Source: Patescibacteria group bacterium
GTDB lineage: Bacteria > Patescibacteriota > Patescibacteriia > 2-12-FULL-60-25
DNA length: 64,000 nt
Direction of reading: 5' to 3'
NCBI GenBank assembly: GCA_018061025.1
Contig: JAGOUY010000005.1
Coordinates: forward strand, 11,377-75,376
Both the position numbers and the translations under genes were made by a program. Below, one piece after another: positions 1 to 64,000 of this stretch. The number at the start of each line of letters is the position of its first letter. Positions within the stretch are counted from its first letter, which is position 1. The notes below the pieces were generated by a model, which was not told the origin of the DNA, made no database searches, and was given only the letters and a program-made list of their open reading frames with translations.

Positions 1-357
1 GATGTCTCCAAGGTAGACTTCTTGTTCGCGGTCGATACCCGTGCGTTTGTTGACGAGACGTGTTTTGACACGCAGGGGCGCCTCAAAATTCACGTTCTTT
101 TCTTTGGACGTCTTTTCATCAAACTTTGGTTCGTCGATGTAGTAGTCAACGAAAAAGAGCTCGAGGTCACGGCCGATAAAATCTTTGATCGGCGAGATCT
201 CTTTCATGAGCTCGCGAATCCCCTCTTCTAAAAACCAACGATAGGAGGCTTTCTGAACCTCGATGAGGTCAGGCAGCGCCATGGCATCACGGGCGGCGGT
301 AAAATAGCGACGCTCATCATTGGTGGGAGCGTGGCGGCGGAACATCATTGTAGGCAT
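1..357 (-). CDS. rpoB: DNA-directed RNA polymerase beta subunit, N-terminal 119 codons (gene runs off the window start)
   Basis: Not in the ORF track because there is no stop in the window. Reverse complement from the ATG at 357-355 reads MPTMMFRRHAPTNDERRYFTAARDAMALPDLIEVQKASYRWFLEEGIRELMKEISPIKDFIGRDLELFF..., a typical RpoB N-terminus. Confidence 0.85.
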   Translation of the reverse strand, partial: MPTMMFRRHAPTNDERRYFTAARDAMALPDLIEVQKASYRWFLEEGIRELMKEISPIKDFIGRDLELFFVDYYIDEPKFDEKTSKEKNVNFEAPLRVKTRLVNKRTGIDREQEVYLGDI

Positions 358-762
358 GGTGTTCTGGAACACTCATATTTGGCGAATTTCTTCGTTGCGC
401 TCTGCGGTGCTCGACGTCGTACCTTTTAGTACGCCTTACTCCGCTCCTCGAGCGCGCCTCGAACTTCACCAAATCTGAGCGTTCTTTTTGACGTGGGTCA
501 GCACGTGAGTCTTCCTTATATAAGGACAATCTGTTGGCGAGAAAGGCCAGCCGGAGTGAGATCGTGCCCTAGATAAGAAGACTCGAAAAGGGATAAATTG
601 TCTGAAAATGACTCAAGCTACCAAAACACCTCTCGACAAAAATGGCTTTGCTGAGAGGTTTTTAGGCGGTTAGCATGGCAGGCGTAAACATGCAAATTTC
701 GCTTGAATAGCGGGACTTTACCCTACTCCTTATATAGAGTCAAGGGCGACGGCCGACCTCTC

Positions 763-791
763 TTGACAAAATCGGGAAAAAGGCGTATAGT
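763..791 (+). promoter_or_regulatory. sigma70-type promoter TTGACA-17 nt-TATAGT
   Basis: TTGACA at 763-768, a 17-nt spacer, then TATAGT at 786-791. No ORF follows. A terminator lies ~400 nt downstream. Confidence 0.55.
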
Positions 792-797
792 ACTTCT

Positions 798-1197
798 TCA
801 GCCTGCAACGGTACCTGCTTCTTTCCAATGTGTTGCTGGCGGACCTGTTGAGAGCCTCCACAGAGGACCTTTCGACAGCCACCCTTGAATAGGTCTGGAT
901 CCGGTTTCGACTGGAACCTCTCCTAAACAAGCCTATGGGAATAGCATCGTTACGGCGATGTGCTTCCCGCCCCGTCATCAACACAGTGGAAAGAATCCCC
1001 CTTTAAAACGACGTTGAGACGAGGAGAACCCTTCTGCACCCCGAATACGGGCCGTGCGGGAGTGAGTGCGACCTTCGAGCCGGCGGATACGTCTGCCTCC
1101 CTGGAAGGAAGCGCTCTTTGACCGGACGGCCTTCGGGCCTACCCGTTCATCTTCTCATCTTAGCGACGTTTCCCCAGTCAAATGACTGGGTTTTTTG
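798..1197 (+). ncRNA. unclassified ~400-nt non-coding transcription unit (class unknown)
   Basis: Bounded by the near-consensus promoter at 763-791 and the intrinsic terminator at 1172-1197. It contains only short noise ORFs and has local stems, for example CCTGCAAC 802-809 pairing with GTTGCTGG 832-839. The segment GGATCCGGTTTCGACTGG (897-914) resembles a tmRNA 5' region, but no 3' tRNA-like end was found. Confidence 0.4.
1172..1197 (+). terminator. rho-independent terminator
   Basis: CCCAGTC aaat GACTGGG followed by TTTTTT (1191-1196). Confidence 0.7.
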
Positions 1198-1209
1198 TTT
1201 TCGTTTTGA

Positions 1210-1254
1210 TTCCCCTCCTCCGGCGAGGAGGGGTAAGGGGAGGAGTTCCAAGAA
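1210..1254. repeat. 45-nt palindromic repeat (CCCCTCCTC-cggc-GAGGAGGGG plus tail); second copy at 43054-43098
   Basis: TTCCCCTCCTCCGGCGAGGAGGGGTAAGGGGAGGAGTTCCAAGAA here. The copy at 43054-43098 has one mismatch. Confidence 0.85.
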
Positions 1255-1289
1255 ACAATGGTAGCGGTGGGTTATACGGCGCTTTTCTA

Positions 1290-1318
1290 TTGACTTTTCG
1301 CCTATTTTTTGGTATTAT
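1290..1318 (+). promoter_or_regulatory. promoter TTGACT-17 nt-TATTAT for the GC-rich three-gene operon
   Basis: TTGACT at 1290-1295, a 17-nt spacer, then TATTAT at 1313-1318, sitting in AT-rich sequence ~120 nt upstream of the ATG at 1436. Confidence 0.5.
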
Positions 1319-1435
1319 TTTCTGTCGTTCTTTGATAGATTGTCCGAAATGGATGCGTGAAATGCGGTGATTTTAGGCACCCGTTTCGGACGGAAAGACA
1401 TCAACGGCCAACACGGCCAGAACCGCGGAGCAACC

Positions 1436-1831
1436 ATGAATACGCACATTGCCAACATCTTCCGCTTCCTCCTCACCAACCAGAGCCGCATCATCATCCT
1501 CCTCGCGGTAGATGTGCGCGCGAACGGACTCGAAAGCTTCCTGCGGGCTTCGGGCACTCCACAGAGCTGCACGGTCGCGTTCCTCGGAACGGAGGGGCTG
1601 GCCGCGACCCTCGGTGTGCAGACGCCGCCCGCCAGCGAGCTCCACGAACGCCGCCTCGTCTACCACAGCGACCCCAAGCTGCTCAACGAGCTCGGGTGGG
1701 CTATCGTGGACGCGGCCGCTGCGCTGGGCTACGAGCTGAGCGAGAACAGCGCTCAACGCACGGAGCCGATGCGGCTGGGTCAGGCGTGCTACATCCGGAT
1801 CAAGGACGGGCGCCTGGAGCTCACCAAGTGA
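1436..1831 (+). CDS. hypothetical protein, GC-rich gene A (131 aa)
   Basis: Lies in the frame of track ORF 1367..1831. The start is taken at MNTHIANIF, which is preceded by GGAG. Amino-acid composition is balanced, unlike the Arg/Pro-rich alternative frames. The gene is strongly GC3-biased. Confidence 0.55.
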   Translation: MNTHIANIFRFLLTNQSRIIILLAVDVRANGLESFLRASGTPQSCTVAFLGTEGLAATLGVQTPPASELHERRLVYHSDPKLLNELGWAIVDAAAALGYELSENSAQRTEPMRLGQACYIRIKDGRLELTK

Positions 1832-1836
1832 CTGAT

Positions 1837-1918
1837 CCCACCCTCTGACAAGGACATGCTGTTACGCTGTCCTTCTCTCCCCTGCGTGTTTCTCGAAAGA
1901 GGAACGTGAAGGGGTGAG
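1837..1918 (+). repeat. post-gene two-hairpin element E1
   Basis: CCCACCCTCTGACAAGGACAtgctgttacgcTGTCCTTCTCTCCCC...TTTCTCgaaaGAGGAA...GGGGTGAG. It starts 6 nt after the gene A stop. Homologous to elements at 2360-2444 and 3263-3349. Confidence 0.85.
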
Positions 1919-1970
1919 CAAATCGCTCATGCACTTCAACGGCCAATAAAAAACCTCAAGAAGGAACCCC

Positions 1971-2357
1971 ATGCGCGCAATCAATCTCGATGTTTCCCCC
2001 TTCATCCAGTTCCTGCTGGCGGGCAACCGCCTGTTCACGGTTGTCAGCGATGATGCAAGGGTAGCGCGTAGCGCCGTGCAGGTGAGCGGGGAGGGAGAGA
2101 TCTCTCCCATGCCCTTCAACGCCATGCAACCTGCTAAGGAGATGGAGGCTGACATCGCAAAGCACGCGGTGAACGGCGTACTCATCCTCTATGGAGCGGG
2201 AGACGACCTCCTGTTCCTGCTCATGCTGACCATGAACGGACTCCGCCTCCCCGAGATCAGCAGGACGACGCGCACCGCTCCGATGAATCTCGCGTTGGGG
2301 ATGACCGTCATCTGCATCTTCGTGAAGGATGGCACCGTATACTACGAGAAGGTCTAG
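1971..2357 (+). CDS. hypothetical protein, GC-rich gene B (128 aa)
   Basis: Track ORF with plausible composition. No family recognised. Confidence 0.55.
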   Translation: MRAINLDVSPFIQFLLAGNRLFTVVSDDARVARSAVQVSGEGEISPMPFNAMQPAKEMEADIAKHAVNGVLILYGAGDDLLFLLMLTMNGLRLPEISRTTRTAPMNLALGMTVICIFVKDGTVYYEKV

Positions 2358-2359
2358 AT

Positions 2360-2444
2360 CCCCCACCCTCTGACAAGGACATGCTGTTACGCTGTCCTTC
2401 TCTCCCTTTCGTTTTTCTCATCATGAGGAAGATAAGGGGGAGAG
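2360..2444 (+). repeat. post-gene two-hairpin element E2
   Basis: The 5' half is the same as in E1. The second hairpin has a different loop (atcat instead of gaaa), but pairing is preserved with G-U pairs on the + strand. It starts 3 nt after the gene B stop. Confidence 0.85.
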
Positions 2445-2521
2445 CGCTGCACACTTCTGTCGCAGCATCTACCAACGACCACTCAGGTAGCCAATCCTGA
2501 GAGAAAGACGAGAGGCTCAAC

Positions 2522-3199
2522 ATGAGCACGATCCAGCCGCCTTCGCCCGCCCCGATCCAGCCGCCCGCCGTCTGCCCCGGGCAGGGCTGGCGAGATGTCA
2601 ACCAGCTCTTCCCCAAGGAGAACTTCATGCTGGTGTTCCCCGCCGCTGCCCTCGCAGGGCTCGTGCACTGGCTGGTCTACAAGACGGAGCACTACAGCCC
2701 CATCTGGGTCGTCATCGTTCCCCTCCTCTGTCTCTGGGCCTCGGAGCGCATCCGCAGCACGCGGGTGCGGTACTGGCTCCAGAACGAGCTGACCCTGACC
2801 AGGCAGACGATGACCCACCAGCTGCAGGACGTCTGGGAGGAGTTCCAGGGCTGGAAGGGCCACATCGGCTTCCTGAAGACCAACATGGGCATTCCGATCG
2901 TCGTCAAAGGGAGACCGCTCGGGTTTCTCGTCGCCATGCGGTTGGGGGATGCACACCCCCTGATCTACCCCCTGGATGAGCGGACCGGTTTTTTGGAGGG
3001 GTCGGGCCTGACGGCATGGGCAAACAAGATCGCGGGCTCGAACTCCTATGCCGTGAACGCGGGTCCAGGGATCAACAACTCCTCTTCGTATGGAGAAATG
3101 CTTCTCCTCCGCCAGGGTGACTGGGCATACGCGGGCAGCACCTCCCTTGGTGGCGCCCTCCAGCTCCTCGACCAGGTCCAGAGGGTCTTCACGCACTGA
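2522..3199 (+). CDS. hypothetical membrane protein, GC-rich gene C (225 aa)
   Basis: Track ORF with hydrophobic segments FMLVFPAAALAGLVHWLVY and IWVVIVPLLCLWA. No family recognised. Confidence 0.55.
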   Translation: MSTIQPPSPAPIQPPAVCPGQGWRDVNQLFPKENFMLVFPAAALAGLVHWLVYKTEHYSPIWVVIVPLLCLWASERIRSTRVRYWLQNELTLTRQTMTHQLQDVWEEFQGWKGHIGFLKTNMGIPIVVKGRPLGFLVAMRLGDAHPLIYPLDERTGFLEGSGLTAWANKIAGSNSYAVNAGPGINNSSSYGEMLLLRQGDWAYAGSTSLGGALQLLDQVQRVFTH

Positions 3200-3262
3200 T
3201 TCCGAACGGCTCTACCGATTAATTTTATAGCCGAGGACATCGTCGTTTATATCCGCAAGTAG

Positions 3263-3358
3263 CCCCTTCCCACCTCTGACAAGGACATGCCGTTACGCTG
3301 TCCTTCTCTCCCCTGCGTGTTTCTCGAAAGAGGAATGTGAAGGGGGGAGTTTTGTTTT
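3263..3358 (+). terminator. element E3 (third copy), here followed by a T-tract; operon terminator
   Basis: Same sequence family as E1 and E2. The outer stem CTCTCCCC...GGGGGGAG is followed by TTTTGTTTT (3350-3358). Confidence 0.7.
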
Positions 3359-3363
3359 ATCGT

Positions 3364-3516
3364 CTAAAGATGTTTTTTAACATCCTCCCACGTCACACCA
3401 CTACAAACTTCGATTTGTTTTAAGATGTACTTGAGGGATTGTCTTGGGAGAGGTACTAACGCATTTAAAAACTTGGCGCGATTTATTTCTCCCGGTAGCT
3501 CGCTAAGCGGTGGCAT
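3364..3516 (-). CDS. possible 50-aa small ORF overlapping the end of the upstream gene (weak HicA-like C-terminus)
   Basis: Below the track threshold. Reads MPPLSELPGEINRAKFLNALVPLPRQSLKYILKQIEVCSGVTWEDVKKHL. Its ATG (3516-3514) lies 14 nt inside the 3503..3829 ORF. No catalytic motif recognised. Confidence 0.3.
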   Translation of the reverse strand: MPPLSELPGEINRAKFLNALVPLPRQSLKYILKQIEVCSGVTWEDVKKHL

Positions 3517-3829
3517 AGACGGCCGCCTCTGCTCGCTGTCTTTTTATCCCGGCTTCTTGGGCATATGAAGAAGGAACTTCAAATGCCGTCAGGATGGCAT
3601 CTCGGATATTTCTATCGAGCTCTTTCTCGTTGACTCCTTGCGTAATGATGCTGCCGAACCGAAAATTTTGACTCACCGCGATAATTGCTCCGTCTTCTTT
3701 ATGTTTTTCAAAATTGATCGGCCCGTAGTTTTGGAAATATTTATGCAGCTCAACCAGGCCGGCGGGAACGGTTTTCTTTCCTAGGTATGCTTTAAACAAC
3801 CAATCTTTTAAAATTTTTGACGGCTTCAT
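3503..3829 (-). CDS. hypothetical protein with HicB/UPF0150-like segment
   Basis: The segment EDGAIIAVSQNFRFGSIITQGVNEKELDRNIRDAILTAF resembles the HicB-type antitoxin fold pattern (..TQG.t.eE....i.dAi). This is recall only and was not searched. Confidence 0.45.
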   Translation of the reverse strand: MKPSKILKDWLFKAYLGKKTVPAGLVELHKYFQNYGPINFEKHKEDGAIIAVSQNFRFGSIITQGVNEKELDRNIRDAILTAFEVPSSYAQEAGIKRQRAEAAVYATA

Positions 3830-3906
3830 ACTTTTTTTACGCTAGCAGATTTTTTGTTGTTTATCAACCCTTGACAACTCCTCCTATCTATGGAACGGGG
3901 TGAGAT

Positions 3907-5424
3907 ATGTCTGATTCGATTTTGACGGCTTCGATTGTGGGACTGGATGCGTATCCGGTGCGGGTGGAAGCGGATATTACCTCGGGGTTATCTGCGTTTA
4001 TTGTGGTTGGGTTGCCGGATGCCGCGGTGCAGGAGGCGCGGGAGCGGGTGCGGAGTGCACTCAAACAAAGCGAGGTGTTGTTTCCGCGCACGCGGGTAGC
4101 GGTGAATTTAGCGCCGGCGGATGTGAAGAAGAGTGGGACGCCGTTTGATGTGGCGATGGCGCTTGCGATTATGGTGGCGCAGGGAGATTTACCGGCGCGC
4201 TTACCGAACGTGATGGTGGTGGGTGAGTTGGGATTGGATGGGTCGGTGCGGCCGATTCATGGAGTACTTGCCGTGGCGGCACTGGCGAAACGGGAAGGGA
4301 TTGAGGAACTGATTGTCCCCGCGGAGAATGCGGCGGAGGCGGCCTTGATTGGGGAACCGGTGCGGGTGCGACGGGCGGCGACACTGCGACAGATCATGGA
4401 ACATTTGTTGGGACGCGAGCCGCTCCCAGAAGAACCATGGCAAGCACCATGCCTGGATCGTCATACAACGTATGCCTATGACTTTGCGGCGATCCGTGGA
4501 CAAGCGCAGGCGAGGCGGGCGCTAGAGATTGCGGCGGCGGGAGCACACAACTTAGTGATGCAAGGACCGCCGGGATCGGGGAAGACGTTGCTCGCGAGGA
4601 GCTTTCCTTCGATCTTGCCGAATATGACGTTAGAGGAGGCGCTCGATGTGACGCGCATTCATTCGATTGCAGGAATTTTGCCGAAGCGTGGGCTTATGAT
4701 TGAGCGGCCATTTCGCGCACCACATCATAGCGCGAGCATGGTGTCACTGATTGGTGGTGGAGCCATGCCGAGGCCGGGAGAGATATCGCTCGCACATCGT
4801 GGCGTCCTTTTTTTAGATGAGATGTTGGAATTTCCACGGACCGTGCTTGAGAGTTTGCGACAACCCTTGGAAGATGGAACGGTGACCGTGAGTCGGGCGC
4901 AAGGGAGTTTGCATTTTCCGGCACGTATGATGTTTGTAGGGGCACTTAATCCTTGCCCATGTGGGTTTATGACGGATGCGGATCGGCGCTGCGAATGTAC
5001 GCCGATCCAGATCAATAAGTATCGCAAACGTTTAAGTGGACCTCTACTGGATCGGATTGATTTATTTTTGGAAGTACCAAAAGTGAAGACGCAAGAGCTT
5101 TCGGATGTTGAGCTAGCAGAATCGAGTGCCGCTATCCGTACGCGCGTAGAAGCGGCGCGACAGCGACAACTGGAGCGCTATCGCACGGTTGGATTAACGG
5201 CGAATAGCGAGCTCGGAAGTCACCAGGTGCGCTCGCTCCTCACGATCCTCCCGGAAGCCAAGACTTTATTACGCCATGCCACAGATCGCTTTAAATTATC
5301 GGCGCGCGCGTATTTTCGTACGATGAAAGTGGCGCAGACGATTGCGGATTTGGCCGGGAGCACACAGGTGGAGACAGAGCACATGGCGGAAGCATTACAG
5401 TACCGTCAGCAGGAACATTTATAA
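3907..5424 (+). CDS. comM: YifB/ComM family Mg-chelatase-like AAA+ ATPase
   Basis: N-terminal Lon-like domain (VGLPDAAVQEARERVRSAL), Walker A GPPGSGKT, and Walker B/sensor region RGVLFLDE. Confidence 0.9.
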   Translation: MSDSILTASIVGLDAYPVRVEADITSGLSAFIVVGLPDAAVQEARERVRSALKQSEVLFPRTRVAVNLAPADVKKSGTPFDVAMALAIMVAQGDLPARLPNVMVVGELGLDGSVRPIHGVLAVAALAKREGIEELIVPAENAAEAALIGEPVRVRRAATLRQIMEHLLGREPLPEEPWQAPCLDRHTTYAYDFAAIRGQAQARRALEIAAAGAHNLVMQGPPGSGKTLLARSFPSILPNMTLEEALDVTRIHSIAGILPKRGLMIERPFRAPHHSASMVSLIGGGAMPRPGEISLAHRGVLFLDEMLEFPRTVLESLRQPLEDGTVTVSRAQGSLHFPARMMFVGALNPCPCGFMTDADRRCECTPIQINKYRKRLSGPLLDRIDLFLEVPKVKTQELSDVELAESSAAIRTRVEAARQRQLERYRTVGLTANSELGSHQVRSLLTILPEAKTLLRHATDRFKLSARAYFRTMKVAQTIADLAGSTQVETEHMAEALQYRQQEHL

Positions 5425-5493
5425 ATGATATTTTTTCTTTTATCTTAGCCAAATCTCTTGATTTTCTGGTTGACGGGGGGTTAGAGGGACGTT

Positions 5494-6975
5494 ATGGTAG
5501 ATGAACTTCTGGGGATCTGGTGGTTATGGGATGTTGGTCATTTTATCCTTATCATCTTTATTCCTACTACCCTTAAAACGATGGTTGCGAAGGCGTTGCT
5601 CGTGGGGCTACGCGGTTTTCAGGTTCTTGGTCGTATTTTGCGAAAAATTTGGTTCTTTCTGTTGCCGGTGCTGGAGCCGATTTCTGCCACGATGTTGCGT
5701 TGGGTGGTTTTACCTTTCTATAAAACGATTTTGTTTAGTCGGTTGCGCGTGGCAAGCGTCATGACATCGGCGCGGGGATTTTTCTTCCTCCTGTTTACGA
5801 ATAAATATGTTTTGCACGCCGTGCTCTTTGGAATTGTAGCTTTTACGATCTTTTCCCAATTTCAAGGACGGGATGCCGCTGCCTCGGATCCAGGACAAGG
5901 AAGCATTCTGTATGCCCTTGTCAGCGAAGGTCAAGATGAGGTTATCCAAGAAGAAATTTATTTAGATGCTCCTGCTCCGCGCGTGAGCTATCTGGGTGAG
6001 GATACGATTGAGGCGGTACCGGATATTGATTTTGATTATGAACCGGATCTTGCGGCTGATATTACCGTACCGGGCAGCATTGCGCAGCAACCAGGACTCC
6101 CTTCATCACCAGATCTGCCAGAACCAGACGTGATCGCTACACGGACAAAAACGGAACTCTACACCGTGCGTGAAGGAGACGTTGTGGGGACGATTGCGCG
6201 ACAGTTTGGGGTGAACATCGAAACAATTATTAGCGCGAATAGATTAACAAAACGAGCTTCCATTAAACCTGGGGATTTCCTTAAGATTCCTCCTGTGTCT
6301 GGCGTGCTCCACCTTGTTAAAAAAGGAGATACCGTGACAAAACTTGCTCAAACCTACCGAGCGGATGCGGATAAAATCATGGCGGTGAACAGCCTGGCTG
6401 ATCGCTCGCTTACTCCGGGTGAAGAAATTGTGATCCCTGATGGAGTTTCTCCTGTGGTGGTGGTCACACGCCCACCGACGGGAACGTCGGTACGTCCTAA
6501 CGTCCCTGCTACCGGCATTAGAAATAAATCGTTTGATCAGTACCAAGAATTGATTGACGTCCGGGGAGATAGCCGTGCTAAGCCCGCAGATGTAAATGTG
6601 AATGTCGCTCCCCCTACAAAACTTTTGTGGCCAACCACGCAACGCTCCATCACACAATATTACGGATGGAACCACACGGGAATTGACCTGGATGGGGATT
6701 ATGTTGATGCGATTTATGCTTCAGCAGATGGGTCGGTGGAAGCGGCTGGGTGGAATAGCGGCGGGTATGGGCTGCAAATTTTGGTTGACCATGAAAATGG
6801 GCTCAAGACACGCTATGCGCACGCCTCTAAGATGTTTGTGAAACCGGGTGACCGTGTGAAGAAGGGGCAAGTAATTGCCATGGTGGGTACGACGGGGCGA
6901 TCCACCGGAACACACTTGCACTACGAAGTGTACTTGAATGGGAAGCGTCAGAATCCTTTGAGATACATTAAATAA
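5494..6975 (+). CDS. membrane-anchored LysM (x2) + M23 peptidase
   Basis: N-terminal TM helices. Two LysM modules (YTVREGDVVGTIARQFGV..., HLVKKGDTVTKLAQTY...). M23 motifs HTGIDLDG and THLHYEV. Confidence 0.9.
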   Translation: MVDELLGIWWLWDVGHFILIIFIPTTLKTMVAKALLVGLRGFQVLGRILRKIWFFLLPVLEPISATMLRWVVLPFYKTILFSRLRVASVMTSARGFFFLLFTNKYVLHAVLFGIVAFTIFSQFQGRDAAASDPGQGSILYALVSEGQDEVIQEEIYLDAPAPRVSYLGEDTIEAVPDIDFDYEPDLAADITVPGSIAQQPGLPSSPDLPEPDVIATRTKTELYTVREGDVVGTIARQFGVNIETIISANRLTKRASIKPGDFLKIPPVSGVLHLVKKGDTVTKLAQTYRADADKIMAVNSLADRSLTPGEEIVIPDGVSPVVVVTRPPTGTSVRPNVPATGIRNKSFDQYQELIDVRGDSRAKPADVNVNVAPPTKLLWPTTQRSITQYYGWNHTGIDLDGDYVDAIYASADGSVEAAGWNSGGYGLQILVDHENGLKTRYAHASKMFVKPGDRVKKGQVIAMVGTTGRSTGTHLHYEVYLNGKRQNPLRYIK

Positions 6976-7038
6976 GAGGCCAAGAACTCACATGGATTTG
7001 ACGCACAGGAACGCTGAAGATAGCTTACCTATTATTAT

Positions 7039-7590
7039 ATGGGTGAACTCTACCGTCCCGAAGCTACTAAGACGCTTCCGAAGAAAACTGCGCGTGAATA
7101 CTGTGGGCACATGCTGACAATTACGGAAGCTGAGCCGTTACCATTTGCCGTTGCGAGCTTTGACCTTTCACCTTTTGGTGCCAAAGAAGAGCTGGTTCGA
7201 GGCTTTCTGACCCAGATTGAGATATGGGCACTGTCTCCAATGATCGAGGATGATTTTCAAGACCACGCTGAGCGTCGGGCCTGGGAAAATACGATCCCTG
7301 AAGAGATGCGTAGCTACCTCGATAACGAAAATAAGATCTCTGGGAATAATCTTGGTTGCGCCGTGGGTGCCATGCAATCTCTTATAAAATATACCGTAAC
7401 AAACTCCCCCATAGCCGCTCTCTCTCCCTATATTGATACCCTAAATAGCTACCATGCTGCTCTTGGGAAGATTGCGGAAGCGAATAAACCTTACATGCCC
7501 AGGGAACACGCTGCACATCTACGAGCGGTAGAGTACGTGGACACAATGGCGAGAGATGTATTAAAAATATTTTGTACCTGCGGGCCTTAG
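7039..7590 (+). CDS. hypothetical protein (183 aa)
   Basis: Track ORF of normal composition. No recognised family. Confidence 0.5.
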   Translation: MGELYRPEATKTLPKKTAREYCGHMLTITEAEPLPFAVASFDLSPFGAKEELVRGFLTQIEIWALSPMIEDDFQDHAERRAWENTIPEEMRSYLDNENKISGNNLGCAVGAMQSLIKYTVTNSPIAALSPYIDTLNSYHAALGKIAEANKPYMPREHAAHLRAVEYVDTMARDVLKIFCTCGP

Positions 7591-7629
7591 CTAGTTAATT
7601 CAGAAAAAATCCGTTACAGTATTTGCGTT

Positions 7630-8790
7630 GTGGAACAACCTTTTATCACCGTTGAGACTCCGAAAGATTCGACGATTCTGGCGTATGGGACGGCGCCAGG
7701 TTTTGGGTATCGACGGGCGTTGGTTTGGGGGTTGATCCTGATCAGTACTTTGATTATTAGCAGCCTTTTATGGTGGGGCTTGTCGCGACCGCTCCCCATG
7801 AGTGCTCAGACGCTTATCGTTGTGACGCGACCGTCTGCGGCACAAGAGGAGGTTCCGGAGCGGATTCGCGAGCAGTTACCGGAGCCGTGGCGTGTCGCCC
7901 TTAAGAGTGGGTCACGTTGGCCGGTTGCGCTTGGAGGTGGGCTGGGTCCGAACGGGTGGACATGGTTTGCGGTCGTGCCACGGTGGGTGGGTGGGTCAGC
8001 GGGACTTCCTCAGACCCAGGCGGGCTTGGGTCGCATCCTGTATGACCAAGCGCCGCTCGGAGAGACAAGCGCGATCCGCTACCTCGATGGGATGAAAACC
8101 TGGTTACGACATCCTCTCCAACAGGCGAGCGGTTCGTTTGCCTTGGGAGATGTCAGCACCTCGTCTACCATGGCAACATTTACGTATGAAAAGGATATTG
8201 TGCGCACTTCTTTACCTTTTGAGCATCGTGTGACCGGCTTTACTCCGAGAATGGCGGATATAAGCGTGAATTTATCGGCACTAACGGGAGTTACTCGCGA
8301 TGAGCTGCTGCACGAACTCCCCATTCCTCAATTTGCGGTCCTGCCGGAGGTGCAAGAAGCTCACTTTATCTTTGGAACTGAGGGGGTGGCGGAATCCATC
8401 CAGCTCGTGCATAGCGAAACGGTGTCCAAGGAACGGGTCAAGGCGGTATTGGCTGGATTTGGGGTAACAACGAAACGCGTGATCCAGCTTGCGGATGGGA
8501 CGTTGGCGACTGAGCTTACCAGTGGAGATGGGGAGATGAACGCACCTGTGCGTCTGCGGACGGGTGAATCCTTATTTATCCAGGATCGGGATATTCGCTA
8601 TGGGAGCAGTACGGAACCATTTCCGACGATTACGGCGGCATGTGGCGAGCGACCCGTGGTCGGGAGAGTTTCGGCGAGTGCGTTACAAAAACTTGTGCAG
8701 GGGATCGGACTTATGTTTGATCTCTCTTCGATTACAGGTTGGCAATTGGGAGAGGATGAGGATGGGAACATGATTTTGTGTAAAGAGTAG
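7630..8790 (+). CDS. hypothetical membrane-anchored protein (386 aa)
   Basis: Track ORF with a GTG start and one N-terminal TM helix (ALVWGLILISTLIISSLLWWGL). No family recognised. Confidence 0.55.
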   Translation: MEQPFITVETPKDSTILAYGTAPGFGYRRALVWGLILISTLIISSLLWWGLSRPLPMSAQTLIVVTRPSAAQEEVPERIREQLPEPWRVALKSGSRWPVALGGGLGPNGWTWFAVVPRWVGGSAGLPQTQAGLGRILYDQAPLGETSAIRYLDGMKTWLRHPLQQASGSFALGDVSTSSTMATFTYEKDIVRTSLPFEHRVTGFTPRMADISVNLSALTGVTRDELLHELPIPQFAVLPEVQEAHFIFGTEGVAESIQLVHSETVSKERVKAVLAGFGVTTKRVIQLADGTLATELTSGDGEMNAPVRLRTGESLFIQDRDIRYGSSTEPFPTITAACGERPVVGRVSASALQKLVQGIGLMFDLSSITGWQLGEDEDGNMILCKE

Positions 8791-8811
8791 CAGGCAATAA
8801 AAAAATATTTC

Positions 8812-8877
8812 TTGTCCACAGGGTGTGGAGAAAGATATTCTGAGGCTGGGTTGTAATAAAATATTGATCTATCCACA
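8812..8877. promoter_or_regulatory. cluster of three 8/9 DnaA-box matches
   Basis: TTGTCCACA at 8812-8820 and TGTGGAGAA at 8824-8832 form the inverted repeat TCCACAgggTGTGGA. CTATCCACA is at 8869-8877. The flanks are AT-rich. Confidence 0.4.
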
Positions 8878-9691
8878 AGCGATGTTTGATCAGAACGGAA
8901 AAATATTGTATTATGTGTATGTAAGGTTCTGAGTGGCAGACCTCACACATCATCGTAGGCGATGATGCCTGTTCTTTCCTTGTGCGTCTCGTTCTTTGTG
9001 AGAGAGTGTTCGTGAGTCGTGCGTGAGCAGAGTAAGAGGTTATTACATGAGTGTCAGGAGTTGAGTACGTCGTTCTTTATGTGCACCTTGTTAAGAGGAA
9101 GGTATGTCCAACCTCACTCTCAGAACAGATATATTCGTCGATCAAACACAGCCGTGCTTGATGGAAGAACATATTTGTCGGAACTCGTGAACCACGAGTG
9201 ATCATCTACAGCGCTCTTTTTACTGCCAAGAAAGACTGGTTTCTGTCTTCGACGGAAACCGATCAATCCGTTAACTTTCCCGTTGTATCTAGCATCCACA
9301 GAAGCGATTTGATGAATTTTTCTCATCACATCACCTCTGTGGGTGCGGAAAAACAAAACCAACCCTAAAAGCAAGCGGGCCGTAACCGCAATAGACGTCT
9401 TTGACGCACTATGTACCTCGGCGTCCGCGGCGGGATGGTGGACGGAGCAGTTATCTAACGTGGTCTTAGGATGTATCCCTATCGTGCGTGCCCTTCTGCA
9501 CGGAACGAGATCGGATCAAATCCAAATGACCCTGCGGAGCCGTTCGCGCCCCTCATTAACTTGAGAGAGCCCGCGAGCGGCTCTATTCTTTTTCTCCTGT
9601 TATCCTTGTACGTATGCGACGGACTATTGCGTCTAAGGATAATGAGAGAAGAAATTGACAGATTCTCTCTCGCCCTGGAAGGTGGGGCAGT

Positions 9692-10075
9692 ATGGTGACT
9701 CCCTCTCTGTTTGTTAGTGCATGTTCGACGATCTTTCTCGAAAATATGCGCGTGTCTTGTCGGATTGGTGTTCCGGAAGAAGAGCGGCTGCACCCACAAA
9801 CGATTCTTGTGACGGTTCGCTGCAAGCTGGGAGATTTAAAGATGGAAAAAGATGAGATGGAGGTGAGTTTGAATTATCACACTCTTGCAGATCAGATTCG
9901 TGCATTAGGCAAAACTTCTCATTCGAGAAAGCTCTTAGAAACATTCACGCATGAGATTGCTGAGATTTGTTTTCTTGATGAGCGTGTACAAGAAGTATGT
10001 GTTGAAGCGAAAAAGCCGGACAGATTTGAGGATGTGGCGTATGTGGGGGTGGAGCGGGTATTTAGACGTCTCTAA
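9692..10075 (+). CDS. dihydroneopterin aldolase (FolB)-like protein
   Basis: IFLENMRVSCRIGVPEEERLHPQTILVTV ... LLETFTHEIAEICFLDERVQEVCVEAKKP fits the FolB-family tunnelling-fold pattern. The start codon is uncertain. Confidence 0.5.
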   Translation: MVTPSLFVSACSTIFLENMRVSCRIGVPEEERLHPQTILVTVRCKLGDLKMEKDEMEVSLNYHTLADQIRALGKTSHSRKLLETFTHEIAEICFLDERVQEVCVEAKKPDRFEDVAYVGVERVFRRL

Positions 10076-10186
10076 TATTATTTTTTATCTTTTTTTTAGA
10101 GTCATCTTTATTCTGCTCTAAAAACTAGGCGAGACAGATTTACCATTTGCTTTTTTGACATTTTTCCGCTACCCTTTAGGAAATAT

Positions 10187-10549
10187 ATGCTGTCCTCCAC
10201 CGTATTGAAGAAGATGAAAGACTTGCTCGAGCAAGAAAAAGTCCGCTTGGAAAAAGAGCTGGAAGCATTTGGCGCGTCAAAAACAGATGAAGTAGCCTAT
10301 CCAGAAACAGGAGGGAACTCTGATGATGATAATGCCGCAGAAATTACGGAGTATGCCGATGAGGTTTCGTTGGTAGACCGGGTGCGAAGTGAGCTTAAGG
10401 ACACGCTCAAGGCATTGGAAGCCGTCGCAAAAGGAACCTATGGCACTTGCCGATATTGTAAAAAAGATATTGACCTTAAACGCTTAGAAGCACGCCCAAC
10501 CTCTTCAAGCTGCATTGAGTGTAAAAAGAGTTTGACACAAGAGCTCTAA
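10187..10549 (+). CDS. DksA/TraR C4-type zinc-finger protein
   Basis: Coiled-coil N-terminus, then CRYC...(17 aa)...CIEC. Confidence 0.8.
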   Translation: MLSSTVLKKMKDLLEQEKVRLEKELEAFGASKTDEVAYPETGGNSDDDNAAEITEYADEVSLVDRVRSELKDTLKALEAVAKGTYGTCRYCKKDIDLKRLEARPTSSSCIECKKSLTQEL

Positions 10550-10585
10550 GTTTTACGCGGCCTGTAGGAGGAAGGGATATTTCTT

Positions 10586-11038
10586 ATGCGTCGCTTGATC
10601 CAAAATTATTGTCTTTGCACCATCACGGCCTTAGGAGTCGTGATTTTGGATCTGTGGAGCAAGAAGTTTTGGTTTGCACGTGAAGAAATGTGGACGGGAC
10701 TCGCTCCCCTCTTGCAAACGATCCATCATCGTAACTATGGGCTCATGTTTAACCTTCCAGCGCCGACGTGGATGATTGTGGGCGTGTCTGGGCTGGTATT
10801 GCTGGCGGTGATTGTTTTATTTGGTCGTAAGCTCGCTTGGTGGCCCATGGCGATCGGACTTGGGCTATTGATTGGTGGCGCTTTGGGGAATGGGTATGAT
10901 CGGATTGCATTTGGGTTTGTGCGGGATTGGATCTTAGCATTTGGACGATCGGCATTTAATGTAGCTGATATCGCGATTGGGGCTGGACTCCTTCTTTTAT
11001 TCTGGTATCGAGACAAAAAGGTTGACGAGTTCGTTTAA
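10586..11038 (+). CDS. lspA: lipoprotein signal peptidase II
   Basis: NYGLMFNL, GGALGNGYDRIAFGFVRDWI and FNVADIAIGAG motifs, with four TM segments. Confidence 0.9.
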   Translation: MRRLIQNYCLCTITALGVVILDLWSKKFWFAREEMWTGLAPLLQTIHHRNYGLMFNLPAPTWMIVGVSGLVLLAVIVLFGRKLAWWPMAIGLGLLIGGALGNGYDRIAFGFVRDWILAFGRSAFNVADIAIGAGLLLLFWYRDKKVDEFV

Positions 11039-11056
11039 TTGGTTACTATAAGAGGT

Positions 11057-11198
11057 ACGTCCCTCAACTTCCGCAAAACTCACAGTGATTATTTCCTAAC
11101 GTTGGTGCGTTTGTGGTACTCCACAAACTCTCTCCTCCCAACGTTTGGAGACTCTTATTCACTGTCGATGTTTTGCGGGCGTTGAGGGAGGTTTTTTT
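11057..11198 (+). terminator. ~135-nt extended imperfect hairpin ending in T7
   Basis: Pairings: CCCTCAAC 11061-68 with GTTGAGGG 11181-88; CCGCAAAAC 11071-79 with GTTTTGCGG 11170-78; TAACGTTGG 11097-105 with CCAACGTTt 11138-46; GTTTGTGG 11109-16 with CCACAAAC 11121-28. TTTTTTT follows at 11192-98. Confidence 0.6.
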
Positions 11199-11265
11199 GT
11201 TTCAGGAAGAGGGTTTTTGACTAATCTATGTACTTTCTTTAGGATCGAGGGCGGAGGTGTGAACC

Positions 11266-12393
11266 ATGACGGGAGATCACGCTACCAACGAGGGGTTTGA
11301 GCTTAAAGATCACTTGCGGCTGGACGAAGCGTCCAACGGAGCACCGCAGATGCTTGGTGGCCAGCCTGCTCCTGCCTGGCCGGATTACGCTTCTCTTCTT
11401 CGCGTGTACGAGATTCTTTCGCTCCACTCGCAAGAGCGTGACCAGGGACTCCCTTTCGTGGCCAACCCTCTTACGATCTTGGCTGACGAGGAACATGCGG
11501 AACAATTTCTCACCGCGCTGCATGCGCGCCGCTGCATCCTCCTGCGTGAAGATGATGACGAGTCATTGCCGGAGCGAGCGCTTATCATTCAGCCTCCTAC
11601 CGAACAGGACCACGTCTACCCTCTTCGTATTCTTCTTTCGGAGGAGGACATGGCAGAGATCAATGCCATGCCCACCGTCTTGGACGGCAATAAAGATTCA
11701 CGCTGTCTCGTGAATGGGGTTGAGGTGGCCGAGGAGGGAGATGATGTAGACTCAGATGATGGAGGGGTGCCTTCTCCCGATGCTAATGCACATATACGAG
11801 TCATGCATGATGCGCGTGCCGCTCTCAGTGCCATGATCCAGTGCTGCCTTGAAGCGCTTAAGCGTGCCGCAGATGATGACGGTACCGTTCTCTGGCCCCT
11901 TCGGGTGATCGAAGACGTACTCGCCCAGATGAACCTTCCTGCTGGAACAGCTGTCGAGTTTATCAATACCCTTATTCATGAGGGATACGCATTCACTGCA
12001 CCGGGATATGCAGCCTTGCAATTGATTCAGCCTTCAGCGCCTGCGGAGCGTACGCGTATGGCAGAGGATGATGCGGCGGTAGACGAAGAAAAAACTGTCA
12101 TTCCTCAACAAGTGGTCGCCGGCAACGGCCTGGTACGATTTCGTGGCAAAACCTTTCCACCCTCTCTTCTGCCCGCGTGTATTCGTCTTCTCAGAGAACA
12201 CGCGACACCGGAAGGAATCGTTTATGATTACATTACGCTGATCAAACGCCTGTTGGCCGAGCACGAGGTCGATCCAGGACGGTATCTTGGGGTGATTAAA
12301 AAGCTGAGAGCGGATGCGGCGATTATTCACTTTGATCGTAGAGGATATATCGTCATCTCTTTGCCAGCAAAACCCGGACTTTCTCGAGTATAA
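11266..12393 (+). CDS. hypothetical acidic protein (375 aa)
   Basis: Track ORF with D/E-rich tracts. No family recognised. Confidence 0.5.
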   Translation: MTGDHATNEGFELKDHLRLDEASNGAPQMLGGQPAPAWPDYASLLRVYEILSLHSQERDQGLPFVANPLTILADEEHAEQFLTALHARRCILLREDDDESLPERALIIQPPTEQDHVYPLRILLSEEDMAEINAMPTVLDGNKDSRCLVNGVEVAEEGDDVDSDDGGVPSPDANAHIRVMHDARAALSAMIQCCLEALKRAADDDGTVLWPLRVIEDVLAQMNLPAGTAVEFINTLIHEGYAFTAPGYAALQLIQPSAPAERTRMAEDDAAVDEEKTVIPQQVVAGNGLVRFRGKTFPPSLLPACIRLLREHATPEGIVYDYITLIKRLLAEHEVDPGRYLGVIKKLRADAAIIHFDRRGYIVISLPAKPGLSRV

Positions 12394-12447
12394 TTTACTT
12401 CTTAGCGCTGATTTGCCCCATGCTTGCAAGTTGGCGTTTTGTCTTTT

Positions 12448-13320
12448 TTACGGCAATATGTTGGTCGAGGTGGAGGAGGATGCAGATGGTTTTTTAGGAA
12501 AAGGTCGCGTTGACGTTGCGCGTATAGGAAGCGACGATCGAGTGGTAGTAGCCGGACGCGGGGGTGCTATCACTTGTGCCGTGGAAGTGACCGTAATATT
12601 CATGGCGGTGCTCGTTGCTTGCGTCCGTTCATTCCAAATAGGCAAAGGGCTATCGTACACAACGCGGCGGACGTCGGTTATTTCTCGGCCGTAGCGTTTG
12701 CGGGCGTGGACGACGATGAGGGTGGTGCCGCGCGGGATATCTAAGGAGAATTGGAAGGCGCCGTCTGGCTCTACGTAGGCTTGGCGGCCGTTCACGTTTA
12801 CACTTGCGTCGGGGTCGGTGTTTCCACGCACGATTACGCTTGGCGCATCAAGACGGGTGCCGTCTTTTGGTTCGGAAATGGATAGGGTCGGTGGCTTGGA
12901 GATACGGTGACCTTGAAGAAAAACATAGCCGCCAAGACCAATTGCGAAGAGAATGAAACCAGCGGCGGCGACAAGTTTATATCCCACCAGAAAATCGGTG
13001 AGATGGATTTTGCGGGTGCGTGGTAACAAATCTTCGGTGCGACGTTTGAAACGGCTTGCATCGATCCCTTCATGATATTTCTGGACGGTGTAGGGCACAC
13101 TGCCGCCTAAAAATGTGACGTAGGCGCGTAGCATGCGTTCGCCGTAGACGACGTCATCAATCTCTGCCCAACGCTCTTCTTCCCAAAGCCTAATGAGGGA
13201 TTCGTTTATTTTTGTGTGGGTCGCAGCCTGAAGCCGCGTGAGGCCCGCGCGTTCACGCCATTCGACTAAATCTTGCCCGATACGTCCCGAGGCGTTGATT
13301 GATTTTTGAATAAAAGCCAT
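12448..13320 (-). CDS. HTH (XRE-type) membrane protein, RodZ-like architecture
   Basis: N-terminal HTH (LVEWRERAGLTRLQAATHTKINESLIRLWE), a single TM helix (LVAAAGFILFAIGLGGYVFL) and an extracytoplasmic beta-rich C-terminus. Confidence 0.65.
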   Translation of the reverse strand: MAFIQKSINASGRIGQDLVEWRERAGLTRLQAATHTKINESLIRLWEEERWAEIDDVVYGERMLRAYVTFLGGSVPYTVQKYHEGIDASRFKRRTEDLLPRTRKIHLTDFLVGYKLVAAAGFILFAIGLGGYVFLQGHRISKPPTLSISEPKDGTRLDAPSVIVRGNTDPDASVNVNGRQAYVEPDGAFQFSLDIPRGTTLIVVHARKRYGREITDVRRVVYDSPLPIWNERTQATSTAMNITVTSTAQVIAPPRPATTTRSSLPIRATSTRPFPKKPSASSSTSTNILP

Positions 13321-13352
13321 GTGAACACCTGAGACTTGGTAAGCGATCTACG

Positions 13353-15599
13353 TTACTCTTCTTTAGCTTCGGGAGGTGCATCTTCATCTGCTAAAGGAGG
13401 TGGTTCGTCGGAACCTAAGTCTGCTTTAAGTATTTCGCGGGGCTTGGCGCCATCGGAAGGACCGATAAAACCTTCTTGTTCGAGGAGGTCGAGAAGACGC
13501 GCTGCGCGGGCGTAGCCGACCTTGAGGCGACGCTGCAAAAGGGAGGCGGAGGCTTTGCCTGCGCGTAAGATTTCATCTTTCGCCGCAGGAATGAGTTCGT
13601 CGCTATCCCCATCGTCATCCCCTCCTCCATTAAAGACGGTACCGCCTGCATTAGAACGCTCGGTGACGGAGAGATCGTAATCGGCAGGATCGTATTTTGA
13701 TTTGATGAATTCGACAACGCGGCCAATTTCCAAATCTGATAAGAAGGCACCTTGGACACGTTTTGGAGTCGCTAATTCGGCGGTTGAGAATAGCATGTCG
13801 CCACGACCTAAGAGTTTTTCGGCGCCTTGTTGGTCTAAAATGGTACGGGAATCGATGGCGGAAGCAACAGCAAAGGCGATACGGCCAGGGATATTGGCTT
13901 TGATAAGACCCGTGATGACGTTTACGGATGGACGCTGGGTCGCAAGGACAAGATGGATCCCGACGGCGCGTGACATTTGCGCGAGGCGGACAATTGGGCC
14001 TTCGATGTCGGCTGATGATGTAACCATGAGATCGGCTAGCTCGTCGATGATGACGACAAGATAGGATAACTTGTCCTGAACACGAGTGTTGTAATCAATT
14101 AAATTACGCGCACCAAATTTGGCGAGCATGTCGTAGCGACGGTCCATTTCACGCAGGGCCCACTTGAGAGCGTTTACCGTTTCTGGGACGCGCGTGATGA
14201 CGGGGGTGATGAGATGAGGGATACCATTGTAGATTTGTAATTCGACACGCTTTGGATCAACCATGATAAATTTCACGTCATCAGGACCCGTTGTATACAG
14301 GATCGACATGATGATGGCGTTCAAACACACGGATTTTCCGGAACCAGTAGCACCAGCGACTAACAAGTGGGGCATGCGGGCGAGATCTGCCACCCAGGGT
14401 TTGCCGGAGACGTCTTTCCCAAGGACGAAGGTGATGGGGCTTTTGCGTTCGCGGAATTCTTTGGAATCGATAATTTCTCGAATGCCGACGGTGGCGACGG
14501 ATTGGTTAGGAACCTCGACGCCGACAAGAGATTTGCCTGGAATAGGCGCTTCAATACGAATCGGGTGGGCCGCCAAGGAAAGAGCGAGATCGTTATGTAA
14601 ACCGATGATACGTGCCAATTTTACGCCTTCGGAGGGTTTGAAGGTGAACTGTGTGACGGTTGGACCGACAGAAACCTCACCCATCTCGACTGGGATGCCG
14701 AAGGTTTCGAGGGTGCGGCGAATGACTTCACGGTTATGGACGATGTCGCCAGAGGTTGGACGTTGATCGCGGCGTTCTAATAATTCCAAGGGGATCTCTA
14801 CACGTGGATAGCGTCTTTTGGGCTTGGCGGGAATAGCCGCTACCTCCTCCTCCTCTTCTTCTGCTTCTTCCGATTCCTCATTTTCTTCTTCACTCTCCTC
14901 AGACATATCTCCTTCTTCCACTTCGGATTCTTCTGAAGTGGATTGGGAGACAGATGTATTTGATTCAATATTAGAAACGGAAACAGATTGCTCAGCAAGC
15001 GCGAGAGAACGACGGGCTCGAGCGTCACTCCATTTTTGTAGGACGGCTTGGAGTCCGGCGTAGAGCATGCCAAATCCCTTTACAACCCAACGGAATAAGA
15101 AGAGAACTTCTGATAACGTGGCATTAAACATTAAAATGAAGGCCACGATCAGACCGGCGGTGGTAAGGGTGATGGCTCCGGCGGAGCCGAGGAGTTGGAT
15201 TAAGGGGTTCGCGAGCATTTCTCCCAACTTTCCTCCGGCGACCGCGAGGGCTTGGTCGGCGACAGGGACGGTTGATTCAAAGCTCACGGTGTGAACGAGG
15301 GGGTTAAGGGTAAGAAAAAAGAGAAAAATGCCTATGGCGTTTGTGAGACGGAGAGAAAAACGATCGGGGGCGAGAACCGAATAGCCCCATGCCATAAAAA
15401 TAAAGGGCAAGATGATCTTGTCCCAGCCAAAAACGTGTGAGACACCTTCATCCAAGGCCTGCCCTAGGGAACCGGCTAAATCGAAATAACCTAGCAAGAG
15501 AATGATGGCGAAGGCGAAAAGACCTACCACCGCTAACCCTCGGCGGGTTTCAGGATCTAAGGTGAGATCAATAACGGGTTGTTTGCGTCGTCTGGCCAT
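13353..15599 (-). CDS. ftsK: DNA translocase FtsK/SpoIIIE
   Basis: N-terminal TM helices and an acidic linker. Walker A GATGSGKS and Walker B IIDELADLM. Gamma-domain winged helix LLQRRLKVGYARAARLLDLLE. Confidence 0.95.
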   Translation of the reverse strand: MARRRKQPVIDLTLDPETRRGLAVVGLFAFAIILLLGYFDLAGSLGQALDEGVSHVFGWDKIILPFIFMAWGYSVLAPDRFSLRLTNAIGIFLFFLTLNPLVHTVSFESTVPVADQALAVAGGKLGEMLANPLIQLLGSAGAITLTTAGLIVAFILMFNATLSEVLFLFRWVVKGFGMLYAGLQAVLQKWSDARARRSLALAEQSVSVSNIESNTSVSQSTSEESEVEEGDMSEESEEENEESEEAEEEEEEVAAIPAKPKRRYPRVEIPLELLERRDQRPTSGDIVHNREVIRRTLETFGIPVEMGEVSVGPTVTQFTFKPSEGVKLARIIGLHNDLALSLAAHPIRIEAPIPGKSLVGVEVPNQSVATVGIREIIDSKEFRERKSPITFVLGKDVSGKPWVADLARMPHLLVAGATGSGKSVCLNAIIMSILYTTGPDDVKFIMVDPKRVELQIYNGIPHLITPVITRVPETVNALKWALREMDRRYDMLAKFGARNLIDYNTRVQDKLSYLVVIIDELADLMVTSSADIEGPIVRLAQMSRAVGIHLVLATQRPSVNVITGLIKANIPGRIAFAVASAIDSRTILDQQGAEKLLGRGDMLFSTAELATPKRVQGAFLSDLEIGRVVEFIKSKYDPADYDLSVTERSNAGGTVFNGGGDDDGDSDELIPAAKDEILRAGKASASLLQRRLKVGYARAARLLDLLEQEGFIGPSDGAKPREILKADLGSDEPPPLADEDAPPEAKEE

Positions 15600-15673
15600 G
15601 ATAGGGGTAGTTTAGCGTGTTACGCTTGAGATGGCGAGAAGGATCTATGCGTTTGGCGAATAGCTTTGTAAAG

Positions 15674-15719
15674 AAAAAGTCCTCGTCGTGTCCCATAGAA
15701 GGGATGAGAGGACTTTTTT
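15674..15719. terminator. bidirectional intrinsic terminator between recA and ftsK
   Basis: AGTCCTC...GAGGACT hairpin, flanked by an A-run on the 5' side and a T-run on the 3' side. Confidence 0.6.
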
Positions 15720-15738
15720 ACGTTCTTTTGACGTGAAC

Positions 15739-16812
15739 TTATTCTTCTGGAGGAGCCTCCTCATCCGCTGGAGGTGGGGTGCGCGCAGGAAGCGCGCCTT
15801 CGGAGGCTTCACGAGCTTGGTAGGTCACAATACATTTTTCACGGATTTGCTTGAGGAGATCCGGACGTTCACGGAGCGTACTCTTCGCCGCTTCGCGACC
15901 GACGCCCAACTTTTCTGAGTCGAAGCTATAGGTGTTACCGCTTTTGGCGACCACGCCAAGCTCGACCCCCGCATCTAACAAGTCGCCGGATACAGAGATC
16001 CCTTCGTTATACATGATGTCGAATTCACAGGTGCGGAAGGGAGCGGCGACTTTGTTTTTTACGATTTTTACTTTAACACGATTACCGATGATCTTTTCTC
16101 CCATTTTAATTTGCGCGGAACGACGGACTTCGACACGCACGGAACAGTAGAATTTAAGCGCGTTGCCGCCAGGCGTGGTTTCTGGGTTGCCGAAGACGAT
16201 ACCGATTTTTTGACGGATTTGGTTGATGAAGACGACGGTGGTCTTGGAGCGGGAGATGATGGCGGTGAGCTTGCGGAGGGCTTGGGACATGAGGCGCGCC
16301 TGAAGACCCATGTGCTGATCTCCCATGTCGCCTTCAATTTCTGCTTTAGGCGTAAGCGCGGCGACGGAATCGACCACGATGACATCGACGGCATTAGAGC
16401 GCACCAAGGTTTCAACGATATCGAGGGCTTGTTCACCCGTGTCTGGCTGAGAGATGAGGAGTTCGTCGATGTTTACGCCAATTTTGCGCGCATAGTCTGG
16501 ATCGAGCGCATGTTCGGCGTCTACGAAGGCCGCTACCCCACCCGTTTTTTGCGCTTCGGCGATGACGTGCTGGGCGAGCGTGGTTTTTCCAGAGGCTTCT
16601 GGACCGTAGACTTCGATAATACGGCCACGAGGAAAACCGAGCACGCCGAGCGCCATATCAAGGGAGAAACAGCCGGTAGGAATGGCATCGATTTGCATTT
16701 TGCGGGCTTCGCCGAGACGCATGATGGAACCGTCGCCAAATTTTTCTTTAATTTGGTCGATGGCGGTTTTGACGGCTAAGGAGCGGCCGTCTTGTTCAGA
16801 TTTTTTTGGCAT
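15739..16812 (-). CDS. recA: recombinase RecA
   Basis: [10 protein letters not shown]-loop. [14 protein letters not shown] and a typical RecA core throughout. Confidence 0.97.
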
Positions 16813-16971
16813 AAGAAGTAAGGTTCGGGATGAATGAGTGTTCTATTTCCGTTCTATATGTACCATATCACCAGACCGCTCGCATGTGAAGGTGGTGTCA
16901 AGGGATCAAGCCTCGTAGAAACGAGGCAAGAAGAGAAATAAACTATTATTTGTTGGGAAGGATCATCTTTG

Positions 16972-17859
16972 TTACGGGCAGCGCCCGTAAAAGTAGGGTT
17001 CGAGTGGAATGACAGGACGTACTCCGGGCGTTCGGCTCCAACGGTCGAGGCAGAGGAGCGCTTCGGCGTCGGCGAGCTCGTTGCCATCGAGCGTGATAGA
17101 GGCCACGCCGCCGCGATTGGCGGGCGTTCCCCTACTCCCGGGCCAGTCTAGCAGGTACATGCCCGCGCAGTGAGCGGAGAGCACGAGCTGTCCTTGCAGG
17201 CGGCCGCAGATGGAATAGCTCAGGGTGCCGCCGGGCGTGCTTTCGTGGGGGTGGCCATCGAAATCATAGAGGATGGATGACCAACCCGGCGTGCAGCGAG
17301 GCATGGTGGCCGCGTTGAGGCGGATCGTGAGCGTATGGCACTCAATCGGCATGGACATGACGTCGGGAGGCGGCTCCACGAGGGAGACATCTGGCGTCAG
17401 GATGACATCGGGGCTGGGCACACTCACATCCGGAGGCGGAGGTGCAGAGACGTCTTCGACAGGAACTGCATCCGGCGGAGGCGTTGCGTCACGGGGCGGC
17501 GGGAAAGACAGCTCTGAATCGGCGGCCGCATCGTGCGGGATTTGGGACAGCTCGGCATCCGAGGCAGGCGTCATGCTGGCATCACGCCGGTGCACGGTGA
17601 CGGAGGCGTCGGACAGAGATGCCACGTCGAGCTGATTGGTCGATGCGTCATAGCGCGGCAGCTGGTCGAACATCGGAACCGTCTTGTCAGCATCGGCCGT
17701 GCTGTCGAGCGGACGGTCGGGACGAGCGGAGGCGTCCGAAATCGCTTCCAGATCATCGCCGGCGGCGCAGGAGGACAGGCAGAAGATGCAGAAGAGAACG
17801 AAGAGGAGGAGAGAACGAGAGGGCGGAACCGTGCGAATGAACTCGATGACCGTACGCAT
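16972..17859 (-). CDS. GC-rich hypothetical lipoprotein with Pro/Asp-rich linker and Cys-containing C-terminal domain
   Basis: Signal peptide plus lipobox (LFCIFCLSSC-AAG). PPPD-type repeats (PPPDVSVPSPDV, VEPPPDV). Conspicuously GC-rich relative to recA and comEC. Confidence 0.6.
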   Translation of the reverse strand: MRTVIEFIRTVPPSRSLLLFVLFCIFCLSSCAAGDDLEAISDASARPDRPLDSTADADKTVPMFDQLPRYDASTNQLDVASLSDASVTVHRRDASMTPASDAELSQIPHDAAADSELSFPPPRDATPPPDAVPVEDVSAPPPPDVSVPSPDVILTPDVSLVEPPPDVMSMPIECHTLTIRLNAATMPRCTPGWSSILYDFDGHPHESTPGGTLSYSICGRLQGQLVLSAHCAGMYLLDWPGSRGTPANRGGVASITLDGNELADAEALLCLDRWSRTPGVRPVIPLEPYFYGRCP

Positions 17860-18262
17860 GACCTAACCTGTGGTTCTGAGGGGTGTTCGCGTGCCTATCA
17901 CGCGAGGGCTTCCTCCTCTCTCACGCTATGCATGACGTAAGAGAGGCAAAGCTCTCGCTTTGACGAAGGCTGCGAAGCTGTTCCTCTGCGGGCGGTAACA
18001 CAGAGATAGCAGAATGTGTCAGAGGAGAATGAGCGCATTCATCCGTGACCAGAAGAGGCGCGCGCTAGAACGTTCGAGCCGGAGCCAGAACGTGGGAATC
18101 TTACAGGTCGTAAAACGTATTCTTTCCTGTAGATCTCCTTGCCGATGCGAACCTCACCTGTAGACTATGGCCGAATGGGAAGCGTGACAAAAAAAGCGTT
18201 AGCGAGCGCTGACAGGTTTTTTCATCTGCAATCTTCTACCTTGTTATTGCTGTGAGGTTTTA

Positions 18263-19570
18263 TTATTTTATTTGTGCATGTGTGATAACAGCCTTCTCCG
18301 CTGTTTGCAGGCTGTGGATAATTTTATGGAGCATCCAGATGATGAGATACGCGACGATGAGCCATGCAAGTGGGAGATATGTCTTATCTAAATAGCCGAA
18401 TTTTATTCTTTCTGGCCAACGGGCAATTGCTAAAATTGCCCATAGACATCCGGATGCAGGCAAAGTTATTATCTGACACCAAACGGAAGCAGTTGGTATG
18501 ACAAGCGCGAGTGCACCGAGACCCATCGTCCAAGGGATGAGGGGGAGGACAATGAGACCGGTCGGTAATCCCCACAACGTAAAAGAGCCGAAGGCCCAAG
18601 CACCGTAGGGTGTCGTTAATATCGTAGCAGCGAGAGTGGATGTTACTATTTCGCGCAGCATCTCTGAAGATATATATTTTGTGAGGACGGTATCTATCAG
18701 ACGACCGTAGGTGAGTAGGCCGGTCATCGCAAGAAATGAGAGCGCGAAGGAAGCGTCAAAGAAGAGTGCCCAGGGGTGCCAGAGGGTAAAGCCGAGGGCG
18801 GAGATGAGCAGGAGACGGCTGGGACGGATGAGACGACCGGCCAGCGGGGCGAATTGCACCAGAATCCCCATGATGGCGGCGCGTACGACGGCGGCAGAGG
18901 CCCCGACAAAGACAGTGAAGAGGATGACGCCGATGACCATGCCGATAAAACTTTGACGACGTGAGAGATGGAAGAGCGCCAGACAACGGGCAACGACTAC
19001 GACGATGATCGTCATGTTGGAACCGGAGACGGCGATGATATGGGTGAGACCGGCGTGACGGAAGGCGGTCTTAGCGGCTTTGGATAAATTGCGGTCGCCG
19101 TAGAGGATGCCTGTGATGAGGGCGGCTTCGTCCGGGACAAAGCGCTCGCGGGCACGCTGGGTCAGACTTTTATGAAGACGTGTCAGCCAGTAGCGTGGAT
19201 CGAAGCGGTTGGAAATGTAACCCGGAGCGTTACTCGTCGCGAAGCCCTTTGGATCCGCGAAGATGAGGCCGCGTGGAAGAGAAGGTTGCGCGAGAGAGAA
19301 GCGATAGACCCCTAACAAGACAAAACAGATGATGAGACAAATTCTGGAAATGTAATTGAGGGTCACGTCTGATCCTGTTTCCTTATAGAGGACCAATCCG
19401 ACTCCCCCACTTATACTTATAGCAATGAGGAGCCAGAGCTGTGGGATGGGAATATACGGACGGATACTATGCAGCGCGATGCCCGCGAGGAAAGCGGCAG
19501 CGAAGTGACCGGCGTGGTGGGCGAAGGACATACAACACACCCCGTTCCATGGAACAGGGTGTGTTGTCAA
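18263..19570 (-). CDS. comEC: ComEC/Rec2 family competence channel protein
   Basis: Polytopic membrane protein with GLTHIIAVSGSNMTIIV (competence-domain signature). The true start may be the internal MSFAHHAG. Confidence 0.8.
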   Translation of the reverse strand: MTTHPVPWNGVCCMSFAHHAGHFAAAFLAGIALHSIRPYIPIPQLWLLIAISISGGVGLVLYKETGSDVTLNYISRICLIICFVLLGVYRFSLAQPSLPRGLIFADPKGFATSNAPGYISNRFDPRYWLTRLHKSLTQRARERFVPDEAALITGILYGDRNLSKAAKTAFRHAGLTHIIAVSGSNMTIIVVVVARCLALFHLSRRQSFIGMVIGVILFTVFVGASAAVVRAAIMGILVQFAPLAGRLIRPSRLLLISALGFTLWHPWALFFDASFALSFLAMTGLLTYGRLIDTVLTKYISSEMLREIVTSTLAATILTTPYGAWAFGSFTLWGLPTGLIVLPLIPWTMGLGALALVIPTASVWCQIITLPASGCLWAILAIARWPERIKFGYLDKTYLPLAWLIVAYLIIWMLHKIIHSLQTAEKAVITHAQIK

Positions 19571-19588
19571 CGGTTTTTAGATATTTTT

Positions 19589-20671
19589 TTAGGCACCGAT
19601 ACGGAAATAGCAGACGTCGCCGTCTTTGACGATATAGTCTTTGCCTTCGACGCGGGTTAGGGCTTTGGCGCGGCAGGCAGCCTCTCCGCCATTGTCGACG
19701 TAGTCTTTCCAGGGTGTGATTTCGACACGGATGAAATTCTTTTCGAAGTCAGAGTGGATTTTTCCGGCAGCAACAGGGGCTTTACTCCCCTCTTTGACGG
19801 TCCAGGCGCGGGTTTCTTGGACACCGCTTGTGAGAAAGGTGATGAGACCGAGTAAGCGATAGGCTTCTTGGATGAGACGATCGAGGCCGGATTGGGTTTG
19901 GCCCGCGAGTTCCAAATACTCTTTCTTCTCTTCGGGGCCCATGGAGGAAAGATCGGCTTCCATTTTGATACAGACGGGTACGAGCATCCCCTTCAAGCCT
20001 TCGACACGTGCTTTCCATGATCCGTCTGCAAGCTGCGCTTCGTTGACGTTCACGACGTAGAGCATGGGCTTGAGCGTGAGCGGATTGAGTTGACGCAAAA
20101 CAATTAATTCATCCTCTGTCCATTCAAGATCGCGGAGCATGACGCCTTTATTTAAACTCTCGACGGCTTTTTTGAGGACGGTGATTTCGAGTTCGAGGGG
20201 CTTGGTCATGCCACTACGTGATTGTTTTTCGGCGTTCTGGAGACGCTTCCCGACACTCTCGACGTCAGTGAGCGCAAGCTCGGTGTTGATGGTATCCGCA
20301 TCGCGAACAGGATTCACGGAACCATCTACATGTAAGATATTGGTGTCATCAAAGGCACGCACGACTTGAGCGATGGCGTCGGTTTCGCGAATATTGGTCA
20401 AAAATTTGTTGCCTAAACCTTGACCTTCGGAAGCGCCTTTGACCAACCCTGCAATATCCACGAACTCGATGACGGTTGGGACGATGCGCACGGTTTTATC
20501 GACGGCTCCCAAGAGGGCGAGACGTTCATCTGGCACCTCAACCACGCCGACGTTGGGGTCGATGGTACAAAAGGGGTAGTTGGCACAATCAACCTGTTTT
20601 TTGGTGATGGCCGAAAAAAGCGTAGATTTACCTACGTTTGGGAGGCCAACAATACCGATTTGGAGAGACAT
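19589..20671 (-). CDS. ychF: ribosome-binding ATPase YchF
   Basis: Start re-set to MSLQIGIVGLPNVGKSTLF (ATG 20671-20669). The track ORF extends 130 codons further upstream through junk that overlaps tig. Confidence 0.9.
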   Translation of the reverse strand: MSLQIGIVGLPNVGKSTLFSAITKKQVDCANYPFCTIDPNVGVVEVPDERLALLGAVDKTVRIVPTVIEFVDIAGLVKGASEGQGLGNKFLTNIRETDAIAQVVRAFDDTNILHVDGSVNPVRDADTINTELALTDVESVGKRLQNAEKQSRSGMTKPLELEITVLKKAVESLNKGVMLRDLEWTEDELIVLRQLNPLTLKPMLYVVNVNEAQLADGSWKARVEGLKGMLVPVCIKMEADLSSMGPEEKKEYLELAGQTQSGLDRLIQEAYRLLGLITFLTSGVQETRAWTVKEGSKAPVAAGKIHSDFEKNFIRVEITPWKDYVDNGGEAACRAKALTRVEGKDYIVKDGDVCYFRIGA

Positions 20672-20767
20672 ATTGATGTGGGCGCATGGTAAGGGGTTTT
20701 GGCGATGTGGGCAAGGGGGCGAACAATTGACGGATGAGCGGTTTTTTCGTACCCTCCGTCTACTATT

Positions 20768-22066
20768 ATGCCTACGATTCAAAAGACGGATTTGCCTAAA
20801 TCCCAAGTGAAACTCGAATTTGAAGTTGGGTACGAAGAAGTGCGTGCCTATTTGGAAGAAGCCGCGCGTGAAATGAGCACGGCTCGTCCGTTGCCAGGGT
20901 TTCGCCCTGGAAAAGCCAGTTTTGATGAGGTGAAGCGTGCCTATGGCGAGATGTCGTTGTTGCAAGCATCTTTGGAACGGATTGTGCGCGCCTTTTATGC
21001 CAAAGCGATTTTGAACGAATCGTTGGATGTGGTTGGATCTCCTGACATTCAAGTAGATCAATTAACACCTGGCCAACCGATTAAGTTTACGGTGACGGCT
21101 CCGATTGAACCAAAAGCGCTTGAATTGCCTGATCTTAAGAAGTGCTCGGTGGAACAAACAACGAAAGAAGTTGGGGAAAAAGACGTCAACGAGGCGATCG
21201 AAGAGATGCGCAAGATGCGTCGCCAAGAAGTGCGCGCGGAACGCGAGGCCACGCTTGAGGATTTGGTTGTGATTGATGTTTCGATGTTGAAAGATGGTGT
21301 GGTTGTAGATGGCGGAACGGGACGCGACTACCGTATCTACATGAACGAGCAGAATTATATCCCTGGTTTTACGGAAAAGCTGCTCGGGATTAAAGCCGGT
21401 GAAGAACGTAGCTTTACCCTCCCCTTCCCTACGGAACATTACCAAAAGCATTTGGCCGGAAAAGAGATTGATTTTACAGCAAAAGCAACCGGTGTATTTG
21501 AGATGCAGCTTCCCCCTGTTGATGATGCGTTTGCTCAAGGCGTTGGTTTGAAAGATATGGAGGAATTGCGGGGCAAGCTAAAAGAGAATTTGCAGGTAGA
21601 AGAAAAGCGCCGTCGCGAAGAAGTAAGTGAACTTGCCTTGTTAGAAAAATTGGTGGACGCAACCAAGTTTACGGAAGTACCGGAAGTTTTAGTCACGGAC
21701 GAAACACGTCGCATGATGGATGAATTGCAACATGGCGTGGAAGAACAAGGGATGAAGTGGGAAGACTACTTATCCTCGATTAAGAAAACGCGCGATGAAT
21801 TGCGTTTAGACATGACCACGCAAGCGATTCGTCGGATTAAGACGGCGGTGCTTGTCAAAGCATTTGCGAAACAGCAACAAGTGGCGATTAGTGAAGATGA
21901 ACTCGATAAAGAAACAGACGATATCTTGGCGCGCATCCGCGAGAACGATAAAGAGACGCGCGAACGGATTGCTTCGCCTGACTATCGACAATATATTGCG
22001 ATCCAGTTGCGGAATCGGAAGACATTGGAATGGTTGAAGCAGGAATGCGTGAAGGAGAAGAAGTAG
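20768..22066 (+). CDS. tig: trigger factor
   Basis: 432 aa. N-terminal ribosome-binding domain (..LPGFRPGKA..), a central PPIase-like region and a helical C-terminus. Confidence 0.85.
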   Translation: MPTIQKTDLPKSQVKLEFEVGYEEVRAYLEEAAREMSTARPLPGFRPGKASFDEVKRAYGEMSLLQASLERIVRAFYAKAILNESLDVVGSPDIQVDQLTPGQPIKFTVTAPIEPKALELPDLKKCSVEQTTKEVGEKDVNEAIEEMRKMRRQEVRAEREATLEDLVVIDVSMLKDGVVVDGGTGRDYRIYMNEQNYIPGFTEKLLGIKAGEERSFTLPFPTEHYQKHLAGKEIDFTAKATGVFEMQLPPVDDAFAQGVGLKDMEELRGKLKENLQVEEKRRREEVSELALLEKLVDATKFTEVPEVLVTDETRRMMDELQHGVEEQGMKWEDYLSSIKKTRDELRLDMTTQAIRRIKTAVLVKAFAKQQQVAISEDELDKETDDILARIRENDKETRERIASPDYRQYIAIQLRNRKTLEWLKQECVKEKK

Positions 22067-22090
22067 GTCAGAGGTGTTCTGCCAGTATTC

Positions 22091-22160
22091 CGTCATCCCG
22101 ACACGTCGCTCGCGAGCGACGTGTCCCGAACGGAGTCATACGGAGTGAGGGATCCCGTAG
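22091..22160. repeat. REP-like repeat carrying a nested 26-bp palindrome
   Basis: Same family as 41333-41379 and 42989-43035. It is interrupted after CGTCATCCCG by GACACGTCGCTCGCGAGCGACGTGTC (22100-22125), with CCCG on both sides. Confidence 0.8.
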
Positions 22161-22290
22161 CGGAACAGGTATCCTCATAGAATTACGTGAACACCACCCC
22201 ATTATAGGGTGGTGTTGACTTTTTGTGTCAAAATGCTTAAGGTTTTTCGTCGCCTCAGATAGCCTGAGGGTGGCACACTACGGAGGTAGC

Positions 22291-23193
22291 ATGATGGGTA
22301 AAATGGAGTTGATGGATTTGCCGGAGGACACCTTGGATGCGATCGAACTGATCGTGGCCAAGGCTATGGCCAAACGGCTGGCCGAGGCACCGGATCGGCG
22401 CAAGCGGGGCATGAGGCTCGTCAATAGCCCCAAGCCGGTCTTTACGGAATTCCAGCTCGGCGAGGGCATCCCCGATGCGTGCTGCGAGCATGAGATGGCA
22501 ATCCAGGTCTACCGCGGGGGGAAGAAGCAGTTCCTGAAGCTCACGCTCGGGGTCGCTCCCTACATGCGGGCCTGGTCCCAGTTCCCGGCCTTCCGGGAAG
22601 TGATGGGGGTGCTCGCACGCCTCAACCTCACGATGGCGCAGGTCGAGGACCTTCTCCCCCAGATCTTCGAATGCACCTTCGGCAGCTGCCTGGTGCTCGA
22701 GGTTACGTGTCGGGGGACGACGTACGTGCTCATGGGCGTACGGACGGAGGCCACGGCTGGCAACTGCTCCGATAGCAAGTGGTGCATGCCGCCGGGCGGC
22801 AACTGCGAGGTCAGGCAGGATCCCTTCGATGCCGCGGAAGAGGAGTGTGGGGATGAGACCCGTGGACTCGACTTGCGCGGCAAGGTGAAGATTCACCGCG
22901 TCGCGGGATGCGGACTGTTCGCGGATGAACCCCACTCGACGTTCGCGGTCCTCGGTGAGATGGAGGTCGACGCGCTGCCGGTGGTGACGGGCAACTGGGA
23001 GTGGGGCGGCGGCAAGCGGATGGTGTTCGTGCCGCGTGAGGAGGTCTTCAACGACCTGCGCGGCGATAACACCGGGCTCGTCCGAGCCTTCAACAACGCG
23101 GGCGTGACCGTAACGCCCAACCTCCGCATCGCGACCGACGTCGCGGTGGCCATGACCGAGCTGTACCACGGGCTCAAGCTCATCGCGCCCTGA
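22291..23193 (+). CDS. GC-rich hypothetical protein with degenerate Nudix-like segment (300 aa)
   Basis: Start taken at MMGKMEL, after GGAGG. KWCMPPGGNCEVRQDPFDAAEEECGDETRGL loosely aligns to the Nudix box GGG.E.GE....AA.RE..EE.GL, but the catalytic RE..EE is missing. Confidence 0.5.
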   Translation: MMGKMELMDLPEDTLDAIELIVAKAMAKRLAEAPDRRKRGMRLVNSPKPVFTEFQLGEGIPDACCEHEMAIQVYRGGKKQFLKLTLGVAPYMRAWSQFPAFREVMGVLARLNLTMAQVEDLLPQIFECTFGSCLVLEVTCRGTTYVLMGVRTEATAGNCSDSKWCMPPGGNCEVRQDPFDAAEEECGDETRGLDLRGKVKIHRVAGCGLFADEPHSTFAVLGEMEVDALPVVTGNWEWGGGKRMVFVPREEVFNDLRGDNTGLVRAFNNAGVTVTPNLRIATDVAVAMTELYHGLKLIAP

Positions 23194-23500
23194 ACTACGC
23201 ACCTTCACTTCTTTCGCTCCCTTTCGGGACTCTCATCCCTTCTTTCTTTGCTAACGATTCATCTCGTTGTCGAAGAAAGGAGGGATGTTTTGTTTTTGAC
23301 AGGAATTTTCTTATCGCTTAAGGTCTTCTCATATGGTGCGCAAGACGACGCGGGCAACGACGACCAACCTCAGCCAGTAGGTGGTGTTTGCGTGCGCGTG
23401 AACGACCATCTTCTTATAAGGCGGTCGTTTTTGTTTGAGTGTTGGCGCTTCTTTCTGTTTACAAGGGAGGCGCGGGCACTGAAGCCCGAGAGGAGGAGCG

Positions 23501-23857
23501 ATGACAAAACTATATTTGTCGGATGATGAAGCGCACGCTCTCTGGTGGCGCATTATGCTGCTTAGCGCCGAGGATAATGACGTACCTGATGACGATGAGG
23601 CTCAACTCGTGGCTGACACGGAGAGAGATCTTAATTCGATCCTTCTTAGCTGGATGCATAATCACGAGGCCGGCAACCCGGAGGAACTGGTGGCGGCGTT
23701 TCCTAAATTTTCTTCCCCGAACCTTCTGCTCGCGCGCTATATTCGTTTCCTGGCTACGTCCGTTATGGAAACTCCGATCGATATTACTTTCTCCCTAAAA
23801 GGACGGGTGTATCGCTTGCTGCTTGAACTCGCCGATACGTATAAACTCCCTGGGTAG
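23501..23857 (+). CDS. hypothetical protein (118 aa)
   Basis: Track ORF with an acidic N-terminus. No family recognised. Confidence 0.45.
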   Translation: MTKLYLSDDEAHALWWRIMLLSAEDNDVPDDDEAQLVADTERDLNSILLSWMHNHEAGNPEELVAAFPKFSSPNLLLARYIRFLATSVMETPIDITFSLKGRVYRLLLELADTYKLPG

Positions 23858-23948
23858 TTCTTTTCCTCTCTCCCTCTTCCTTCACGCATCTGGACTCCCC
23901 TTTTGCGTGTTTTTGTTATTTTCCTTAGATCTGCTATCGTCTTTGCAT

Positions 23949-24776
23949 ATGTATTTTGGTTGTCATGTGTCCGTAGCCGGTGGATTGCAAAATGCTCCGA
24001 CGAATGCGGCGGCATTAGGATGCGAGGTGTTTCAGTTTTTTTCGCGTTCACCGCAGGGTGGACCGGCACCTAAGATTACGCCGGAGATGGCAGATGCGTT
24101 TGCGCAGAACTGCAAAGATGGGGGCTTTAAAGAATGGGTGATCCACACTCCCTACTATATTAATTTTGCGAGTGAGCTTGAGAAGACGCGGGGGAATTCG
24201 ATTCGGATTGTGCGCGAGGAATTGGAACGTGCGACTCTCCTTGGAGCGAAATATGTGATGTTTCATCCAGGGAGCGCGGGTAAAGGAGATCGCGATCAGG
24301 CTTTGAAATGGACGATTGAAGGGGTGAAGAAAATCTATGACGGATATAAAGGCGAAGCGACCCTTCTCTTAGAGATATCAGCGGGAGCGGGCGCTGTGAT
24401 TGGTGCTTCATTTGAAGAAGTAGCATTGATTTTGGATGGTGTTGACCACCCGGAGATGGGGGTGTGTTTTGATACGGCGCATGCGTTTGCGAGTGGGTAT
24501 GATTTGCGCACGAAGGAAGAAGTCGATAAGACGTTTAATTTATTTGATGAGGTGATTGGATTGAAACGGTTAAAGATGAGTCATTGCAATGACTCCAAAG
24601 TAGAGCTTGGGGCGCGTAAAGATCGCCATGAACATTTAGGCAAAGGCTTTATTGGCGTGGATGGATTTGAAGCCATGATTACGCATCCAAAATTGCAGCA
24701 CATGAACTTCTATCTAGAGACAGAGCATGATGCGGTCGAGGAGGATTTGAAGATTTTGAAAAAGTTGAGGGGGTAG
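23949..24776 (+). CDS. nfo: endonuclease IV (AP endonuclease family 2)
   Basis: Start re-set to MYFGCHVSVAGG. Motifs HTPYYINFAS, MFHPGS, LLEISAG and CFDTAHAFASGYD. Confidence 0.9.
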   Translation: MYFGCHVSVAGGLQNAPTNAAALGCEVFQFFSRSPQGGPAPKITPEMADAFAQNCKDGGFKEWVIHTPYYINFASELEKTRGNSIRIVREELERATLLGAKYVMFHPGSAGKGDRDQALKWTIEGVKKIYDGYKGEATLLLEISAGAGAVIGASFEEVALILDGVDHPEMGVCFDTAHAFASGYDLRTKEEVDKTFNLFDEVIGLKRLKMSHCNDSKVELGARKDRHEHLGKGFIGVDGFEAMITHPKLQHMNFYLETEHDAVEEDLKILKKLRG

Positions 24777-24797
24777 GAGAACGAATACTTCCTACAT

Positions 24798-25055
24798 ATG
24801 TATCATTTATCCGTTGTTGTTGTTCCAAACGCGAGTAAGACGGAGATCGTGGGGTGGCAGGAGGGAGCTTTGAAGATTCGATTGGCGGCTCCGCCGGTGG
24901 ATGGAAAAGCGAATGAGGAACTATGTCATTTTTTGGCAAAAACACTTGGGATCGCTCCTTCACTTGTTGAGATCGAGAAAGGGATGGCAGGGAAAAAGAA
25001 ACGGGTTTCTTTGCCGATGTCGGAAGAAGATGTAAAAAATGGTTTGGGGGTATAA
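24798..25055 (+). CDS. yggU: DUF167/YggU family protein
   Basis: KIRLAAPPVDGKANEELCHFLAKTLGIAPSLVEIEKGMAGKKKRV is the typical YggU pattern. Confidence 0.8.
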   Translation: MYHLSVVVVPNASKTEIVGWQEGALKIRLAAPPVDGKANEELCHFLAKTLGIAPSLVEIEKGMAGKKKRVSLPMSEEDVKNGLGV

Positions 25056-25112
25056 AAAAGAAGCGTCCGCTGCCTCAGAGTGAGGAGGGACGAGGTGGGA
25101 AGGAGAGGTTGA

Positions 25113-25352
25113 CTAGTTGGCCGGGTTTTTTGAAGTGCGAGCGACGGGAGGCTCGGGCGGGGGTGCGGCGAAGCGTGCGCTGTCGAGCGCTACGACGTCG
25201 GGGTCTCGCCTGTACGCCGCGAGACGCTCGTCGACAGCGACGAGTAGATCTTTCCCCGTGGCAGAGGGATGATCGGCGTGTACGGAGACCAGTGCGAGTC
25301 CTCTTAGATGTTGTCCCATGCGGAACTTCCTCCTGCCCGTATTGTGCATCAT
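25113..25352 (-). CDS. GC-rich 79-aa ORF translationally coupled to yidD
   Basis: Its ATGATG start overlaps the yidD TGA stop (AAATGATG on the minus strand). The + strand alternative is Arg-rich junk. No family recognised. Confidence 0.4.
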   Translation of the reverse strand: MMHNTGRRKFRMGQHLRGLALVSVHADHPSATGKDLLVAVDERLAAYRRDPDVVALDSARFAAPPPEPPVARTSKNPAN

Positions 25353-25606
25353 TTATATTTTTTTACAAGTTTTTTCGGGATAGGATCGATTCCTCCCAAG
25401 GTCCAAGGATGACAACGTAAGATGCGCTTTATAGCAATATACACCCCTTTGAACATGCCGAAACGACCAATGGCGTCGTAGGCGTATTGGGAGCAGGTGG
25501 GGTGGAATTTGCATCTTGGTTGGGTCGTGAAACGACGAAGAGGCCCATGATCTAAAGACAGGGTGTTTTGATACAAACGTATCAGGCATTGAAAAAAGTG
25601 GTACAT
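25349..25606 (-). CDS. yidD: membrane protein insertion efficiency factor YidD
   Basis: CKFHPTCSQYAYDAIGRFG...RILRCHPW is the canonical YidD sequence. Confidence 0.92.
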   Translation of the reverse strand: MYHFFQCLIRLYQNTLSLDHGPLRRFTTQPRCKFHPTCSQYAYDAIGRFGMFKGVYIAIKRILRCHPWTLGGIDPIPKKLVKKYK

Positions 25607-25614
25607 ATTTTCCC

Positions 25615-25639
25615 GTCATTCCCGCGAAGGCGGGAACCC
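25615..25639. repeat. 25-nt hairpin repeat GTCATTCCCGCGAAGGCGGGAACCC; exact inverted copy at 55162-55186
   Basis: TTCCCGC gaag GCGGGAA hairpin. The reverse complement occurs exactly at 55162-55186. Confidence 0.85.
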
Positions 25640-25667
25640 AGCCTCGATCGGCCGGATCGATAAATGG

Positions 25668-25860
25668 TTGGATTGTGATATATAGGCGATGGGCCAGTCA
25701 GTATGCGAACTTTTTTCGTTACGCCCCTCGCATTCCGCCGGGAGCTCTTTGTGGCGGACCGGAGCCGAAACCTGCAGTCCGCAATCATGTGCAACGGTTT
25801 CGTCTCCTTGCTCAAACACGCGTAACGAAAAAAGTTCGCATACTGACTGGCCCTAGATGG
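25668..25860 (+). ncRNA. hairpin element copy 1 (conserved flanks, 34-bp perfect closing stem, 95-nt three-way-junction core)
   Basis: 5' flank is TTGGATTGTGATATATAGGCGAT. Stem 25691-25724 pairs perfectly with 25820-25853. 3' flank is TAGATGG. The core is homologous to copies 2 and 3, with compensatory changes. Confidence 0.6.
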
Positions 25861-25898
25861 TGTGAGGTGGGGAGGGATCGGGCTTCACGTTACGAGAT

Positions 25899-26279
25899 TT
25901 ACGCCTGCCCCTTATATACAACTGACGTTTTTCGTCTTGCCTTAGGGTTTTTGCGGGGAGTTGGGGGGGCTTTGAGGGCTTCGGGGATTTTTTCGAAGGC
26001 GCGTTTTACGGAGGCGACGAGGGTTTGGTATTCGGTGGTGGTGGCTTCGGGTTTGGCGATGAAGAGGACATCCATCTTTAGGGGCCAAAGAGGGCGGGTG
26101 AGGTGGAGGGCTTCACGGAGGCGGCGTTTGACGCGGTTGCGGGCGACGGCGGTTTTGAAAATTTTAGCGCTCGCGACAAAGCCGATTTTGGTGGCCTCTT
26201 GGCTCTGGCGGAAGCGGAGGGTAAAAAATGGGCCAAAAACAACGCGCCCCCTCTGAGAGAGGAGGGCGAAGTCGCGCAT
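25899..26279 (-). CDS. rnpA: ribonuclease P protein component
   Basis: Start re-set to MRDFALLSQRG (ATG 26279-26277). KTAVARNRVKRRLREAL is the RnpA RNR motif. The track ORF runs on upstream through rpmH. Confidence 0.85.
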   Translation of the reverse strand: MRDFALLSQRGRVVFGPFFTLRFRQSQEATKIGFVASAKIFKTAVARNRVKRRLREALHLTRPLWPLKMDVLFIAKPEATTTEYQTLVASVKRAFEKIPEALKAPPTPRKNPKARRKTSVVYKGQA

Positions 26280-26313
26280 GCGGCGCAGGCGATCAGTGCG
26301 TGGGAGCACGGGA

Positions 26314-26478
26314 TTAACGCTTGTTGACCTTGGCCGTTTTAATGGCGATGCGTTTGCGGCCTTTGGCGCGACGGCGAGAGAGAACTTCGCGACCGTCAGC
26401 CGTCTGCATGCGAGCACGAAAACCGTGAACGCGGGCGCGTCGGCGCTTTTTGGGCTGGTAGGTTCGTTTGGTAGCCAT
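26314..26478 (-). CDS. rpmH: 50S ribosomal protein L34
   Basis: Below the track threshold. Reads [54 protein letters not shown]. Confidence 0.95.
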
Positions 26479-26557
26479 AAGAATGGGAGTACTCTAGGAT
26501 ATTTATTTGGTTTTGGCAAGGTCTCTCCCCGTAAAATCCCCATGGTTTTTGATAAGC

Positions 26558-26595
26558 TGTGGATAAACTGTTGGTTTTTCCACGGGTTATCCACA
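26558..26595. promoter_or_regulatory. DnaA boxes upstream of dnaA
   Basis: TGTGGATAA at 26558-26566 is the perfect reverse complement of TTATCCACA. TTTTCCACg is at 26576-84. TTATCCACA at 26587-26595 is a perfect match. Confidence 0.75.
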
Positions 26596-26642
26596 TGTTT
26601 GACAATGTGATGCAGGATTGAAAGTATCCAGCATATAAACCT

Positions 26643-28043
26643 ATGGACTTGCAAGCACTTTGGCAGTCTGCCCTCGGTGAGATCGAGCTCACCTTATCTA
26701 AGGCCAATTTTACGACCTGGTTTCGCAATACCTTCATTAGTTCGTATGAAAATGGACGGATCGTAGTGGCGGTGCCAAATACGTTTACAAAATCTTGGCT
26801 GGAGCGCAAATACCATGATGCAATTGCAAAAGCGTTGCGTTCGGCCTGTCCGCAACCGATCCGAGAAATCCACTATCGTGTCGAGGTACGCAATACAACG
26901 GTACTTCCGATTGAGCATTTAGCCGAACCGGCTCCTTCTCCCGGCATGGAACAGGAAATGAGCCAGGCTTCGGGGGCGGAGGGATCTTTTGAGCCGACCA
27001 CTCGTGCGGCAGAGCTAGGGCTTAACCCACGCTATACCTTTCCGCAGTTTATTGTGGGGAAAAATAATGAGTTGGCTCATGCGGCCTGTATGGCGGTGTC
27101 GGCAAAGCCGGGGCAAGCGTACAATCCTTTATTTATTTATGGAGGGGTTGGGATGGGAAAGACCCATTTACTGCAGGCGATCGGGCATCATGTCTGCCGG
27201 GACAACAATAATGCCAAGGTGCAGTATGTGACCTGTGAACGATTTACGAATGAGTTTATCCAAGCGGTACGGAGTGGGGCGGCGTCGGATTTTAAGGATC
27301 GTTACCGAACGGTGGATGTGCTTTTGATTGATGATATTCAGTTTTTGACGGGAAAAGAAGGGACGCAGGAGGAATTTTTTCATACGTTTAACACCCTACA
27401 CCAGAACAATAAACAGATCGTCATTGCGTCTGACCGCCCACCAAAGGATATCCAGACCCTAGAAAGCCGTCTTCAGTCGCGCTTTGAGTGGGGCATGATG
27501 ATTGATATCACCAAACCGGATTTTGAAACGCGGGTAGCCATTTTGGAGGCTAAGTCACGTGAGAAGAGTTACCCGCTTTCGACGGAAATCTTGCATATGA
27601 TGGCGGGAGCGATCCAGTCGAACATTCGTGAATTAGAAGGGGCGCTCAACAAGATCATTGCCTACCATCAGTTTAAAAATATCCAGCCTAGCTCGGGCTC
27701 TATCCAGCCTTTGCTCCAGAGCTTTACGCCGACCATTACAAAACGAACGGTGAGTCCACGCTTATTGATTGAAGCGGTACGCGGACACTATGACATCACG
27801 CATGAGCAAATCGTCGGCAAAAGTCGTGAACAACGGTTTGCCTTGCCACGCCAAATCGCGATGTATCTTCTACGCGAAGAGACAAAATGCTCTTTCCCCA
27901 CCATTGGGGATCATTTGGGCGGACGCGATCACACAACAGCCATGCATGCGTGCGAAAAGATTACACACCTTATCCAGAACGATACACAGGTGAAACAGGA
28001 TATCACGCTTATTTTAGAGCATCTCTATAACTCTGCGGCGTAG
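26643..28043 (+). CDS. dnaA: chromosomal replication initiator DnaA
   Basis: Walker A GGVGMGKTHLL and DDIQFL. C-terminal DNA-binding signature IGDHLGGRDHTTAMHA. Confidence 0.97.
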   Translation: MDLQALWQSALGEIELTLSKANFTTWFRNTFISSYENGRIVVAVPNTFTKSWLERKYHDAIAKALRSACPQPIREIHYRVEVRNTTVLPIEHLAEPAPSPGMEQEMSQASGAEGSFEPTTRAAELGLNPRYTFPQFIVGKNNELAHAACMAVSAKPGQAYNPLFIYGGVGMGKTHLLQAIGHHVCRDNNNAKVQYVTCERFTNEFIQAVRSGAASDFKDRYRTVDVLLIDDIQFLTGKEGTQEEFFHTFNTLHQNNKQIVIASDRPPKDIQTLESRLQSRFEWGMMIDITKPDFETRVAILEAKSREKSYPLSTEILHMMAGAIQSNIRELEGALNKIIAYHQFKNIQPSSGSIQPLLQSFTPTITKRTVSPRLLIEAVRGHYDITHEQIVGKSREQRFALPRQIAMYLLREETKCSFPTIGDHLGGRDHTTAMHACEKITHLIQNDTQVKQDITLILEHLYNSAA

Positions 28044-28368
28044 ACCTGTGGGTTTGTTTGGGAAAGCTGGGGGCGGGCTGTGTAGTCGGGAAGTGGGTGC
28101 GTTTGGGAGGAGAACTTGTCCGCAGGATATCCGTGGTTATCCCGGCGGCTCACACAGATGACTGTGGAGGTAATTCTGCAATATCTGCTTTAAAGAGCTG
28201 GGTTTTTGCCGCTTCTCCACATCTCCACATGGCTTATTACTATTACTTCCGTTTTATACACTTAACCCAGTCTATCCCTAAGCCTCCCCTTACTTGTGGA
28301 AAGCCTAGGACTTGAAGGGAAGACGCCTATAGGTCAGGATGAGACGAACCTATCTTATTGCCACGACT
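28044..28368. other. candidate oriC segment in the dnaA-dnaN spacer
   Basis: TTCTCCACA at 28213-21 (8/9), ATCTCCACA at 28221-29 (7/9), TGTGGAAAG at 28296-304 (7/9), and an AT-rich stretch at 28231-28266. Confidence 0.5.
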
Positions 28369-29502
28369 ATGATATTTGCCTGTACCCAAGAGAACCTGCT
28401 GCAAGGGCTTTCCCTGGTTGGCCATATTGCGGGAAAGAGTGCCAACCTACCGATTTTAGCGAACGTCCTTATGAAGGTGGAGGAAGGGACGCTAAAATTA
28501 AGTACGACGAATTTAGAAATGGCGGTATCGGTAATTGTGCGTGGTCGAGTTGATCAACCTGGGGAGTATACGGTGCCAGCTAAATTGTTACAGGACTACG
28601 TGTCCTTGTTGCCTGCGGGAAAAGTCGAGATGAGCGTGACGGAAGAAGGGCTTAAGATTAGCGCGGATGATAAGGTGACAACGATTAAAGGGATGCCCGC
28701 GTCGGAGTTTCCCTTGATTCCAAAATTAGCGCGAGATGGAGCGTATCGGTTTCAGGCGGAGCTTTTGAAGCAAGCGATTGGACAGGTGGCGTTTGCCGTG
28801 TCGAGTTCGGAATCGCGACCTGAGTTATCGGGGGTGTCTTGTGTCTTTCATGGGGAAGAGCGGCCGGATACTCTTTTAATGGCCGCGACAGACTCTTATC
28901 GTTTATCTGAGCGTGTCGTGACGATGGCTCAGGGGGGCAACACGCGTTCGGCGCGCTGTATTGTGCCTGCGAGAGCTCTGGGCGAGATTGGACGCATCCT
29001 GTCGGCGTATAAGGACGATGTAGGGGTACCAGAGGTGGTGGAGTGGTCGATCACGGAGAGCCAATTGGTATTCTCGTACGGAAATGTGGAATTAGTGTCG
29101 CGGTTGATTGAGGGATCGTTTCCTGATTACCGTCCACTTATCCCACAGCGGTTTAAGTCGACGTTTACGGTTCCACGTGTGGAGTTAGCGAAGGCGATTC
29201 GGGCAGCGAGTTTGTTTGCGCGCCAGGGGATCTATGACGTGTTGTTTGAGATGAAGACACCGAATGGATTGAGTATTTCCTCGTCTGATTCTGGGACGGG
29301 GGCGCATACGACGGTGCTTAAGGGTCAGTTGGAGGGGGACGGAAACAAAGTGACGCTTAACTTTAAATATGTGTCGGATGGATTGGCGGCGCTTGGGACG
29401 GACCAGGTAACGATTCGGATGATTGATGCCTTTAGTCCGGTCGTGCTTAGTTCTGAGAAGGCGGAAGGGTTTAAATATATTGTGATGCCGATCCGTCAAT
29501 AA
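28369..29502 (+). CDS. dnaN: DNA polymerase III beta sliding clamp
   Basis: Start taken at MIFACTQENLLQGL. A typical three-domain beta clamp ending in ..YIVMPIRQ. Confidence 0.92.
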   Translation: MIFACTQENLLQGLSLVGHIAGKSANLPILANVLMKVEEGTLKLSTTNLEMAVSVIVRGRVDQPGEYTVPAKLLQDYVSLLPAGKVEMSVTEEGLKISADDKVTTIKGMPASEFPLIPKLARDGAYRFQAELLKQAIGQVAFAVSSSESRPELSGVSCVFHGEERPDTLLMAATDSYRLSERVVTMAQGGNTRSARCIVPARALGEIGRILSAYKDDVGVPEVVEWSITESQLVFSYGNVELVSRLIEGSFPDYRPLIPQRFKSTFTVPRVELAKAIRAASLFARQGIYDVLFEMKTPNGLSISSSDSGTGAHTTVLKGQLEGDGNKVTLNFKYVSDGLAALGTDQVTIRMIDAFSPVVLSSEKAEGFKYIVMPIRQ

Positions 29503-29555
29503 AGATTGTCCACAAACGGGGATAGGCTGTGTAGAAAAACACGTACCATTCGTAC

Positions 29556-31268
29556 GTGTTTTTCTGTTCTGGTGTGCGTATTTCTGTTACGCTTGCGATG
29601 TTTTTTATGCTGTCTTTTCGACGTCGGGTTTGGATTGGGGTGTGCGCCCTTTTGTTTGTTATGGGGATGGCCGTGGCGTTTACCCGTCCGTTTGGGGAAT
29701 TTGCGCTGAATGATGACTGGATTTTTGCGCGGGCGGTGCGCGATTTTCAGGCGGAGAGCTTTCGCTTAGATCCGTTTATTGTGCCTGTGTTTATGGGGCA
29801 GTTGTTGTATGCGAGAGGGCTTGTGTCTGTGTTTGGGTTTAGCTTTACACTTCTTCATCTGTCTACGGTTTTGATTGGGATGGTTGGGATGGTTTGTTTG
29901 TATCGTTTACTCTCGTCTCGTCAGGGGGTGGTGGTTGCGCTCATAGCTAGTTTGGCCATCTTTTTTCATCCGCTTTTTTATAACGTCAGTTTTTCGTTCA
30001 TGACGGATGTACCGGCTTTGTCTTTTGCGGTGATCGCTGTATTCTTTTATTGGAAATGGTGGGAGTCGCCGCGCTTGCTATGGTTGTGGTTGGCTCAGAT
30101 ATTTGCCTTATATGCTGCCTGCATTCGCCAGAATTATGCGGCGGTGTTTGTGGCGTCTGTCTTCCTTCTGCTTATGCAGCCTGAGCGACGAAAGGCGCTT
30201 CAGGGATTTGTGGGTGGGTTTTTGCCGGCAAGTCTTTTGATGGGAGGTATCTACCTTTTTCTTCAGGGACGTGGATGGTGGCCGACGAATATTATTTCTT
30301 TTCATGTGTTCGAAGAGAAATCGATTCTGGTTCAGCATGTTAAAACGCAGGTCTTTTTTATTTTGCAGTATCTTGGGTTCTTTTTGATTCCGTTTCTTAT
30401 TCTCGCGAGTTCATCGTTATCGAGGACGCGGAAGTGGATTGCCCTTGTGTTGGCTGGGTTGGGAGTTGGATTAAACATGTTCCTTTTTTCTTTTTATGAA
30501 CTTACATTCCCATTCTTTGGAAATGTATGGACAAAGTTTGGGTTGGGTGTGCGTACCGACGTGTTGTCTGGGGTGCCTGAGGCGGCTTGGCCTGTGGCGT
30601 TTGGAGTTTTTTTGACGTGTGTGGCTGGGGCTGCGAGTGGTGTCCTCCTGTTCTTTTTGTTCGATCGCCTGTGGAGCTTATTGAGAAATGGGGTGGATCG
30701 GAGCTTGGAACCATCACGAGATCGAGGATTGAAGATTTTTTTGTTCGTTATTCTTCTGTCTCAGATCGCTGCGCTTTTATTGTTTCGAAGTTTTGACCGG
30801 TACTATTTAAGTTTGTTTGTTCCGATGCTTTTGTTGGTGAGCTTGTGGATAGAGCGGCCATTTTCGAGAGGAGTAATGAAGATCGCTATCCTGTGGGTTG
30901 GGTGTCTCGCGATTTTTTCTGTCATTGGAACGAGGGAATACCTCTCACTTACGAGGATAAGATGGATGGTCGCGCAAGAGCTTTTGCAAAAAGATGTGCC
31001 CGTTTTTATCATTGATGCCGGCTATGAATGGTTGGGATGGCATTGGTATAAAAAAGGGAATCCAGAGATCTTACCTTATTATAATCCAAGTATGCCTTGG
31101 TATATTACGACGTTAGTGCCAGATACGACGCGAGAATATGTGTTGTCTTATTCGCCTGTGTTAGAGGGGTATACGCTTCTTTCCGTCCATCCGTACGAGC
31201 GTCTTTTTCGCGCGAACGGAGAGCTGTATTTGTTAAAACAGAATTGGATGACAGAAGAAAAGAACTGA
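29556..31268 (+). CDS. polytopic GT-C type glycosyltransferase (ArnT/PMT-like)
   Basis: At least 10 TM helices, an early loop motif LNDDWIF and a soluble C-terminal domain. The family call comes from architecture only. Confidence 0.45.
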   Translation: MFFCSGVRISVTLAMFFMLSFRRRVWIGVCALLFVMGMAVAFTRPFGEFALNDDWIFARAVRDFQAESFRLDPFIVPVFMGQLLYARGLVSVFGFSFTLLHLSTVLIGMVGMVCLYRLLSSRQGVVVALIASLAIFFHPLFYNVSFSFMTDVPALSFAVIAVFFYWKWWESPRLLWLWLAQIFALYAACIRQNYAAVFVASVFLLLMQPERRKALQGFVGGFLPASLLMGGIYLFLQGRGWWPTNIISFHVFEEKSILVQHVKTQVFFILQYLGFFLIPFLILASSSLSRTRKWIALVLAGLGVGLNMFLFSFYELTFPFFGNVWTKFGLGVRTDVLSGVPEAAWPVAFGVFLTCVAGAASGVLLFFLFDRLWSLLRNGVDRSLEPSRDRGLKIFLFVILLSQIAALLLFRSFDRYYLSLFVPMLLLVSLWIERPFSRGVMKIAILWVGCLAIFSVIGTREYLSLTRIRWMVAQELLQKDVPVFIIDAGYEWLGWHWYKKGNPEILPYYNPSMPWYITTLVPDTTREYVLSYSPVLEGYTLLSVHPYERLFRANGELYLLKQNWMTEEKN

Positions 31269-31271
31269 AAC

Positions 31272-31310
31272 ATAATAATCCCCAGGTTTACGTAGCCTGG
31301 GGATTATTAT
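31272..31310. terminator. bidirectional terminator hairpin
   Basis: ATAATAATCCCCAGG tttacgtag CCTGGGGATTATTAT, lying between the convergent GT-C and PBP1A genes. Confidence 0.7.
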
Positions 31311-31315
31311 GTGGA

Positions 31316-34231
31316 TTAATTTGTAATAATGAGGGGGATGGATGTCGTATCAGTTGAGGCGCTTTCGTCTTGAGGAAAGCCGATGACTTGGAGTTGGTAG
31401 CCGCCGGCGGGTGGACCAAGAGGGATTCGGATCGAAACTTCGGTCGCCGTTGGAAGGGTTTCGCTGCCAGCTAAGCGATCAGCTCCATCTGTCCCTACGA
31501 ATTTTATGTCGAGACGTCGATAGCGGGTTGGTTCCGTGATGTTGAGGATGACGGTTTTAGGAAATGAGGCGCGTGACCAGGTCTCGCTAGCGCTTGGGGA
31601 CGTGATGAGTAGGTTGAGTCCGGGATCACGCTCGGCGGTTAATTGGATGGAGGTATTCGTTTGTCCGTTATTACCTACGTCATCGAAGGCGATGATGGTA
31701 AGTTCGTGCGTACCCGTGTCGATGGTGTTTGGGACGCGGGCTTGGATGGTCCAAGGAGCGGCTGCGGACGCACCGAGCAGGGTTCCGCCGATGCGGGCTT
31801 CGACGCGGACGATGGGTCTGGCGCTGCTTACGACGGGAGAGATGCTGAAGCCGCGTGAAGAGATCGTTTGGCTATTTGATGGTTGCAGGATGCTAACTTG
31901 AGGGCGGTTGGTAGGAACGTGGACATCGTCGTATTCGGTCGGAGGCGTTGAGCTCGTGTTCCAATTGTTGCGTGTGACCCATGACTGTACACCTGCTTCC
32001 CAGTTCCCGAATTGTGGGTCGCTGGCAGGATTGGTCGGCGCAGGACCGAGTGGATCGTCTTTGTCGATGTAGTAGAGAATGTTATGCGCTTCGCGATAGG
32101 TGCGAGCTTCAATAAATTCTGGCGGGGTGAGATCGGTGGCGCGTTTGCCGCTGATCTTGTCGATGTTGATCGTGGTTGAGGTTGTATAACCCAGGAGTGC
32201 GCCTCTGTTCGTCGTTGGCGGTTCTGGAGGGGTGAAGCGTTCAACGGGCGTGTTTTGAGTGGCACGACGCATGTAGGCCTGCCAAATAGGGGCTGCGACG
32301 GCGGAGCTATCGGCGCCGCGCTTCATTTCTTTGTTATCGTTATTACCAACCCAGACGACGGTCACGAGACTTGGGGTATAGCCGACGGTCCAGGCGTCGT
32401 GATAGTTGTTGGTGGTGCCGGTTTTGGCAGCGACGGGCCGATCAGGAAGGGTCAGGCTATTACGCGCTCCGAAGATATAGCTACGTGCGTCGTTGTCGGA
32501 CAAGACGTTGGACATGAGGCGGGCGATCTGTGGCTCTATGACTTGCGTACCGGCAGGTTTTTGCCATTCTTCCAGAACGTTTCCGTCCGGATCTTCGATT
32601 TTTAGGATGGCGCTGGTTGGATAGAGCGTGCCTTCATTGGCGAAGGTTGCGAAGGCGGCCGCGTGCTCGATGGGTCTTACTTCTCCTCCGCCTAAGACAA
32701 GGGCAAGGCCGAAGCGAGAACGGTTTTTAAAGGTGGTGTAGCCAAGTGTTTCGGCAAAATCTAGAGCGCGGGAAATGCCGACGAGGTATAGGGTTTTCAC
32801 GGCAGGGATATTGAGTGAGCCCTGCAAGGCTTGGCGCATGGAGATGGGGCCGTTTTCTTTGAGGTTATAATTTTTTGGTTCGTAAGGGGTCGAGTCTGTT
32901 TTGAAGGTGGTGTTTACATCCCACAGGATTGTTTGAGGGAGGAAGCCTTTCATGAAGGCGGCGGCGTAGACGATGGGCTTGAAGCTCGAGCCTGGTTGGC
33001 GTGGGTTGAGCGTTACATTGAACTCGCCGTCGATTTCATCACTGAAAAAATCTTTGGAACCGACCATACTCAAAATCTGTCCATTTTTTGGATCGAGAGA
33101 GATGAGAGCGGCATTCGTGAATTGGTATTGTTTGCCGCGCGCCTCTACGCCTTTTTTAATTTCTTCTTCCGCGGCTTTTTGCTTGTCGTAGTCGAGGGTG
33201 GTGATGACTTTGTAGCCGCCCTCCGCGGTTTGTTTGATGCCGTATTTGTTTTCTAACATGTTGCGCACGTACATGGAGAAATGAGGGGCTTCGATGTTGC
33301 TGAATTTTTTCGGAATAATTTTTTTCAAGGTTTCCACCTGCTTGGCGGCTTCCGCTTCGTCTTTGGTGACGTAGCCTTGTTCGGCCATGAGGTCGAGGAT
33401 GTAGTGCTGACGTACGACAAGACGAGGACGGTTGTCGCCGCTTAGGCCGGTGCCGTAGGGAGAGAAGAAGTCTGGACGTTGAGGGATGGCGGCCAGGAGC
33501 GCGGCTTCATCGAGAGTAATATCTTGAACTCCTTTGCCGAAGAAGGTGCGGGCGGCTGACTCTACGCCGTAGATGGTAGAGCCGTACGGGATTTCGTTGA
33601 GGTAGAGCTGGAGGATTTGGTCTTTGCTGTATGCGCGTTCGAGTTGGAGGGAGAGGATAAATTCTTTGAGTTTGCGGACGGGTGAACGCTTGTTATCGAG
33701 CACCGCGTTTTTGATGAATTGTTGGGTGAGGGTGGAAGTTCCTTGTAGGCGTTGGAATTTGAGGACGCTCATGCCGACGGCACGGATCAAGCCTTTCCAA
33801 TAGATGCCATGGTGCTCATAAAAGCCTTTGTCTTCGATGGAGACGGTGGCGTGCTGCATGATTTTTGGGATTTTATCGATGGTCACGAGGGTGCGTTTTT
33901 CATCGCCGTGAACCTCGAAGAGAAGGTGGGTGCCGGTACGGTCGTAGATTTTGGTGGATTGGGCGATTTGGCGGCTGCCGAGGGTGTTGGGATCGGGGAG
34001 ATCGCGACTGATCCAGGCGGCGAAGATGGTCAGACTTAAAACACCGACGGCCCCGAGGCTTAAAAAGACGATGACAAGGGTACGAATCCGGCCGGGGGCG
34101 GAAAAAAAGCGTTTGAGCGCAGACGGGCGCTTGGGAGAGGCTCCGGAGGCGGACGTGGTTACGCGTTTGGTGAGAAATGGCATAGTTTTTTGGCTAAAAT
34201 AAGGCTTATTTCGTGCTTTACCCATTGACAA
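31316..34231 (-). CDS. class A penicillin-binding protein (transglycosylase + transpeptidase) with C-terminal Ig-like extension
   Basis: GT51 motifs EDKGFYEHHG and RKLKE. Transpeptidase motifs SSFKP, SLN and KTGTT. About 250 aa of beta-rich C-terminal tail. Confidence 0.93.
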   Translation of the reverse strand: MSMGKARNKPYFSQKTMPFLTKRVTTSASGASPKRPSALKRFFSAPGRIRTLVIVFLSLGAVGVLSLTIFAAWISRDLPDPNTLGSRQIAQSTKIYDRTGTHLLFEVHGDEKRTLVTIDKIPKIMQHATVSIEDKGFYEHHGIYWKGLIRAVGMSVLKFQRLQGTSTLTQQFIKNAVLDNKRSPVRKLKEFILSLQLERAYSKDQILQLYLNEIPYGSTIYGVESAARTFFGKGVQDITLDEAALLAAIPQRPDFFSPYGTGLSGDNRPRLVVRQHYILDLMAEQGYVTKDEAEAAKQVETLKKIIPKKFSNIEAPHFSMYVRNMLENKYGIKQTAEGGYKVITTLDYDKQKAAEEEIKKGVEARGKQYQFTNAALISLDPKNGQILSMVGSKDFFSDEIDGEFNVTLNPRQPGSSFKPIVYAAAFMKGFLPQTILWDVNTTFKTDSTPYEPKNYNLKENGPISMRQALQGSLNIPAVKTLYLVGISRALDFAETLGYTTFKNRSRFGLALVLGGGEVRPIEHAAAFATFANEGTLYPTSAILKIEDPDGNVLEEWQKPAGTQVIEPQIARLMSNVLSDNDARSYIFGARNSLTLPDRPVAAKTGTTNNYHDAWTVGYTPSLVTVVWVGNNDNKEMKRGADSSAVAAPIWQAYMRRATQNTPVERFTPPEPPTTNRGALLGYTTSTTINIDKISGKRATDLTPPEFIEARTYREAHNILYYIDKDDPLGPAPTNPASDPQFGNWEAGVQSWVTRNNWNTSSTPPTEYDDVHVPTNRPQVSILQPSNSQTISSRGFSISPVVSSARPIVRVEARIGGTLLGASAAAPWTIQARVPNTIDTGTHELTIIAFDDVGNNGQTNTSIQLTAERDPGLNLLITSPSASETWSRASFPKTVILNITEPTRYRRLDIKFVGTDGADRLAGSETLPTATEVSIRIPLGPPAGGYQLQVIGFPQDESASTDTTSIPLIITN

Positions 34232-34327
34232 AATGGCAAAAATGGAGTATTCTATCTCTTCGAACCTTTGAGAGATCTGCCTAATACGTTGTGTTTTGCA
34301 GGCCCTCCAGAGGTTCTTTATTTCCCC

Positions 34328-34942
34328 ATGACTTTATCTTCCATTGGATTCCAAACGTTCAAGATTGCCTTAGCCTTATTCTCGCTGCTTTCTGTGTTTG
34401 CGTCCAGCGGTGCCTCGGCTAAAACGGTTTCGATTGCTTTGGCGGACAATGCCTATACCTCTACGAGTGCGGTGATTAGCCGTGCGTGGACGGAGGGTCT
34501 TGTGGCAAGTGGTGAAGTTGTGACGGAAGAAGAACCCGTCGAGGTTTCTGAAGTTGAAGCCCCTAAGACGATCAAGGTTTTGTATCGTGAAATGACGGCT
34601 TATACGTCTCGCGCCCAAGAAACGGATGATTCTCCTTGTGTGTCTGCGGATGGATCGATTGTGTTTGATGGGATGGTGGCTTCGAATGGCCTTCCCTTTG
34701 GCACCAAGTTTCGCATCCCTGACTATTACGGTGATAAAATCTTTGAAGTGCGTGACCGTATGAATGCGCGCTATACCACCCGTATTGATATTTGGATGGA
34801 TAACACCAAAGAGATGTATCAATGGGGATATAAGAAGAATGTAAAAATTGAAATTATCGAGATGGGGACGAATGCCCATCATTGGAATGATCCGGAGATG
34901 AAGATTGCTCGCAAGACGGATACGAAGTGTGGGCAAAAATAA
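34328..34942 (+). CDS. secreted 3D-domain (MltA/RlpA-like DPBB) protein
   Basis: Signal peptide. MTAYTSRAQETDDSPCVSADG...RIDIWMD is typical of 3D-domain proteins. Start re-set to MTLSSIG. Confidence 0.6.
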   Translation: MTLSSIGFQTFKIALALFSLLSVFASSGASAKTVSIALADNAYTSTSAVISRAWTEGLVASGEVVTEEEPVEVSEVEAPKTIKVLYREMTAYTSRAQETDDSPCVSADGSIVFDGMVASNGLPFGTKFRIPDYYGDKIFEVRDRMNARYTTRIDIWMDNTKEMYQWGYKKNVKIEIIEMGTNAHHWNDPEMKIARKTDTKCGQK

Positions 34943-34951
34943 GAAATACAT

Positions 34952-34988
34952 AAAACCTCTCCTAATAAATGGAGGGGTTTTTGTTTGA
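34952..34988 (+). terminator. rho-independent terminator
   Basis: CCTCTCC taataaat GGAGGGG followed by TTTTTGTTT. Confidence 0.65.
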
Positions 34989-35012
34989 TGTGGATGCCCT
35001 TCGGGCGGAAAA

Positions 35013-35197
35013 ATATATAGGCGATGGGCTCCGTTTGTCCGTTGTTTTTCTCCCGACTGAACTCGCATTCCACCACGAGCTCTTTATGGTGGACCGGAGC
35101 CGATGCCTGCAACCGCAAATCGAGCGCAACGGCATCGTCTCCTTGCTCAGACAGCAGTCGGGAGAAAAACAACGGACAAACGGAGCCCTAGATGAGG
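35013..35197 (+). ncRNA. hairpin element copy 2
   Basis: 5' flank ATATATAGGCGAT. Stem 35026-35059 pairs perfectly with 35155-35188 (34 bp). 3' flank TAGATGAGG. Confidence 0.6.
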
Positions 35198-35292
35198 AGA
35201 AAAGGGGAAATAAGTACGGGGCTTCACGGATTATGGGGAGTTTGTTAGGATCATGACGCTTACAATTCGATTTGCGACGACGACGGGGCTGT

Positions 35293-35318
35293 GCCCTGTC
35301 GCTCGTGAGCGACAGGGC
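35293..35318. repeat. 26-bp palindrome of the GTCGCTC-nn-GAGCGAC family
   Basis: GCCCTGTCGCTC gt GAGCGACAGGGC. Related copies are at 22100-22125 and 43930-43955. Confidence 0.8.
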
Positions 35319-35386
35319 GTGGTACTTCGTGCCACACCTCCTCGCTCGGAACCAAAAGCTTTTAGGCTTTTGTACACTCACTCGTC

Positions 35387-35461
35387 GGCGTGGTAGCCAA
35401 GTGGTAAGGCAAGGGTCTGCAAAACCTTTATTCGTGGGTTCGATTCCCACCCACGCCTCCA
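35387..35461 (+). tRNA. tRNA-Cys (GCA), CCA encoded
   Basis: Acceptor GGCGTGG pairs with CCACGCC. Anticodon loop CTGCAAA. T-arm GTGGG TTCGATT CCCAC. Terminator CACGG...CCGTG plus T7 follows. Confidence 0.92.
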
Positions 35462-35497
35462 AAAAAGATCACGGTTTATAGCCGTGTTTTTTTATTT

Positions 35498-35590
35498 CGT
35501 CATCCTTGACGTAGCGAAGCGAAGATCGAGGATCCATCCGATTCCGAGGTGATGGATCCTCGTGTCTCCGTATAACTTCGCACAAGGATG
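35498..35590. repeat. 93-nt composite inverted repeat
   Basis: CGTCATCCTTG pairs with CAAGGATGACG as the outer arms. GAGGATCCATC pairs with GATGGATCCTC as the inner arms. Confidence 0.8.
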
Positions 35591-35645
35591 ACGGGTAGTG
35601 GAGTTGTCGATTGTCTCAACAACCTCTTTTGCGTAGACTAGGGGT

Positions 35646-36437
35646 ATGAAGCGTTTGTTGATGGCTTTTGGATTGGTGGCGGGTATCTCGTTATTTGGAG
35701 CGGGGTGTTTGTCGTTGCCTCCTGTGGTGGTTGAACCTGCGCAGATGGTTGAGCGGAGTTTGGAGGTGACGCGGCAAGCGTTTGGGTCTGGGATTGAATG
35801 GGTGCGGGCGAATGTGGCGACGAGTACGGCGGGGCAGCTGTGGTTGTTTGGATTTGAGCAGGAGAAGTATCGTTTTGCGTTTGCGGCGGCGAGAAACCAA
35901 CTGCGCATGAGTGAATGGCGTGATACGTATGCTAGTGCCGTGGCGGGGATTAATGGAGTGTATTTTATGGAAGATATGCAATCGGCTGGGCTTTTCATGG
36001 GGGATGGGCATTGGCAGGTGAAGCGATTATTTGATGCGGATAAATCTGCTTTGATGAAGATTGGTGATCAGTTTGAGATTTTGGATACAGCGACGTCTGG
36101 GATTCGGCTCGCTGAACTTAAGGGCGGAGCGCAGACGTATCCGATTCTGATTAAAGATGGGAAAGAAATGCTAACCAGGGATACAGGCAAGGAAGCGCGG
36201 CGGTCTTGGGTGGGGACGGATCGAGACGGGCGGGTGTGGTTGGGGGTGTTATCTGATGGAGAAATAAGTTTGTATGGGCTTATGAAACGATTGATGGAGA
36301 TGGGAATTAACTGGGATATGGTGGTGAATTTGGATGGTGGGCCGTCGACGGGGATATTTGTAAAAGGTGAGGAGGGGGATGTGTTGAAAGAGACATTGGG
36401 CGGGGTGCCGAATGTGTTGTTGGTGGAGAGGAAATAA
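35646..36437 (+). CDS. phosphodiester glycosidase family (NAGPA/DUF2233-like) lipoprotein
   Basis: Lipobox LFGAGC. INGVYF and the C-terminal NLDGGPSTG motif. Confidence 0.6.
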   Translation: MKRLLMAFGLVAGISLFGAGCLSLPPVVVEPAQMVERSLEVTRQAFGSGIEWVRANVATSTAGQLWLFGFEQEKYRFAFAAARNQLRMSEWRDTYASAVAGINGVYFMEDMQSAGLFMGDGHWQVKRLFDADKSALMKIGDQFEILDTATSGIRLAELKGGAQTYPILIKDGKEMLTRDTGKEARRSWVGTDRDGRVWLGVLSDGEISLYGLMKRLMEMGINWDMVVNLDGGPSTGIFVKGEEGDVLKETLGGVPNVLLVERK

Positions 36438-36531
36438 AAAATTATTTTGGAATTGAAGACACACCCGGTTGGGTGTGTTTAGGAGGGGCGAAGGGGCGGG
36501 CGCACGCGACGGGTGCGTGAAGGGGGAGGGG

Positions 36532-44991: not shown

Positions 44992-45084
44992 TTATTGTGC
45001 GACTCTAGTATAGCTATTTATTATCTAATATTAGCCAAGCGCAGCGATGCTTGATATGTTTTACGACTCTTGGGGTCTTCTTTT

Positions 45085-45645
45085 TTATGAGGATAATTTG
45101 TGGGTCTGTTTGTTGAATTCTTCCGTGGTCATCATGGTGTGGAGATCTTTTACGTGATCTATGTAGAGAGTGCCTTGTAGGTGATCAATTTCATGCTGAA
45201 ATACTTGGGCGAGGAACCCTTCAGAGCGTTCAATGTGTTTTTTGCCGTTCTCGTCAAGATAGCTAACGTCTACCCAATTTGAACGGATGGCTTGGGCACG
45301 TAATCCTTCAAAGCTTAGACAGCCTTCAAAGTTTTTGCTGGTTTGTTTTGAATAGTTCAGGATCTTTGGATTGATGATGACTTGCTGACAGGGCTCAACA
45401 TTTAGTCGATGAGGTAAAGGATGGATATTGATGACGGCGAGTTGTAGGGATTTGCCGATTTGGGGAGCGGCTAGGCCGACACCGATATCTTCAATGGTAT
45501 AAAACATGTCTGCGATGAGTTTTTTGAAAGAGGGTGAGCGTAACATGGATAAGGAGACGGGTTTTGCTTTTTGGCGAAGAATCGGATTGCCGAATTGAGT
45601 TCGTGTGAGACATTTCATACCATCGTAGACGGTACAGTGTCCCAT
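45085..45645 (-). CDS. def: peptide deformylase
   Basis: GVGLAAPQIG, EGCLSF and HEIDHLQG motifs. The true start is probably the internal MKCLTRTQFGNPILR. Confidence 0.93.
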   Translation of the reverse strand: MGHCTVYDGMKCLTRTQFGNPILRQKAKPVSLSMLRSPSFKKLIADMFYTIEDIGVGLAAPQIGKSLQLAVINIHPLPHRLNVEPCQQVIINPKILNYSKQTSKNFEGCLSFEGLRAQAIRSNWVDVSYLDENGKKHIERSEGFLAQVFQHEIDHLQGTLYIDHVKDLHTMMTTEEFNKQTHKLSS

Positions 45646-45718
45646 TGTACTTTTAAAGGGGAGGATTTTCGATTTATCTAGTACGACACTGCGTTATGAC
45701 GCTGGTTGTGCTACTATT

Positions 45719-46636
45719 GTGGTAATGAGACTCGTTTCTTTTGTTCTTTTATTGTTTGTGTTGCTGGTGCAGCCTCTGTTTGGGATGTCGAGTGTGACGT
45801 ACCAGATTAATTGGGATGCGGTAAATGTGGGCGGAGACGATTTCGCTTCGAGTTTAAACTATCAGCTTAACGATTCTTTGGGAGGGATCGCGGACGGAAC
45901 AAGTACGGGCGCGTTGTATGGATTGCAGGCTGGTTATCGTGCGGCGGAATCGACCACGGAGCGATTAAGTTTTGCGTTAGGAGCCCAGGAGTCTGCAACA
46001 CAGGTGACGTATTCTGCATTTTCTGCGGGAGGATCTACGGTGACGGTGTCTTCAGCGGGTTTTATGAGTGTGGGTGATTATGTGGGGGTGGTTGAAAATG
46101 AAGGATTTTCTCAGTTGGTGGCGGTGGGGCGTGTAGCTAGTATTGTGAGTAATGTTATCACGGTAGATGGGTGGAGTGGGGACCAGGTGAGTATGAGTGG
46201 GACGCCAACGGGAGGGAATGATTTTGTTTATCGCCTAGGGGGTACGGCGCTGGCGTTTGGCACGGTAACGGCAGGAGCGCAAAATGTGTCTTTGGCAGCG
46301 GTATCAGTAGATTCTACGGCAACGAGTGGGTATACCGTGTATATCCAAGGCGATGGATTGTTACGATCTACAGGTGCTTCGATTACGTCGGTTTCAGATG
46401 GGACTGTGTCGGTGGGAAGCGAGGAGTATGGGATGAGTGTGACGGGGACACGAGCGTTTGCTGCCGGAATCGATGCAGCTGTAACCTCTACGCAACGAGT
46501 GATTGGACAAAGTCCCGCGGCTTCAGCAACCGAAGGTGACCGTTTGGGGATGACGTTTAAATTATCAACCGTTGCTTCGACGGCGGCAGGCTCGTATGGG
46601 CAGATCATTTACTATACGCTCACGGCAAATTATTAG
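45719..46636 (+). CDS. secreted hypothetical protein (305 aa), first gene of the surface cluster
   Basis: Signal peptide. Ser/Thr/Gly/Val-rich and beta-type in composition, ending ..IIYYTLTANY. Confidence 0.6.
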   Translation: MVMRLVSFVLLLFVLLVQPLFGMSSVTYQINWDAVNVGGDDFASSLNYQLNDSLGGIADGTSTGALYGLQAGYRAAESTTERLSFALGAQESATQVTYSAFSAGGSTVTVSSAGFMSVGDYVGVVENEGFSQLVAVGRVASIVSNVITVDGWSGDQVSMSGTPTGGNDFVYRLGGTALAFGTVTAGAQNVSLAAVSVDSTATSGYTVYIQGDGLLRSTGASITSVSDGTVSVGSEEYGMSVTGTRAFAAGIDAAVTSTQRVIGQSPAASATEGDRLGMTFKLSTVASTAAGSYGQIIYYTLTANY

Positions 46637-46639
46637 TGT

Positions 46640-47551
46640 ATGAAGGGCATTTCGCATGTATTACAGGGGTTGGTGGTTTCGGTATTTGTCGGAGGGATTT
46701 TTTTTATCACTGGGTTTGGGTTCGTGAAGGCGATGGAGGTGAAGCCGCCGATCTTGGAGGTGAGGGCTGCGGGGGGCGAGACAGCAGGAGCGGTGTTTTT
46801 CTTGAAAAATACTGAGATGGTAGAGCAAACGTATGGGTTTAGTATTCAGGGATTTGTGGCGCAGGGTGACCAAGGGCAGCAGACGTTTTTATCTCCTGCG
46901 GATACAGAGGGATTGCCGAGTTGGTTGTATCTCAAATCTCCACGGATGACGCTCGCGCCGGGGGCAACGGTTTCGGTTCCTCTCTTGCTTCGTCCTCCGG
47001 TTGGGACGGAGGCGGGAGGGTATCAGGCGGTGGTGTTTGTTTCGCGTGTTGATCCGGGGCAAGTGGAGGGTGTTGTGTTGGGAAGTCGGGTGGGGGTTTT
47101 GGTATTTGCAACCGTAGAGGGAGATGTGCAGCGCTCTGTATCGATTGCTTCTTTTCAACGCGTGTCATCAAGATTAGGTTGGTGGTTTTCTCCGCGGTTT
47201 GAGGTTGTGTTGCGTAATGAAGGACAAGCGCATGAGATTCCGAATGGAAACGTCAGGATTAAGAATATATTTGGACAAACGAAAGAGCGTGTATCTTTGC
47301 AGACGACGGAGCGGGTGGGGCGCATCCTTCCTCGTTCGGAGCGGCGATTTGAGGTTGAGCCTGTGAAGAAAGATGGATGGATTGAGGGGTGGGGGTTAGG
47401 AATATATCGGGCAGAATTTTTCTTAGATGAGCCATTTACTGCGCGAGCGGACGGAGGGTGGTTTTTTGTGATACCATGGAAGACGCTCACGGTATTGGGA
47501 GTAGGTATCATGTTCGTGTGGTGGCGCAGGAGGAGGGGTTGGAGGGCGTAG
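46640..47551 (+). CDS. membrane-anchored two-beta-domain protein (chaperone/DUF916-like architecture)
   Basis: N-terminal signal or TM segment, two Ig-like-looking halves, and a C-terminal TM anchor followed by a basic tail (VLGVGIMFVWWRRRRGWRA). The gap to the upstream gene is 3 nt. Confidence 0.55.
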   Translation: MKGISHVLQGLVVSVFVGGIFFITGFGFVKAMEVKPPILEVRAAGGETAGAVFFLKNTEMVEQTYGFSIQGFVAQGDQGQQTFLSPADTEGLPSWLYLKSPRMTLAPGATVSVPLLLRPPVGTEAGGYQAVVFVSRVDPGQVEGVVLGSRVGVLVFATVEGDVQRSVSIASFQRVSSRLGWWFSPRFEVVLRNEGQAHEIPNGNVRIKNIFGQTKERVSLQTTERVGRILPRSERRFEVEPVKKDGWIEGWGLGIYRAEFFLDEPFTARADGGWFFVIPWKTLTVLGVGIMFVWWRRRRGWRA

Positions 47552-47590
47552 GGTTTTCGAGAAGGGGCGTGAGAGTCGTGTTTCCTCTCG

Positions 47591-50500
47591 ATGACGTTAC
47601 GGCTGTCCTCTTTTTTTGGTGCGGTGATCATTTTTAGCATCGCTTGTTTTTGTTTTATCCGTGTAGATGTGCAGGCTGCTACGTTAACGGAAGCGAAAGA
47701 TATCATGACGCGACAAAAAACATCGAATGCCTCAAATCATGAAATTCAGTTGGTCACTCCAACGGGGGTTGATGCGTCTACCGATACGATTACGCTGACA
47801 TTTGGGACGGGGTTTGATCTTACAACAATTAGCTTCTCAGATTTTGCCCTGAGCCATGGAGCTACAACGGGTTTTGAGACATCCGAAACGTTGGCAGCGA
47901 GTGCGGCGGCTGGGGTGTGGGGAGTGAGTGTGTCCGGGCAAATCATCACGTTGACCGCGCCTACGGATGCGGCGAGTGGAGAGATCGCGGCGGGACAACG
48001 GGTGGTGGTGCGGATTGGGACGGCGGCGGGAGGAGTCTCTCAGATCACCAATCCTTCTGCGGTTGCTGCGTATTCGCTCATGATTGGTGGGGTGTTTGGT
48101 GATACTGGGCAAATTATTATTCCGATTGCGAGTAACGATCTATTAACAGTGAGTGCCACCATTCCGGCTTCATCGGGTGGAGGCGGGGCTGGAGTAAGTG
48201 GTGGGGATACAGGAGGTGGAGGAGCAGTAGCGGGGCCGCCTCCGCCTCCGCCACCTGCTCCCCCTGTTTCGGAGCCACCACCGCCGACCATTGTCACTCC
48301 ACCCGTCGTGCCATCGGAGCCACCACCGCCTACCATTGTCACTCCACCACCAGCGGGAGGAGTTGTGGGTGGGGTGGGTGGGGTGGCCGGAGGAGGAGGC
48401 GCAGCTGGAGGGGCTGGTAGCGGAGGTGGGGGTGGTGGATCGGGTGTTTCCACCCTTGTATTTCGCGATGCGCGGGTTGCTTTTTCAGAGGAGCGTTCCA
48501 TCGTCTTAACGTGGGAAACGGATCGGCCTGCTTCAGCGCTGATTGAATATGGAGTAGATGATTATAGTTTGCGTGTGACGGAAGAGGTGTCGACACGAAT
48601 ACACACATTACGTATCAATGGATTGCAACCGGATACGTTGTATCAATTTCGGATTACGGCGCGTGCGGGAGGTCAAGTCGTGAGTAGACGCGTGACGGCG
48701 CGGACATTGCCGGATGTTACACCACCGACGAATCCTTCCGAGCTGCGAGCGATTGGTCAGGAGGGGCAGGTGGTTCTTGAATGGGTGAATCCGATCTCTG
48801 ATGATTTTTTGGAAGTGATTGTGGTCGTGCGTGGGGATCGTTTTGCGACAAGTCTGTCTGATGGAAGAGAAGTGTATCGGGGAACAGGACAAGGAGCAGT
48901 AGATATTGGACTCTTACCCCGGCAAACGTATTACTACGCTCTATTTGCGCGTGATCAAAATGGGAATGTCTCGAGTGGAGCGATTGCATCGGCTCAGACA
49001 TGGGATGCGCTGGTTCCGGCTATTCCTAATGGAGCTACGACGACAACGCCAGAAGTCCCTCTCCCGGTTGAAGAACCGTTTTTTGGCGTTGTGCGAGACA
49101 TTCGCCCAGTGTGGTCGGATGAAAGTGGATCTTTTGTTTTTCAGGCAGTAGATGGAGTGTTTGAAGCTTTTTCTCAGCAGGCGATTAAGGTTGTCGTGCC
49201 AGAACGGGTTGAAGGACAGCGGGTAGAGCGGGCGGAGGTGCGACTGGCAGGAGCGCGATATCAATTCGTGAAGGATATGGTGGGAACATGGTCAACAACG
49301 GTGCGGTTGCCGTCTCAAGGAAGGGTAGAGGCAGAGATGGAGGCGGTGTTGGCAGATGGTTCACGTGCACGGACGAAGGTTGTCTTTTCCCTTAAGGAGC
49401 GATTTACGGTGTTAGAGGAAGTTGGTCAGCAAGCAGCATCAGGAACAGAGATTCGGGTCATGCGACAGACCTCAGATGGTCTCGTGACATGGGATGTAAA
49501 AACGTCTGCGCAAGTAAATCCATTTTTTACGGGGATAGATGGGAAGTATGGGTTTTTGGTGGAGCCGGGTACGTATCGTTTATTTGTCCGAAAGGAAGGA
49601 TTTTTGTCTTTTGATCAAGAAGTTATCGTGAAAGGGAATATTCTCGGAGTTCCGCTTTTGCTTCGGATTGCGACGCCGATTGAGCAAGTGCTGGCGAATG
49701 CGCGTGAGATTTTGGAGTCACCAGTGGTGCAGACGGTGAATAAGCAGGTGGTGGCACCAGTTGCGGTGGCCGTGGCAGTCACAAACTTGGCGACGGCTGC
49801 TTCGGCAACGAGTGTTTTTCGTTATTTATACTTCTTATTTACGCAACCGCTCCTTCTCTTGCGACGACGAAAGCGGGCACAATGGGGAACCGTCTATAGC
49901 GCATTGTCTAAGCGGGGAGTGGATTTAGCGATTGTGCGTTTATTGGATGCAGGAACGGGTCGAGTGGTGCAGACACGGATTACGGATGCGCAGGGGCGAT
50001 ATTCATTTTTTGTAAAACCAGGGACCTATCGTTTACAAGCAGTGAAGCAAGGGTTTCGTTTTCCGACGCAGTATTTAGCCAAGGATCGGGAGGATGGCGC
50101 TCTCCTTGACCTGTATCATGGTGAGTTGATTGAGGTGAAGCAAAGTGGAGCGCTTGTCGCGGCGAATATTCCCGTTGATCCGGATGAGGTGGTAGAGAAG
50201 ACGCCCAAGAAGATGGCGGCGGAAAAACGGTTCCGTATTTTTCAGCGAGTGGGGGCGAGTGTGGGGTTGGTGGCTTCGTTGGGATCGTTTGCCTTGTCGC
50301 CTGGTTGGTTGACGGGAGGATTTTTTCTTCTGCAAGCGTTTACATACGGGTTGTTTTATCGTTTAGCGGCTGCCTCTAAGCCTAAGGATTGGGGGATTGT
50401 CTACGATGGCTCCTCGAAGCGTGGGCTGGGCCAAACAGTGGTGCGTATTTTTGATAAACGCTTTCATAAATTATTGGAAACACAGATTACGGATAAGGAT

Positions 50501-50653
50501 GGAAAATATGCATTTTTTGCTGGACCGAATGTTTATATGCTGATGGCGGATAAAGCGGGGTATGAAGCCTATCATTCGGCTGATTTAGACCTTACTCAAG
50601 CCAAAAATCCCGTCGTATCAGAAAAGATTGTTTTGCAACCGAAAAAGGGATGA
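47591..50653 (+). CDS. 1020-aa surface protein: signal peptide, Pro/Gly low-complexity region, Fn3-like domain, CarboxypepD_reg-like repeats, TM segments
   Basis: PPPPPPPAPPVSEPPPPTIVTPP repeats and GGGG tracts. LTWETDRPASALIEYG...TLYQFRITA looks Fn3-like. Three copies of a D(A/K)xG(R/K)Y.FF..PG.Y-type motif. Confidence 0.7.
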   Translation: MTLRLSSFFGAVIIFSIACFCFIRVDVQAATLTEAKDIMTRQKTSNASNHEIQLVTPTGVDASTDTITLTFGTGFDLTTISFSDFALSHGATTGFETSETLAASAAAGVWGVSVSGQIITLTAPTDAASGEIAAGQRVVVRIGTAAGGVSQITNPSAVAAYSLMIGGVFGDTGQIIIPIASNDLLTVSATIPASSGGGGAGVSGGDTGGGGAVAGPPPPPPPAPPVSEPPPPTIVTPPVVPSEPPPPTIVTPPPAGGVVGGVGGVAGGGGAAGGAGSGGGGGGSGVSTLVFRDARVAFSEERSIVLTWETDRPASALIEYGVDDYSLRVTEEVSTRIHTLRINGLQPDTLYQFRITARAGGQVVSRRVTARTLPDVTPPTNPSELRAIGQEGQVVLEWVNPISDDFLEVIVVVRGDRFATSLSDGREVYRGTGQGAVDIGLLPRQTYYYALFARDQNGNVSSGAIASAQTWDALVPAIPNGATTTTPEVPLPVEEPFFGVVRDIRPVWSDESGSFVFQAVDGVFEAFSQQAIKVVVPERVEGQRVERAEVRLAGARYQFVKDMVGTWSTTVRLPSQGRVEAEMEAVLADGSRARTKVVFSLKERFTVLEEVGQQAASGTEIRVMRQTSDGLVTWDVKTSAQVNPFFTGIDGKYGFLVEPGTYRLFVRKEGFLSFDQEVIVKGNILGVPLLLRIATPIEQVLANAREILESPVVQTVNKQVVAPVAVAVAVTNLATAASATSVFRYLYFLFTQPLLLLRRRKRAQWGTVYSALSKRGVDLAIVRLLDAGTGRVVQTRITDAQGRYSFFVKPGTYRLQAVKQGFRFPTQYLAKDREDGALLDLYHGELIEVKQSGALVAANIPVDPDEVVEKTPKKMAAEKRFRIFQRVGASVGLVASLGSFALSPGWLTGGFFLLQAFTYGLFYRLAAASKPKDWGIVYDGSSKRGLGQTVVRIFDKRFHKLLETQITDKDGKYAFFAGPNVYMLMADKAGYEAYHSADLDLTQAKNPVVSEKIVLQPKKG

Positions 50654-50766
50654 TCACAGCTTATCCACACTGTGTACACAGTAGGTATTTTTTGAGGGTA
50701 TATAGATAAGGCCTGGGTTGAGCTAAAAACTACGAATCGTAAAATACGTCTATACTTAAACAAGAT

Positions 50767-53700
50767 ATGTTTGTGTCTGGACGTTCCTGTTCTTTATGGG
50801 TGACTCGTGCTCTCGGGTTGGTTTTTTTATTAGTGGCAATTGGATTATTTTATTGGTTGTCTATGTCGTCGGCGCAGGCGGCGGCGGGGATTAACCGACA
50901 GATTAGCTATCAAGGCAAATTATTGAATGCGGCGGGGATGGCGGTCACCGATGGGACGTATCAAATGAAGTTCAGTCTTTACTCTGCCTCTTCGGGGGGA
51001 ACGACGCTGTGGACGGCCTCTGGAACGACGGCGTTGCCAACCGCGATCCCGGTGGCGGTTCAGGATGGTTTGTTTAGTTTGTTGTTGGGGGATTCGTCGG
51101 CGGAAGGGTTTTGGCAGAATACGCTTGATAGCGTGAATTGGAATACGGATGCGCTGTATTTAGGGGTTACGATTGCCTCAGATAGTGAAATGAGTCCGCG
51201 TAAACGGTTGGGTGCGGTGCCGCAGGCGTTTAATGCGGAGCAGTTGCAAGGAATGTATGCGTCAAGTACAGCGAGTGGTGGGCAAAATTTATTTACCGTC
51301 AACCAGACGGAAAATAATGCGGCGACGAGTTCGCGAACGGCTTTGCTTGTTCGTTCGAACGGAACGTCGAATCAGAATGATTTTTTATTGCGTGGCGTGA
51401 ATGACCAAGATACAACGGTTTTTTCTCTTAACCGTCAGGGGTCTGTCACGAGTTCTGGTTCGTTTTATTATGGTGGGAATGGAACATCGACGTTGAGTGG
51501 CTCGCTGAGCGTAGGGGGGAATACTTCATCGAGTCGTTTGACGGTTGACCAAGGATTGACCGTATACGGGAACACCAGCTTAGGAGCAGGTTCTGCGCAA
51601 ACCGTGACGGTATCGGGGCGGTTTAATAGTTCGCTTTTGCCCTCGGTGGATGCGTCATGGGGATTAGGTTCTACAAGTTTGCGCTGGTTGGATGGAAATT
51701 TTGTGAGCGTCTCGAGTACGTATGCGACGAGTACGTTTTTGTATGCACAATACGCTTCTTCCCTCTATGCGACCTCAACAAATTTTTTCGCAGACCGTGC
51801 TGTGTTCACAAATGCAACGGCCACTAATTTTTCCGCGGACTACATTCTGGCGGGGAGGGTGAGTAGTTCTCAGGCGTTTTCGCGAACAGCACAAGGTGAC
51901 TCACTTGACGTCACGGTTCGAGTAACCTCTACAATCCCACTCGTGCATTCACAGCATCTGTCTGGGACTGTTGGACGTATTTATGTGGGAGGTCATTATG
52001 CTGTTGCGACACATGTGGCGACGGATCAATTCACGTTGTTTGATATTACGAGTTCGACACGTCCGGTGAGTTTAGGGATTCAGAGCTTTTCTGATGGAGG
52101 TCTTACCCATTTGGCGCTGGAAGAAAACTACATGTTTTCCTCGTTCTCCGGGACAAGTAAGCTATACATTACGGATATGAAGGGAGGAGCGCTTACGACG
52201 GTAGGATCCATCACCTTGGCTTCTGTTCCTCGATGGTTTAGCGTTCAAGGAAGATATGTCTACGTGTTTAACGATGATGAAAAGCTTCGGATTGTTGATA
52301 TTTCTAATCCTAGATTGCCGATTTTGATTAATACTTTTACTCCGGCGAGTGCTGGTACGGCAAGACGGATTGTGGTGAGAGGGAAGTATGCGTATTTACA
52401 ATTTGATTTGCTTGCTCGCGTGGAAGTTGTAGATATATCAGATCCGTATAATCCAACAACATTAACATCGACGACGACGGTGGAACCTGATGAAATGTTG
52501 CAAGAAGGCTCGTACTTATATACAGCTGGATCTGCTCTTAAAGTCACAAATGTTAGGAATCCATCATCGCTTGTTTATGGCGGTGAGCTTTTGGGAGCGG
52601 GCACGATTAGTTCTTTTGTTAAGTCTGGTCGCTATATCTTTGCGGTGGTGACGGGCTCTGGATTAAAAGTAATTGATGCATACAATGCGAGTCAGCTAAG
52701 CATTTTGCAATCGTTAGGGGGGTTTACATTGTCTCCCATGGGTGTGGCGATAAACGGTAGAGCGTTGTATGTGACGGATGCTATTACAGATAATTTTTTG
52801 GTATATCAATTACCAGGGATCGATGTGACGAGTTTAGACGCGGCGATTGCGAATGTGGGAACGTTATCCGTGATGTCAGATGGTCGTGTTGGACATTCTT
52901 TTGAGGTGGGTGATCAGTTGACGGTCGGACAAGGCGGTATTCGCTCTGATGGTCCGCTTGGGATTGGCTCTTATTCTACCTCGACATTTACGGGGCATCT
53001 CTCTGTATCTGGCACAACCCAACTAGGTCTTACGCAGATTTCTGGGACCTCGGTGCAGTTACTTGTGAATACGTCTAGTTCTTCTCCGATCGCTAAATTT
53101 ACAAATACCGCGGATTACAATGTTCAGCACGCAGCTTGGGGAGCATATGTAGATCGTTTATTAGTGGGGCCAAATGCGGCAGCTACAGGGACAAGAAATT
53201 ATTCGATGGTGCTTAATTATGGGTTGAGTGGTTTATGTTTAGCTCAGGATTTTCGAAATTCTTGTCCTGGTTATACGGGAACGCACTATAGTTTGATTGC
53301 GGATGACGTCATTTCTTCAAGTGACGCCTTTGACTTGGCTGAGTCGTATCGTTTACAAGGGGTTGCGACAACAACAGATGTATTAGTGTTTGGGACGGAT
53401 CCTGTGACGGTACAAAAAAGCTCGGGTATTCCCTATGATCCAAAACTTGTAGGGGTCTATTCTACGAAGCCTGGATTTTTATTGGGGATGATTTCTGATG
53501 GAGCTCCCGTAGCATTGACTGGACGTGTGCCGACGCAAGTTTCTCCGGTAAATGGCGCGATTGCGATTGGGGATCCGCTTACGACGTCTGAGTATCCGGG
53601 AGTGGCTATGAAGGCGACGAAGCCAGGGATGATTTTAGGGTATGCGCTTGAGGCGACTAATTCTACTTCTACGATCGAAGTGTTTGTAAAAACGGGATAT

Positions 53701-55128
53701 TCTGCGGGTACGATTTTAAATACGGATGGACGCGTGGCGCGATTGACGGATGATTTGGTGGTAGAAGCGCGGGCAGAAGCGACTGCGGTGACCCCGATCG
53801 TGGATTCGTGGGGGCTTACGTTTCGTGGGAGTGCTTGGGATGGGGTGCAAGCGAATAAGGCGAGTTTTGGGTTGCTGACAGAAGTGACGACGCCTACTTC
53901 ATCTTCGTTTGTGATCCGTAATGCCTCGTCTTCTAATGTGTTTTCCATCAATCAATTAGGGAAGGCGACGATTGCGGGGGACATGGTCGTGGGAGGCCGC
54001 TTGTATCCTGCCGGTCGTCAGGGCGTGCAACAATCGAAATATATTTTTCTTGATGATACGAGTACCTCGACGCAATACATTGCGACGAATGCCGATGGAT
54101 GGCAGGCAAATGACTCGTATGACTTTGCGGAGCGATACTATTCTCCCGATAAGCTCGACCGCGGAGATTTGGTGGTCGCGAGTGAGCGTGGGCAGTTCCA
54201 TGTGCAACGGTCTTTGAATGAGACAGGTTTGCTCATGGGTATTGTATCGACGAAACCCGCCTTTATTGCGGGGCGTCCGGATCCGGATACGTATCCGATT
54301 GCGTTAGCTGGCCGTGTGCCGACGAAAGTTTCTACCATGAATGGAGCGATTAAGATTGGGGATCCGCTCGGCCCGTCTACAATTCCGGGAACCGCTGTGA
54401 AGGCAACGAAGGCAGGACCGATTGTTGGGTTGGCATTGGAATCCTATGATGGTGCGGGTGTGGGCAAGATTGAGGTGTTTGTGAATCCTGGATGGTGGGG
54501 AGGGCCGCAAAAGGAGGCATCAGGCGTCAGTAATCAGGCGTCAGATCAACCTGTGAAGACGGATCATGTGGCGAAGGAGGTTTCGTATCGGGGGTTTGCC
54601 TATGTGGAGGCGGGATCGAAGCAGGTGCATGTAGCGTATGATTCTGTCTTGAGTTATCCGAATATTCAAGTGACGCCACGTGGACAAGTGAATGGCGGAT
54701 GGTGGACGGATAACTATACGGATATTGGGTTTGACATCTTCTTGCATGACAAACAGATGCGTGATGTGACGTTTGCGTGGAGTGTTCAAGGGACGCCGAC
54801 GGGTGCGCGCGTGTATCGTTCAGATGGAACCTATGCGCTTGTGAATACCACGACGGGAGAAGCCTTGATTCAGACGGTGGCGACGAGTACACAGCCGACG
54901 GTTCCAGAACCTCAAGAGCAGCAACCCGTCACACCACCCGTGACGCAAGACGTTCCTACGAGTACGGAGCCAATTATTTCCGTAACTGATCCTGTGGCTT
55001 CGAGTACGGAACCGGTTGTGCCGATTGTCGTCGAGGAACCGGCGCCTGTGGTTGTAGAACCGGTCGTGCCTGTTGAGGAACCGAGTGTGAATCTTGAGGT
55101 TGCACAGGGAGGTACGGAGGGGGAATAA
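50767..55128 (+). CDS. 1453-aa surface protein with LVIVD beta-propeller repeats and a duplicated C-terminal module
   Basis: LRIVDISNPRLP, VEVVDISDPYNP and LKVIDAYNASQL are LVIVD-type repeats. The module STKPGFLLG...ALTGRVPTQVSPVNGAIAIGDPL recurs as STKPAFIAG...ALAGRVPTKVSTMNGAIKIGDPL. Confidence 0.75.
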   Translation: MFVSGRSCSLWVTRALGLVFLLVAIGLFYWLSMSSAQAAAGINRQISYQGKLLNAAGMAVTDGTYQMKFSLYSASSGGTTLWTASGTTALPTAIPVAVQDGLFSLLLGDSSAEGFWQNTLDSVNWNTDALYLGVTIASDSEMSPRKRLGAVPQAFNAEQLQGMYASSTASGGQNLFTVNQTENNAATSSRTALLVRSNGTSNQNDFLLRGVNDQDTTVFSLNRQGSVTSSGSFYYGGNGTSTLSGSLSVGGNTSSSRLTVDQGLTVYGNTSLGAGSAQTVTVSGRFNSSLLPSVDASWGLGSTSLRWLDGNFVSVSSTYATSTFLYAQYASSLYATSTNFFADRAVFTNATATNFSADYILAGRVSSSQAFSRTAQGDSLDVTVRVTSTIPLVHSQHLSGTVGRIYVGGHYAVATHVATDQFTLFDITSSTRPVSLGIQSFSDGGLTHLALEENYMFSSFSGTSKLYITDMKGGALTTVGSITLASVPRWFSVQGRYVYVFNDDEKLRIVDISNPRLPILINTFTPASAGTARRIVVRGKYAYLQFDLLARVEVVDISDPYNPTTLTSTTTVEPDEMLQEGSYLYTAGSALKVTNVRNPSSLVYGGELLGAGTISSFVKSGRYIFAVVTGSGLKVIDAYNASQLSILQSLGGFTLSPMGVAINGRALYVTDAITDNFLVYQLPGIDVTSLDAAIANVGTLSVMSDGRVGHSFEVGDQLTVGQGGIRSDGPLGIGSYSTSTFTGHLSVSGTTQLGLTQISGTSVQLLVNTSSSSPIAKFTNTADYNVQHAAWGAYVDRLLVGPNAAATGTRNYSMVLNYGLSGLCLAQDFRNSCPGYTGTHYSLIADDVISSSDAFDLAESYRLQGVATTTDVLVFGTDPVTVQKSSGIPYDPKLVGVYSTKPGFLLGMISDGAPVALTGRVPTQVSPVNGAIAIGDPLTTSEYPGVAMKATKPGMILGYALEATNSTSTIEVFVKTGYSAGTILNTDGRVARLTDDLVVEARAEATAVTPIVDSWGLTFRGSAWDGVQANKASFGLLTEVTTPTSSSFVIRNASSSNVFSINQLGKATIAGDMVVGGRLYPAGRQGVQQSKYIFLDDTSTSTQYIATNADGWQANDSYDFAERYYSPDKLDRGDLVVASERGQFHVQRSLNETGLLMGIVSTKPAFIAGRPDPDTYPIALAGRVPTKVSTMNGAIKIGDPLGPSTIPGTAVKATKAGPIVGLALESYDGAGVGKIEVFVNPGWWGGPQKEASGVSNQASDQPVKTDHVAKEVSYRGFAYVEAGSKQVHVAYDSVLSYPNIQVTPRGQVNGGWWTDNYTDIGFDIFLHDKQMRDVTFAWSVQGTPTGARVYRSDGTYALVNTTTGEALIQTVATSTQPTVPEPQEQQPVTPPVTQDVPTSTEPIISVTDPVASSTEPVVPIVVEEPAPVVVEPVVPVEEPSVNLEVAQGGTEGE

Positions 55129-55206
55129 AGTAAAAAAATTATGAAGGGCTTCCACTGGGCTGGGTTCCCGCCTTCGCGGGAATGACAGAAGTAAGAGAGA
55201 AGGAGT

Positions 55207-57585
55207 GTGTTATTTGTGTTATACTTGGATAAATTTATGTCCAGGTCTTTGCTCTTTATGGATAGCGCTCAGCGTTCGCGCTTTGGAGGATGGATGTCGT
55301 TTATCACCGATGTCTGTTTGGCGTTGCTGGTGGTGATTGGGCCTGGATTAGCGGCGGCGACGTTTGAGCGGGCGGAACTATTTAAACAAGGAGCTTTGAT
55401 CGGGCTTGTTGGAGTTGCGCTTGTGGCACGAACGGTGCGGAGTGCGGTGGAACGTCGTTCTGAAATTCGGATGGGGTGGTCGAATATTTTGCTTGCACTA
55501 TTTGGCATCGGTGTTTTTTTTGCGACGATCTTCTCTGTCCACCCGTATTTATCGTTGGTAGGACAATTTAGCCAACGTGCGTGGACGTTTTCGAGTATTG
55601 CTGCCCTCTTAGTTTTTGCTTGGTTAGTCGCACAGCGTGCACGCATGCTGCTTTCTTTTTCGGCATTTTTATTTTTGTTCTTGCTCGGATGTTTGGGAGT
55701 GGCGGGAGCAGGCATGTGGTCGGTGTTTTCCGGAGAGGCGGTGACGGTGGCGGGGAGTGTATACGCGCTGTCTTTATGTGCGAGTGTTGGAAGTATTGTG
55801 GCACTCGGGGTGATCGCGTTTGGTCGTCGGATTGAAGGGGTGTTTTCTTTGCTTACGTGGCCTGGAATGGTGGCGCGAGGAAGTTCTTGGGTGTTGTGGC
55901 TTGTATCCTTTGTTATTTTGTTACGGGTGCAGTTTTGGGTGGCGTGGATGATGGTGTTGGTGGGGGTGGGGTGCTTTCTGACTTTAATAGTGCTTGGAAA
56001 GCATGATCTGTTTAAGAAAACAAAACGAGGTGCGTGGTTGTTAGTCGCGATTGTGATTGGGATTGTGAATTTGGTTGCGCCTATTACTTGGAAAACGCCG
56101 GTGGCGGGGGAGGTTGGATTGTCGATGTCTGCTTCGTGGCAGATTACGCAGCAGACGGTGGCGGCGCATCCGTGGTTAGGAACGGGGCCGGGGACGTGGG
56201 CCTATGATTATGCGTTGTATCGCGCGCCACAATTTAATAATACGCCATTTTGGGCGAATCGTTTTGATCGCGCAAGTTCGCAGTTTTTAACCTTGTTTGC
56301 CACGACGGGGATGGTGGTAAGTGGGTTGTTTGTCCTATTTCTCCTAGCGGTATTTGGGGTTGGAGTGCATGGCTTTCTTAAGCGGCACAGCCATCGTGTG
56401 CACGATGTCTCTGAGGAGGGATTGCCTTTGCAGATGATTGTATTTAGTGGTTGGACGGCCATGAGTGTCGGGCTGTTTTTCTATAACATGAATCTGTCGC
56501 ACCAAATTTTATTTTGGACATTGACGGGCGGATTGATGGGATTTTCCGCTCATATGCGTTTAGCGGTGGATGGGATGCGTCGACCATGGAAGTGGGTGTT
56601 GCCCATGAAGGCTGCGGGGATGTCGCTTGGGGTATTGGTTGTGCTTGTCTTGGGGGGGCAAACATTGTGGGCGCAGGCCAAGACGGAGCGAGTGGTGTCC
56701 GCGTATCAGCGAGGAGAGATGTCGGCGGAAGAGGTTATGAAGGCTTTGCAGAGCGTACGAGCGATCCATCCTTGGGATGATGTGTCTGCGCGTGCCTTGG
56801 CGCAAGCTTACCTGGTGCAAGTTTTGCAGCGCGTGAAAGATACTCCCACGAATGAGCGCTCTCAGGTGGTGAGTGAGCAGGTTACCTCGATGGTAGATAT
56901 TGCGTTGGAAGCGACGCGTTTAGCACCAGCAAATCCGGATAGTTGGGCGAATGCTGGGATTATTTATAGTGGAATTGCCCCGTTTACCCAGGGAGCGGAT
57001 GGGTTTGCGGTGAAGCAGTATCAAGAAGCAATGCAGCGTGACCCACAGCATCCGGATTATCCGTACCAAATTGGAAGCTTGTTCTTGTTACGCGCTCAGC
57101 AATTACAAGTTTTGTTTGAGGCGAAGGAAGCGAATGCGCGTGAGCAAGCTATACAGCAGGCGCAACAGGCATTATTGGATGCCGCTCGTTGGACACAGGT
57201 ATCTTTGAGGTTAAAGCCGGATTATTTACCGGCACGCTATCAAGAAGCGGTTATTCTACATCGACAAGGGAAGGGAGAGGAGGCGTTTAAAGCCTTGGAG
57301 TACGTTGTTGCTCAAGATCCTACGGTTGATCGGGTCTTTGAGCTGGGTATTTTAGCGATGCAGATCAATCAATCTGCCCGAGCAACGGCAGCGTTTGAAA
57401 AGGTATTGGAATTAGATGCGACGCAGGTGCGGGCGCGGTGGCAGCTCGCGTCTTTATACGAGGAAGCGGGACGTTTGTCGGATGCATTGGTACAGTTACG
57501 TCTGGTGGCGGCGAGTGTGCCGACGAATACGGCGGTACAAAAACGTTTACAGGTGTTAGAAGAGCGTGTTGGAGGTGTGCGTTAG
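55207..57585 (+). CDS. polytopic O-antigen-ligase-like membrane protein with C-terminal TPR repeats
   Basis: About 12 TM helices. The loop RASSQFLTLFATTGMVVSG resembles the Wzy_C motif. The C-terminal ~300 aa are TPR-like. Confidence 0.6.
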   Translation: MLFVLYLDKFMSRSLLFMDSAQRSRFGGWMSFITDVCLALLVVIGPGLAAATFERAELFKQGALIGLVGVALVARTVRSAVERRSEIRMGWSNILLALFGIGVFFATIFSVHPYLSLVGQFSQRAWTFSSIAALLVFAWLVAQRARMLLSFSAFLFLFLLGCLGVAGAGMWSVFSGEAVTVAGSVYALSLCASVGSIVALGVIAFGRRIEGVFSLLTWPGMVARGSSWVLWLVSFVILLRVQFWVAWMMVLVGVGCFLTLIVLGKHDLFKKTKRGAWLLVAIVIGIVNLVAPITWKTPVAGEVGLSMSASWQITQQTVAAHPWLGTGPGTWAYDYALYRAPQFNNTPFWANRFDRASSQFLTLFATTGMVVSGLFVLFLLAVFGVGVHGFLKRHSHRVHDVSEEGLPLQMIVFSGWTAMSVGLFFYNMNLSHQILFWTLTGGLMGFSAHMRLAVDGMRRPWKWVLPMKAAGMSLGVLVVLVLGGQTLWAQAKTERVVSAYQRGEMSAEEVMKALQSVRAIHPWDDVSARALAQAYLVQVLQRVKDTPTNERSQVVSEQVTSMVDIALEATRLAPANPDSWANAGIIYSGIAPFTQGADGFAVKQYQEAMQRDPQHPDYPYQIGSLFLLRAQQLQVLFEAKEANAREQAIQQAQQALLDAARWTQVSLRLKPDYLPARYQEAVILHRQGKGEEAFKALEYVVAQDPTVDRVFELGILAMQINQSARATAAFEKVLELDATQVRARWQLASLYEEAGRLSDALVQLRLVAASVPTNTAVQKRLQVLEERVGGVR

Positions 57586-57591
57586 ACTTTT

Positions 57592-58251
57592 ATGCGTTTA
57601 TTTTCTTGGATAAAAGGCAAATCATCCCCGACGACAGCCGGGGTGCCTGCGTATAAGCTAGAAGAACGTCGAGCGGCGCTTGCGAGTGCGCAGCGTGCTT
57701 TAGTGGGACGTATGGAAGGGGTAATGCGTGAGGCGGAGAAACAACTTATCTCCATGGTGGAGCGTATTCGTCGCTTTGATGGGAATGCCATTGAGGAGCG
57801 AGAGCTTGAGATGGAACAGATGATCTTGGGGCGTTTGGTGGAGCGGTGTGCTATCGTGCAGACGCCGACGACGGAGCTATTGCGTGAGTGGCGTGATTGG
57901 CTGCGAGCGGTGCGCCAAGAGGTGGTGACGGATTTAGAGCGAGCGGAGTTGGTCCGTTCGGAGTTGTGGGTGCGTGGGGTGATTACGGATGAGCGAATGG
58001 AGAAAGAAAAAGGAATGGATGCTCAAATAAATACCCCGAATAAGCGGAAAGAACGAGAAGATGCGTTTGGTGAATGGGATCAGTATTTAGGCGAGCGATT
58101 GCCGGGGAGCGCTATGTTTTGGCAGAAGCGTGTGGAGGAGTTGGGGGAGCGGGGGGAGACAGAGGAAGCGATGCAGCGGGCGGTCAAACGCATGCGAGAG
58201 GCGCATGGGCATGCGAAAATCTGGAAGAGGATGCAAGAGGGCATGGGTTGA
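57592..58251 (+). CDS. hypothetical coiled-coil protein (219 aa)
   Basis: Track ORF rich in E/R/K. No family recognised. Confidence 0.45.
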   Translation: MRLFSWIKGKSSPTTAGVPAYKLEERRAALASAQRALVGRMEGVMREAEKQLISMVERIRRFDGNAIEERELEMEQMILGRLVERCAIVQTPTTELLREWRDWLRAVRQEVVTDLERAELVRSELWVRGVITDERMEKEKGMDAQINTPNKRKEREDAFGEWDQYLGERLPGSAMFWQKRVEELGERGETEEAMQRAVKRMREAHGHAKIWKRMQEGMG

Positions 58252-58316
58252 CTATTCGGGCTGCTTTTGGCATACTCTGACCGTTCAAGAGGGGTTTATT
58301 ACCTCAGCCTTATTAG

Positions 58317-58392
58317 GGGCTCTTAGCTCAGCTGGTAGAGCGCTTCCATGGCATGGAAGAGGTCAGCGGTTCGATCCCGCTAGGGTCCACCA
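58317..58392 (+). tRNA. tRNA-Ala (GGC), CCA encoded
   Basis: Acceptor GGGCTCT pairs with AGGGTCC, with G3:T70. Anticodon loop ATGGCAT. T-arm AGCGG TTCGATC CCGCT. A terminator hairpin follows. Confidence 0.9.
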
Positions 58393-58448
58393 CGTAAAAT
58401 CTCCGCTTTAAAGGCGGAGATTTTGTTATACATGCCACAATCCATTAC

Positions 58449-58709
58449 ATGAAGTCTAATATCCTAACGTTAAAAAAATTTTCCACAAGACTTGAAGCAG
58501 AGATGGCGAAAGAGGTGTTGGAGTCAGTCGGGATCAAGTCTTTTTTAAGTGCTGATGATGGGGGTGGAATGCGGCCTGCGCCTTTTGCGTATTCAATGGG
58601 GGTTGAATTGATCGTAAGAGAAGAAGATGTACAAAGAGCTAAAGAGATTTTGGATGCGGACCATTCGCAAGAATTAAAAGATCATTTTCGCCAAGAGGAG
58701 GGTCTATAA
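58449..58709 (+). CDS. DUF2007-like small protein
   Basis: FSTRLEAEMAKEVLESVGIKSFL...VREEDVQRAKEIL fits the DUF2007 pattern. Confidence 0.55.
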   Translation: MKSNILTLKKFSTRLEAEMAKEVLESVGIKSFLSADDGGGMRPAPFAYSMGVELIVREEDVQRAKEILDADHSQELKDHFRQEEGL

Positions 58710-58822
58710 GCGAATGCTGTTAAAGTGATTAGTTCCTGCTCCGCAAGCCTTCACTAAGTATAAAGTCCCGCTTCCAGGCGGAGGCTTCGTCTCCCTCTTT
58801 AACTACGTGTATTTTCTTTCGG

Positions 58823-61800
58823 TTATGACGAGCTGTGATACAAGAGCTGAACAAGATACTCTTTGTGTTCGCGCTTAAGGCTACGTTCAAAGTTGGGAAC
58901 CTGGAGTGTCTGACAAATAAGGATCCAACCAATTCCATTGCCGTCAGGATCTTTGCAAATTTCTGGACTTAGTTGGTTATTCGTTAGAGCTTTTATGAAT
59001 GTCTCCTCAGTTGCGTAAAGAGTGCGTAATTCATTACGGATAATGCTAGGGTCTTTGCGACGTTCTATGCATTCGTCCCAAGCGACCACCGTTGGGTCGT
59101 CTTGGCCGTAGATGGAGCCAGCGAGTTGTAGAACATCCTCTTTGTCTAAGGCGGTCTCTATTTTGCCGTACAGGCGCGCCACAATTTTTAGGCTTATCCC
59201 TTTTCCGTCAGGTGTGGGAGCGAATGGTGATCCATTAAACTTAGCGTGGATAAAATCGTTTGCGGTTGGATATAGCCTTTTTACTTCTTCTCGCATCAAC
59301 TCGGGACTTGATCGGATCGTTAATGCACGCTTCCAAGCCTGTACCATGGAGTTGTCATTACCATACACTTCTTCCGCGATAGACCATTGGCGCTCTTCTT
59401 CAGATACGAGCGTCCAATGATCTCCGCGCAACCCTTTTATGAGGGCGGCATAGCTAACTTTTGATTCGTTTGTGCCAAGCTCAAATTTTCTATCTAGTAG
59501 TTCCCGCGAATTTGTTGAAAGAAACAAGAGAGGATCAGGATAGGCTTTTTTGATAGCTGCTTGGTGTAGAGAGATCGTTTCTTGACGATCCGCCCCCCTC
59601 CTTGCTTGAGTATCTGTCAATTCTTTTTGGACGATGGCAGGATCACGGTAAAACCAATTACCGAATCGTTCTCGTTCAGCACGGGTCATGGTATTTTTTA
59701 ATGTATAGCCAAATGTTGCGAGGGCGGCGTGTAGTCCTATTCCTTCGCCTAGTGGATTTACAGCAAAAACTTGTTCATAGAGCCTTTCTAGATGCTCACC
59801 AAGCCATTGTTCGCGGGTTGGAATTTTTTGGCGAAATTCCTCTGCCAAGAGAACGGGGTTTATTCTTGCTTCGTATACTTTATTCCATGTCTGCATGATA
59901 GGATCATTTGCTCCAAAGAGGCAATTTGCGACCCGAAGTCGGTTTTCGAGTGTATCTTCTGTGTTGATACGTCGATGTGTAATCAGGGCATATATTTCAG
60001 GTAGAGTGAGGCCGGCCTGGTCTCCAGCCTCCGCAAATCGCCGCGACCAGTTTTTCCTGACCTCGCGAAAAAAGGTGGTGGCATCCGGATACTCCTTTAG
60101 GACTTCTTGTCGCATTCCTTCGGGACTACGGCGTAATTGGTGTACTCGAAGCAATTCTTGGAGAACAGGCGTTTCTGCTCCGTAGATCGTTGCTACAAGA
60201 GCAAGACGATGCTCGGCGTTGTCTATATCACCGGCTACACCAAAAACTGTTTTTAAAGCTTTTGCTCCGACCGTTTCTTCAGATGATCCAACTTTGATAA
60301 GGATTTTCTCATCTCGTACCAAAGCTCGGTAATATTGTCCTGGATCTGGGTAAAGAGCTGTGATAAGTGTCCGTAACCAAGCGGGACTCTCCGCGTGTTC
60401 CGTAAGCTCTTTCTGTTCTCTTACAAAGAGGTCATCAGATCCGTAAACGGTTTCGGCAACCGTTAACATGTCTCGACGTCTCCAGGCAGGATCGACGTTG
60501 TTAAGTCCAAGCGTCTTCATGATGGCGACGCGTTTTATTTCTTGTCCATTGAGCGTGCGAAAAAGAGCTAACTCAATCCAGGTATATCTTGACCAGCTAA
60601 GGAGATCTCGAGAGGTGGGACATCTTCGCAGTAGCTCCTTGATTATTTCTTCGCGATCGTTTTGTTTGCGCAATGCTTCATGAAATTCGAAAACAGTAGG
60701 ATGATCTGAACCATACAATTCCTCTGCGATTCGAAGTTGAGAACGAATTGATCCAGGATCGGTGTCAATTGGTAGACCGAGTTCCTTGCAGATGCCTACT
60801 GTCCCACGACGCTTTCCAACGGTGCTGTTTAACTTTTGTACTTGTGCGGCGGTTTGGCTTAAAAATAGTTCGGGTGTTGGGAATTGGCGACGTAGATCTT
60901 CTTTGATTCGTTCACGGATTTCCATCTGTCGTGTGTCGACATGAGTTGCCTTTGCGGATCCCTCTGTAGTTGTTCCTGTGCTTGGAAAAAGAGCTGCATG
61001 GAGTTCTTCTTGCCATTGAGCAGATGTGCGGTACACGATGCGTTCCATCTTGTCTGGAAACTCGGCTAAAAGCCTACGTTTTGACCAATGAATGGCTTGT
61101 TGGGTGGCAAGGAGATCGTGGATCACGAAGGTCGCTTCACCGATTTGATCACAGACGAGGATGCTGGCTTGGAGGCGGGGAATGAGCACAAGCGCATAGC
61201 TAACTTTACGCATCATGCGAGGGTCGCGCTTCCCTATAACAACAAGAACTTCTTCTACAAAGACTTTTTCCTTGCGTAATAAAGCGTACAACTCTTGGAG
61301 ACGTTCGTGAAAGCGTGGTTTTTCAAATGTTCCTTCACCTTTCACGATGGTGGGGGTTTCTTCTCCTTCTTCAGAGGGAAGAATGATTTGGTCTAAGTGA
61401 ACAACGTGGATATTTTGTTTTTCCTCGTAGTGATCAGCCTCGGGATCAGCATCTAATCGTTCGCCTAAACGGTAGTGAAAAGCTTTTCCTGCCAATCCTA
61501 GCAGATCATGAATGGTTTTTGGTTTCGTATCGTCTGCATCTGTAGCTGTTTTTATCTCTTGTGCGAGGGCAATTTCGTGTGTTTCACGTTCGTTAAATGC
61601 TAATGCCTTATAATTAACACCGTGTTCTTGTAGACGTGCGACGATTGCTTTTTCCAAGGCTATAAGTCCCTCAAAAAGAGCTTTTTCTGCCCCCTTTGAA
61701 CCATCGAATGATTCGGCAATACGAAGTAATCCGGTTGCGGCCTCACGACGGGCGGCGATTTCTTCTGGTCCAAGGGGCTTCTTTTCAGTGACTTTAGAAA

Positions 61801-61825
61801 CTGCGCGTGGTGTACCATGTTCCAT
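58823..61825 (-). CDS. 1000-aa hypothetical protein built from ~95-aa tandem repeats
   Basis: At least six recurrences of the hydrophobic-(Y/F)G-x-(D/E/N) repeat core: LYGSDHPTVFEF, VYGSDDLFVREQ, IYGAETPVLQEL, LFGANDPIMQTW, VYGNDNSMVQAW and IYGQDDPTVVAW. Five of the six are followed by ..P(E/..)..R.E(V/L)...YP. Confidence 0.7.
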   Translation of the reverse strand: MEHGTPRAVSKVTEKKPLGPEEIAARREAATGLLRIAESFDGSKGAEKALFEGLIALEKAIVARLQEHGVNYKALAFNERETHEIALAQEIKTATDADDTKPKTIHDLLGLAGKAFHYRLGERLDADPEADHYEEKQNIHVVHLDQIILPSEEGEETPTIVKGEGTFEKPRFHERLQELYALLRKEKVFVEEVLVVIGKRDPRMMRKVSYALVLIPRLQASILVCDQIGEATFVIHDLLATQQAIHWSKRRLLAEFPDKMERIVYRTSAQWQEELHAALFPSTGTTTEGSAKATHVDTRQMEIRERIKEDLRRQFPTPELFLSQTAAQVQKLNSTVGKRRGTVGICKELGLPIDTDPGSIRSQLRIAEELYGSDHPTVFEFHEALRKQNDREEIIKELLRRCPTSRDLLSWSRYTWIELALFRTLNGQEIKRVAIMKTLGLNNVDPAWRRRDMLTVAETVYGSDDLFVREQKELTEHAESPAWLRTLITALYPDPGQYYRALVRDEKILIKVGSSEETVGAKALKTVFGVAGDIDNAEHRLALVATIYGAETPVLQELLRVHQLRRSPEGMRQEVLKEYPDATTFFREVRKNWSRRFAEAGDQAGLTLPEIYALITHRRINTEDTLENRLRVANCLFGANDPIMQTWNKVYEARINPVLLAEEFRQKIPTREQWLGEHLERLYEQVFAVNPLGEGIGLHAALATFGYTLKNTMTRAERERFGNWFYRDPAIVQKELTDTQARRGADRQETISLHQAAIKKAYPDPLLFLSTNSRELLDRKFELGTNESKVSYAALIKGLRGDHWTLVSEEERQWSIAEEVYGNDNSMVQAWKRALTIRSSPELMREEVKRLYPTANDFIHAKFNGSPFAPTPDGKGISLKIVARLYGKIETALDKEDVLQLAGSIYGQDDPTVVAWDECIERRKDPSIIRNELRTLYATEETFIKALTNNQLSPEICKDPDGNGIGWILICQTLQVPNFERSLKREHKEYLVQLLYHSSS

Positions 61826-61955
61826 AGGATTTATCCTTTATCATTACAACACATGGAATTTTGTGTGTCGATGAAGATCTTGTGGTAATAATCAGGTGAT
61901 CTAGGGTGTTGTGATGTTGCGCAGAGTGAGAGGCAATAGTTGATTTCTGGAAAGT

Positions 61956-62531
61956 TTGAAGGATGTTATACTTTGTAATAATTTTATGAAAAGCATATCC
62001 CTATCTGAACGCCTTGAATCGATTCAAACGATATTTGGTTTAGTAGCTGACGATACGCGCATGAATAGAGAAGGTCGTTTGTCCGAACGGCATGCAAAAA
62101 TTTTGGAGGATCAAGCGAAGCGAGGTGGGCGTATTCTGACCATCGCGGGTATCCTGGTCATTCTTTTGTGTGGATTGGCTGTTTTGAATGCGTGGACTGA
62201 TCGGAGCAATGTTGACATGGTTGGTCGTCTGTTTGTTTCACTTGCCTGTTTGGTCGGAGTATTTTTTGGCGTCTTTTTGTTAAAATTAGCCGCTAAAGGA
62301 CAGCTTCCTTTTTCAACTCTGCCGGTCCTGTCTATTGAAGGGGTGGTAACGCTTTCGCGGTTTGTGGGAAATAATCTCACAGGCAGGGGGAGGTATGCCT
62401 TAGTCAGTCTCGTTGTTAATGGAAAAGAGTATTTTCTTGAAGAAGCGCAGCGAAAAGCGTTTGTGGAGGGGGAGAGGTACAGGGTTTACTATATCGAACC
62501 TAACACGGTGGTGAATGCGGAGCCTGTCTAG
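61956..62531 (+). CDS. hypothetical two-TM membrane protein
   Basis: Track ORF with TM helices ILTIAGILVILLCGLAVL and LFVSLACLVGVFFGVFLL. Confidence 0.5.
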   Translation: MKDVILCNNFMKSISLSERLESIQTIFGLVADDTRMNREGRLSERHAKILEDQAKRGGRILTIAGILVILLCGLAVLNAWTDRSNVDMVGRLFVSLACLVGVFFGVFLLKLAAKGQLPFSTLPVLSIEGVVTLSRFVGNNLTGRGRYALVSLVVNGKEYFLEEAQRKAFVEGERYRVYYIEPNTVVNAEPV

Positions 62532-62580
62532 AAGAGCAGAACTTTTCTTTTTTGAGTTCGACTTCAGTGAAGATGGTGTA

Positions 62581-63387
62581 TTACTTAGCCCTTATCACCA
62601 CCATTTCTTTTGAAAGTGCTACCAATTCTTCATGGAGTACCCCATTTGAAGCAATCAATCCTTCGACGGGACCATCATAGCGCTGCTCTTGTCCGGATAG
62701 GCTCGTGACTTTACCCCCCGCTTCTTCGACGATGATTTTGGCCATGGCGGTGTCGTGGGCGGGGGAGCTTGGATAGAGGGCGAAGGCTAATTCGCCGGCG
62801 GCAACGAGCATGGCGGCGTAGGTATAGGAGTTGAGCTTAAAGACTTTTACCCCTCGCTCTATGTTCAGATAAAGCGCGAGCTTACTTAGATCGTATTTTG
62901 AGATACTGCTCATTTCGATATCGGCGACGCTGCCCTTGAAAGCAGTTGTGGCTGAGACGTGGATGGGATTTCCATTCAGAAACGCCCCTTGGCCTTTGGC
63001 GGCGGTGAATAAGCGATCTTGAAATGGATCACAGACGGTGGCGAGAATGCTTTCGCCGTTTTTTGTTAGGGCTAACGCAAAGGTTGCGATGGGGATGCCG
63101 TGGCCGAAGGGGAGCGTGCCGTCGAGAGGGTCGCAGACCCAGACGTATTCCGCTCCCTCCTTTAGCGCGCTTTCTTCTTCGGCGAGGATGCCGTGGGAGG
63201 GAAAGAAGTGATTGATTTCTTGAATCAAGAGGTGGTTGATCTCGAGATCGGTGGCGGTGACGGGAGTATTATCCTTTTTCCATTCCTTCGACATTCCGAG
63301 AAGGAAGTTCTTTTTCATGAGGGCGCCGGCTTTGAGGGCGAAGTCTTTGGCAAATTGTTGGAAGTCAGTCATAGGAGTGAGAAACAT
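62581..63387 (-). CDS. inositol monophosphatase family protein
   Basis: ILAEE and WVCDPLDGT motifs, plus a typical IMPase C-terminal half. Confidence 0.85.
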   Translation of the reverse strand: MFLTPMTDFQQFAKDFALKAGALMKKNFLLGMSKEWKKDNTPVTATDLEINHLLIQEINHFFPSHGILAEEESALKEGAEYVWVCDPLDGTLPFGHGIPIATFALALTKNGESILATVCDPFQDRLFTAAKGQGAFLNGNPIHVSATTAFKGSVADIEMSSISKYDLSKLALYLNIERGVKVFKLNSYTYAAMLVAAGELAFALYPSSPAHDTAMAKIIVEEAGGKVTSLSGQEQRYDGPVEGLIASNGVLHEELVALSKEMVVIRAK

Positions 63388-63497
63388 CTTGATTGACTGT
63401 ATCTGAAGAGTCGGTAGCGTTCAACGATAGGGTACCTACTCTTGTTTCTGAATTGTTATTTCTTGGATTAGCCTTTAGACTTAAGGCCATTAATTAT

Positions 63498-64000
63498 ATG
63501 TCTCCAACCACTCAAGAGAGGGATGAACGTTTCATGCGCCGCTGTATTGAGCTTGCGAATGCGGCGGGTAAAGCGGGGGATTTGCCGTTTGGGTCGATTG
63601 TGGTTTTGGATGGGGAGATTTTGGGGGAAGGAAGCAATCTTTTGCAGCAGACGAAACAGATAGACCGGCATGCGGAGCGGATTGCGCTTTTGCAGGCGCA
63701 GGAGCGATTGCAGACCAGAGTTTTGAAGGGGTGCACGGTGTATACGACGGTGGAACCGTGCCCGATGTGTTCGTTCCCGATCCGTGAGTTACATATTTCT
63801 CGTGTGGTTTCGGGGTTACGTTCACCTGTGATGGGTGGTTATACGCGCTTTGGCGTCCTGCAGGACACCGGTATATCGGATAAGGTACTGGGGTATTTTG
63901 GTGCCCCGCCTGAAATTGTAGAAGGGGTTTTGAGAGAGGAGTGCATGGAGAGCTGGAAGGTGTGGGCGCCAGAGGTATGGGAGGGGTTTGTAAAGAATGG
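63498..64000 (+). CDS. CMP/dCMP-type zinc deaminase (TadA/guanine-deaminase-like), 3' end beyond the window
   Basis: Not in the track because there is no stop in the window. Reads MSPTTQERDERFMRRCIELANAAGKAGDLPFGSIVV...RHAERIAL...TVEPCPMC, which carries the HAE and PCxxC zinc motifs. Confidence 0.8.
   Translation, partial: MSPTTQERDERFMRRCIELANAAGKAGDLPFGSIVVLDGEILGEGSNLLQQTKQIDRHAERIALLQAQERLQTRVLKGCTVYTTVEPCPMCSFPIRELHISRVVSGLRSPVMGGYTRFGVLQDTGISDKVLGYFGAPPEIVEGVLREECMESWKVWAPEVWEGFVKN

Follow-up and report, generated by a model that had tools for sequence, protein, structure and literature searches.

A GC-rich gene array with a repeated two-hairpin RNA element between rpoB and comM in one clade of Patescibacteria

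Introduction

The attC site of integrons is a bottom-strand single-stranded DNA that folds into an imperfect hairpin spanning the whole site. The REP/BIME sequences of E. coli operons and the RNase III sites of phage T7 early genes are intercistronic mRNA hairpins, which protect or define the 3' end of the upstream message without halting transcription. Patescibacteria (CPR) have tiny genomes and mostly live on other cells, and their genetics is nearly impossible. In Bacteroidales, the rAID-1 clusters (recombinase-associated acquired interbacterial defence) have repetitive intergenic sequences, a skewed GC content and a recombinase of the XerD family (bioRxiv 10.1101/471110). In the tandem immunity paralogues esaG/tipC, conserved blocks, including the 3' intergenic region, mediate homologous recombination (bioRxiv 10.1101/2022.01.07.475358).

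Here, we describe an array of GC-rich genes that is like each of these systems in some respects and unlike it in others. The window, i.e., the whole 64-kb stretch of DNA that was analyzed, had earlier been read without database searches; this sequence-only reading proposed an operon of three GC-rich genes (A, B and C), each followed by the same two-hairpin element (E).

Results

Distribution and conservation of the locus

The array is restricted to one genus-level clade of Patescibacteria, in which it is fixed between a structured RNA, located beside rpoB, and comM. In this small group of uncultured bacteria, the rpoB–comM interval holds a block of 2-4 GC-rich genes, and the order is rpoB, the structured RNA of ~380 nt, a promoter and leader, the GC-rich array, and comM. 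In addition to the window, the locus was found in at least five further related genomes, with its position kept. All data for the relatives are short-read metagenome assemblies, many of which break within E; the odd rpoC gene calls in one relative (L012) are an artefact of scaffold gaps of N.

Among the locus-bearing genomes, housekeeping DNA (comM and other neighbours) is 80-84% identical, and synonymous sites differ at 38-67%. Across the clade, the non-coding parts of the locus are far better conserved than the array genes: between genomes, identity is 94-98% for E and 92-97% for the structured RNA, whereas the array proteins share 27-73%, with dN/dS of 0.3-0.9 compared to 0.02-0.07 for housekeeping genes. 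Because E is more conserved than coding DNA, we conclude that it is under selection. A scan of 185,579 species-representative genomes for exact E cores, which diverged copies would escape, detected E at a single place, the same locus in a related MAG. A metagenome scan with a 20-mer of E yielded four chance matches without hairpin context, in a collection that evidently lacks the locus-bearing JGI samples.

Genes of the array

Gene A (1436..1831, + strand, 131 aa), gene B (1971..2357, + strand, 128 aa) and gene C (2522..3199, + strand, 225 aa) are present as the sequence-only reading had described them, and its claim that they are atypical in GC3 and codon usage is borne out. GC3 is 0.86, 0.80 and 0.86, respectively, compared to a mean of 0.524 (sd 0.058, range 0.39-0.61) for the 19 other window genes, which corresponds to z values of 5.8, 4.8 and 5.8. 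Measured against the pooled window genes, the RSCU distance is 1.17 for A and 1.06 for B, above the maximum of 77 size-matched chunks of other genes (1.03), and 0.95 for C, above the whole-gene maximum (0.82). In all 15 cassette genes, GC3 lies between 0.73 and 0.89. The same reading had pointed to long ORFs in other frames of these genes; the long antisense ORFs have GC1 of 0.80-0.85 and GC3 of ~0.6 and are thus shadows of the + frame, so that antisense coding is ruled out by codon-position GC.

Gene A is the sole cassette present in all genomes and is fast-evolving (alleles share 29-73% identity, with dN/dS of 0.31-0.71). Gene B has so far been seen in this genome only, and array position 2 holds other genes in L003, L007, L013 and L015. 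The C homologues (L012, L015, L020) share only 27-32% identity, with dN/dS of 0.89 in the comparison with L015. NCBI annotates C as a 190-aa protein; the 225-aa start (2522) is better supported, since conservation of leader and ATG extends to L015 and L020. By eye, the N-terminus of C contains a hydrophobic stretch with two putative membrane helices. Cassettes and housekeeping genes have dS values of comparable magnitude (0.31-1.33 and 0.52-1.67, respectively); therefore, hypermutation is rejected, and A at least has diverged in place and is not freshly captured.

As expected from the first reading, which recognized none of the three proteins, A, B and C have no match in Pfam, PADLOC or PHROGs, and the same is true of eight cassette proteins (none significant). 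Among 5.8 billion clustered proteins, B and C match themselves alone, and A matches same-clade alleles alone. The structural model of A (alpha/beta fold, pLDDT 74, pTM 0.70) has no PDB match with an E-value below 0.1, a profile of the A family found nothing among PDB sequences, and the model of B (pLDDT 44) is too low in confidence for use. The only significant cassette-to-cassette match is between B of L007 and D of L015 (E-value 5.5e-7). Paralogy of A and B was considered and rejected, as BLASTP gave no alignment and a profile-profile comparison of the A and D families had a probability of 1%. A shared N-terminal motif and a motif of the form hhhY-x-D-x-x-LL are visible by eye, with no statistical support.

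Element E

E1, E2 and E3 are copies of one ~82-nt element, the 5' half of which is invariant save one base; the homology that had been claimed for them is therefore real. A 35-nt seed has three matches in the 64-kb window, each on the + strand: two without mismatch (1847 and 2372) and one with a single mismatch (3278); 0 of 100 shuffled controls had any match. Each copy comprises a C-rich flank, a 9-bp hairpin 1 and a ~19-bp hairpin 2. E1 (1837..1918, + strand) consists of the 5' flank (1837-1849), hairpin 1 (1850-1874) and hairpin 2 (1875-1918) with a GAAA loop. E2 (2360..2444, + strand) is a variant with an AUCAU loop, in which the stem of hairpin 2 is altered and the pairing is kept. E3 with its T-run (3263..3360, + strand; E3 proper 3263-3349) is the terminal copy. 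The distances of 6, 3 and 64 nt from stop codon to element, the two loop types and the restriction of the T-run to E3 had all been read correctly. The repeated module extends ~45 nt past E, to a GGCC-N5-GGCC hairpin, and is ~130 nt long as a whole.

The two proposed hairpins form in the predicted + strand fold of every copy, with energies of -35 to -37 kcal/mol and z of -2.5 to -3.9. In 13 distinct E copies from seven assemblies, the predicted pairs are formed in 97.0% of cells, and six pairs show compensatory changes on both sides; 0 of 500 shuffles reach the observed values, and slid controls reach at most 62%. One pair is U-G in every copy (13 of 13), and a further three are G-U or U-G in 9-10 copies, in agreement with the earlier suggestion that pairing is kept through + strand G-U pairs. 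These pairs would become C-A mismatches on the opposite strand, and the predicted minus-strand fold does not mirror hairpin 2. Because of the invariant G-U pairs, we assign the fold to the sense RNA strand. Searches of E against Rfam gave nothing at the gathering threshold (the only hits in the window were four tRNAs), and permissive scans of 1-4000, 790-1210 and 1826-1975 returned only terminator-looking matches far below threshold.

Terminal and internal copies

By the definition of an intrinsic terminator (a G+C-rich hairpin followed by a U-run), E3 (hairpin at 3307-3349, then TTTTGTTTTAT) and the terminal copies of L015, L027 and L030 qualify, whereas E1 and E2 do not, having no T-run; a T-run was never found directly after internal copies. 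The Logan contig L014 contains 27 nt of E and continues as the terminal type. Because the T-run follows, terminal E is predicted to act as a terminator in five genomes, and we read it from its conserved sequence as the operon's intrinsic terminator. A simple terminator scan missed E3 because its stem contains an internal 1x1 loop. The sequence-only reading had every gene followed by E, which is correct for all three genes of the window and for most array genes of the clade; in L012 and L020, gene C comes last and is closed by an unrelated terminator, with no E after it, so that E is not required by every cistron.

The structured RNA, promoters and leaders

The unannotated structured RNA (797..1199, + strand, ~380 nt) contains two multi-helix domains and a predicted intrinsic terminator (1173-1199). 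Its minimum free energy is -179.3 kcal/mol, compared to -121.4 for shuffled sequences (z -10.0), and the consensus fold of five genomes has 135 pairs; compensatory changes are seen at six of these, one of which lies in the terminator stem. It is preceded by a promoter-like site, TTGACA-17-TATAGT (763..791, + strand), which scores 11/12 in a consensus scan and keeps both hexamers in L003, L007, L012 and L015. The RNA is invariably found between rpoB and the array, an association of position. No Rfam family matches it; we consider E and the ~380-nt RNA to be two new structured RNA families. Identification as tmRNA or RNase P was rejected by ARAGORN and Rfam; the GGUUUCGAC string resembles a tmRNA 5' region and is not accompanied by a T-arm, CCA end or conserved tag frame.

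The operon promoter that had been proposed at 1290..1318 (+ strand; TTGACT-17-TATTAT with an extended -10 TG) scores 10/12 and is 87-95% identical in relatives. The 5' leader (1326..1435, + strand; fold z -3.7, 89-92% identity in relatives) contains a long hairpin at ~1340-1393 and the GGCC-N5-GGCC hairpin at 1406-1418, followed by the ribosome-binding site. In L003 and L015, other cassettes are preceded by a homologue of this leader (the long leader), in which the hairpin has the same shape and another stem sequence; only in these two genomes do some internal cassettes carry it, with a weak promoter-like site (7/12 by eye). The intercistronic leader of B (1919..1970, + strand), as aligned with the post-E leaders of L007, L013 and L015, retains one half of the GGCC hairpin motif, TTCAACGGCCAAT, ahead of a ribosome-binding site that is specific to the gene. 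The C-type leader (2445..2521, + strand) has two small hairpins, a fold that alone is not significant (z -1.0), and travels with C-family genes, as it is also found before the C homologues in L015 and L020.

Cassette turnover

The cassette-like periodicity that had been suggested for the window is seen in relatives as well, which carry different genes between the same conserved modules. The arrays are A-B-C in the window, A-B''-D in L007, A-D-C-G4 in L015, A-X2 in L003 and A-C in L020. L007 and L015, the flanks of which are 95% identical, differ by one extra unit of gene plus module, and the 131-nt overlap is exactly the module. In L019, the two extremes of the L015 array (identity 100% and 99.7%) meet at a single E, an arrangement that could be an assembly chimera across the repeat. 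The A gene is the same in L013 and L014, and the E variant that comes after it is not; the A allele P0005 is a mosaic, the C-terminal half of which is identical to that of L007. The breakpoints lie at module edges; homology ends sharply after the GGCC palindrome and before the CCTCTGAC flank.

In line with the first reading, we found neither integron core sites nor an integrase. A regular-expression scan of both strands of 1281-3420 revealed three RYYYAAC sites only (1681, 1751 and 2515), none of them in or beside E, no GTTRRRY site in or beside E, and no R''...R' pair. No domains of an integrase, other recombinase or reverse transcriptase were found by Pfam in 35 larger ORFs of the window, a set in which 13 ORFs had no match at all and which did not include some large ORFs; likewise, no recombinase or reverse transcriptase is among the recorded Pfam matches for called genes of the 20-kb loci L012, L015, L020 and L024. 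Two further kinds of system do not fit. A diversity-generating retroelement would have a reverse transcriptase and template and variable repeats differing at adenines; there is no reverse transcriptase in the scanned ORFs, no internal repeat was seen in the genes, and divergence spans whole cassette genes. A CRISPR array would have repeats of 25-40 nt, spacers of about that length and cas genes close by; here, the repeats are ~82-130 nt long, whole genes (390-680 nt) that show clear codon periodicity lie between them, and no Cas domains were found bar one insignificant match. The "hypervariation" of Gracilibacteria (PMC6851277) is an in-gene tripeptide repeat, unrelated to the array.

Discussion

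We favor, with roughly even confidence, the explanation that E is a cis-acting sense-mRNA element that marks the 3' ends of cistrons, and that repetition of its module also allows shuffling by homologous recombination. Transcription would end at the last copy, where a U-run comes after hairpin 2. Since the internal copies have no U-run, RNA polymerase would read through them; we infer that internal E may be a barrier to 3' exonucleases and/or a processing site for a double-strand-specific enzyme of the RNase III type, either of which would leave every cistron with a stable 3' hairpin. The ~130-nt module is near-identical after successive genes and would thus provide homology for RecA-type deletion, duplication and swapping of cassettes, possibly on DNA taken up via the competence system; recA, comEC and comM are all encoded in the window. 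Such exchange is suggested by the positions of the breakpoints. The use of the module as recombination homology does not, alone, explain why E is so conserved among genomes. The cis-acting model also leaves the persistence of high GC3 unexplained.

A distinctly less probable competitor is that E mainly binds a trans-acting post-transcriptional regulator (an RNA-binding protein or RNA) that controls all cistrons together; the hairpins would then present an invariant sequence, and termination at the last copy would be secondary. The sequence of the 25-nt hairpin 1 hardly varies among 10 of the 13 copies, a degree of constancy that pairing alone would not call for and that suggests a sequence-specific partner (protein or RNA). 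E also contains ACAAGGA and GAGGAA motifs ~45 nt apart, presumably resembling the A(N)GGA sites of CsrA-type proteins, and the leaders are likewise conserved and structured. However, the GGA motifs lie within stems and not in loops, in three copies the loop of hairpin 1 is of another type altogether (GTGTCCGTTGAC) with the pairing kept, and no candidate regulator was found. Pairing of the structured RNA with E or the leader was considered as well and rejected, as duplex energies have z of -0.4 to +0.5 compared to shuffles.

We regard as unlikely an integron-like system, in which the module, made up of E and the GGCC-N5-GGCC palindrome, would play the part of attC, a site-specific recombinase would be encoded elsewhere, the structured RNA might take part, and cassettes would be captured from an unsampled GC-rich pool. 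Such a system would explain the single promoter and single gene orientation (bar the internal weak sites in L003 and L015), the ORFan cassettes of skewed composition, and the variable array content of near relatives with its sharp homology breaks at module edges, and it has parallels in integron arrays and in the rAID-1 clusters of Bacteroidales (bioRxiv 10.1101/471110). Against it stand the negative scans for core sites and recombinases described above, and the strand of the fold: the G-U pairs exist on the sense RNA only, and a DNA hairpin would be poor on either strand. The synonymous divergence of cassettes is also close to that of the genome, with A diverged in place, and ordinary homologous crossing-over within the 131-nt repeat fits the breakpoints equally well.

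Two further explanations appear improbable, to a similar degree. The first is that the module and the ~380-nt RNA form an undescribed system of cassette capture or exchange in ultra-small CPR bacteria, working without an integron integrase; the RNA could be a guide, scaffold or catalyst, and GC-rich genes would be continually imported or rebuilt. If true, both the turnover and the persistently odd composition would be explained. The second is that the array was recently acquired as an island from a donor of high GC content, be it a host bacterium, a phage or a plasmid; E would then be a donor terminator or repeat, now functionless. Strongly atypical GC3 and codon usage and the lack of homologues in the recipient's own gene pool point in this direction. 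However, the locus occupies the same site in at least six genomes, the housekeeping dS of which is 0.5-1.7, and is thus older than their split, and the high GC3 of 15 of 15 cassette genes has persisted despite the time to drift to genome composition. A functionless E is at odds with its selective conservation, and nothing similar was found in the 5.8 billion proteins or, for E, the structured RNA and the whole locus, in viral contigs, phage records and plasmid records. Finally, although E is short, palindrome-rich and intergenic, and assemblies break there, a selfish small repeat of MITE or REP type, inserted by chance after these genes, is very improbable, since there are no copies beyond the array in the window or any fetched locus, the exact-core scan of the genome collection found one locus only, orientation and position relative to stop codons are fixed, the structure is strand-specific with G-U pairs, and terminal inverted repeats and target-site duplications are missing.

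The search for further copies of E that the sequence-only reading had proposed thus returned none off the array in the window, the fetched loci or the exact-core scan of the genome collection. Ordinary composition, E at random sites and housekeeping homologues of A, B and C, which that reading had named as speaking against it, were not found.

With E read as a cis-acting element of the sense mRNA, the locus is a case of a repeated RNA element that would both organize a polycistronic message and drive the shuffling of cassettes without an integrase. The usual pattern of conservation is inverted here: proteins change fast, and the surrounding non-coding RNA elements are almost frozen. This inversion makes the locus a strong candidate for a system of interaction with hosts or competitors under dedicated RNA-level control. 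Judging from their pattern of evolution, the array proteins might be conflict or immunity-type proteins, which is our guess. Because the GC3 anomaly has persisted through long divergence, the locus may serve as a natural setting in which to test for GC-biased gene conversion at a recombination hot spot in bacteria.

Comparison with known systems

Similar to integron arrays and to CALINs, the clusters of attC sites that have no integrase, the locus has a single promoter, same-facing genes that are mostly small ORFans of atypical composition, a structured conserved repeat of ~60-140 nt after each gene, and content that varies among close relatives. Unlike integrons, the array has no RYYYAAC/GTTRRRY core sites and no integrase was found; E folds as sense RNA with G-U pairs, whereas attC folds as bottom-strand single-stranded DNA; and the first cassette is A in every genome, diverged in place.

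Like rAID-1, the locus is an array of small genes in which GC content is skewed and intergenic sequences are repetitive, and ongoing gene turnover is apparent in both. However, the XerD-family recombinase and the recognizable immunity-gene homologues of rAID-1 were not found here (Pfam, PADLOC and PHROG searches; scanned ORFs), and the arrays hold 2-4 genes compared to up to 31 (bioRxiv 10.1101/471110).

Terminal E, with hairpin 2 and the T-run, fits the definition of an intrinsic terminator; unlike simple terminators, E has an extra conserved hairpin and flank, which are dispensable for termination as such, and its internal copies have no T-run. Like the REP and T7 hairpins, E is a stable hairpin located right after a cistron within a polycistronic transcript, and it may likewise protect or define the upstream 3' end and be processed. 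REP sequences are dispersed in hundreds of copies per genome, whereas E is confined to one locus; the intergenic dispersal, often in both orientations, that is typical of REP, BIME or MITE is not seen for three copies in 64 kb that are all in the array and all on the + strand. The T7 sites, unlike E copies, are not near-identical to one another.

As in esaG/tipC, blocks of homology would expand, delete and reshuffle neighbouring fast-evolving genes. The esaG/tipC genes are clear paralogues, and their blocks also lie inside genes (bioRxiv 10.1101/2022.01.07.475358), whereas most cassettes here are unrelated by sequence, and what is conserved is a non-coding module of structured RNA.

Genes of the array

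All three open reading frames proposed by the sequence-only reading on the + strand between rpoB and comM, namely A (1436-1831), B (1971-2357) and C (2522-3199), are present. Their GC3 values (0.86, 0.80 and 0.86, respectively) were compared to 0.524 ± 0.058 for 19 other genes of the window, giving z of 4.8-5.8, and the codon-usage distance of A and B was larger than that of all 77 size-matched chunks of other genes. The atypical composition proposed for these genes was thus confirmed by both GC3 and codon usage. The long antisense ORFs have high GC1 and not high GC3; judged by GC at codon positions, they are shadows of the + frame, and antisense coding was rejected. The expected operon promoter at 1290-1318 scored 10/12 in the scan and has an extended -10.

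None of the three proteins had been recognisable, and Pfam, PADLOC and PHROGs gave no match for A, B or C. Among 5.8 billion clustered proteins, B and C matched only themselves and A matched itself and one further allele; a profile search run exhaustively on 1.84 billion representatives yielded only two additional A alleles. The model of A is a small alpha/beta fold (pLDDT 74), for which no PDB neighbour was found.

The repeated element E

Each gene is followed by a copy of element E: E1 (1837-1918), E2 (2360-2444) and E3 (3263-3349). A 35-nt seed of E was found at exactly three sites in the 64-kb window (1847, 2372 and 3278), all on the + strand and with at most one mismatch, compared to no matches in 100 shuffles. 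The copies are alignable over ~82 nt, with a 5' half that is invariant except for one T/C difference in E3, in agreement with their proposed homology. Two hairpins per copy were predicted on the + strand (-35 to -37 kcal/mol, z of -2.5 to -3.9), reproducing both hairpins of the sequence-only reading; the distances from stop codons to E, the loop differences and the presence of a T-run after E3 alone had also been described correctly.

Covariation was analyzed in an alignment of 13 distinct copies. Standard pairs occupy 97.0% of cells, and both sides changed at six pairs: one pair of hairpin 1 is A-U, G-U or G-C and a second one changes C-G > U-A, for example, and the changes in hairpin 2 include C-G > U-A and G-U > U-A. 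None of 500 shuffles reached the observed pairing values, and sliding of the 3' partners lowered pairing to 49-62%. One pair of hairpin 2 is U-G in 13 of 13 copies; at another three, G-U or U-G is present in 9-10 of 13. The opposite strand has mismatches at these positions, and its predicted fold shows no mirror image of hairpin 2; therefore, the selected structure belongs to the sense transcript, and E is a selected structure of the sense-strand RNA.

A T-run directly follows the last E of the array in the window and in three related loci (L015, L027 and L030), and the L014 copy, of which there are only 27 nt, is of the same terminal type. Internal copies never carry a T-run. The position of the T-run directly 3' of the terminal copy makes hairpin 2 an intrinsic terminator there, and the terminal copy has the form of one. 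In the internal copies, E may stabilise 3' ends and/or serve for RNase III-type processing. Hairpin 2, of ~19 bp, has a single internal loop (1x1) and ends in a tetraloop; hairpin 1 has a nearly invariant sequence, which suggests a specific binding partner. It should be noted that gene C in L012 and L020, two loci with the array A-C, ends with an unrelated terminator and has no E, so that E is not required by every cistron. No Rfam family matches E.

The same locus in relatives

Positions 1-3342 of the window are identical to NCBI contig JAHZTN010009084. Using contigs with A alleles or the neighbouring comM, we collected at least five further distinct genomes with the same layout: Logan contigs (L003/L004), MAG_3749 (L007), GCA_964615825 with Logan contigs (L012-L014), JGI 33000453xx (L015-L019 and L024-L026) and GCA_964541725 with Logan contigs (L020-L023). 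Of the locus, Logan contigs from further samples (L027, L030-L032) contain only a terminal E with the comM side. The common layout consists of minus-strand rpoC-rpoB, a conserved non-coding stretch, a promoter with a leader, the GC-rich gene array, comM, an M23 peptidase and then the rest. The array itself varies: A-B-C in the window, A-X2... in L003, A-B''-D... in L007, A-D... in L013, A-D-C-G4 in L015, and A-C in L020 and, across a scaffold gap, in L012. GC3 is 0.73-0.89 in 15 of 15 cassette genes, compared to 0.48-0.60 for rpoB, rpoC, comM and the peptidase of the same loci.

Among 185,579 species-representative genomes, E occurred in a single place, the same locus in a related MAG, and no copy turned up in viral contigs, phage records or plasmid records; these scans used exact cores, which diverged copies would escape. 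In the search for further copies that the sequence-only reading had called for, all copies in the window and in every related locus lay within the arrays. E is restricted to this locus. Contigs of several independent short-read assemblies start or stop inside E (L001, L002, L004, L006, L026, L027 and L030-L032). Since many assemblies are broken at E, public MAGs probably contain this locus too rarely or in truncated form.

The module and turnover of cassettes

The sequence common to cassettes continues ~45 nt beyond E and closes with a small hairpin, CAACGGCC-N5-GGCCA, ~17 nt 5' of the start codon; the same GGCC hairpin ends the 5' leader of gene A (1406-1418). Gene-specific sequence begins directly 3' of this hairpin and stops a few nt past the stop codon, at a C-rich CC(C)ACCTCTGAC flank. 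The module of ~130 nt, i.e., E with the downstream leader up to the GGCC hairpin, marks the cassette boundaries. Between L007 and L015 the flanks are 95% identical and the difference is exactly one unit of gene plus module; the overlap of their two alignments, 131 nt, corresponds to the module. The cassette-like periodicity noticed in the window extends to arrays that differ between genomes, with edges coinciding with the module. L013 and L014, from different samples, share their A gene and differ in the E variant that follows it. L019 matches L015 up to and including A and E1 (100% identity) and again from E3 on (99.7%); this reflects either a deletion across E or a chimeric assembly.

No integrase, other recombinase or reverse transcriptase domain was found by Pfam in the 35 scanned ORFs among the larger ones of the window, and recA, comEC and comM are all present there. 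Given these two facts, homologous recombination across the module is the simplest mechanism of turnover, in which RecA-mediated recombination between module repeats would shuffle the cassettes. recA lies at 15739-16812, comEC at 18263-19570 and dnaA-dnaN at 26643-29502, placing the array ~25 kb from the probable origin of replication; the genome thus encodes functions for competence and recombination.

A long leader follows some E copies (L003, 3601-3717; L015, 12054-12178) and is a homologue of the promoter-proximal leader in front of gene A. The two leaders have the long hairpin in common, here with another stem sequence (z -4.9), and a weak promoter-like site 5' of the long leader may provide a second transcription start in some arrays.

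Divergence of proteins and conservation of non-coding parts

Housekeeping DNA of the window is 80-84% identical to that of L012 or L015, with dS of 0.52-1.67 and dN/dS of 0.02-0.07 for housekeeping genes. Cassette genes have a comparable dS (0.31-1.33), with dN of 0.16-0.82 and dN/dS of 0.31-0.89, and between genomes the A proteins are 29-73% and the C proteins about 27-32% identical. Because dS is comparable, targeted hypermutation is not needed for this divergence; the cassette proteins are under very weak constraint or diversifying selection. Recombination adds to the divergence. The A allele P0005 has its own N-terminal half and a C-terminal half identical to that of the L007 allele. The C allele in L025 (60-1016) has its first ~70 residues swapped for another N-terminal segment, MAAKIIDRIETFRGLDKSHYFRLVAANNEIVS..., which, we presume, resembles a YegP/DUF1508 domain, and its upstream sequence differs too; this replacement, too, points to mosaic recombination within the array. 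The non-coding parts show the reverse: identity between genomes is 94-98% for E, 88-92% for the leader and 92-97% for the upstream structured RNA, well above that of synonymous sites, indicating purifying selection on all three.

The structured RNA and other neighbours

A predicted independent, unannotated transcription unit (763-1199, +) lies between the upstream region of rpoB and the operon promoter, with a promoter at 763-791 (11/12), an RNA of ~380 nt and a terminator at 1173-1199. The RNA folds at -179 kcal/mol versus -121 in shuffles (z -10). In the consensus of five genomes, 135 pairs make up two domains and six of the pairs are compensatory, and L020 carries an insertion of ~45 nt exactly in the inter-domain linker. 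No Rfam family matches this RNA, the available tests for tmRNA or RNase P identity were negative, and its complementarity to E and the leader was no better than that of shuffles. It occurs together with the array in all of the genomes, and equally together with rpoB, so that a functional link to the array does not follow.

The rpoB upstream region also holds a hairpin at 628-665, CCTCTCGAC...GCTGAGAGG, with a T-run; it is conserved throughout the related loci and may terminate or attenuate transcription on either strand. A G+C-rich hairpin (1211-1232, CCCCTCCTCCGGCGAGGAGGGG) between the structured-RNA terminator and the operon promoter is conserved in four genomes, and L012 has other hairpins in its place. 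Two small minus-strand ORFs of 50 and 108 aa lie between E3 and comM (3364-3829). The L027 counterpart of the first has 81 aa and a weak Pfam match to HicA_toxin; the ORFs are probably a hicAB toxin-antitoxin pair, with a possible truncation of the hicA of the window. In L020 the equivalent spot is occupied by another pair of small genes.

Comparison with known systems

The locus comes closest to four concepts: integron arrays, rAID-1 clusters, tandem immunity genes and intercistronic mRNA hairpins. It differs from integron arrays in core sites, integrase and folding as DNA. As the sequence-only reading had it, E has no attC core sites and the scanned ORFs contain no integrase. Intercistronic mRNA hairpins are familiar from REP elements inside operons and from the RNase III sites of phage T7; the dispersion of REP/MITE elements is not seen here. 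The rAID-1 clusters of Bacteroidales have skewed GC content, repetitive intergenic sequences and an XerD-family recombinase (bioRxiv 10.1101/471110), and in the present locus neither a recombinase, among the scanned ORFs, nor immunity homologues were found. Tandem immunity genes such as esaG recombine by way of conserved blocks, the 3' intergenic region among them (bioRxiv 10.1101/2022.01.07.475358). The scanned ORFs contain no reverse transcriptase, which sets the locus apart from diversity-generating retroelements, and it does not fit the definition of CRISPR. Since defining features of integrons, rAID-1, REP/MITE elements, diversity-generating retroelements and CRISPR are lacking, we class the locus as a cassette-like gene array with conserved intergenic repeats, plus a new RNA element. 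The sequence-only reading is thus supported, and the locus holds more than it had described. Within a narrow taxonomic range, it is noteworthy for an unusual pattern of evolution and for two structured RNAs that are new.

Follow-up and report, generated by a model that had tools for sequence, protein, structure and literature searches.

Four loci on the + strand of a Patescibacteria chromosome, all within the 64,000-nt stretch of DNA analysed here (the window, with dnaA nearby), carry related repeat elements, and we see an even chance that they represent a lineage-restricted family of palindromic repeat cassettes, belonging to one Patescibacteria clade and kept up at the DNA level. Each element, approximately 120–180 bases in size, is a long, perfectly paired hairpin around one of several conserved folded cores. 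The repeat has not been described before, and dozens of copies of it occur in a small clade of uncultured bacteria with tiny genomes. We read the family as behaving like RPE or Correia elements and not like a classical MITE.

Patescibacteria (CPR) have genomes of about 1 Mb, usually with very short spacers, and to our knowledge their repeats, promoters and RNA processing are almost unstudied. In the clade described here, modular hairpin repeats take up several hundred bases of the promoter-proximal spacers. Among these modules, the largest turns the usual logic of a MITE around, its core being conserved and covarying and its arms free in sequence yet perfectly paired, with several cores that are interchangeable in one scaffold. 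If only selfish DNA is involved, the family would clearly add to the known RPE- or Correia-like repeats and would be a useful strain marker. Were the cores functional RNAs, they would provide a new modular way to express and exchange small RNAs, as well as a natural system for the upkeep of long perfect hairpins (template-switch correction versus selection).

Element copies in the window

A sequence-only reading of the window had described four + strand copies with shared flanks and flawless stems of 34, 34, 35, and 30 bp (copies 1 to 4). Coordinates, pairing and junctions all checked out, and each closing stem was 100% Watson-Crick. The 16-mer ATATATAGGCGATGGG occurred exactly 4 times on the + strand of the window; with up to 3 mismatches allowed, the shuffle expectation was 0.49 matches. 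The junctions common to the four copies read TATATAGGCGAT, directly followed by GGG of the stem, and, at the other end, CCC directly followed by TAGATG and a purine tail. Predicted fold energies of the four copies ranged from -73 to -108 kcal/mol (z approximately -14 against dinucleotide shuffles). Copies 1 to 3 had a common core of 94–95 nt, and that of copy 4 was 60 nt and different. The features are as follows.

25668–25690, + strand: copy 1 5′ junction TTGGATTGTGATATATAGGCGAT, an A/T-rich hexamer plus AGGCGAT, up to the stem base
25691–25853, + strand: copy 1 element, type A, 34-bp perfect stem and 95-nt three-way-junction core
25691–25724 and 25820–25853, + strand: copy 1 stem arms, 34 bp, with the core at 25725–25819
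25854–25882, + strand: copy 1 3′ junction TAGATG, then G-rich purine tail
35013–35025, + strand: copy 2 5′ junction ATATATAGGCGAT, without the TTGGATnGTG part
35026–35188, + strand: copy 2 element, type A, 34-bp perfect stem and 95-nt core
35026–35059 and 35155–35188, + strand: copy 2 stem arms, 34 bp
35189–35214, + strand: copy 2 TAGATG, then purine tail
41301–41460, + strand: REP-like small hairpin modules R0, R1, and R3, preceding copy 3
41466–41488, + strand: copy 3 5′ junction TTGGATAGTGATATATAGGCGAT
41489–41652, + strand: copy 3 element, type A, 35-bp perfect stem and 94-nt core
41489–41523 and 41618–41652, + strand: copy 3 stem arms, 35 bp
41653–41677, + strand: copy 3 TAGATG and purine tail, then a T-rich tract at about 41697–41709
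43129–43151, + strand: copy 4 5′ junction TTGGATAGTGATATATAGGCGAT
43152–43271, + strand: copy 4 element, type B, exactly 120 nt, 30-bp perfect stem and 60-nt core
43152–43181 and 43242–43271, + strand: copy 4 stem arms, 30 bp
43272–43299, + strand: copy 4 TAGAAG, then G-rich purine tail

The copy 1 junction retained its TAGGCGAT core even in the 77% relative L034. Scores with the covariance model were 161.9 bits for copy 1 and 189.7 bits for copy 2; the junction variant of the latter was also present in its orthologue L004, and tRNA-Cys lies 198 nt downstream of it. Copy 3 lies 84 nt upstream of a 280-aa holA-like ORF (41737–42579). The core of copy 4 consists of two small hairpins, and the promoter of tRNA-Arg(CCT) lies downstream. 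The sequence-only reading missed that copy 4 holds one of at least five alternative cores found within the same scaffold.

Architecture, conservation and covariation

The scaffold starts with a 5′ junction composed of an A/T-rich hexamer and AGGCGAT. The stem is laid out as a GGGCUC base, about 14 free positions, a U5-6 tract and a semi-conserved inner 10 bp; it is followed by the 3′ junction UAGAUG and a purine tail of 20–30 nt. In variant copies the hexamer differed (TATTAT, AAAATT, and TAGGTT) and the spacing to the stem was constant. Type A stems measured 33–35 bp, type B stems were exactly 30 bp, and four type B copies had a total length of exactly 120 nt. The 5′ arm was biased in composition (43% T, 13% A), and the motif UGCUC was present in cores A to D.

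Comparison of paralogues showed 97% identity in the 6-bp stem base, 90% in the T-run, 82% in the core and a mean of 36% at arm positions 7–20. The description of the stems as hypervariable thus held at these arm positions for paralogues and did not extend to orthologues, the stems of which were 72–100% identical, as compared to 80–94% for neighbouring genes. With the arms least and the core most conserved (36% vs 82%), the pattern is opposite to that of a classical MITE; this is a point against a repeat cassette and speaks for a core whose sequence is under selection.

In an alignment of 22 type A copies, double changes were observed in 33 of 58 pairs, and 97.4% of the cells were paired, as compared to 78% in shuffles and 41–49% in slid controls. 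The compensatory changes previously noticed in two inner helices of the three-way-junction core of copies 1 to 3 were present and held in the 22 copies, as was the conserved C mismatch in a core helix, which is C.U. The 58 unpaired core positions were still 78% identical, and this, together with the covariation of helices P2 and P3, fits a functional RNA or a single-stranded form. Covariation is not proof of an RNA, because inverted-repeat covariation is equally expected for a DNA palindrome. What stands of the name "structured-RNA-like element family" is a real family with its junctions, paired stems and covarying core, and the RNA nature goes beyond the evidence. The sequence-only reading had also used a G-U pair of copy 1 to assign the strand. 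This argument fails: the 22 copies held about 14 G.U and about 16 A.C pairs overall (7 versus 2–3 in the long stem), and wobble-pair asymmetry is uninformative as strand evidence.

A search of the window against Rfam (release 15) at gathering scores returned 4 tRNAs only. For five loci searched at E ≤ 1, no match covered a core of any type, and single elements searched with the laxest filters gave only sub-threshold models of eukaryotic miRNA precursors, on both strands. A known RNA family was therefore rejected at both gathering and relaxed thresholds, in agreement with the earlier statement that no named RNA class was recognised.

Stop trinucleotides on the forward strand were depleted in the elements (104 observed vs 151.6 ± 8.2). 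Peptide coding was rejected; with element lengths of 162–169 nt, no constant reading frame links the ATG in GGCGATGGG to the TAG in CCCTAGATG, and a small ORF in one core, considered as a peptide gene, was not conserved. Insertion of a core into pre-existing different palindromes, in the manner of YPAL, was also dismissed, the stems having a common layout of GGGCUC base, T-run and inner part. Inspection showed that the tail does not mirror the 3′ arm, and an intramolecular purine triplex between tail and stem was ruled out on this ground.

Distribution and genomic setting

Approximately 35 further copies were found in three related MAGs and a few relatives; the MAGs JBPOJM01, CAZTQP01, and CAZIQG01 are from samples of the groundwater type. 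Each MAG had at least 10–13 copies in the sampled contigs, and the window has 4 in 64 kb. No copies were present in about 20 kb each from relatives at 58% and 52% protein identity. A scan of JGI metagenomes gave exactly one further match, and a scan of IMG/VR for elements gave none; phage origin was discarded, the IMG/VR matches to the flank being all at chance level and without the hairpin. Among 5.8 billion proteins, only 2 were ORFs translating through the core, and no in-frame type A insertion was found in database proteins.

The genes downstream of the elements are functionally unrelated (dnaA, dnaX, alaS, greA, tdk, an ABC-F gene, a recombinase, and tRNAs). Each element has the orientation of the gene that follows it, and this was also so at 7 sites where the flanking genes diverge; most copies lie 40–120 nt upstream of a start codon, and some precede tRNA genes. 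Two of the window copies precede tRNAs, but this was so for only a few of about 30 copies overall, and a tRNA-linked element was therefore rejected. The strand of positive GC skew carries all four window copies. Neighbouring genes are housekeeping genes in conserved synteny. For several of the genes that follow an element, a separate promoter lies past the element and ahead of the start codon. Canonical promoters (TTGACA-17-TATAAA/TATACT) exist in the element-bearing genomes. Intergenic regions with elements were seen to be mosaics of other small hairpin repeats; the spacers of relatives were short.

The window encodes RecA and ComEC. Pfam searches of about 40 window ORFs yielded no transposase, RT, Cas, TnpB, HUH/Y1, IntI or recombinase candidate, consistent with the earlier remark that no RT, transposase, Cas or TnpB gene is adjacent.

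Gain, loss and exchange of cassettes

At the junction of polA and the holA-like gene (the copy 3 site), a type A element was present in the window and in L026 and a type C element in L034; the junction was element-free in L039, L036, and L037, with gaps of 4, 57, and 11 nt, respectively. Upstream of tRNA-Arg (the copy 4 site), three different cores were found in the window, L034, and L039, and the site was empty in L036 and L041. Between genomes, the dnaX site carried type B or C, and the site at the ABC-F gene carried A or B though the flanking DNA was 94% identical. Three copies (L020, L021, and L028) were recombinant, with arms from different elements; all are from one MAG (JBPOJM01) and could be assembly artefacts.

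Only one intragenic copy was seen, in the distant relative L040 (GCA_964358965.1). This member is 114 nt long with a 28-bp perfect stem, lies in frame in polA without either junction, and adds 40 aa to PolA that are absent in five other PolA proteins. It resembles type A in stem base, T-run and junction motifs (GAACUCG/CUCAGACAG) and is a distant member, scoring 53.7 bits on the + strand versus 40.6 bits on the - strand; much of this score comes from the stem alone.

No clean target-site duplication was found. The tetranucleotide GATG is repeated at both junctions in the main clade, and imperfect direct repeats of 7–10 nt flank the L039 and L040 copies. No empty site with both junction sequences was found, the sole candidate being a junction-like TATATAGGAGGGGAGGAAAA in L034. 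Like MITEs, the elements are short, do not code for protein and are scattered in many copies, and orthologous sites can be either filled or empty. The core swaps, gains and losses, together with the polA copy, suggest that a mobile or recombining palindromic repeat is at least as likely as an RNA gene.

The elements sit in promoter-proximal intergenic DNA, pointing to the next gene. As repeat cassettes, they undergo gain, loss and recombination, and copies exchange parts with one another. Homologous recombination via the conserved junctions and cores is the probable route, in a host with RecA and ComEC, and a mobilising enzyme of some kind possibly assists the exchange. Perfect pairing would be upheld chiefly in the DNA itself, through correction of one arm by the other in long inverted repeats plus copy turnover, to which selection for hairpin formation would add. 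If the + strand is transcribed, a very stable hairpin closing a three-way junction would form, an ideal substrate for RNase III; the most plausible role of such a transcribed element would be to punctuate transcripts or make them more stable, in the manner of Correia, ERIC, and REP elements.

Alternative explanations

Several other explanations were considered. The elements could be independent genes for small RNAs that form a family through a shared scaffold for expression and processing, which we regard as possible though doubtful. The 5′ junction would be an extended -10-type promoter (TGnTATATA) with the start at the first G of the stem, the stem an RNase III processing stalk (cf. rRNA precursors and pri-miRNAs) that frees a trans-acting core RNA, and the purine tail would end or stabilise the transcript. 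The junction does resemble the -10 / GGCG / ATG layout before apparently leaderless genes of the same genomes, and the hexamer shifts in sequence at a constant distance from the stem. The sigma-70 scan made no promoter call in the 5′ junction, that of copy 1 included, because a -35 element is missing and none of the hexamers combines A at position 2 with T at position 6, and canonical sigma-70 promoters do occur in these genomes; a canonical sigma-70 promoter in the 5′ junction was thus set aside. At the other end, a clear GC hairpin and T-run follow the tail in L026 (the copy 3 orthologue), and a weaker one in L003, against a canonical terminator between element and next gene in only 2 of 31 copies. 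The 82% conserved core with covarying P2 and P3, the fixed stem lengths (A 33–35 bp, B 30 bp, with four B copies of exactly 120 nt) and the promoters that several downstream genes have past the element are all in keeping with independent RNA genes. Against them, a trans-acting RNA needs no 10-plus copies with differing stems in a genome of about 1 Mb, cores replace each other at the same site regardless of the adjacent gene, one member lies inside a coding sequence (polA) without junctions, and G.U is not favoured over A.C.

A more specific form, which we consider unlikely, makes the scaffold a dedicated, pri-miRNA-like expression and processing cassette. It would have a promoter at the base of the stalk, RNase III or a clade-specific nuclease would cut at the U-tract, any of at least five unrelated core RNAs would be freed, and recombination would both spread the whole cassette and exchange the cargo. 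If true, ultra-small symbiotic bacteria would possess modular RNA genes of a new class, or else a mobile element centred on RNA. Two related ideas were rejected. An intrinsic terminator, from the T-run of the 5′ arm or after the element, was unsupported, given the 2 of 31 copies above. A T7/SP6-like promoter was considered as the 23-nt junction is nearly invariant; no single-subunit RNA polymerase was found and the alignment to SP6 was poor.

It is rather improbable that the elements serve the transcription unit that follows as a cis-acting 5′ leader. Such a leader could be of the rrn type, for antitermination or RNA polymerase loading, with a boxA-like GCUCUUU in the P2 loop, or could bind a protein or ligand. 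It would account for elements that always point at the next gene, mostly 40–120 nt before the start codon and also before tRNA genes, and for the lack of a terminator in most copies; UGCUC in cores A to D, GCTCTTT in the P2 loop of 14 of the 22 type A copies, and GGCTCTTTTCA in the 23S leader of L009 point the same way. The boxA likeness (GCUCUUUAACAA-like) is only 7 nt, post hoc and variable between copies (GCTATTT, GCTGTTT, and GTTCTTC), and types B and C do not have GCTCTTT in this form. Furthermore, the downstream genes share no function, relatives have the same genes, expressed, without the element, different cores occupy the same site, and many downstream genes have their own promoter between element and start codon. 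A riboswitch or gene-specific cis-regulator is further disfavoured by the stem itself: there is no expression platform because a perfect and very stable stem of 34 bp cannot change conformation.

Still less probable is a single-stranded DNA substrate of recombination or transposition that is read by structure, as in attC/IntI, REP/REPIN, or IS200/IS605 ends/HUH, with the stem base and the GATG at both junctions as cleavage sites. As in integron attC sites, structure is kept while the arms are free in sequence, only the stem base (6 bp) and, here, the junctions are conserved, and the centre varies and can be branched; swaps of content occur at fixed sites, GATG stands at both junctions, and all four window copies are on the strand of positive GC skew. 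Unlike attC, the elements have perfect stems with the base GGGCTC/GAGCCC and lack R″/R′ boxes (RYYYAAC/GTTRRRY), extrahelical bases, an integrase and a cassette array. No IntI, HUH or Y1 transposase match was obtained in the window, the neighbours are syntenic housekeeping genes, and the 23-nt 5′ junction and purine tail have no counterpart in those systems.

That the variable stems are guide or memory sequences, processed to small RNAs against phages, the host bacterium or the own genes, is hardly credible: beyond the variable perfect stems of 30–35 bp on a constant scaffold nothing favours it, arm 13-mers had no match outside elements in 250 kb of these genomes, arm matches in 3-kb flanks were not beyond chance, two stems compared with IMG/VR gave one chance-level match of 17–18 nt and nothing else, the arms are compositionally biased with a fixed T-run and unlike captured sequence, and stem lineages are common to genomes at about the divergence of neighbouring genes. 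With no arm targets in the own genomes or IMG/VR, guides and antisense RNAs were both rejected; the copies are also single and dispersed, unlike CRISPR, TIGR or other guide arrays, and no Cas, Tas or Argonaute match was obtained in the window.

Comparison with known repeat systems

Palindromic repeat cassettes have several counterparts. Known small bacterial repeats create promoters, are cleaved by RNase III, and fuse in frame with genes (PMC2649163, PMC2229807). Rickettsia palindromic elements (RPE) are dispersed repeats of 105–146 bp that are predicted to form long stem-loops and occur in intergenic regions as well as in frame in conserved protein genes (PMC2229807). The present family is similarly made of dispersed palindromes in a bacterium with a reduced genome, with depleted stops and, once, an in-frame insertion that leaves the ORF open, namely the distant L040 polA member (114 nt, 40 aa). 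The likeness is one of behaviour only, in a different host phylum, and no sequence relationship is claimed. In RPE, the inverted repeats span only about 12 contiguous bp and are conserved among the members of a family, whereas those found here are 30–35 bp, perfect and differing, around a conserved covarying core.

Correia repeat enclosed elements (CREE/NEMIS) of Neisseria can create promoters at their ends, and their transcripts fold into hairpins that RNase III binds or cleaves (PMC2649163, PMC2229807). They are alike in size (about 100–155 bp), in having an inverted repeat around a conserved core, and in being multi-copy, upstream of genes and at positions that differ between strains. Correia inverted repeats, of about 24–26 bp, have a conserved sequence that begins with TA, and they generate a duplicated TA; the longer form has an IHF site. 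In contrast, the arms of the present elements are not conserved, the junctions are conserved, outside the hairpin and asymmetric, and several unrelated cores occupy one scaffold. Sequence-conserved terminal inverted repeats, as expected of a MITE, were likewise not observed, conservation being limited to the stem base at the arm ends. Retron msr/msd was not indicated either, with no RT domain in the window ORFs, closing stems of 30–35 bp and dispersed copies.

Intervening sequences of 23S rRNA and rRNA processing stalks are similar in having a long, near-perfect stem and variable content at a fixed site, differing or absent in close relatives; the stem of such an intervening sequence is an RNase III substrate. 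They lie in rRNA genes, whereas the cassettes occupy spacers close to the promoters of many genes that are unrelated, and have conserved external junctions.

REP elements and BIMEs have effects at both the DNA and mRNA levels. Together with REPINs, they resemble the present family in forming intergenic mosaics of hairpin modules in fixed orders with arm pairing preserved. A REP is a sequence-conserved imperfect palindrome of about 20–40 nt that bears a GTAG-type tetranucleotide and has a cognate RAYT gene. No such trait was seen here; the arms are not conserved and the window gave no Y1/HUH transposase match. Small hairpin modules related to R0, R1, and R3 also precede copies 1 and 4 and were found alone elsewhere.

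Structured elements in the window

A real, strongly structured and previously undescribed element family is present in the window, with four copies at the positions where the sequence-only reading had placed them:

25668-25860, + strand, copy 1, type A core, 34-bp closing stem
35013-35197, + strand, copy 2, type A core, 34-bp closing stem
41466-41661, + strand, copy 3, type A core, 35-bp closing stem
43129-43280, + strand, copy 4, type B core, 30-bp closing stem

The 16-mer ATATATAGGCGATGGG occurred exactly four times in the window, always on the + strand; allowing up to 3 mismatches, 0.49 matches are expected in shuffled sequence. The closing stems are Watson-Crick inverted repeats as flawless as had been described, and the fold energy per element was -73 to -108 kcal/mol (z about -14 against dinucleotide shuffles). 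The core common to copies 1-3 was recovered at 94-95 nt, and that of copy 4 is a different one of 60 nt.

The window is bacterial chromosome near dnaA (26643-28043) and dnaN, and its other genes include those for trigger factor, PBP1A, Pol I, FtsK, RecA and ComEC. Among approximately 40 window ORFs, none had a Pfam match to a transposase, RT, Cas or TnpB, in agreement with the earlier claim, and no clean target duplication was found at the elements. A pair of perfect DnaA boxes (TTATCCACA), inverted relative to each other, immediately precedes dnaA (26558-26595). No convincing gene was seen in the roughly 780 nt between copy 1 and dnaA (25883-26642), where the ORFs have no Pfam match. From about 4 kb onwards, the whole remainder of the window has a strongly positive GC skew (0.1-0.39), also over - strand genes, suggesting a replication-strand effect with all four elements on the G-rich strand.

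Scaffold and core types

Comparison of about 35 copies showed that at least five different cores occur within one scaffold.

Scaffold parts and core types (percentages are pairwise identity; L-handles are loci from other genomes)
5' junction: main-clade form TTGGATnGTGATATATAGGCGAT; minimal kept part an A/T-rich hexamer, then (A)GGCGAT, ending exactly at the stem
Stem base: GGGCUC, 97%
Stem free positions: about 14, 36%
Stem U-tract: U5-6 at positions 21-25, 90%
Stem inner part: semi-conserved, 56%
3' junction: UAGAUG, then a G-rich purine tail of 20-30 nt
Type A core: three-way junction; window copies 1-3
Type B core: two small hairpins; copy 4
Type C core: about 110 nt; L011, L012, L034
Type D core: L034
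Reduced core forms: L039 and L040

Stems hardly vary in length (33-35 bp for type A, 30 bp for type B), and total type B length was exactly 120 nt in all four copies. In composition the 5' arm favours pyrimidines (43% T, 13% A), the 3' arm being its mirror. Unlike in classical MITEs, conservation is highest in the core and lowest in the arms, and the conserved junctions are asymmetric and lie outside the hairpin. The best-conserved type A loop sequence, GCTCTTT (14 of 22 copies; alignment A1 columns 55-70), resembles the 5' half of boxA; in a related MAG, the leader of 23S rRNA (L009, about 868-880, - strand) contains GGCTCTTTTCA.

Pairing and covariation

Twenty-two type A copies were aligned, and RNAalifold gave a consensus fold of 58 pairs. 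The compensatory helix changes reported earlier were seen again, with both sides changed at 33 of the 58 pairs, including 26/34 in the long stem, 2/6 in P2 and 5/10 in P3 (P2 and P3 being the inner core helices). Paired cells amounted to 97.4% overall, compared with 78% after column shuffling and 41-49% with partners slid by 1-3 columns. The conserved C-mismatch is also present in the 22 copies, as a C.U mismatch kept in P3. This covariation proves that pairing is maintained by selection or correction; it does not tell RNA from DNA. A lone G-U pair had been taken as evidence for reading from the + strand, an argument that fails because G.U pairs are no commoner than A.C pairs in these copies (approximately 14 and 16, respectively). 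About 98% of stem pairs are Watson-Crick, and wobble pairs are far rarer than in typical functional RNAs. That the core is conserved and covaries argues for selection on some single-stranded form, be it RNA or DNA.

Occurrence of the family

When species-representative genomes were scanned with the 5' junction, only three MAGs, labelled Patescibacteria (one) and 'uncultured Gammaproteobacteria' (two), carried elements; the few other matches were chance ones without hairpins. One further match was obtained in a JGI metagenome scan, two ORFs in a 5.8-billion-protein collection and none in IMG/VR, and NCBI assembly GCA_017992815.1 contains an ORF identical to one predicted across copy 2. Consistent with the view that this is no named RNA class, Rfam searches gave no family match for any element form; with the laxest filters, only sub-threshold matches to eukaryotic miRNA-precursor models appeared, on both strands.

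Gain, loss and exchange of cores

The stems had been called hypervariable, which describes the free arm positions (36% identical) and overstates the case for orthologues, whose stems are 72-100% identical and both still perfectly paired, even with 7-8 differences per arm between copy 3 and its orthologue L026. Since this is comparable to the flanking genes (80-94%), the stems are not diversifying. Cores often differ at orthologous sites: B versus C at dnaX, A versus C at the holA-like gene, and A versus B at the ABC-F gene although the flanks are 94% identical.

Syntenic loci of graded relatives were fetched via the holA-like protein. The polA/holA-like spacer is 463 nt in the window, with copy 3 and other hairpin modules, and 268 nt in the 77% relative (L034), where it holds a type C element. 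It measures only 4, 57 and 11 nt, without an element, in the relatives at 72%, 58% and 52% identity. The site upstream of tRNA-Arg(CCT) is a hot spot: each of three genomes has a different core there, and two others lack an element; the purine tail arrives jointly with the hairpin. In L034 (11700-11735 and 11592-11690), a junction-like TATATAGGAGGGGAGGAAAA without hairpin abuts the tRNA-Arg -35 box on its upstream side, and type D core parts (CTTGCCGCATRG, GCTTCGAAC) are repeated just outside the type D element; both may be left over from an earlier cassette. Three copies in MAG JBPOJM01 (L020 3149-3313, L021 4724-4888 and L028 879-1040) combine the 5' arm of one element with the 3' arm of another, switching within the conserved core; they are genuine recombinants or else chimeras of the assembly.

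In the 64% relative, a 114-nt family member (L040 1775-1888; GCA_964358965.1, contig CAYHRB010000045.1) lies in frame inside polA. Its stem is perfect over 28 bp, and it has a T8 tract and shows the junction motifs of type A, GAACUCG/CUCAGACAG. PolA thereby gains 40 aa within a surface loop region, where five other PolA proteins have a short loop and no insertion. Forward-strand stop trinucleotides were depleted (104 observed versus 151.6 +/- 8.2 in dinucleotide shuffles), and type A cores had 12 forward and 60 reverse, the copies not being independent.

Small GC-rich hairpin repeats of several families, such as CGTCATCCCGAACGAAGTC...GTGAGGGATCTCGCAGC, CCCCTCCTCCGGCGAGGAGGGG and CATTCCCGCGAAGGCGGGAA, were found at 41301-41460, 42993-43100, 25617-25640, 1212, 22145, 35574(-) and 55165(-). 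They form fixed-order mosaics upstream of elements and also occur alone on either strand, as REP/BIME sequences do.

Gain, loss, cargo exchange, recombinants, the in-frame intragenic copy, the narrow range and the small-hairpin mosaic favour a mobile or recombining repeat. We give about even odds to a palindromic repeat cassette specific to this lineage, spreading and swapping its cargo through recombination via its conserved parts, a process for which RecA and ComEC, both encoded in the window, might be at hand. The perfect arms would then be maintained chiefly in the DNA, through correction of one arm by the other and through turnover, and the element, if transcribed, could serve as a hairpin for RNase III-type processing or for stabilisation. 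The family is nearest to Rickettsia palindromic elements and Correia elements, as an unusual variant, and shares their mobile or recombining small-repeat behaviour; those elements occupy intergenic and intragenic sites, create promoters and give RNase III-sensitive transcript hairpins (PMC2229807, PMC2649163). The sequence-only reading was largely right in its description, and its RNA interpretation is unproven.

Position relative to genes and alternative readings

Main-clade elements are always intergenic and oriented towards the next gene, with a same-strand ORF start usually 40-120 nt downstream; seven copies lie between divergent genes. The main rival to the repeat cassette, a somewhat doubtful one, is a family of small-RNA genes on a common scaffold of promoter, processing stalk and tail. 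The 5' junction resembles the '-10, GGCG, ATG' layout before apparently leaderless genes of these genomes; it was not called as a promoter in a sigma-70 scan because a -35 element is absent, and a canonical terminator 3' of the tail was clear in only 2 of 31 copies. A cis-acting leader, for instance via the boxA-like GCUCUUU loop, is distinctly unlikely. The downstream genes have no common function (dnaA, dnaX, alaS, greA, tdk, an ABC-F ATPase, a recombinase, the holA-like gene, tRNA-Cys and tRNA-Arg), and several have their own promoter between element and gene, e.g., TTGACG-17-TATACT before tRNA-Arg. Less probable still is a structure-specific ssDNA recombination site, and searches yielded no support for a guide RNA.

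Leaderless-looking genes are many in these genomes, with a -10-like hexamer, 5-7 nt that are often (G)GGCG, and ATG, without Shine-Dalgarno sequence (window 41715-41739; L016, L010, L024, L025). Canonical TTGACA-17-TATAAA/TATACT promoters precede 23S rRNA, rpsT and tRNA-Arg.

Other features

Around tRNA-Ala (43548-44991), a stretch of 1.45 kb contains thirteen perfect copies of TGTTTCACGTGAAACA, which we take to be the ParB-binding parS consensus; chance would give 0.05. This parS array is unusually dense and centromere-like, and it is kept at the same place in relatives (L034, L036, L039 and L041). Three genomes (L006, L008, L011) share a conserved stretch without ORF or Rfam match (CATTTCCCCCTAAACGCGAAAACACACCCTGTAGAAGAGTGTGT...GGAGCGCTTGGAGGAGGGTGCGCC) some 60-300 nt downstream of the element; the stretch may be another unannotated RNA.

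Follow-up and report, generated by a model that had tools for sequence, protein, structure and literature searches.

Mirrored sequence changes in the variable closing-stem arms of a genus-specific intergenic hairpin family of Patescibacteria

The Correia elements (CREE/NEMIS) of Neisseria carry promoters at their ends and a conserved core, and are transcribed into hairpins that are bound or cut by RNase III (PMC2649163). At the level of mutation, quasipalindrome events, in which one arm serves as the template for the other, 'universally perfect the palindromic sequence' (PMC6357072), and in yeast, template switching is stimulated by high transcription (PMC3820800). It is a long-standing question how long stems keep their perfect pairing in the face of random mutation, and template switching has been put forward as an answer, mostly from ancestral reconstructions of rRNA; the process has been proposed both to create and to maintain RNA hairpin stems (Monttinen and Loytynoja 2022, PMC8794818). 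Here we describe a hairpin family that provides dozens of paralogous, syntenic, and fast-changing 34-bp stems in several species, in which mirrored substitutions, transversions, and indels are directly countable. No description of this family was found in the literature searched.

The hairpin under study (copy 2) occupies positions 35026–35188 of the window, which is the whole stretch of 64,000 nucleotides that was analysed, and is 163 nt long, with two 34-nt arms (complementarity, 100%) placed around a core of 95 nt (Table 1). The 5′ arm begins with GGGCTC (positions 1–6), followed by a variable segment (positions 7–19), a T-run (positions 20–24; 35045–35049), and a pyrimidine-rich inner part, and the A-run of the 3′ arm (35165–35169) sits within the purine tract GGGAGAAAAA. 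The two sub-hairpins of the core are formed by CCACCA/TGGTGG and CGATGCC/GGCATCG, and their helices show double-sided changes among the copies. Both flanks are conserved; TAGGCGATGGGC of the 5′ flank and CCTAGAT at the 3′ flank are without variation across an alignment of 29 copies, and a G/A-rich tail is found in every copy. The RNA folding energy of the element is -99.6 kcal/mol, as compared with -47.7 ± 4.4 kcal/mol for shuffled sequences (z = -11.8), and the stability of the fold is thus far above chance.

Table 1. Features of the hairpin at 35026–35188, its relatives in the window, and the sites compared between species
Feature	Position	Strand	Description
5′ flank, conserved	35014–35025	+	TATATA and GGCGAT; -10-like, as a motif match only
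5′ arm of closing stem	35026–35059	+	34 nt, 100% complementary to the 3′ arm
Core, conserved	35060–35154	+	about 95 nt; two sub-hairpins at the junction in the MFE fold
3′ arm of closing stem	35155–35188	+	34 nt, exact reverse complement of the 5′ arm
3′ flank, conserved	35189–35215	+	TAGATG, then purine-rich tail (GAGGAGAAAAGGGGAAA)
Copy 1, type A	25691–25853	+	34-bp arms, 100% paired, locus-specific sequence; convergent with rnpA
Copy 3, type A	41489–41652	+	35 perfect pairs; between polA and a 280-aa ORF
Copy 4, type B	43152–43271	+	30-bp arms, 100% paired; 60-nt core unrelated to type A
parS palindromes, examples	44167–44202, 44217–44248, 44596–44631, 44790–44829
Type C in place of type A	G000 C9:64973	minus	compared with G003 L046 and G007 L073
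Further sites with type C in place of type A	G000 C15:32291, C8:100422

The measurements on which the original prediction was built were reproduced for the copies in the window. Lengths of 163, 163, and 164 nt with arms of 34, 34, and 35 nt had been given for copies 1, 2, and 3, and our re-measurement agrees with them; the perfect stem extends over 133 bp in the four window copies with zero mismatches, as had been claimed. The T-run, said to hold a fixed position in the arm, begins at position 21, 20, and 20 in copies 1, 2, and 3, and the A-run said to replace it in copy 4 is found as AAAAA-GGAG at arm positions 22–30 (AAAAA, 22–26), the tract being flipped onto the other strand. Copy 1 adjoins the downstream end of rnpA (minus strand) and has dnaA (26643–28043, plus strand) as a neighbour, in the region 25899–28043, and the window spans this dnaA region as well as a parS array. 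A second repeat family, made up of GTCATCCTTG...GGATCCATC...CAAGGATGAC modules, adjoins the hairpins at 35490–35600 and 41320–41460 and occurs in both orientations; the intergenic regions around the hairpins are mosaics of several repeat modules.

The genome to which the window belongs (G000; 1.316 Mb in 18 contigs, 96.7% complete) contains about 45 copies in all, which are single and dispersed over all large contigs without tandem arrays. They comprise 29 complete copies of type A, defined by the CTCGCATTCC...CTCCTTGCTCAGACA core, further copies truncated at contig ends, about seven copies of type B, and six of type C. Assemblies often break inside the elements (at the end of C7, the start of C14, and the end of C18 in G000, and in several contigs of G001 and G007), so that copy numbers are underestimated and some ortholog comparisons are shortened. 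The arms are 33–35 bp long in type A, in which they enclose a core of 91–98 nt, and 28–30 bp in type B; type C has an outer stem of 18–20 bp in G000 and G001, beyond which, as read from the sequences, lie an internal loop rich in A/T and another short helix. In the genome G006, type C has 28–32 pairs, and the other types have 23–26 or 34 bp. Further element types of 122–126 nt, found in a sister genome, share the design of the outer arms and have different cores. A miniature at G000 C7:77930–77990 has the normal flanks, ATAGGCGATG ... CCTAGATGGGAG, around only about 21 nt with a stem of about 8 bp, and might be what a deletion left behind or a nearly empty site.

From the 29 type-A copies of G000, a covariance model was built and searched in the genus and in related genera; it gave matches in all eight genomes of the genus, whereas no match was obtained in 33 genomes from other genera within that family and class. 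Similarly, the counts of the flank 13-mer ATAGGCGATGGGC are 33 in G000 and 13–15 in three sister species, and are at chance level (at most one occurrence) in 113 genomes of 32 other genera. Scanning of 185,579 species genomes with 20-mers produced matches in three MAGs only, one labelled Patescibacteria and two Gammaproteobacteria. The two sister MAGs with loci L152–L171 (records CAZTQP01 and CAZIQG01) are labelled 'uncultured Gammaproteobacteria bacterium', yet they group in the genus of the Patescibacteria-labelled MAG, and the label of these two records is probably wrong. By these sequence searches, the hairpin family is confined to one genus. In Rfam, the window gives only tRNAs at the gathering score, and nothing is detected up to E = 10 in 34960–35260. 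The elements, which have promoter-like flanks and lie beside housekeeping genes, are a previously undescribed, genus-specific part of the intergenic DNA of Patescibacteria.

For measurement of the arms across the family, 64 type-A elements from five genomes (species) were anchored by the flank motifs alone, a procedure without bias towards paired stems. The arms are 33–35 bp long in 59 of these copies, and a run of 4–7 T begins at arm position 19–21 in 58 of them. The stem is perfect in 39 of the 64 copies and has at least one defect in the remaining 39%; altogether, 47 mismatches and 5 gaps are found among 2190 pair cells (mismatched, 2.1%). The 64 copies hold 62 distinct arm sequences. Variable arm lengths, frequent mismatches, and absence of the tract, which would speak against the original prediction, were not the rule when these copies were tabulated. 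The fixed arm length therein proposed stands within type A, but not as a universal ruler, because the length differs between types. Also, the 'complete sequence turnover' attributed to the arms was an overstatement; positions 1–6 (GGGCTC) and 20–25 (T-run) are near-invariant, positions 20–29 are 84–100% pyrimidine, and only positions 7–19 and 26–34 vary (entropy, 1.2–1.9 bits). The islands of GGGCTC, T-run, and pyrimidine tract are mismatch-poor while the neighbouring positions vary.

Across the 29 aligned copies, both sides have changed in 27 of the 34 pairs of the closing stem, and 98.4% of the cells are paired. The covariation score of 0.554 was reached by none of 500 shuffles, and slid registers gave at most 0.081. 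Many of the stem columns hold all four Watson–Crick pair types, with frequent GC/CG flips, and one-sided (wobble) states are nearly absent. The 47 mismatches of the larger set are divided into 13 G.T, 15 A.C, and 19 of other or transversion type, G.T and A.C being indistinguishable in number (binomial p = 0.85). The orientation of the core relative to the flanks is constant in all but one of about 65 flank-anchored type-A copies. The sole case is a 167-nt element in G003 (L053, contig C12), in which the type-A core is reverse-complemented between normally oriented flanks, as expected from a recombinational flip between inverted arms.

Most elements are placed by their flanking sequence at syntenic sites in sister species, which allowed the two arms to be followed at individual loci. 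By gapped alignment, the 17 ortholog pairs with arm identity of at least 70%, which are phylogenetically non-independent, gave 64 mirrored substitutions (35 transversions, 55%) and 19 mirrored indels against 32 differences in one arm; the two arms thus change together at orthologous loci, the point on which the original prediction had suggested a check. Restricted to the 11 pairs whose arm identity is at least about 0.82, the count was 22 mirrored substitutions (transversions, 13) and 10 mirrored indels, with 15 differences in a single arm. For example, at C10:42375, T15C is present in both arms in G003, a one-base deletion in the T-run is mirrored in the A-run in G001, and two changes are unmirrored in G000; at C3:7594, the transversion C12G is mirrored, and mirroring extends to several substitutions and indels at C15:40603 and C8:94097. 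In loci that keep their own arms, the mirrored divergence between species amounts to 6–17% of arm positions, which is of similar order to the flank divergence of 7–23%. The locus-specific arms at these loci have not clearly diverged more than the flanks, which are mostly coding and not neutral. Altogether, these alignments show that the closing-stem arms are homologous between copies, evolve fast, and are kept Watson–Crick paired by mirror-image changes in both arms.

At several other syntenic sites, the hairpins differ in their entirety, in the core as well as in the arms. Even the type is switched at ortholog sites, with type C in G000 against type A in G003 and G007 (Table 1), and the breakpoints fall at the stem base (GGGC.../...GCCC). 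The location of these breakpoints between the conserved flanks indicates that the hairpin is exchanged as a cassette. Arms and cores are also reassorted among paralogues of G000; one pair has identical cores and seven arm differences, and another has near-identical arms and different cores. The compared loci show a second process beside mirrored change, in which another copy supplies the entire hairpin or only its core and the breakpoints fall at conserved flanks and junctions.

We consider it fairly probable (about 0.6) that one arm is copied from the other by template switching in replication, alongside the wholesale replacement of cassettes, and that selection holds the conserved islands only. 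In such a mechanism, the nascent strand would switch its template within the palindrome during replication and copy one arm from the other (quasipalindrome template switching), and a new mutation in one arm would soon be erased or mirrored, regardless of the type of mutation. Selection would hold only the islands, namely GGGCTC, the T/A run some 20 bp into the stem, and the pyrimidine/purine tract, and would also keep the arm length within ±1 per type. The element itself probably gives rise to a structured RNA or leader by transcription from its -10 box, and the A/U tract some 20 bp into the stem may be a site of processing or binding. According to the theory of compensatory substitution for arms that mutate independently, tolerated mismatches would outnumber exact compensations many-fold, and mismatches under strong selection would slow compensated substitution to far below the neutral rate. 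The rarity of mismatches (2.1%), combined with the substantial mirrored divergence (6–17%), points to correlated double changes rather than to independent mutations under selection. That transversions, indels, and wobble-type changes all behave alike suggests copying at the DNA level, and the lack of enrichment of G.T over A.C mismatches counts against selection for stability of an RNA helix, in which G.U would be a tolerated intermediate. As points against template switching, the T-run, GGGCTC, and the near-constant arm length show that selection acts on the stem too, and strong selection for a strictly Watson–Crick duplex may be involved; the comparative nature of the evidence, the long spacer, and an arm divergence that does not clearly exceed that of the flanks also weigh against it.

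The enzyme set of the genome and other palindromes in the window also bear on arm-to-arm copying. MutS is absent from the 96.7% complete G000 (no MutS domain V detectable), and no ExoI was detected there. The absence of MutS makes it unlikely that the stems are perfected through mismatch repair of a hairpin heteroduplex. ExoVII is a suppressor of quasipalindrome events in E. coli; this enzyme is encoded in G000, which we counted against template switching. The window contains 13 identical parS cores (TGTTTCACGTGAAACA) at 43548–44991, five of which are located at the centre of perfect palindromes of 32–40 bp, extended by 8–12 bp on each side with a unique sequence in each case (probability by chance, about 2e-4; examples in Table 1). 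We know of no requirement of ParB for such extended palindromes. The perfecting of the parS sites and the absence of MutS are in keeping with a trait of the lineage and not just of this hairpin family. Perfect stems of at least 16 bp with a small loop occur at 27 per Mb in G000; the two sister genera compared have 5 and 15 per Mb, and this 2–5 fold excess of long perfect stems is suggestive, modest, and not decisive.

Selection on an RNA would provide another explanation, in which a dsRNA-specific factor (RNase III or a ruler protein) requires perfect pairing over a set length and an A/U tract at about 20 bp from the base, and compensatory mutations become fixed; we regard this as unlikely. 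In most copies, an extended -10 motif (TGnTATATA) is located 6 nt before the stem and is followed by GGCGAT, the full box being missing from about a quarter of the copies, and the transcription start predicted from this -10-like box, as a motif only, would coincide with the first G of the stem. The gene for RNase III (rnc) is present in G000, for which the 34-bp duplex would be a putative substrate, and covariation in the core sub-helices, conservation of the T-run and arm length amid variable neighbours, and the core orientation kept in all but one of the approximately 65 flank-anchored copies are likewise consistent with a functional RNA. RNase III, however, tolerates G.U pairs and mismatches, and hence would not alone enforce strict Watson–Crick pairing. 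The ratio of 13 G.U to 15 A.C mismatches has an estimated P of about 0.001 under an assumed 3:1 preference for wobble pairs, 55% of the mirrored substitutions are transversions and 19 indels are mirrored, and mirrored substitutions accumulate at about the rate of flank divergence though mismatches are rare; furthermore, the arm length varies by type, and parS palindromes, which have no RNA role, have been perfected too. Between the two alternatives offered in the original prediction, the fold-back or gene-conversion process fits best with the mirrored substitutions and indels at orthologs, the absence of a G.U preference, and the perfecting at parS; the ruler protein or RNase III-like substrate appears unneeded and weakly supported, in that RNase III is present but the arm length is type-specific. 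Quite improbable, in our estimation, is a combined scheme in which the cassettes would be a new class of promoter-equipped structured-RNA genes with the perfect but changing closing stem as a functional design, the outer duplex of 19–20 bp, which ends at the fixed A/U tract, would be a measured RNase III-type site that releases the core RNA and a locus-specific small duplex, and a high rate of template switching in the lineage would keep the duplex perfect yet diversifying. As for other roles of the flanks and core, a role simply as promoter for the next gene was rejected, with 18 copies co-directional with the downstream gene versus 11 convergent by crude ORF calls and copy 1 convergent with rnpA; so were a small peptide in the type-B core, whose frame, judged by eye, is not maintained between copies, and the ATG of TAGATG as a start codon, which opens the downstream ORF in only one of 18 co-directional cases. 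An intrinsic terminator was also dismissed, since no U-run is present behind the stem (TAGATG and a purine tract are found instead) and the terminator scan makes no call. Inspection of the sequence gave no support for a triplex or alternative pairing of the purine tail with the stem tract.

The stems might otherwise be born perfect, by a fold-back (snap-back) step in MITE-like transposition, so that perfect copies are young and mismatched ones old and no correction takes place. Consistent with such an origin are the many copies per genome (about 45 in G000), the frequent contig breaks at copies, the cassettes and even types that differ at orthologous sites, and the one copy with an inverted core. 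It is nonetheless highly improbable, because most copies are syntenic across species, keep locus-specific arm motifs, and have acquired mirrored point changes in place; no Y1 transposase is encoded, no target-site duplication was noticed in an unsystematic look, and replacement breakpoints at the conserved flanks are expected of gene conversion, not of fresh insertion. At the orthologous sites examined, another cassette type is present rather than an empty site. We see only an extremely small chance that the variable segment of the arm is a spacer-like guide, which is released as a small duplex and matches phage, plasmid, or host DNA. The diversity of the arms (62 distinct sequences in 64 copies) and the outer 19-bp duplex, which ends at the A/U tract and resembles a measured small-RNA duplex, would suit this idea, but the guide or target relationship that the original prediction had raised found no support in the own genome or in phage or plasmid records. 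The longest exact match of an arm elsewhere in the genome is 16 nt, about the chance expectation; matches of at least 12 nt, the range covered by the shuffled control, were obtained with 29 of 29 real arms and with a mean of 26.4 shuffled arms. Arm similarities of 12–17 nt at 31651–31672 and 38519–38543 of the window were taken as chance, since shuffled arms match about as often. No match was found between 34 arms of G000 and 50,697 phage records, or between the element and 72,556 plasmid records. In addition, the arms at orthologous loci drift by point changes and not by block acquisition, and the copies are dispersed and unarrayed, without an associated effector gene.

If arm-to-arm copying by template switching is the true explanation, the hairpin family would be a clear natural case of a known mutational process, not a new guide or ruler system. 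Strong covariation such as that observed here (27 of 34 pairs changed on both sides) need not prove an RNA function, because it can also be yielded by a process at the DNA level. The dozens of stems with countable mirrored changes and the similar perfecting at unrelated palindromes in a genome that lacks MutS make the idea of template switching testable.

In comparison with known repeat systems, the hairpin family resembles the Correia elements as small intergenic inverted-repeat elements (about 100–160 bp) with a conserved core and a copy content varying between strains. The two have no common sequence, and the inverted repeats of Correia elements are conserved in sequence, whereas the arms are here the most variable part and the core and flanks are conserved. 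REP/REPIN sequences are likewise abundant intergenic palindromes that form long hairpins and still pair in diverged copies; REPs, however, consist of a short conserved head and imperfect palindromes in inverted pairs, in contrast to the single variable stem of 33–35 bp with a large structured core. PF01797 (Y1, RAYT/IS200-type transposase) has no match in the 96.7% complete G000, while control genomes respond, and membership in the REP/REPIN-RAYT system was rejected owing to the lack of both a Y1 transposase and a GTAG-type REP head. The palindromic elements of Rickettsia (RPE), pneumococcal BOX, and enterobacterial ERIC are also lineage-restricted, modular, structured repeats of small or compact genomes, but they have imperfect stems and conserved arm sequences, and RPEs often lie inside genes. 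To our knowledge, no RPE, BOX, or ERIC element has variable yet perfectly mirrored arms. The attC sites of integrons are similar in being palindromes that are recognised by structure rather than sequence, with conserved length and exchangeable cassettes. Their stems contain obligatory extrahelical bases and bulges, and they flank gene cassettes next to an integrase, whereas the present stems are perfect, the hairpin itself is the cassette, and no link to an integrase was seen. Also different are TIGR-Tas and CRISPR-like arrays, which are tandem repeat-spacer units next to an effector, as opposed to single dispersed copies.

With regard to mechanism, the likeness is to quasipalindrome template switching (the Ripley model and the QP reporters of the Lovett laboratory, PMC6357072), in which one arm of an inverted repeat templates its partner and the palindrome is perfected; this process accounts for multi-base, non-wobble 'compensatory' changes and for mirrored indels. 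The present hairpins differ from laboratory quasipalindromes in having arms of about 34 bp and a long, folded spacer of about 95 nt, and from the reporters in that the process would have acted repeatedly on dozens of paralogues over species-level time, with the events inferred by comparison. Correia elements are thus the closest system in anatomy, and quasipalindrome template switching is the match in mechanism, while the variable yet perfectly mirrored arms set the hairpin family apart from Correia, REPIN, BOX, and RPE elements.
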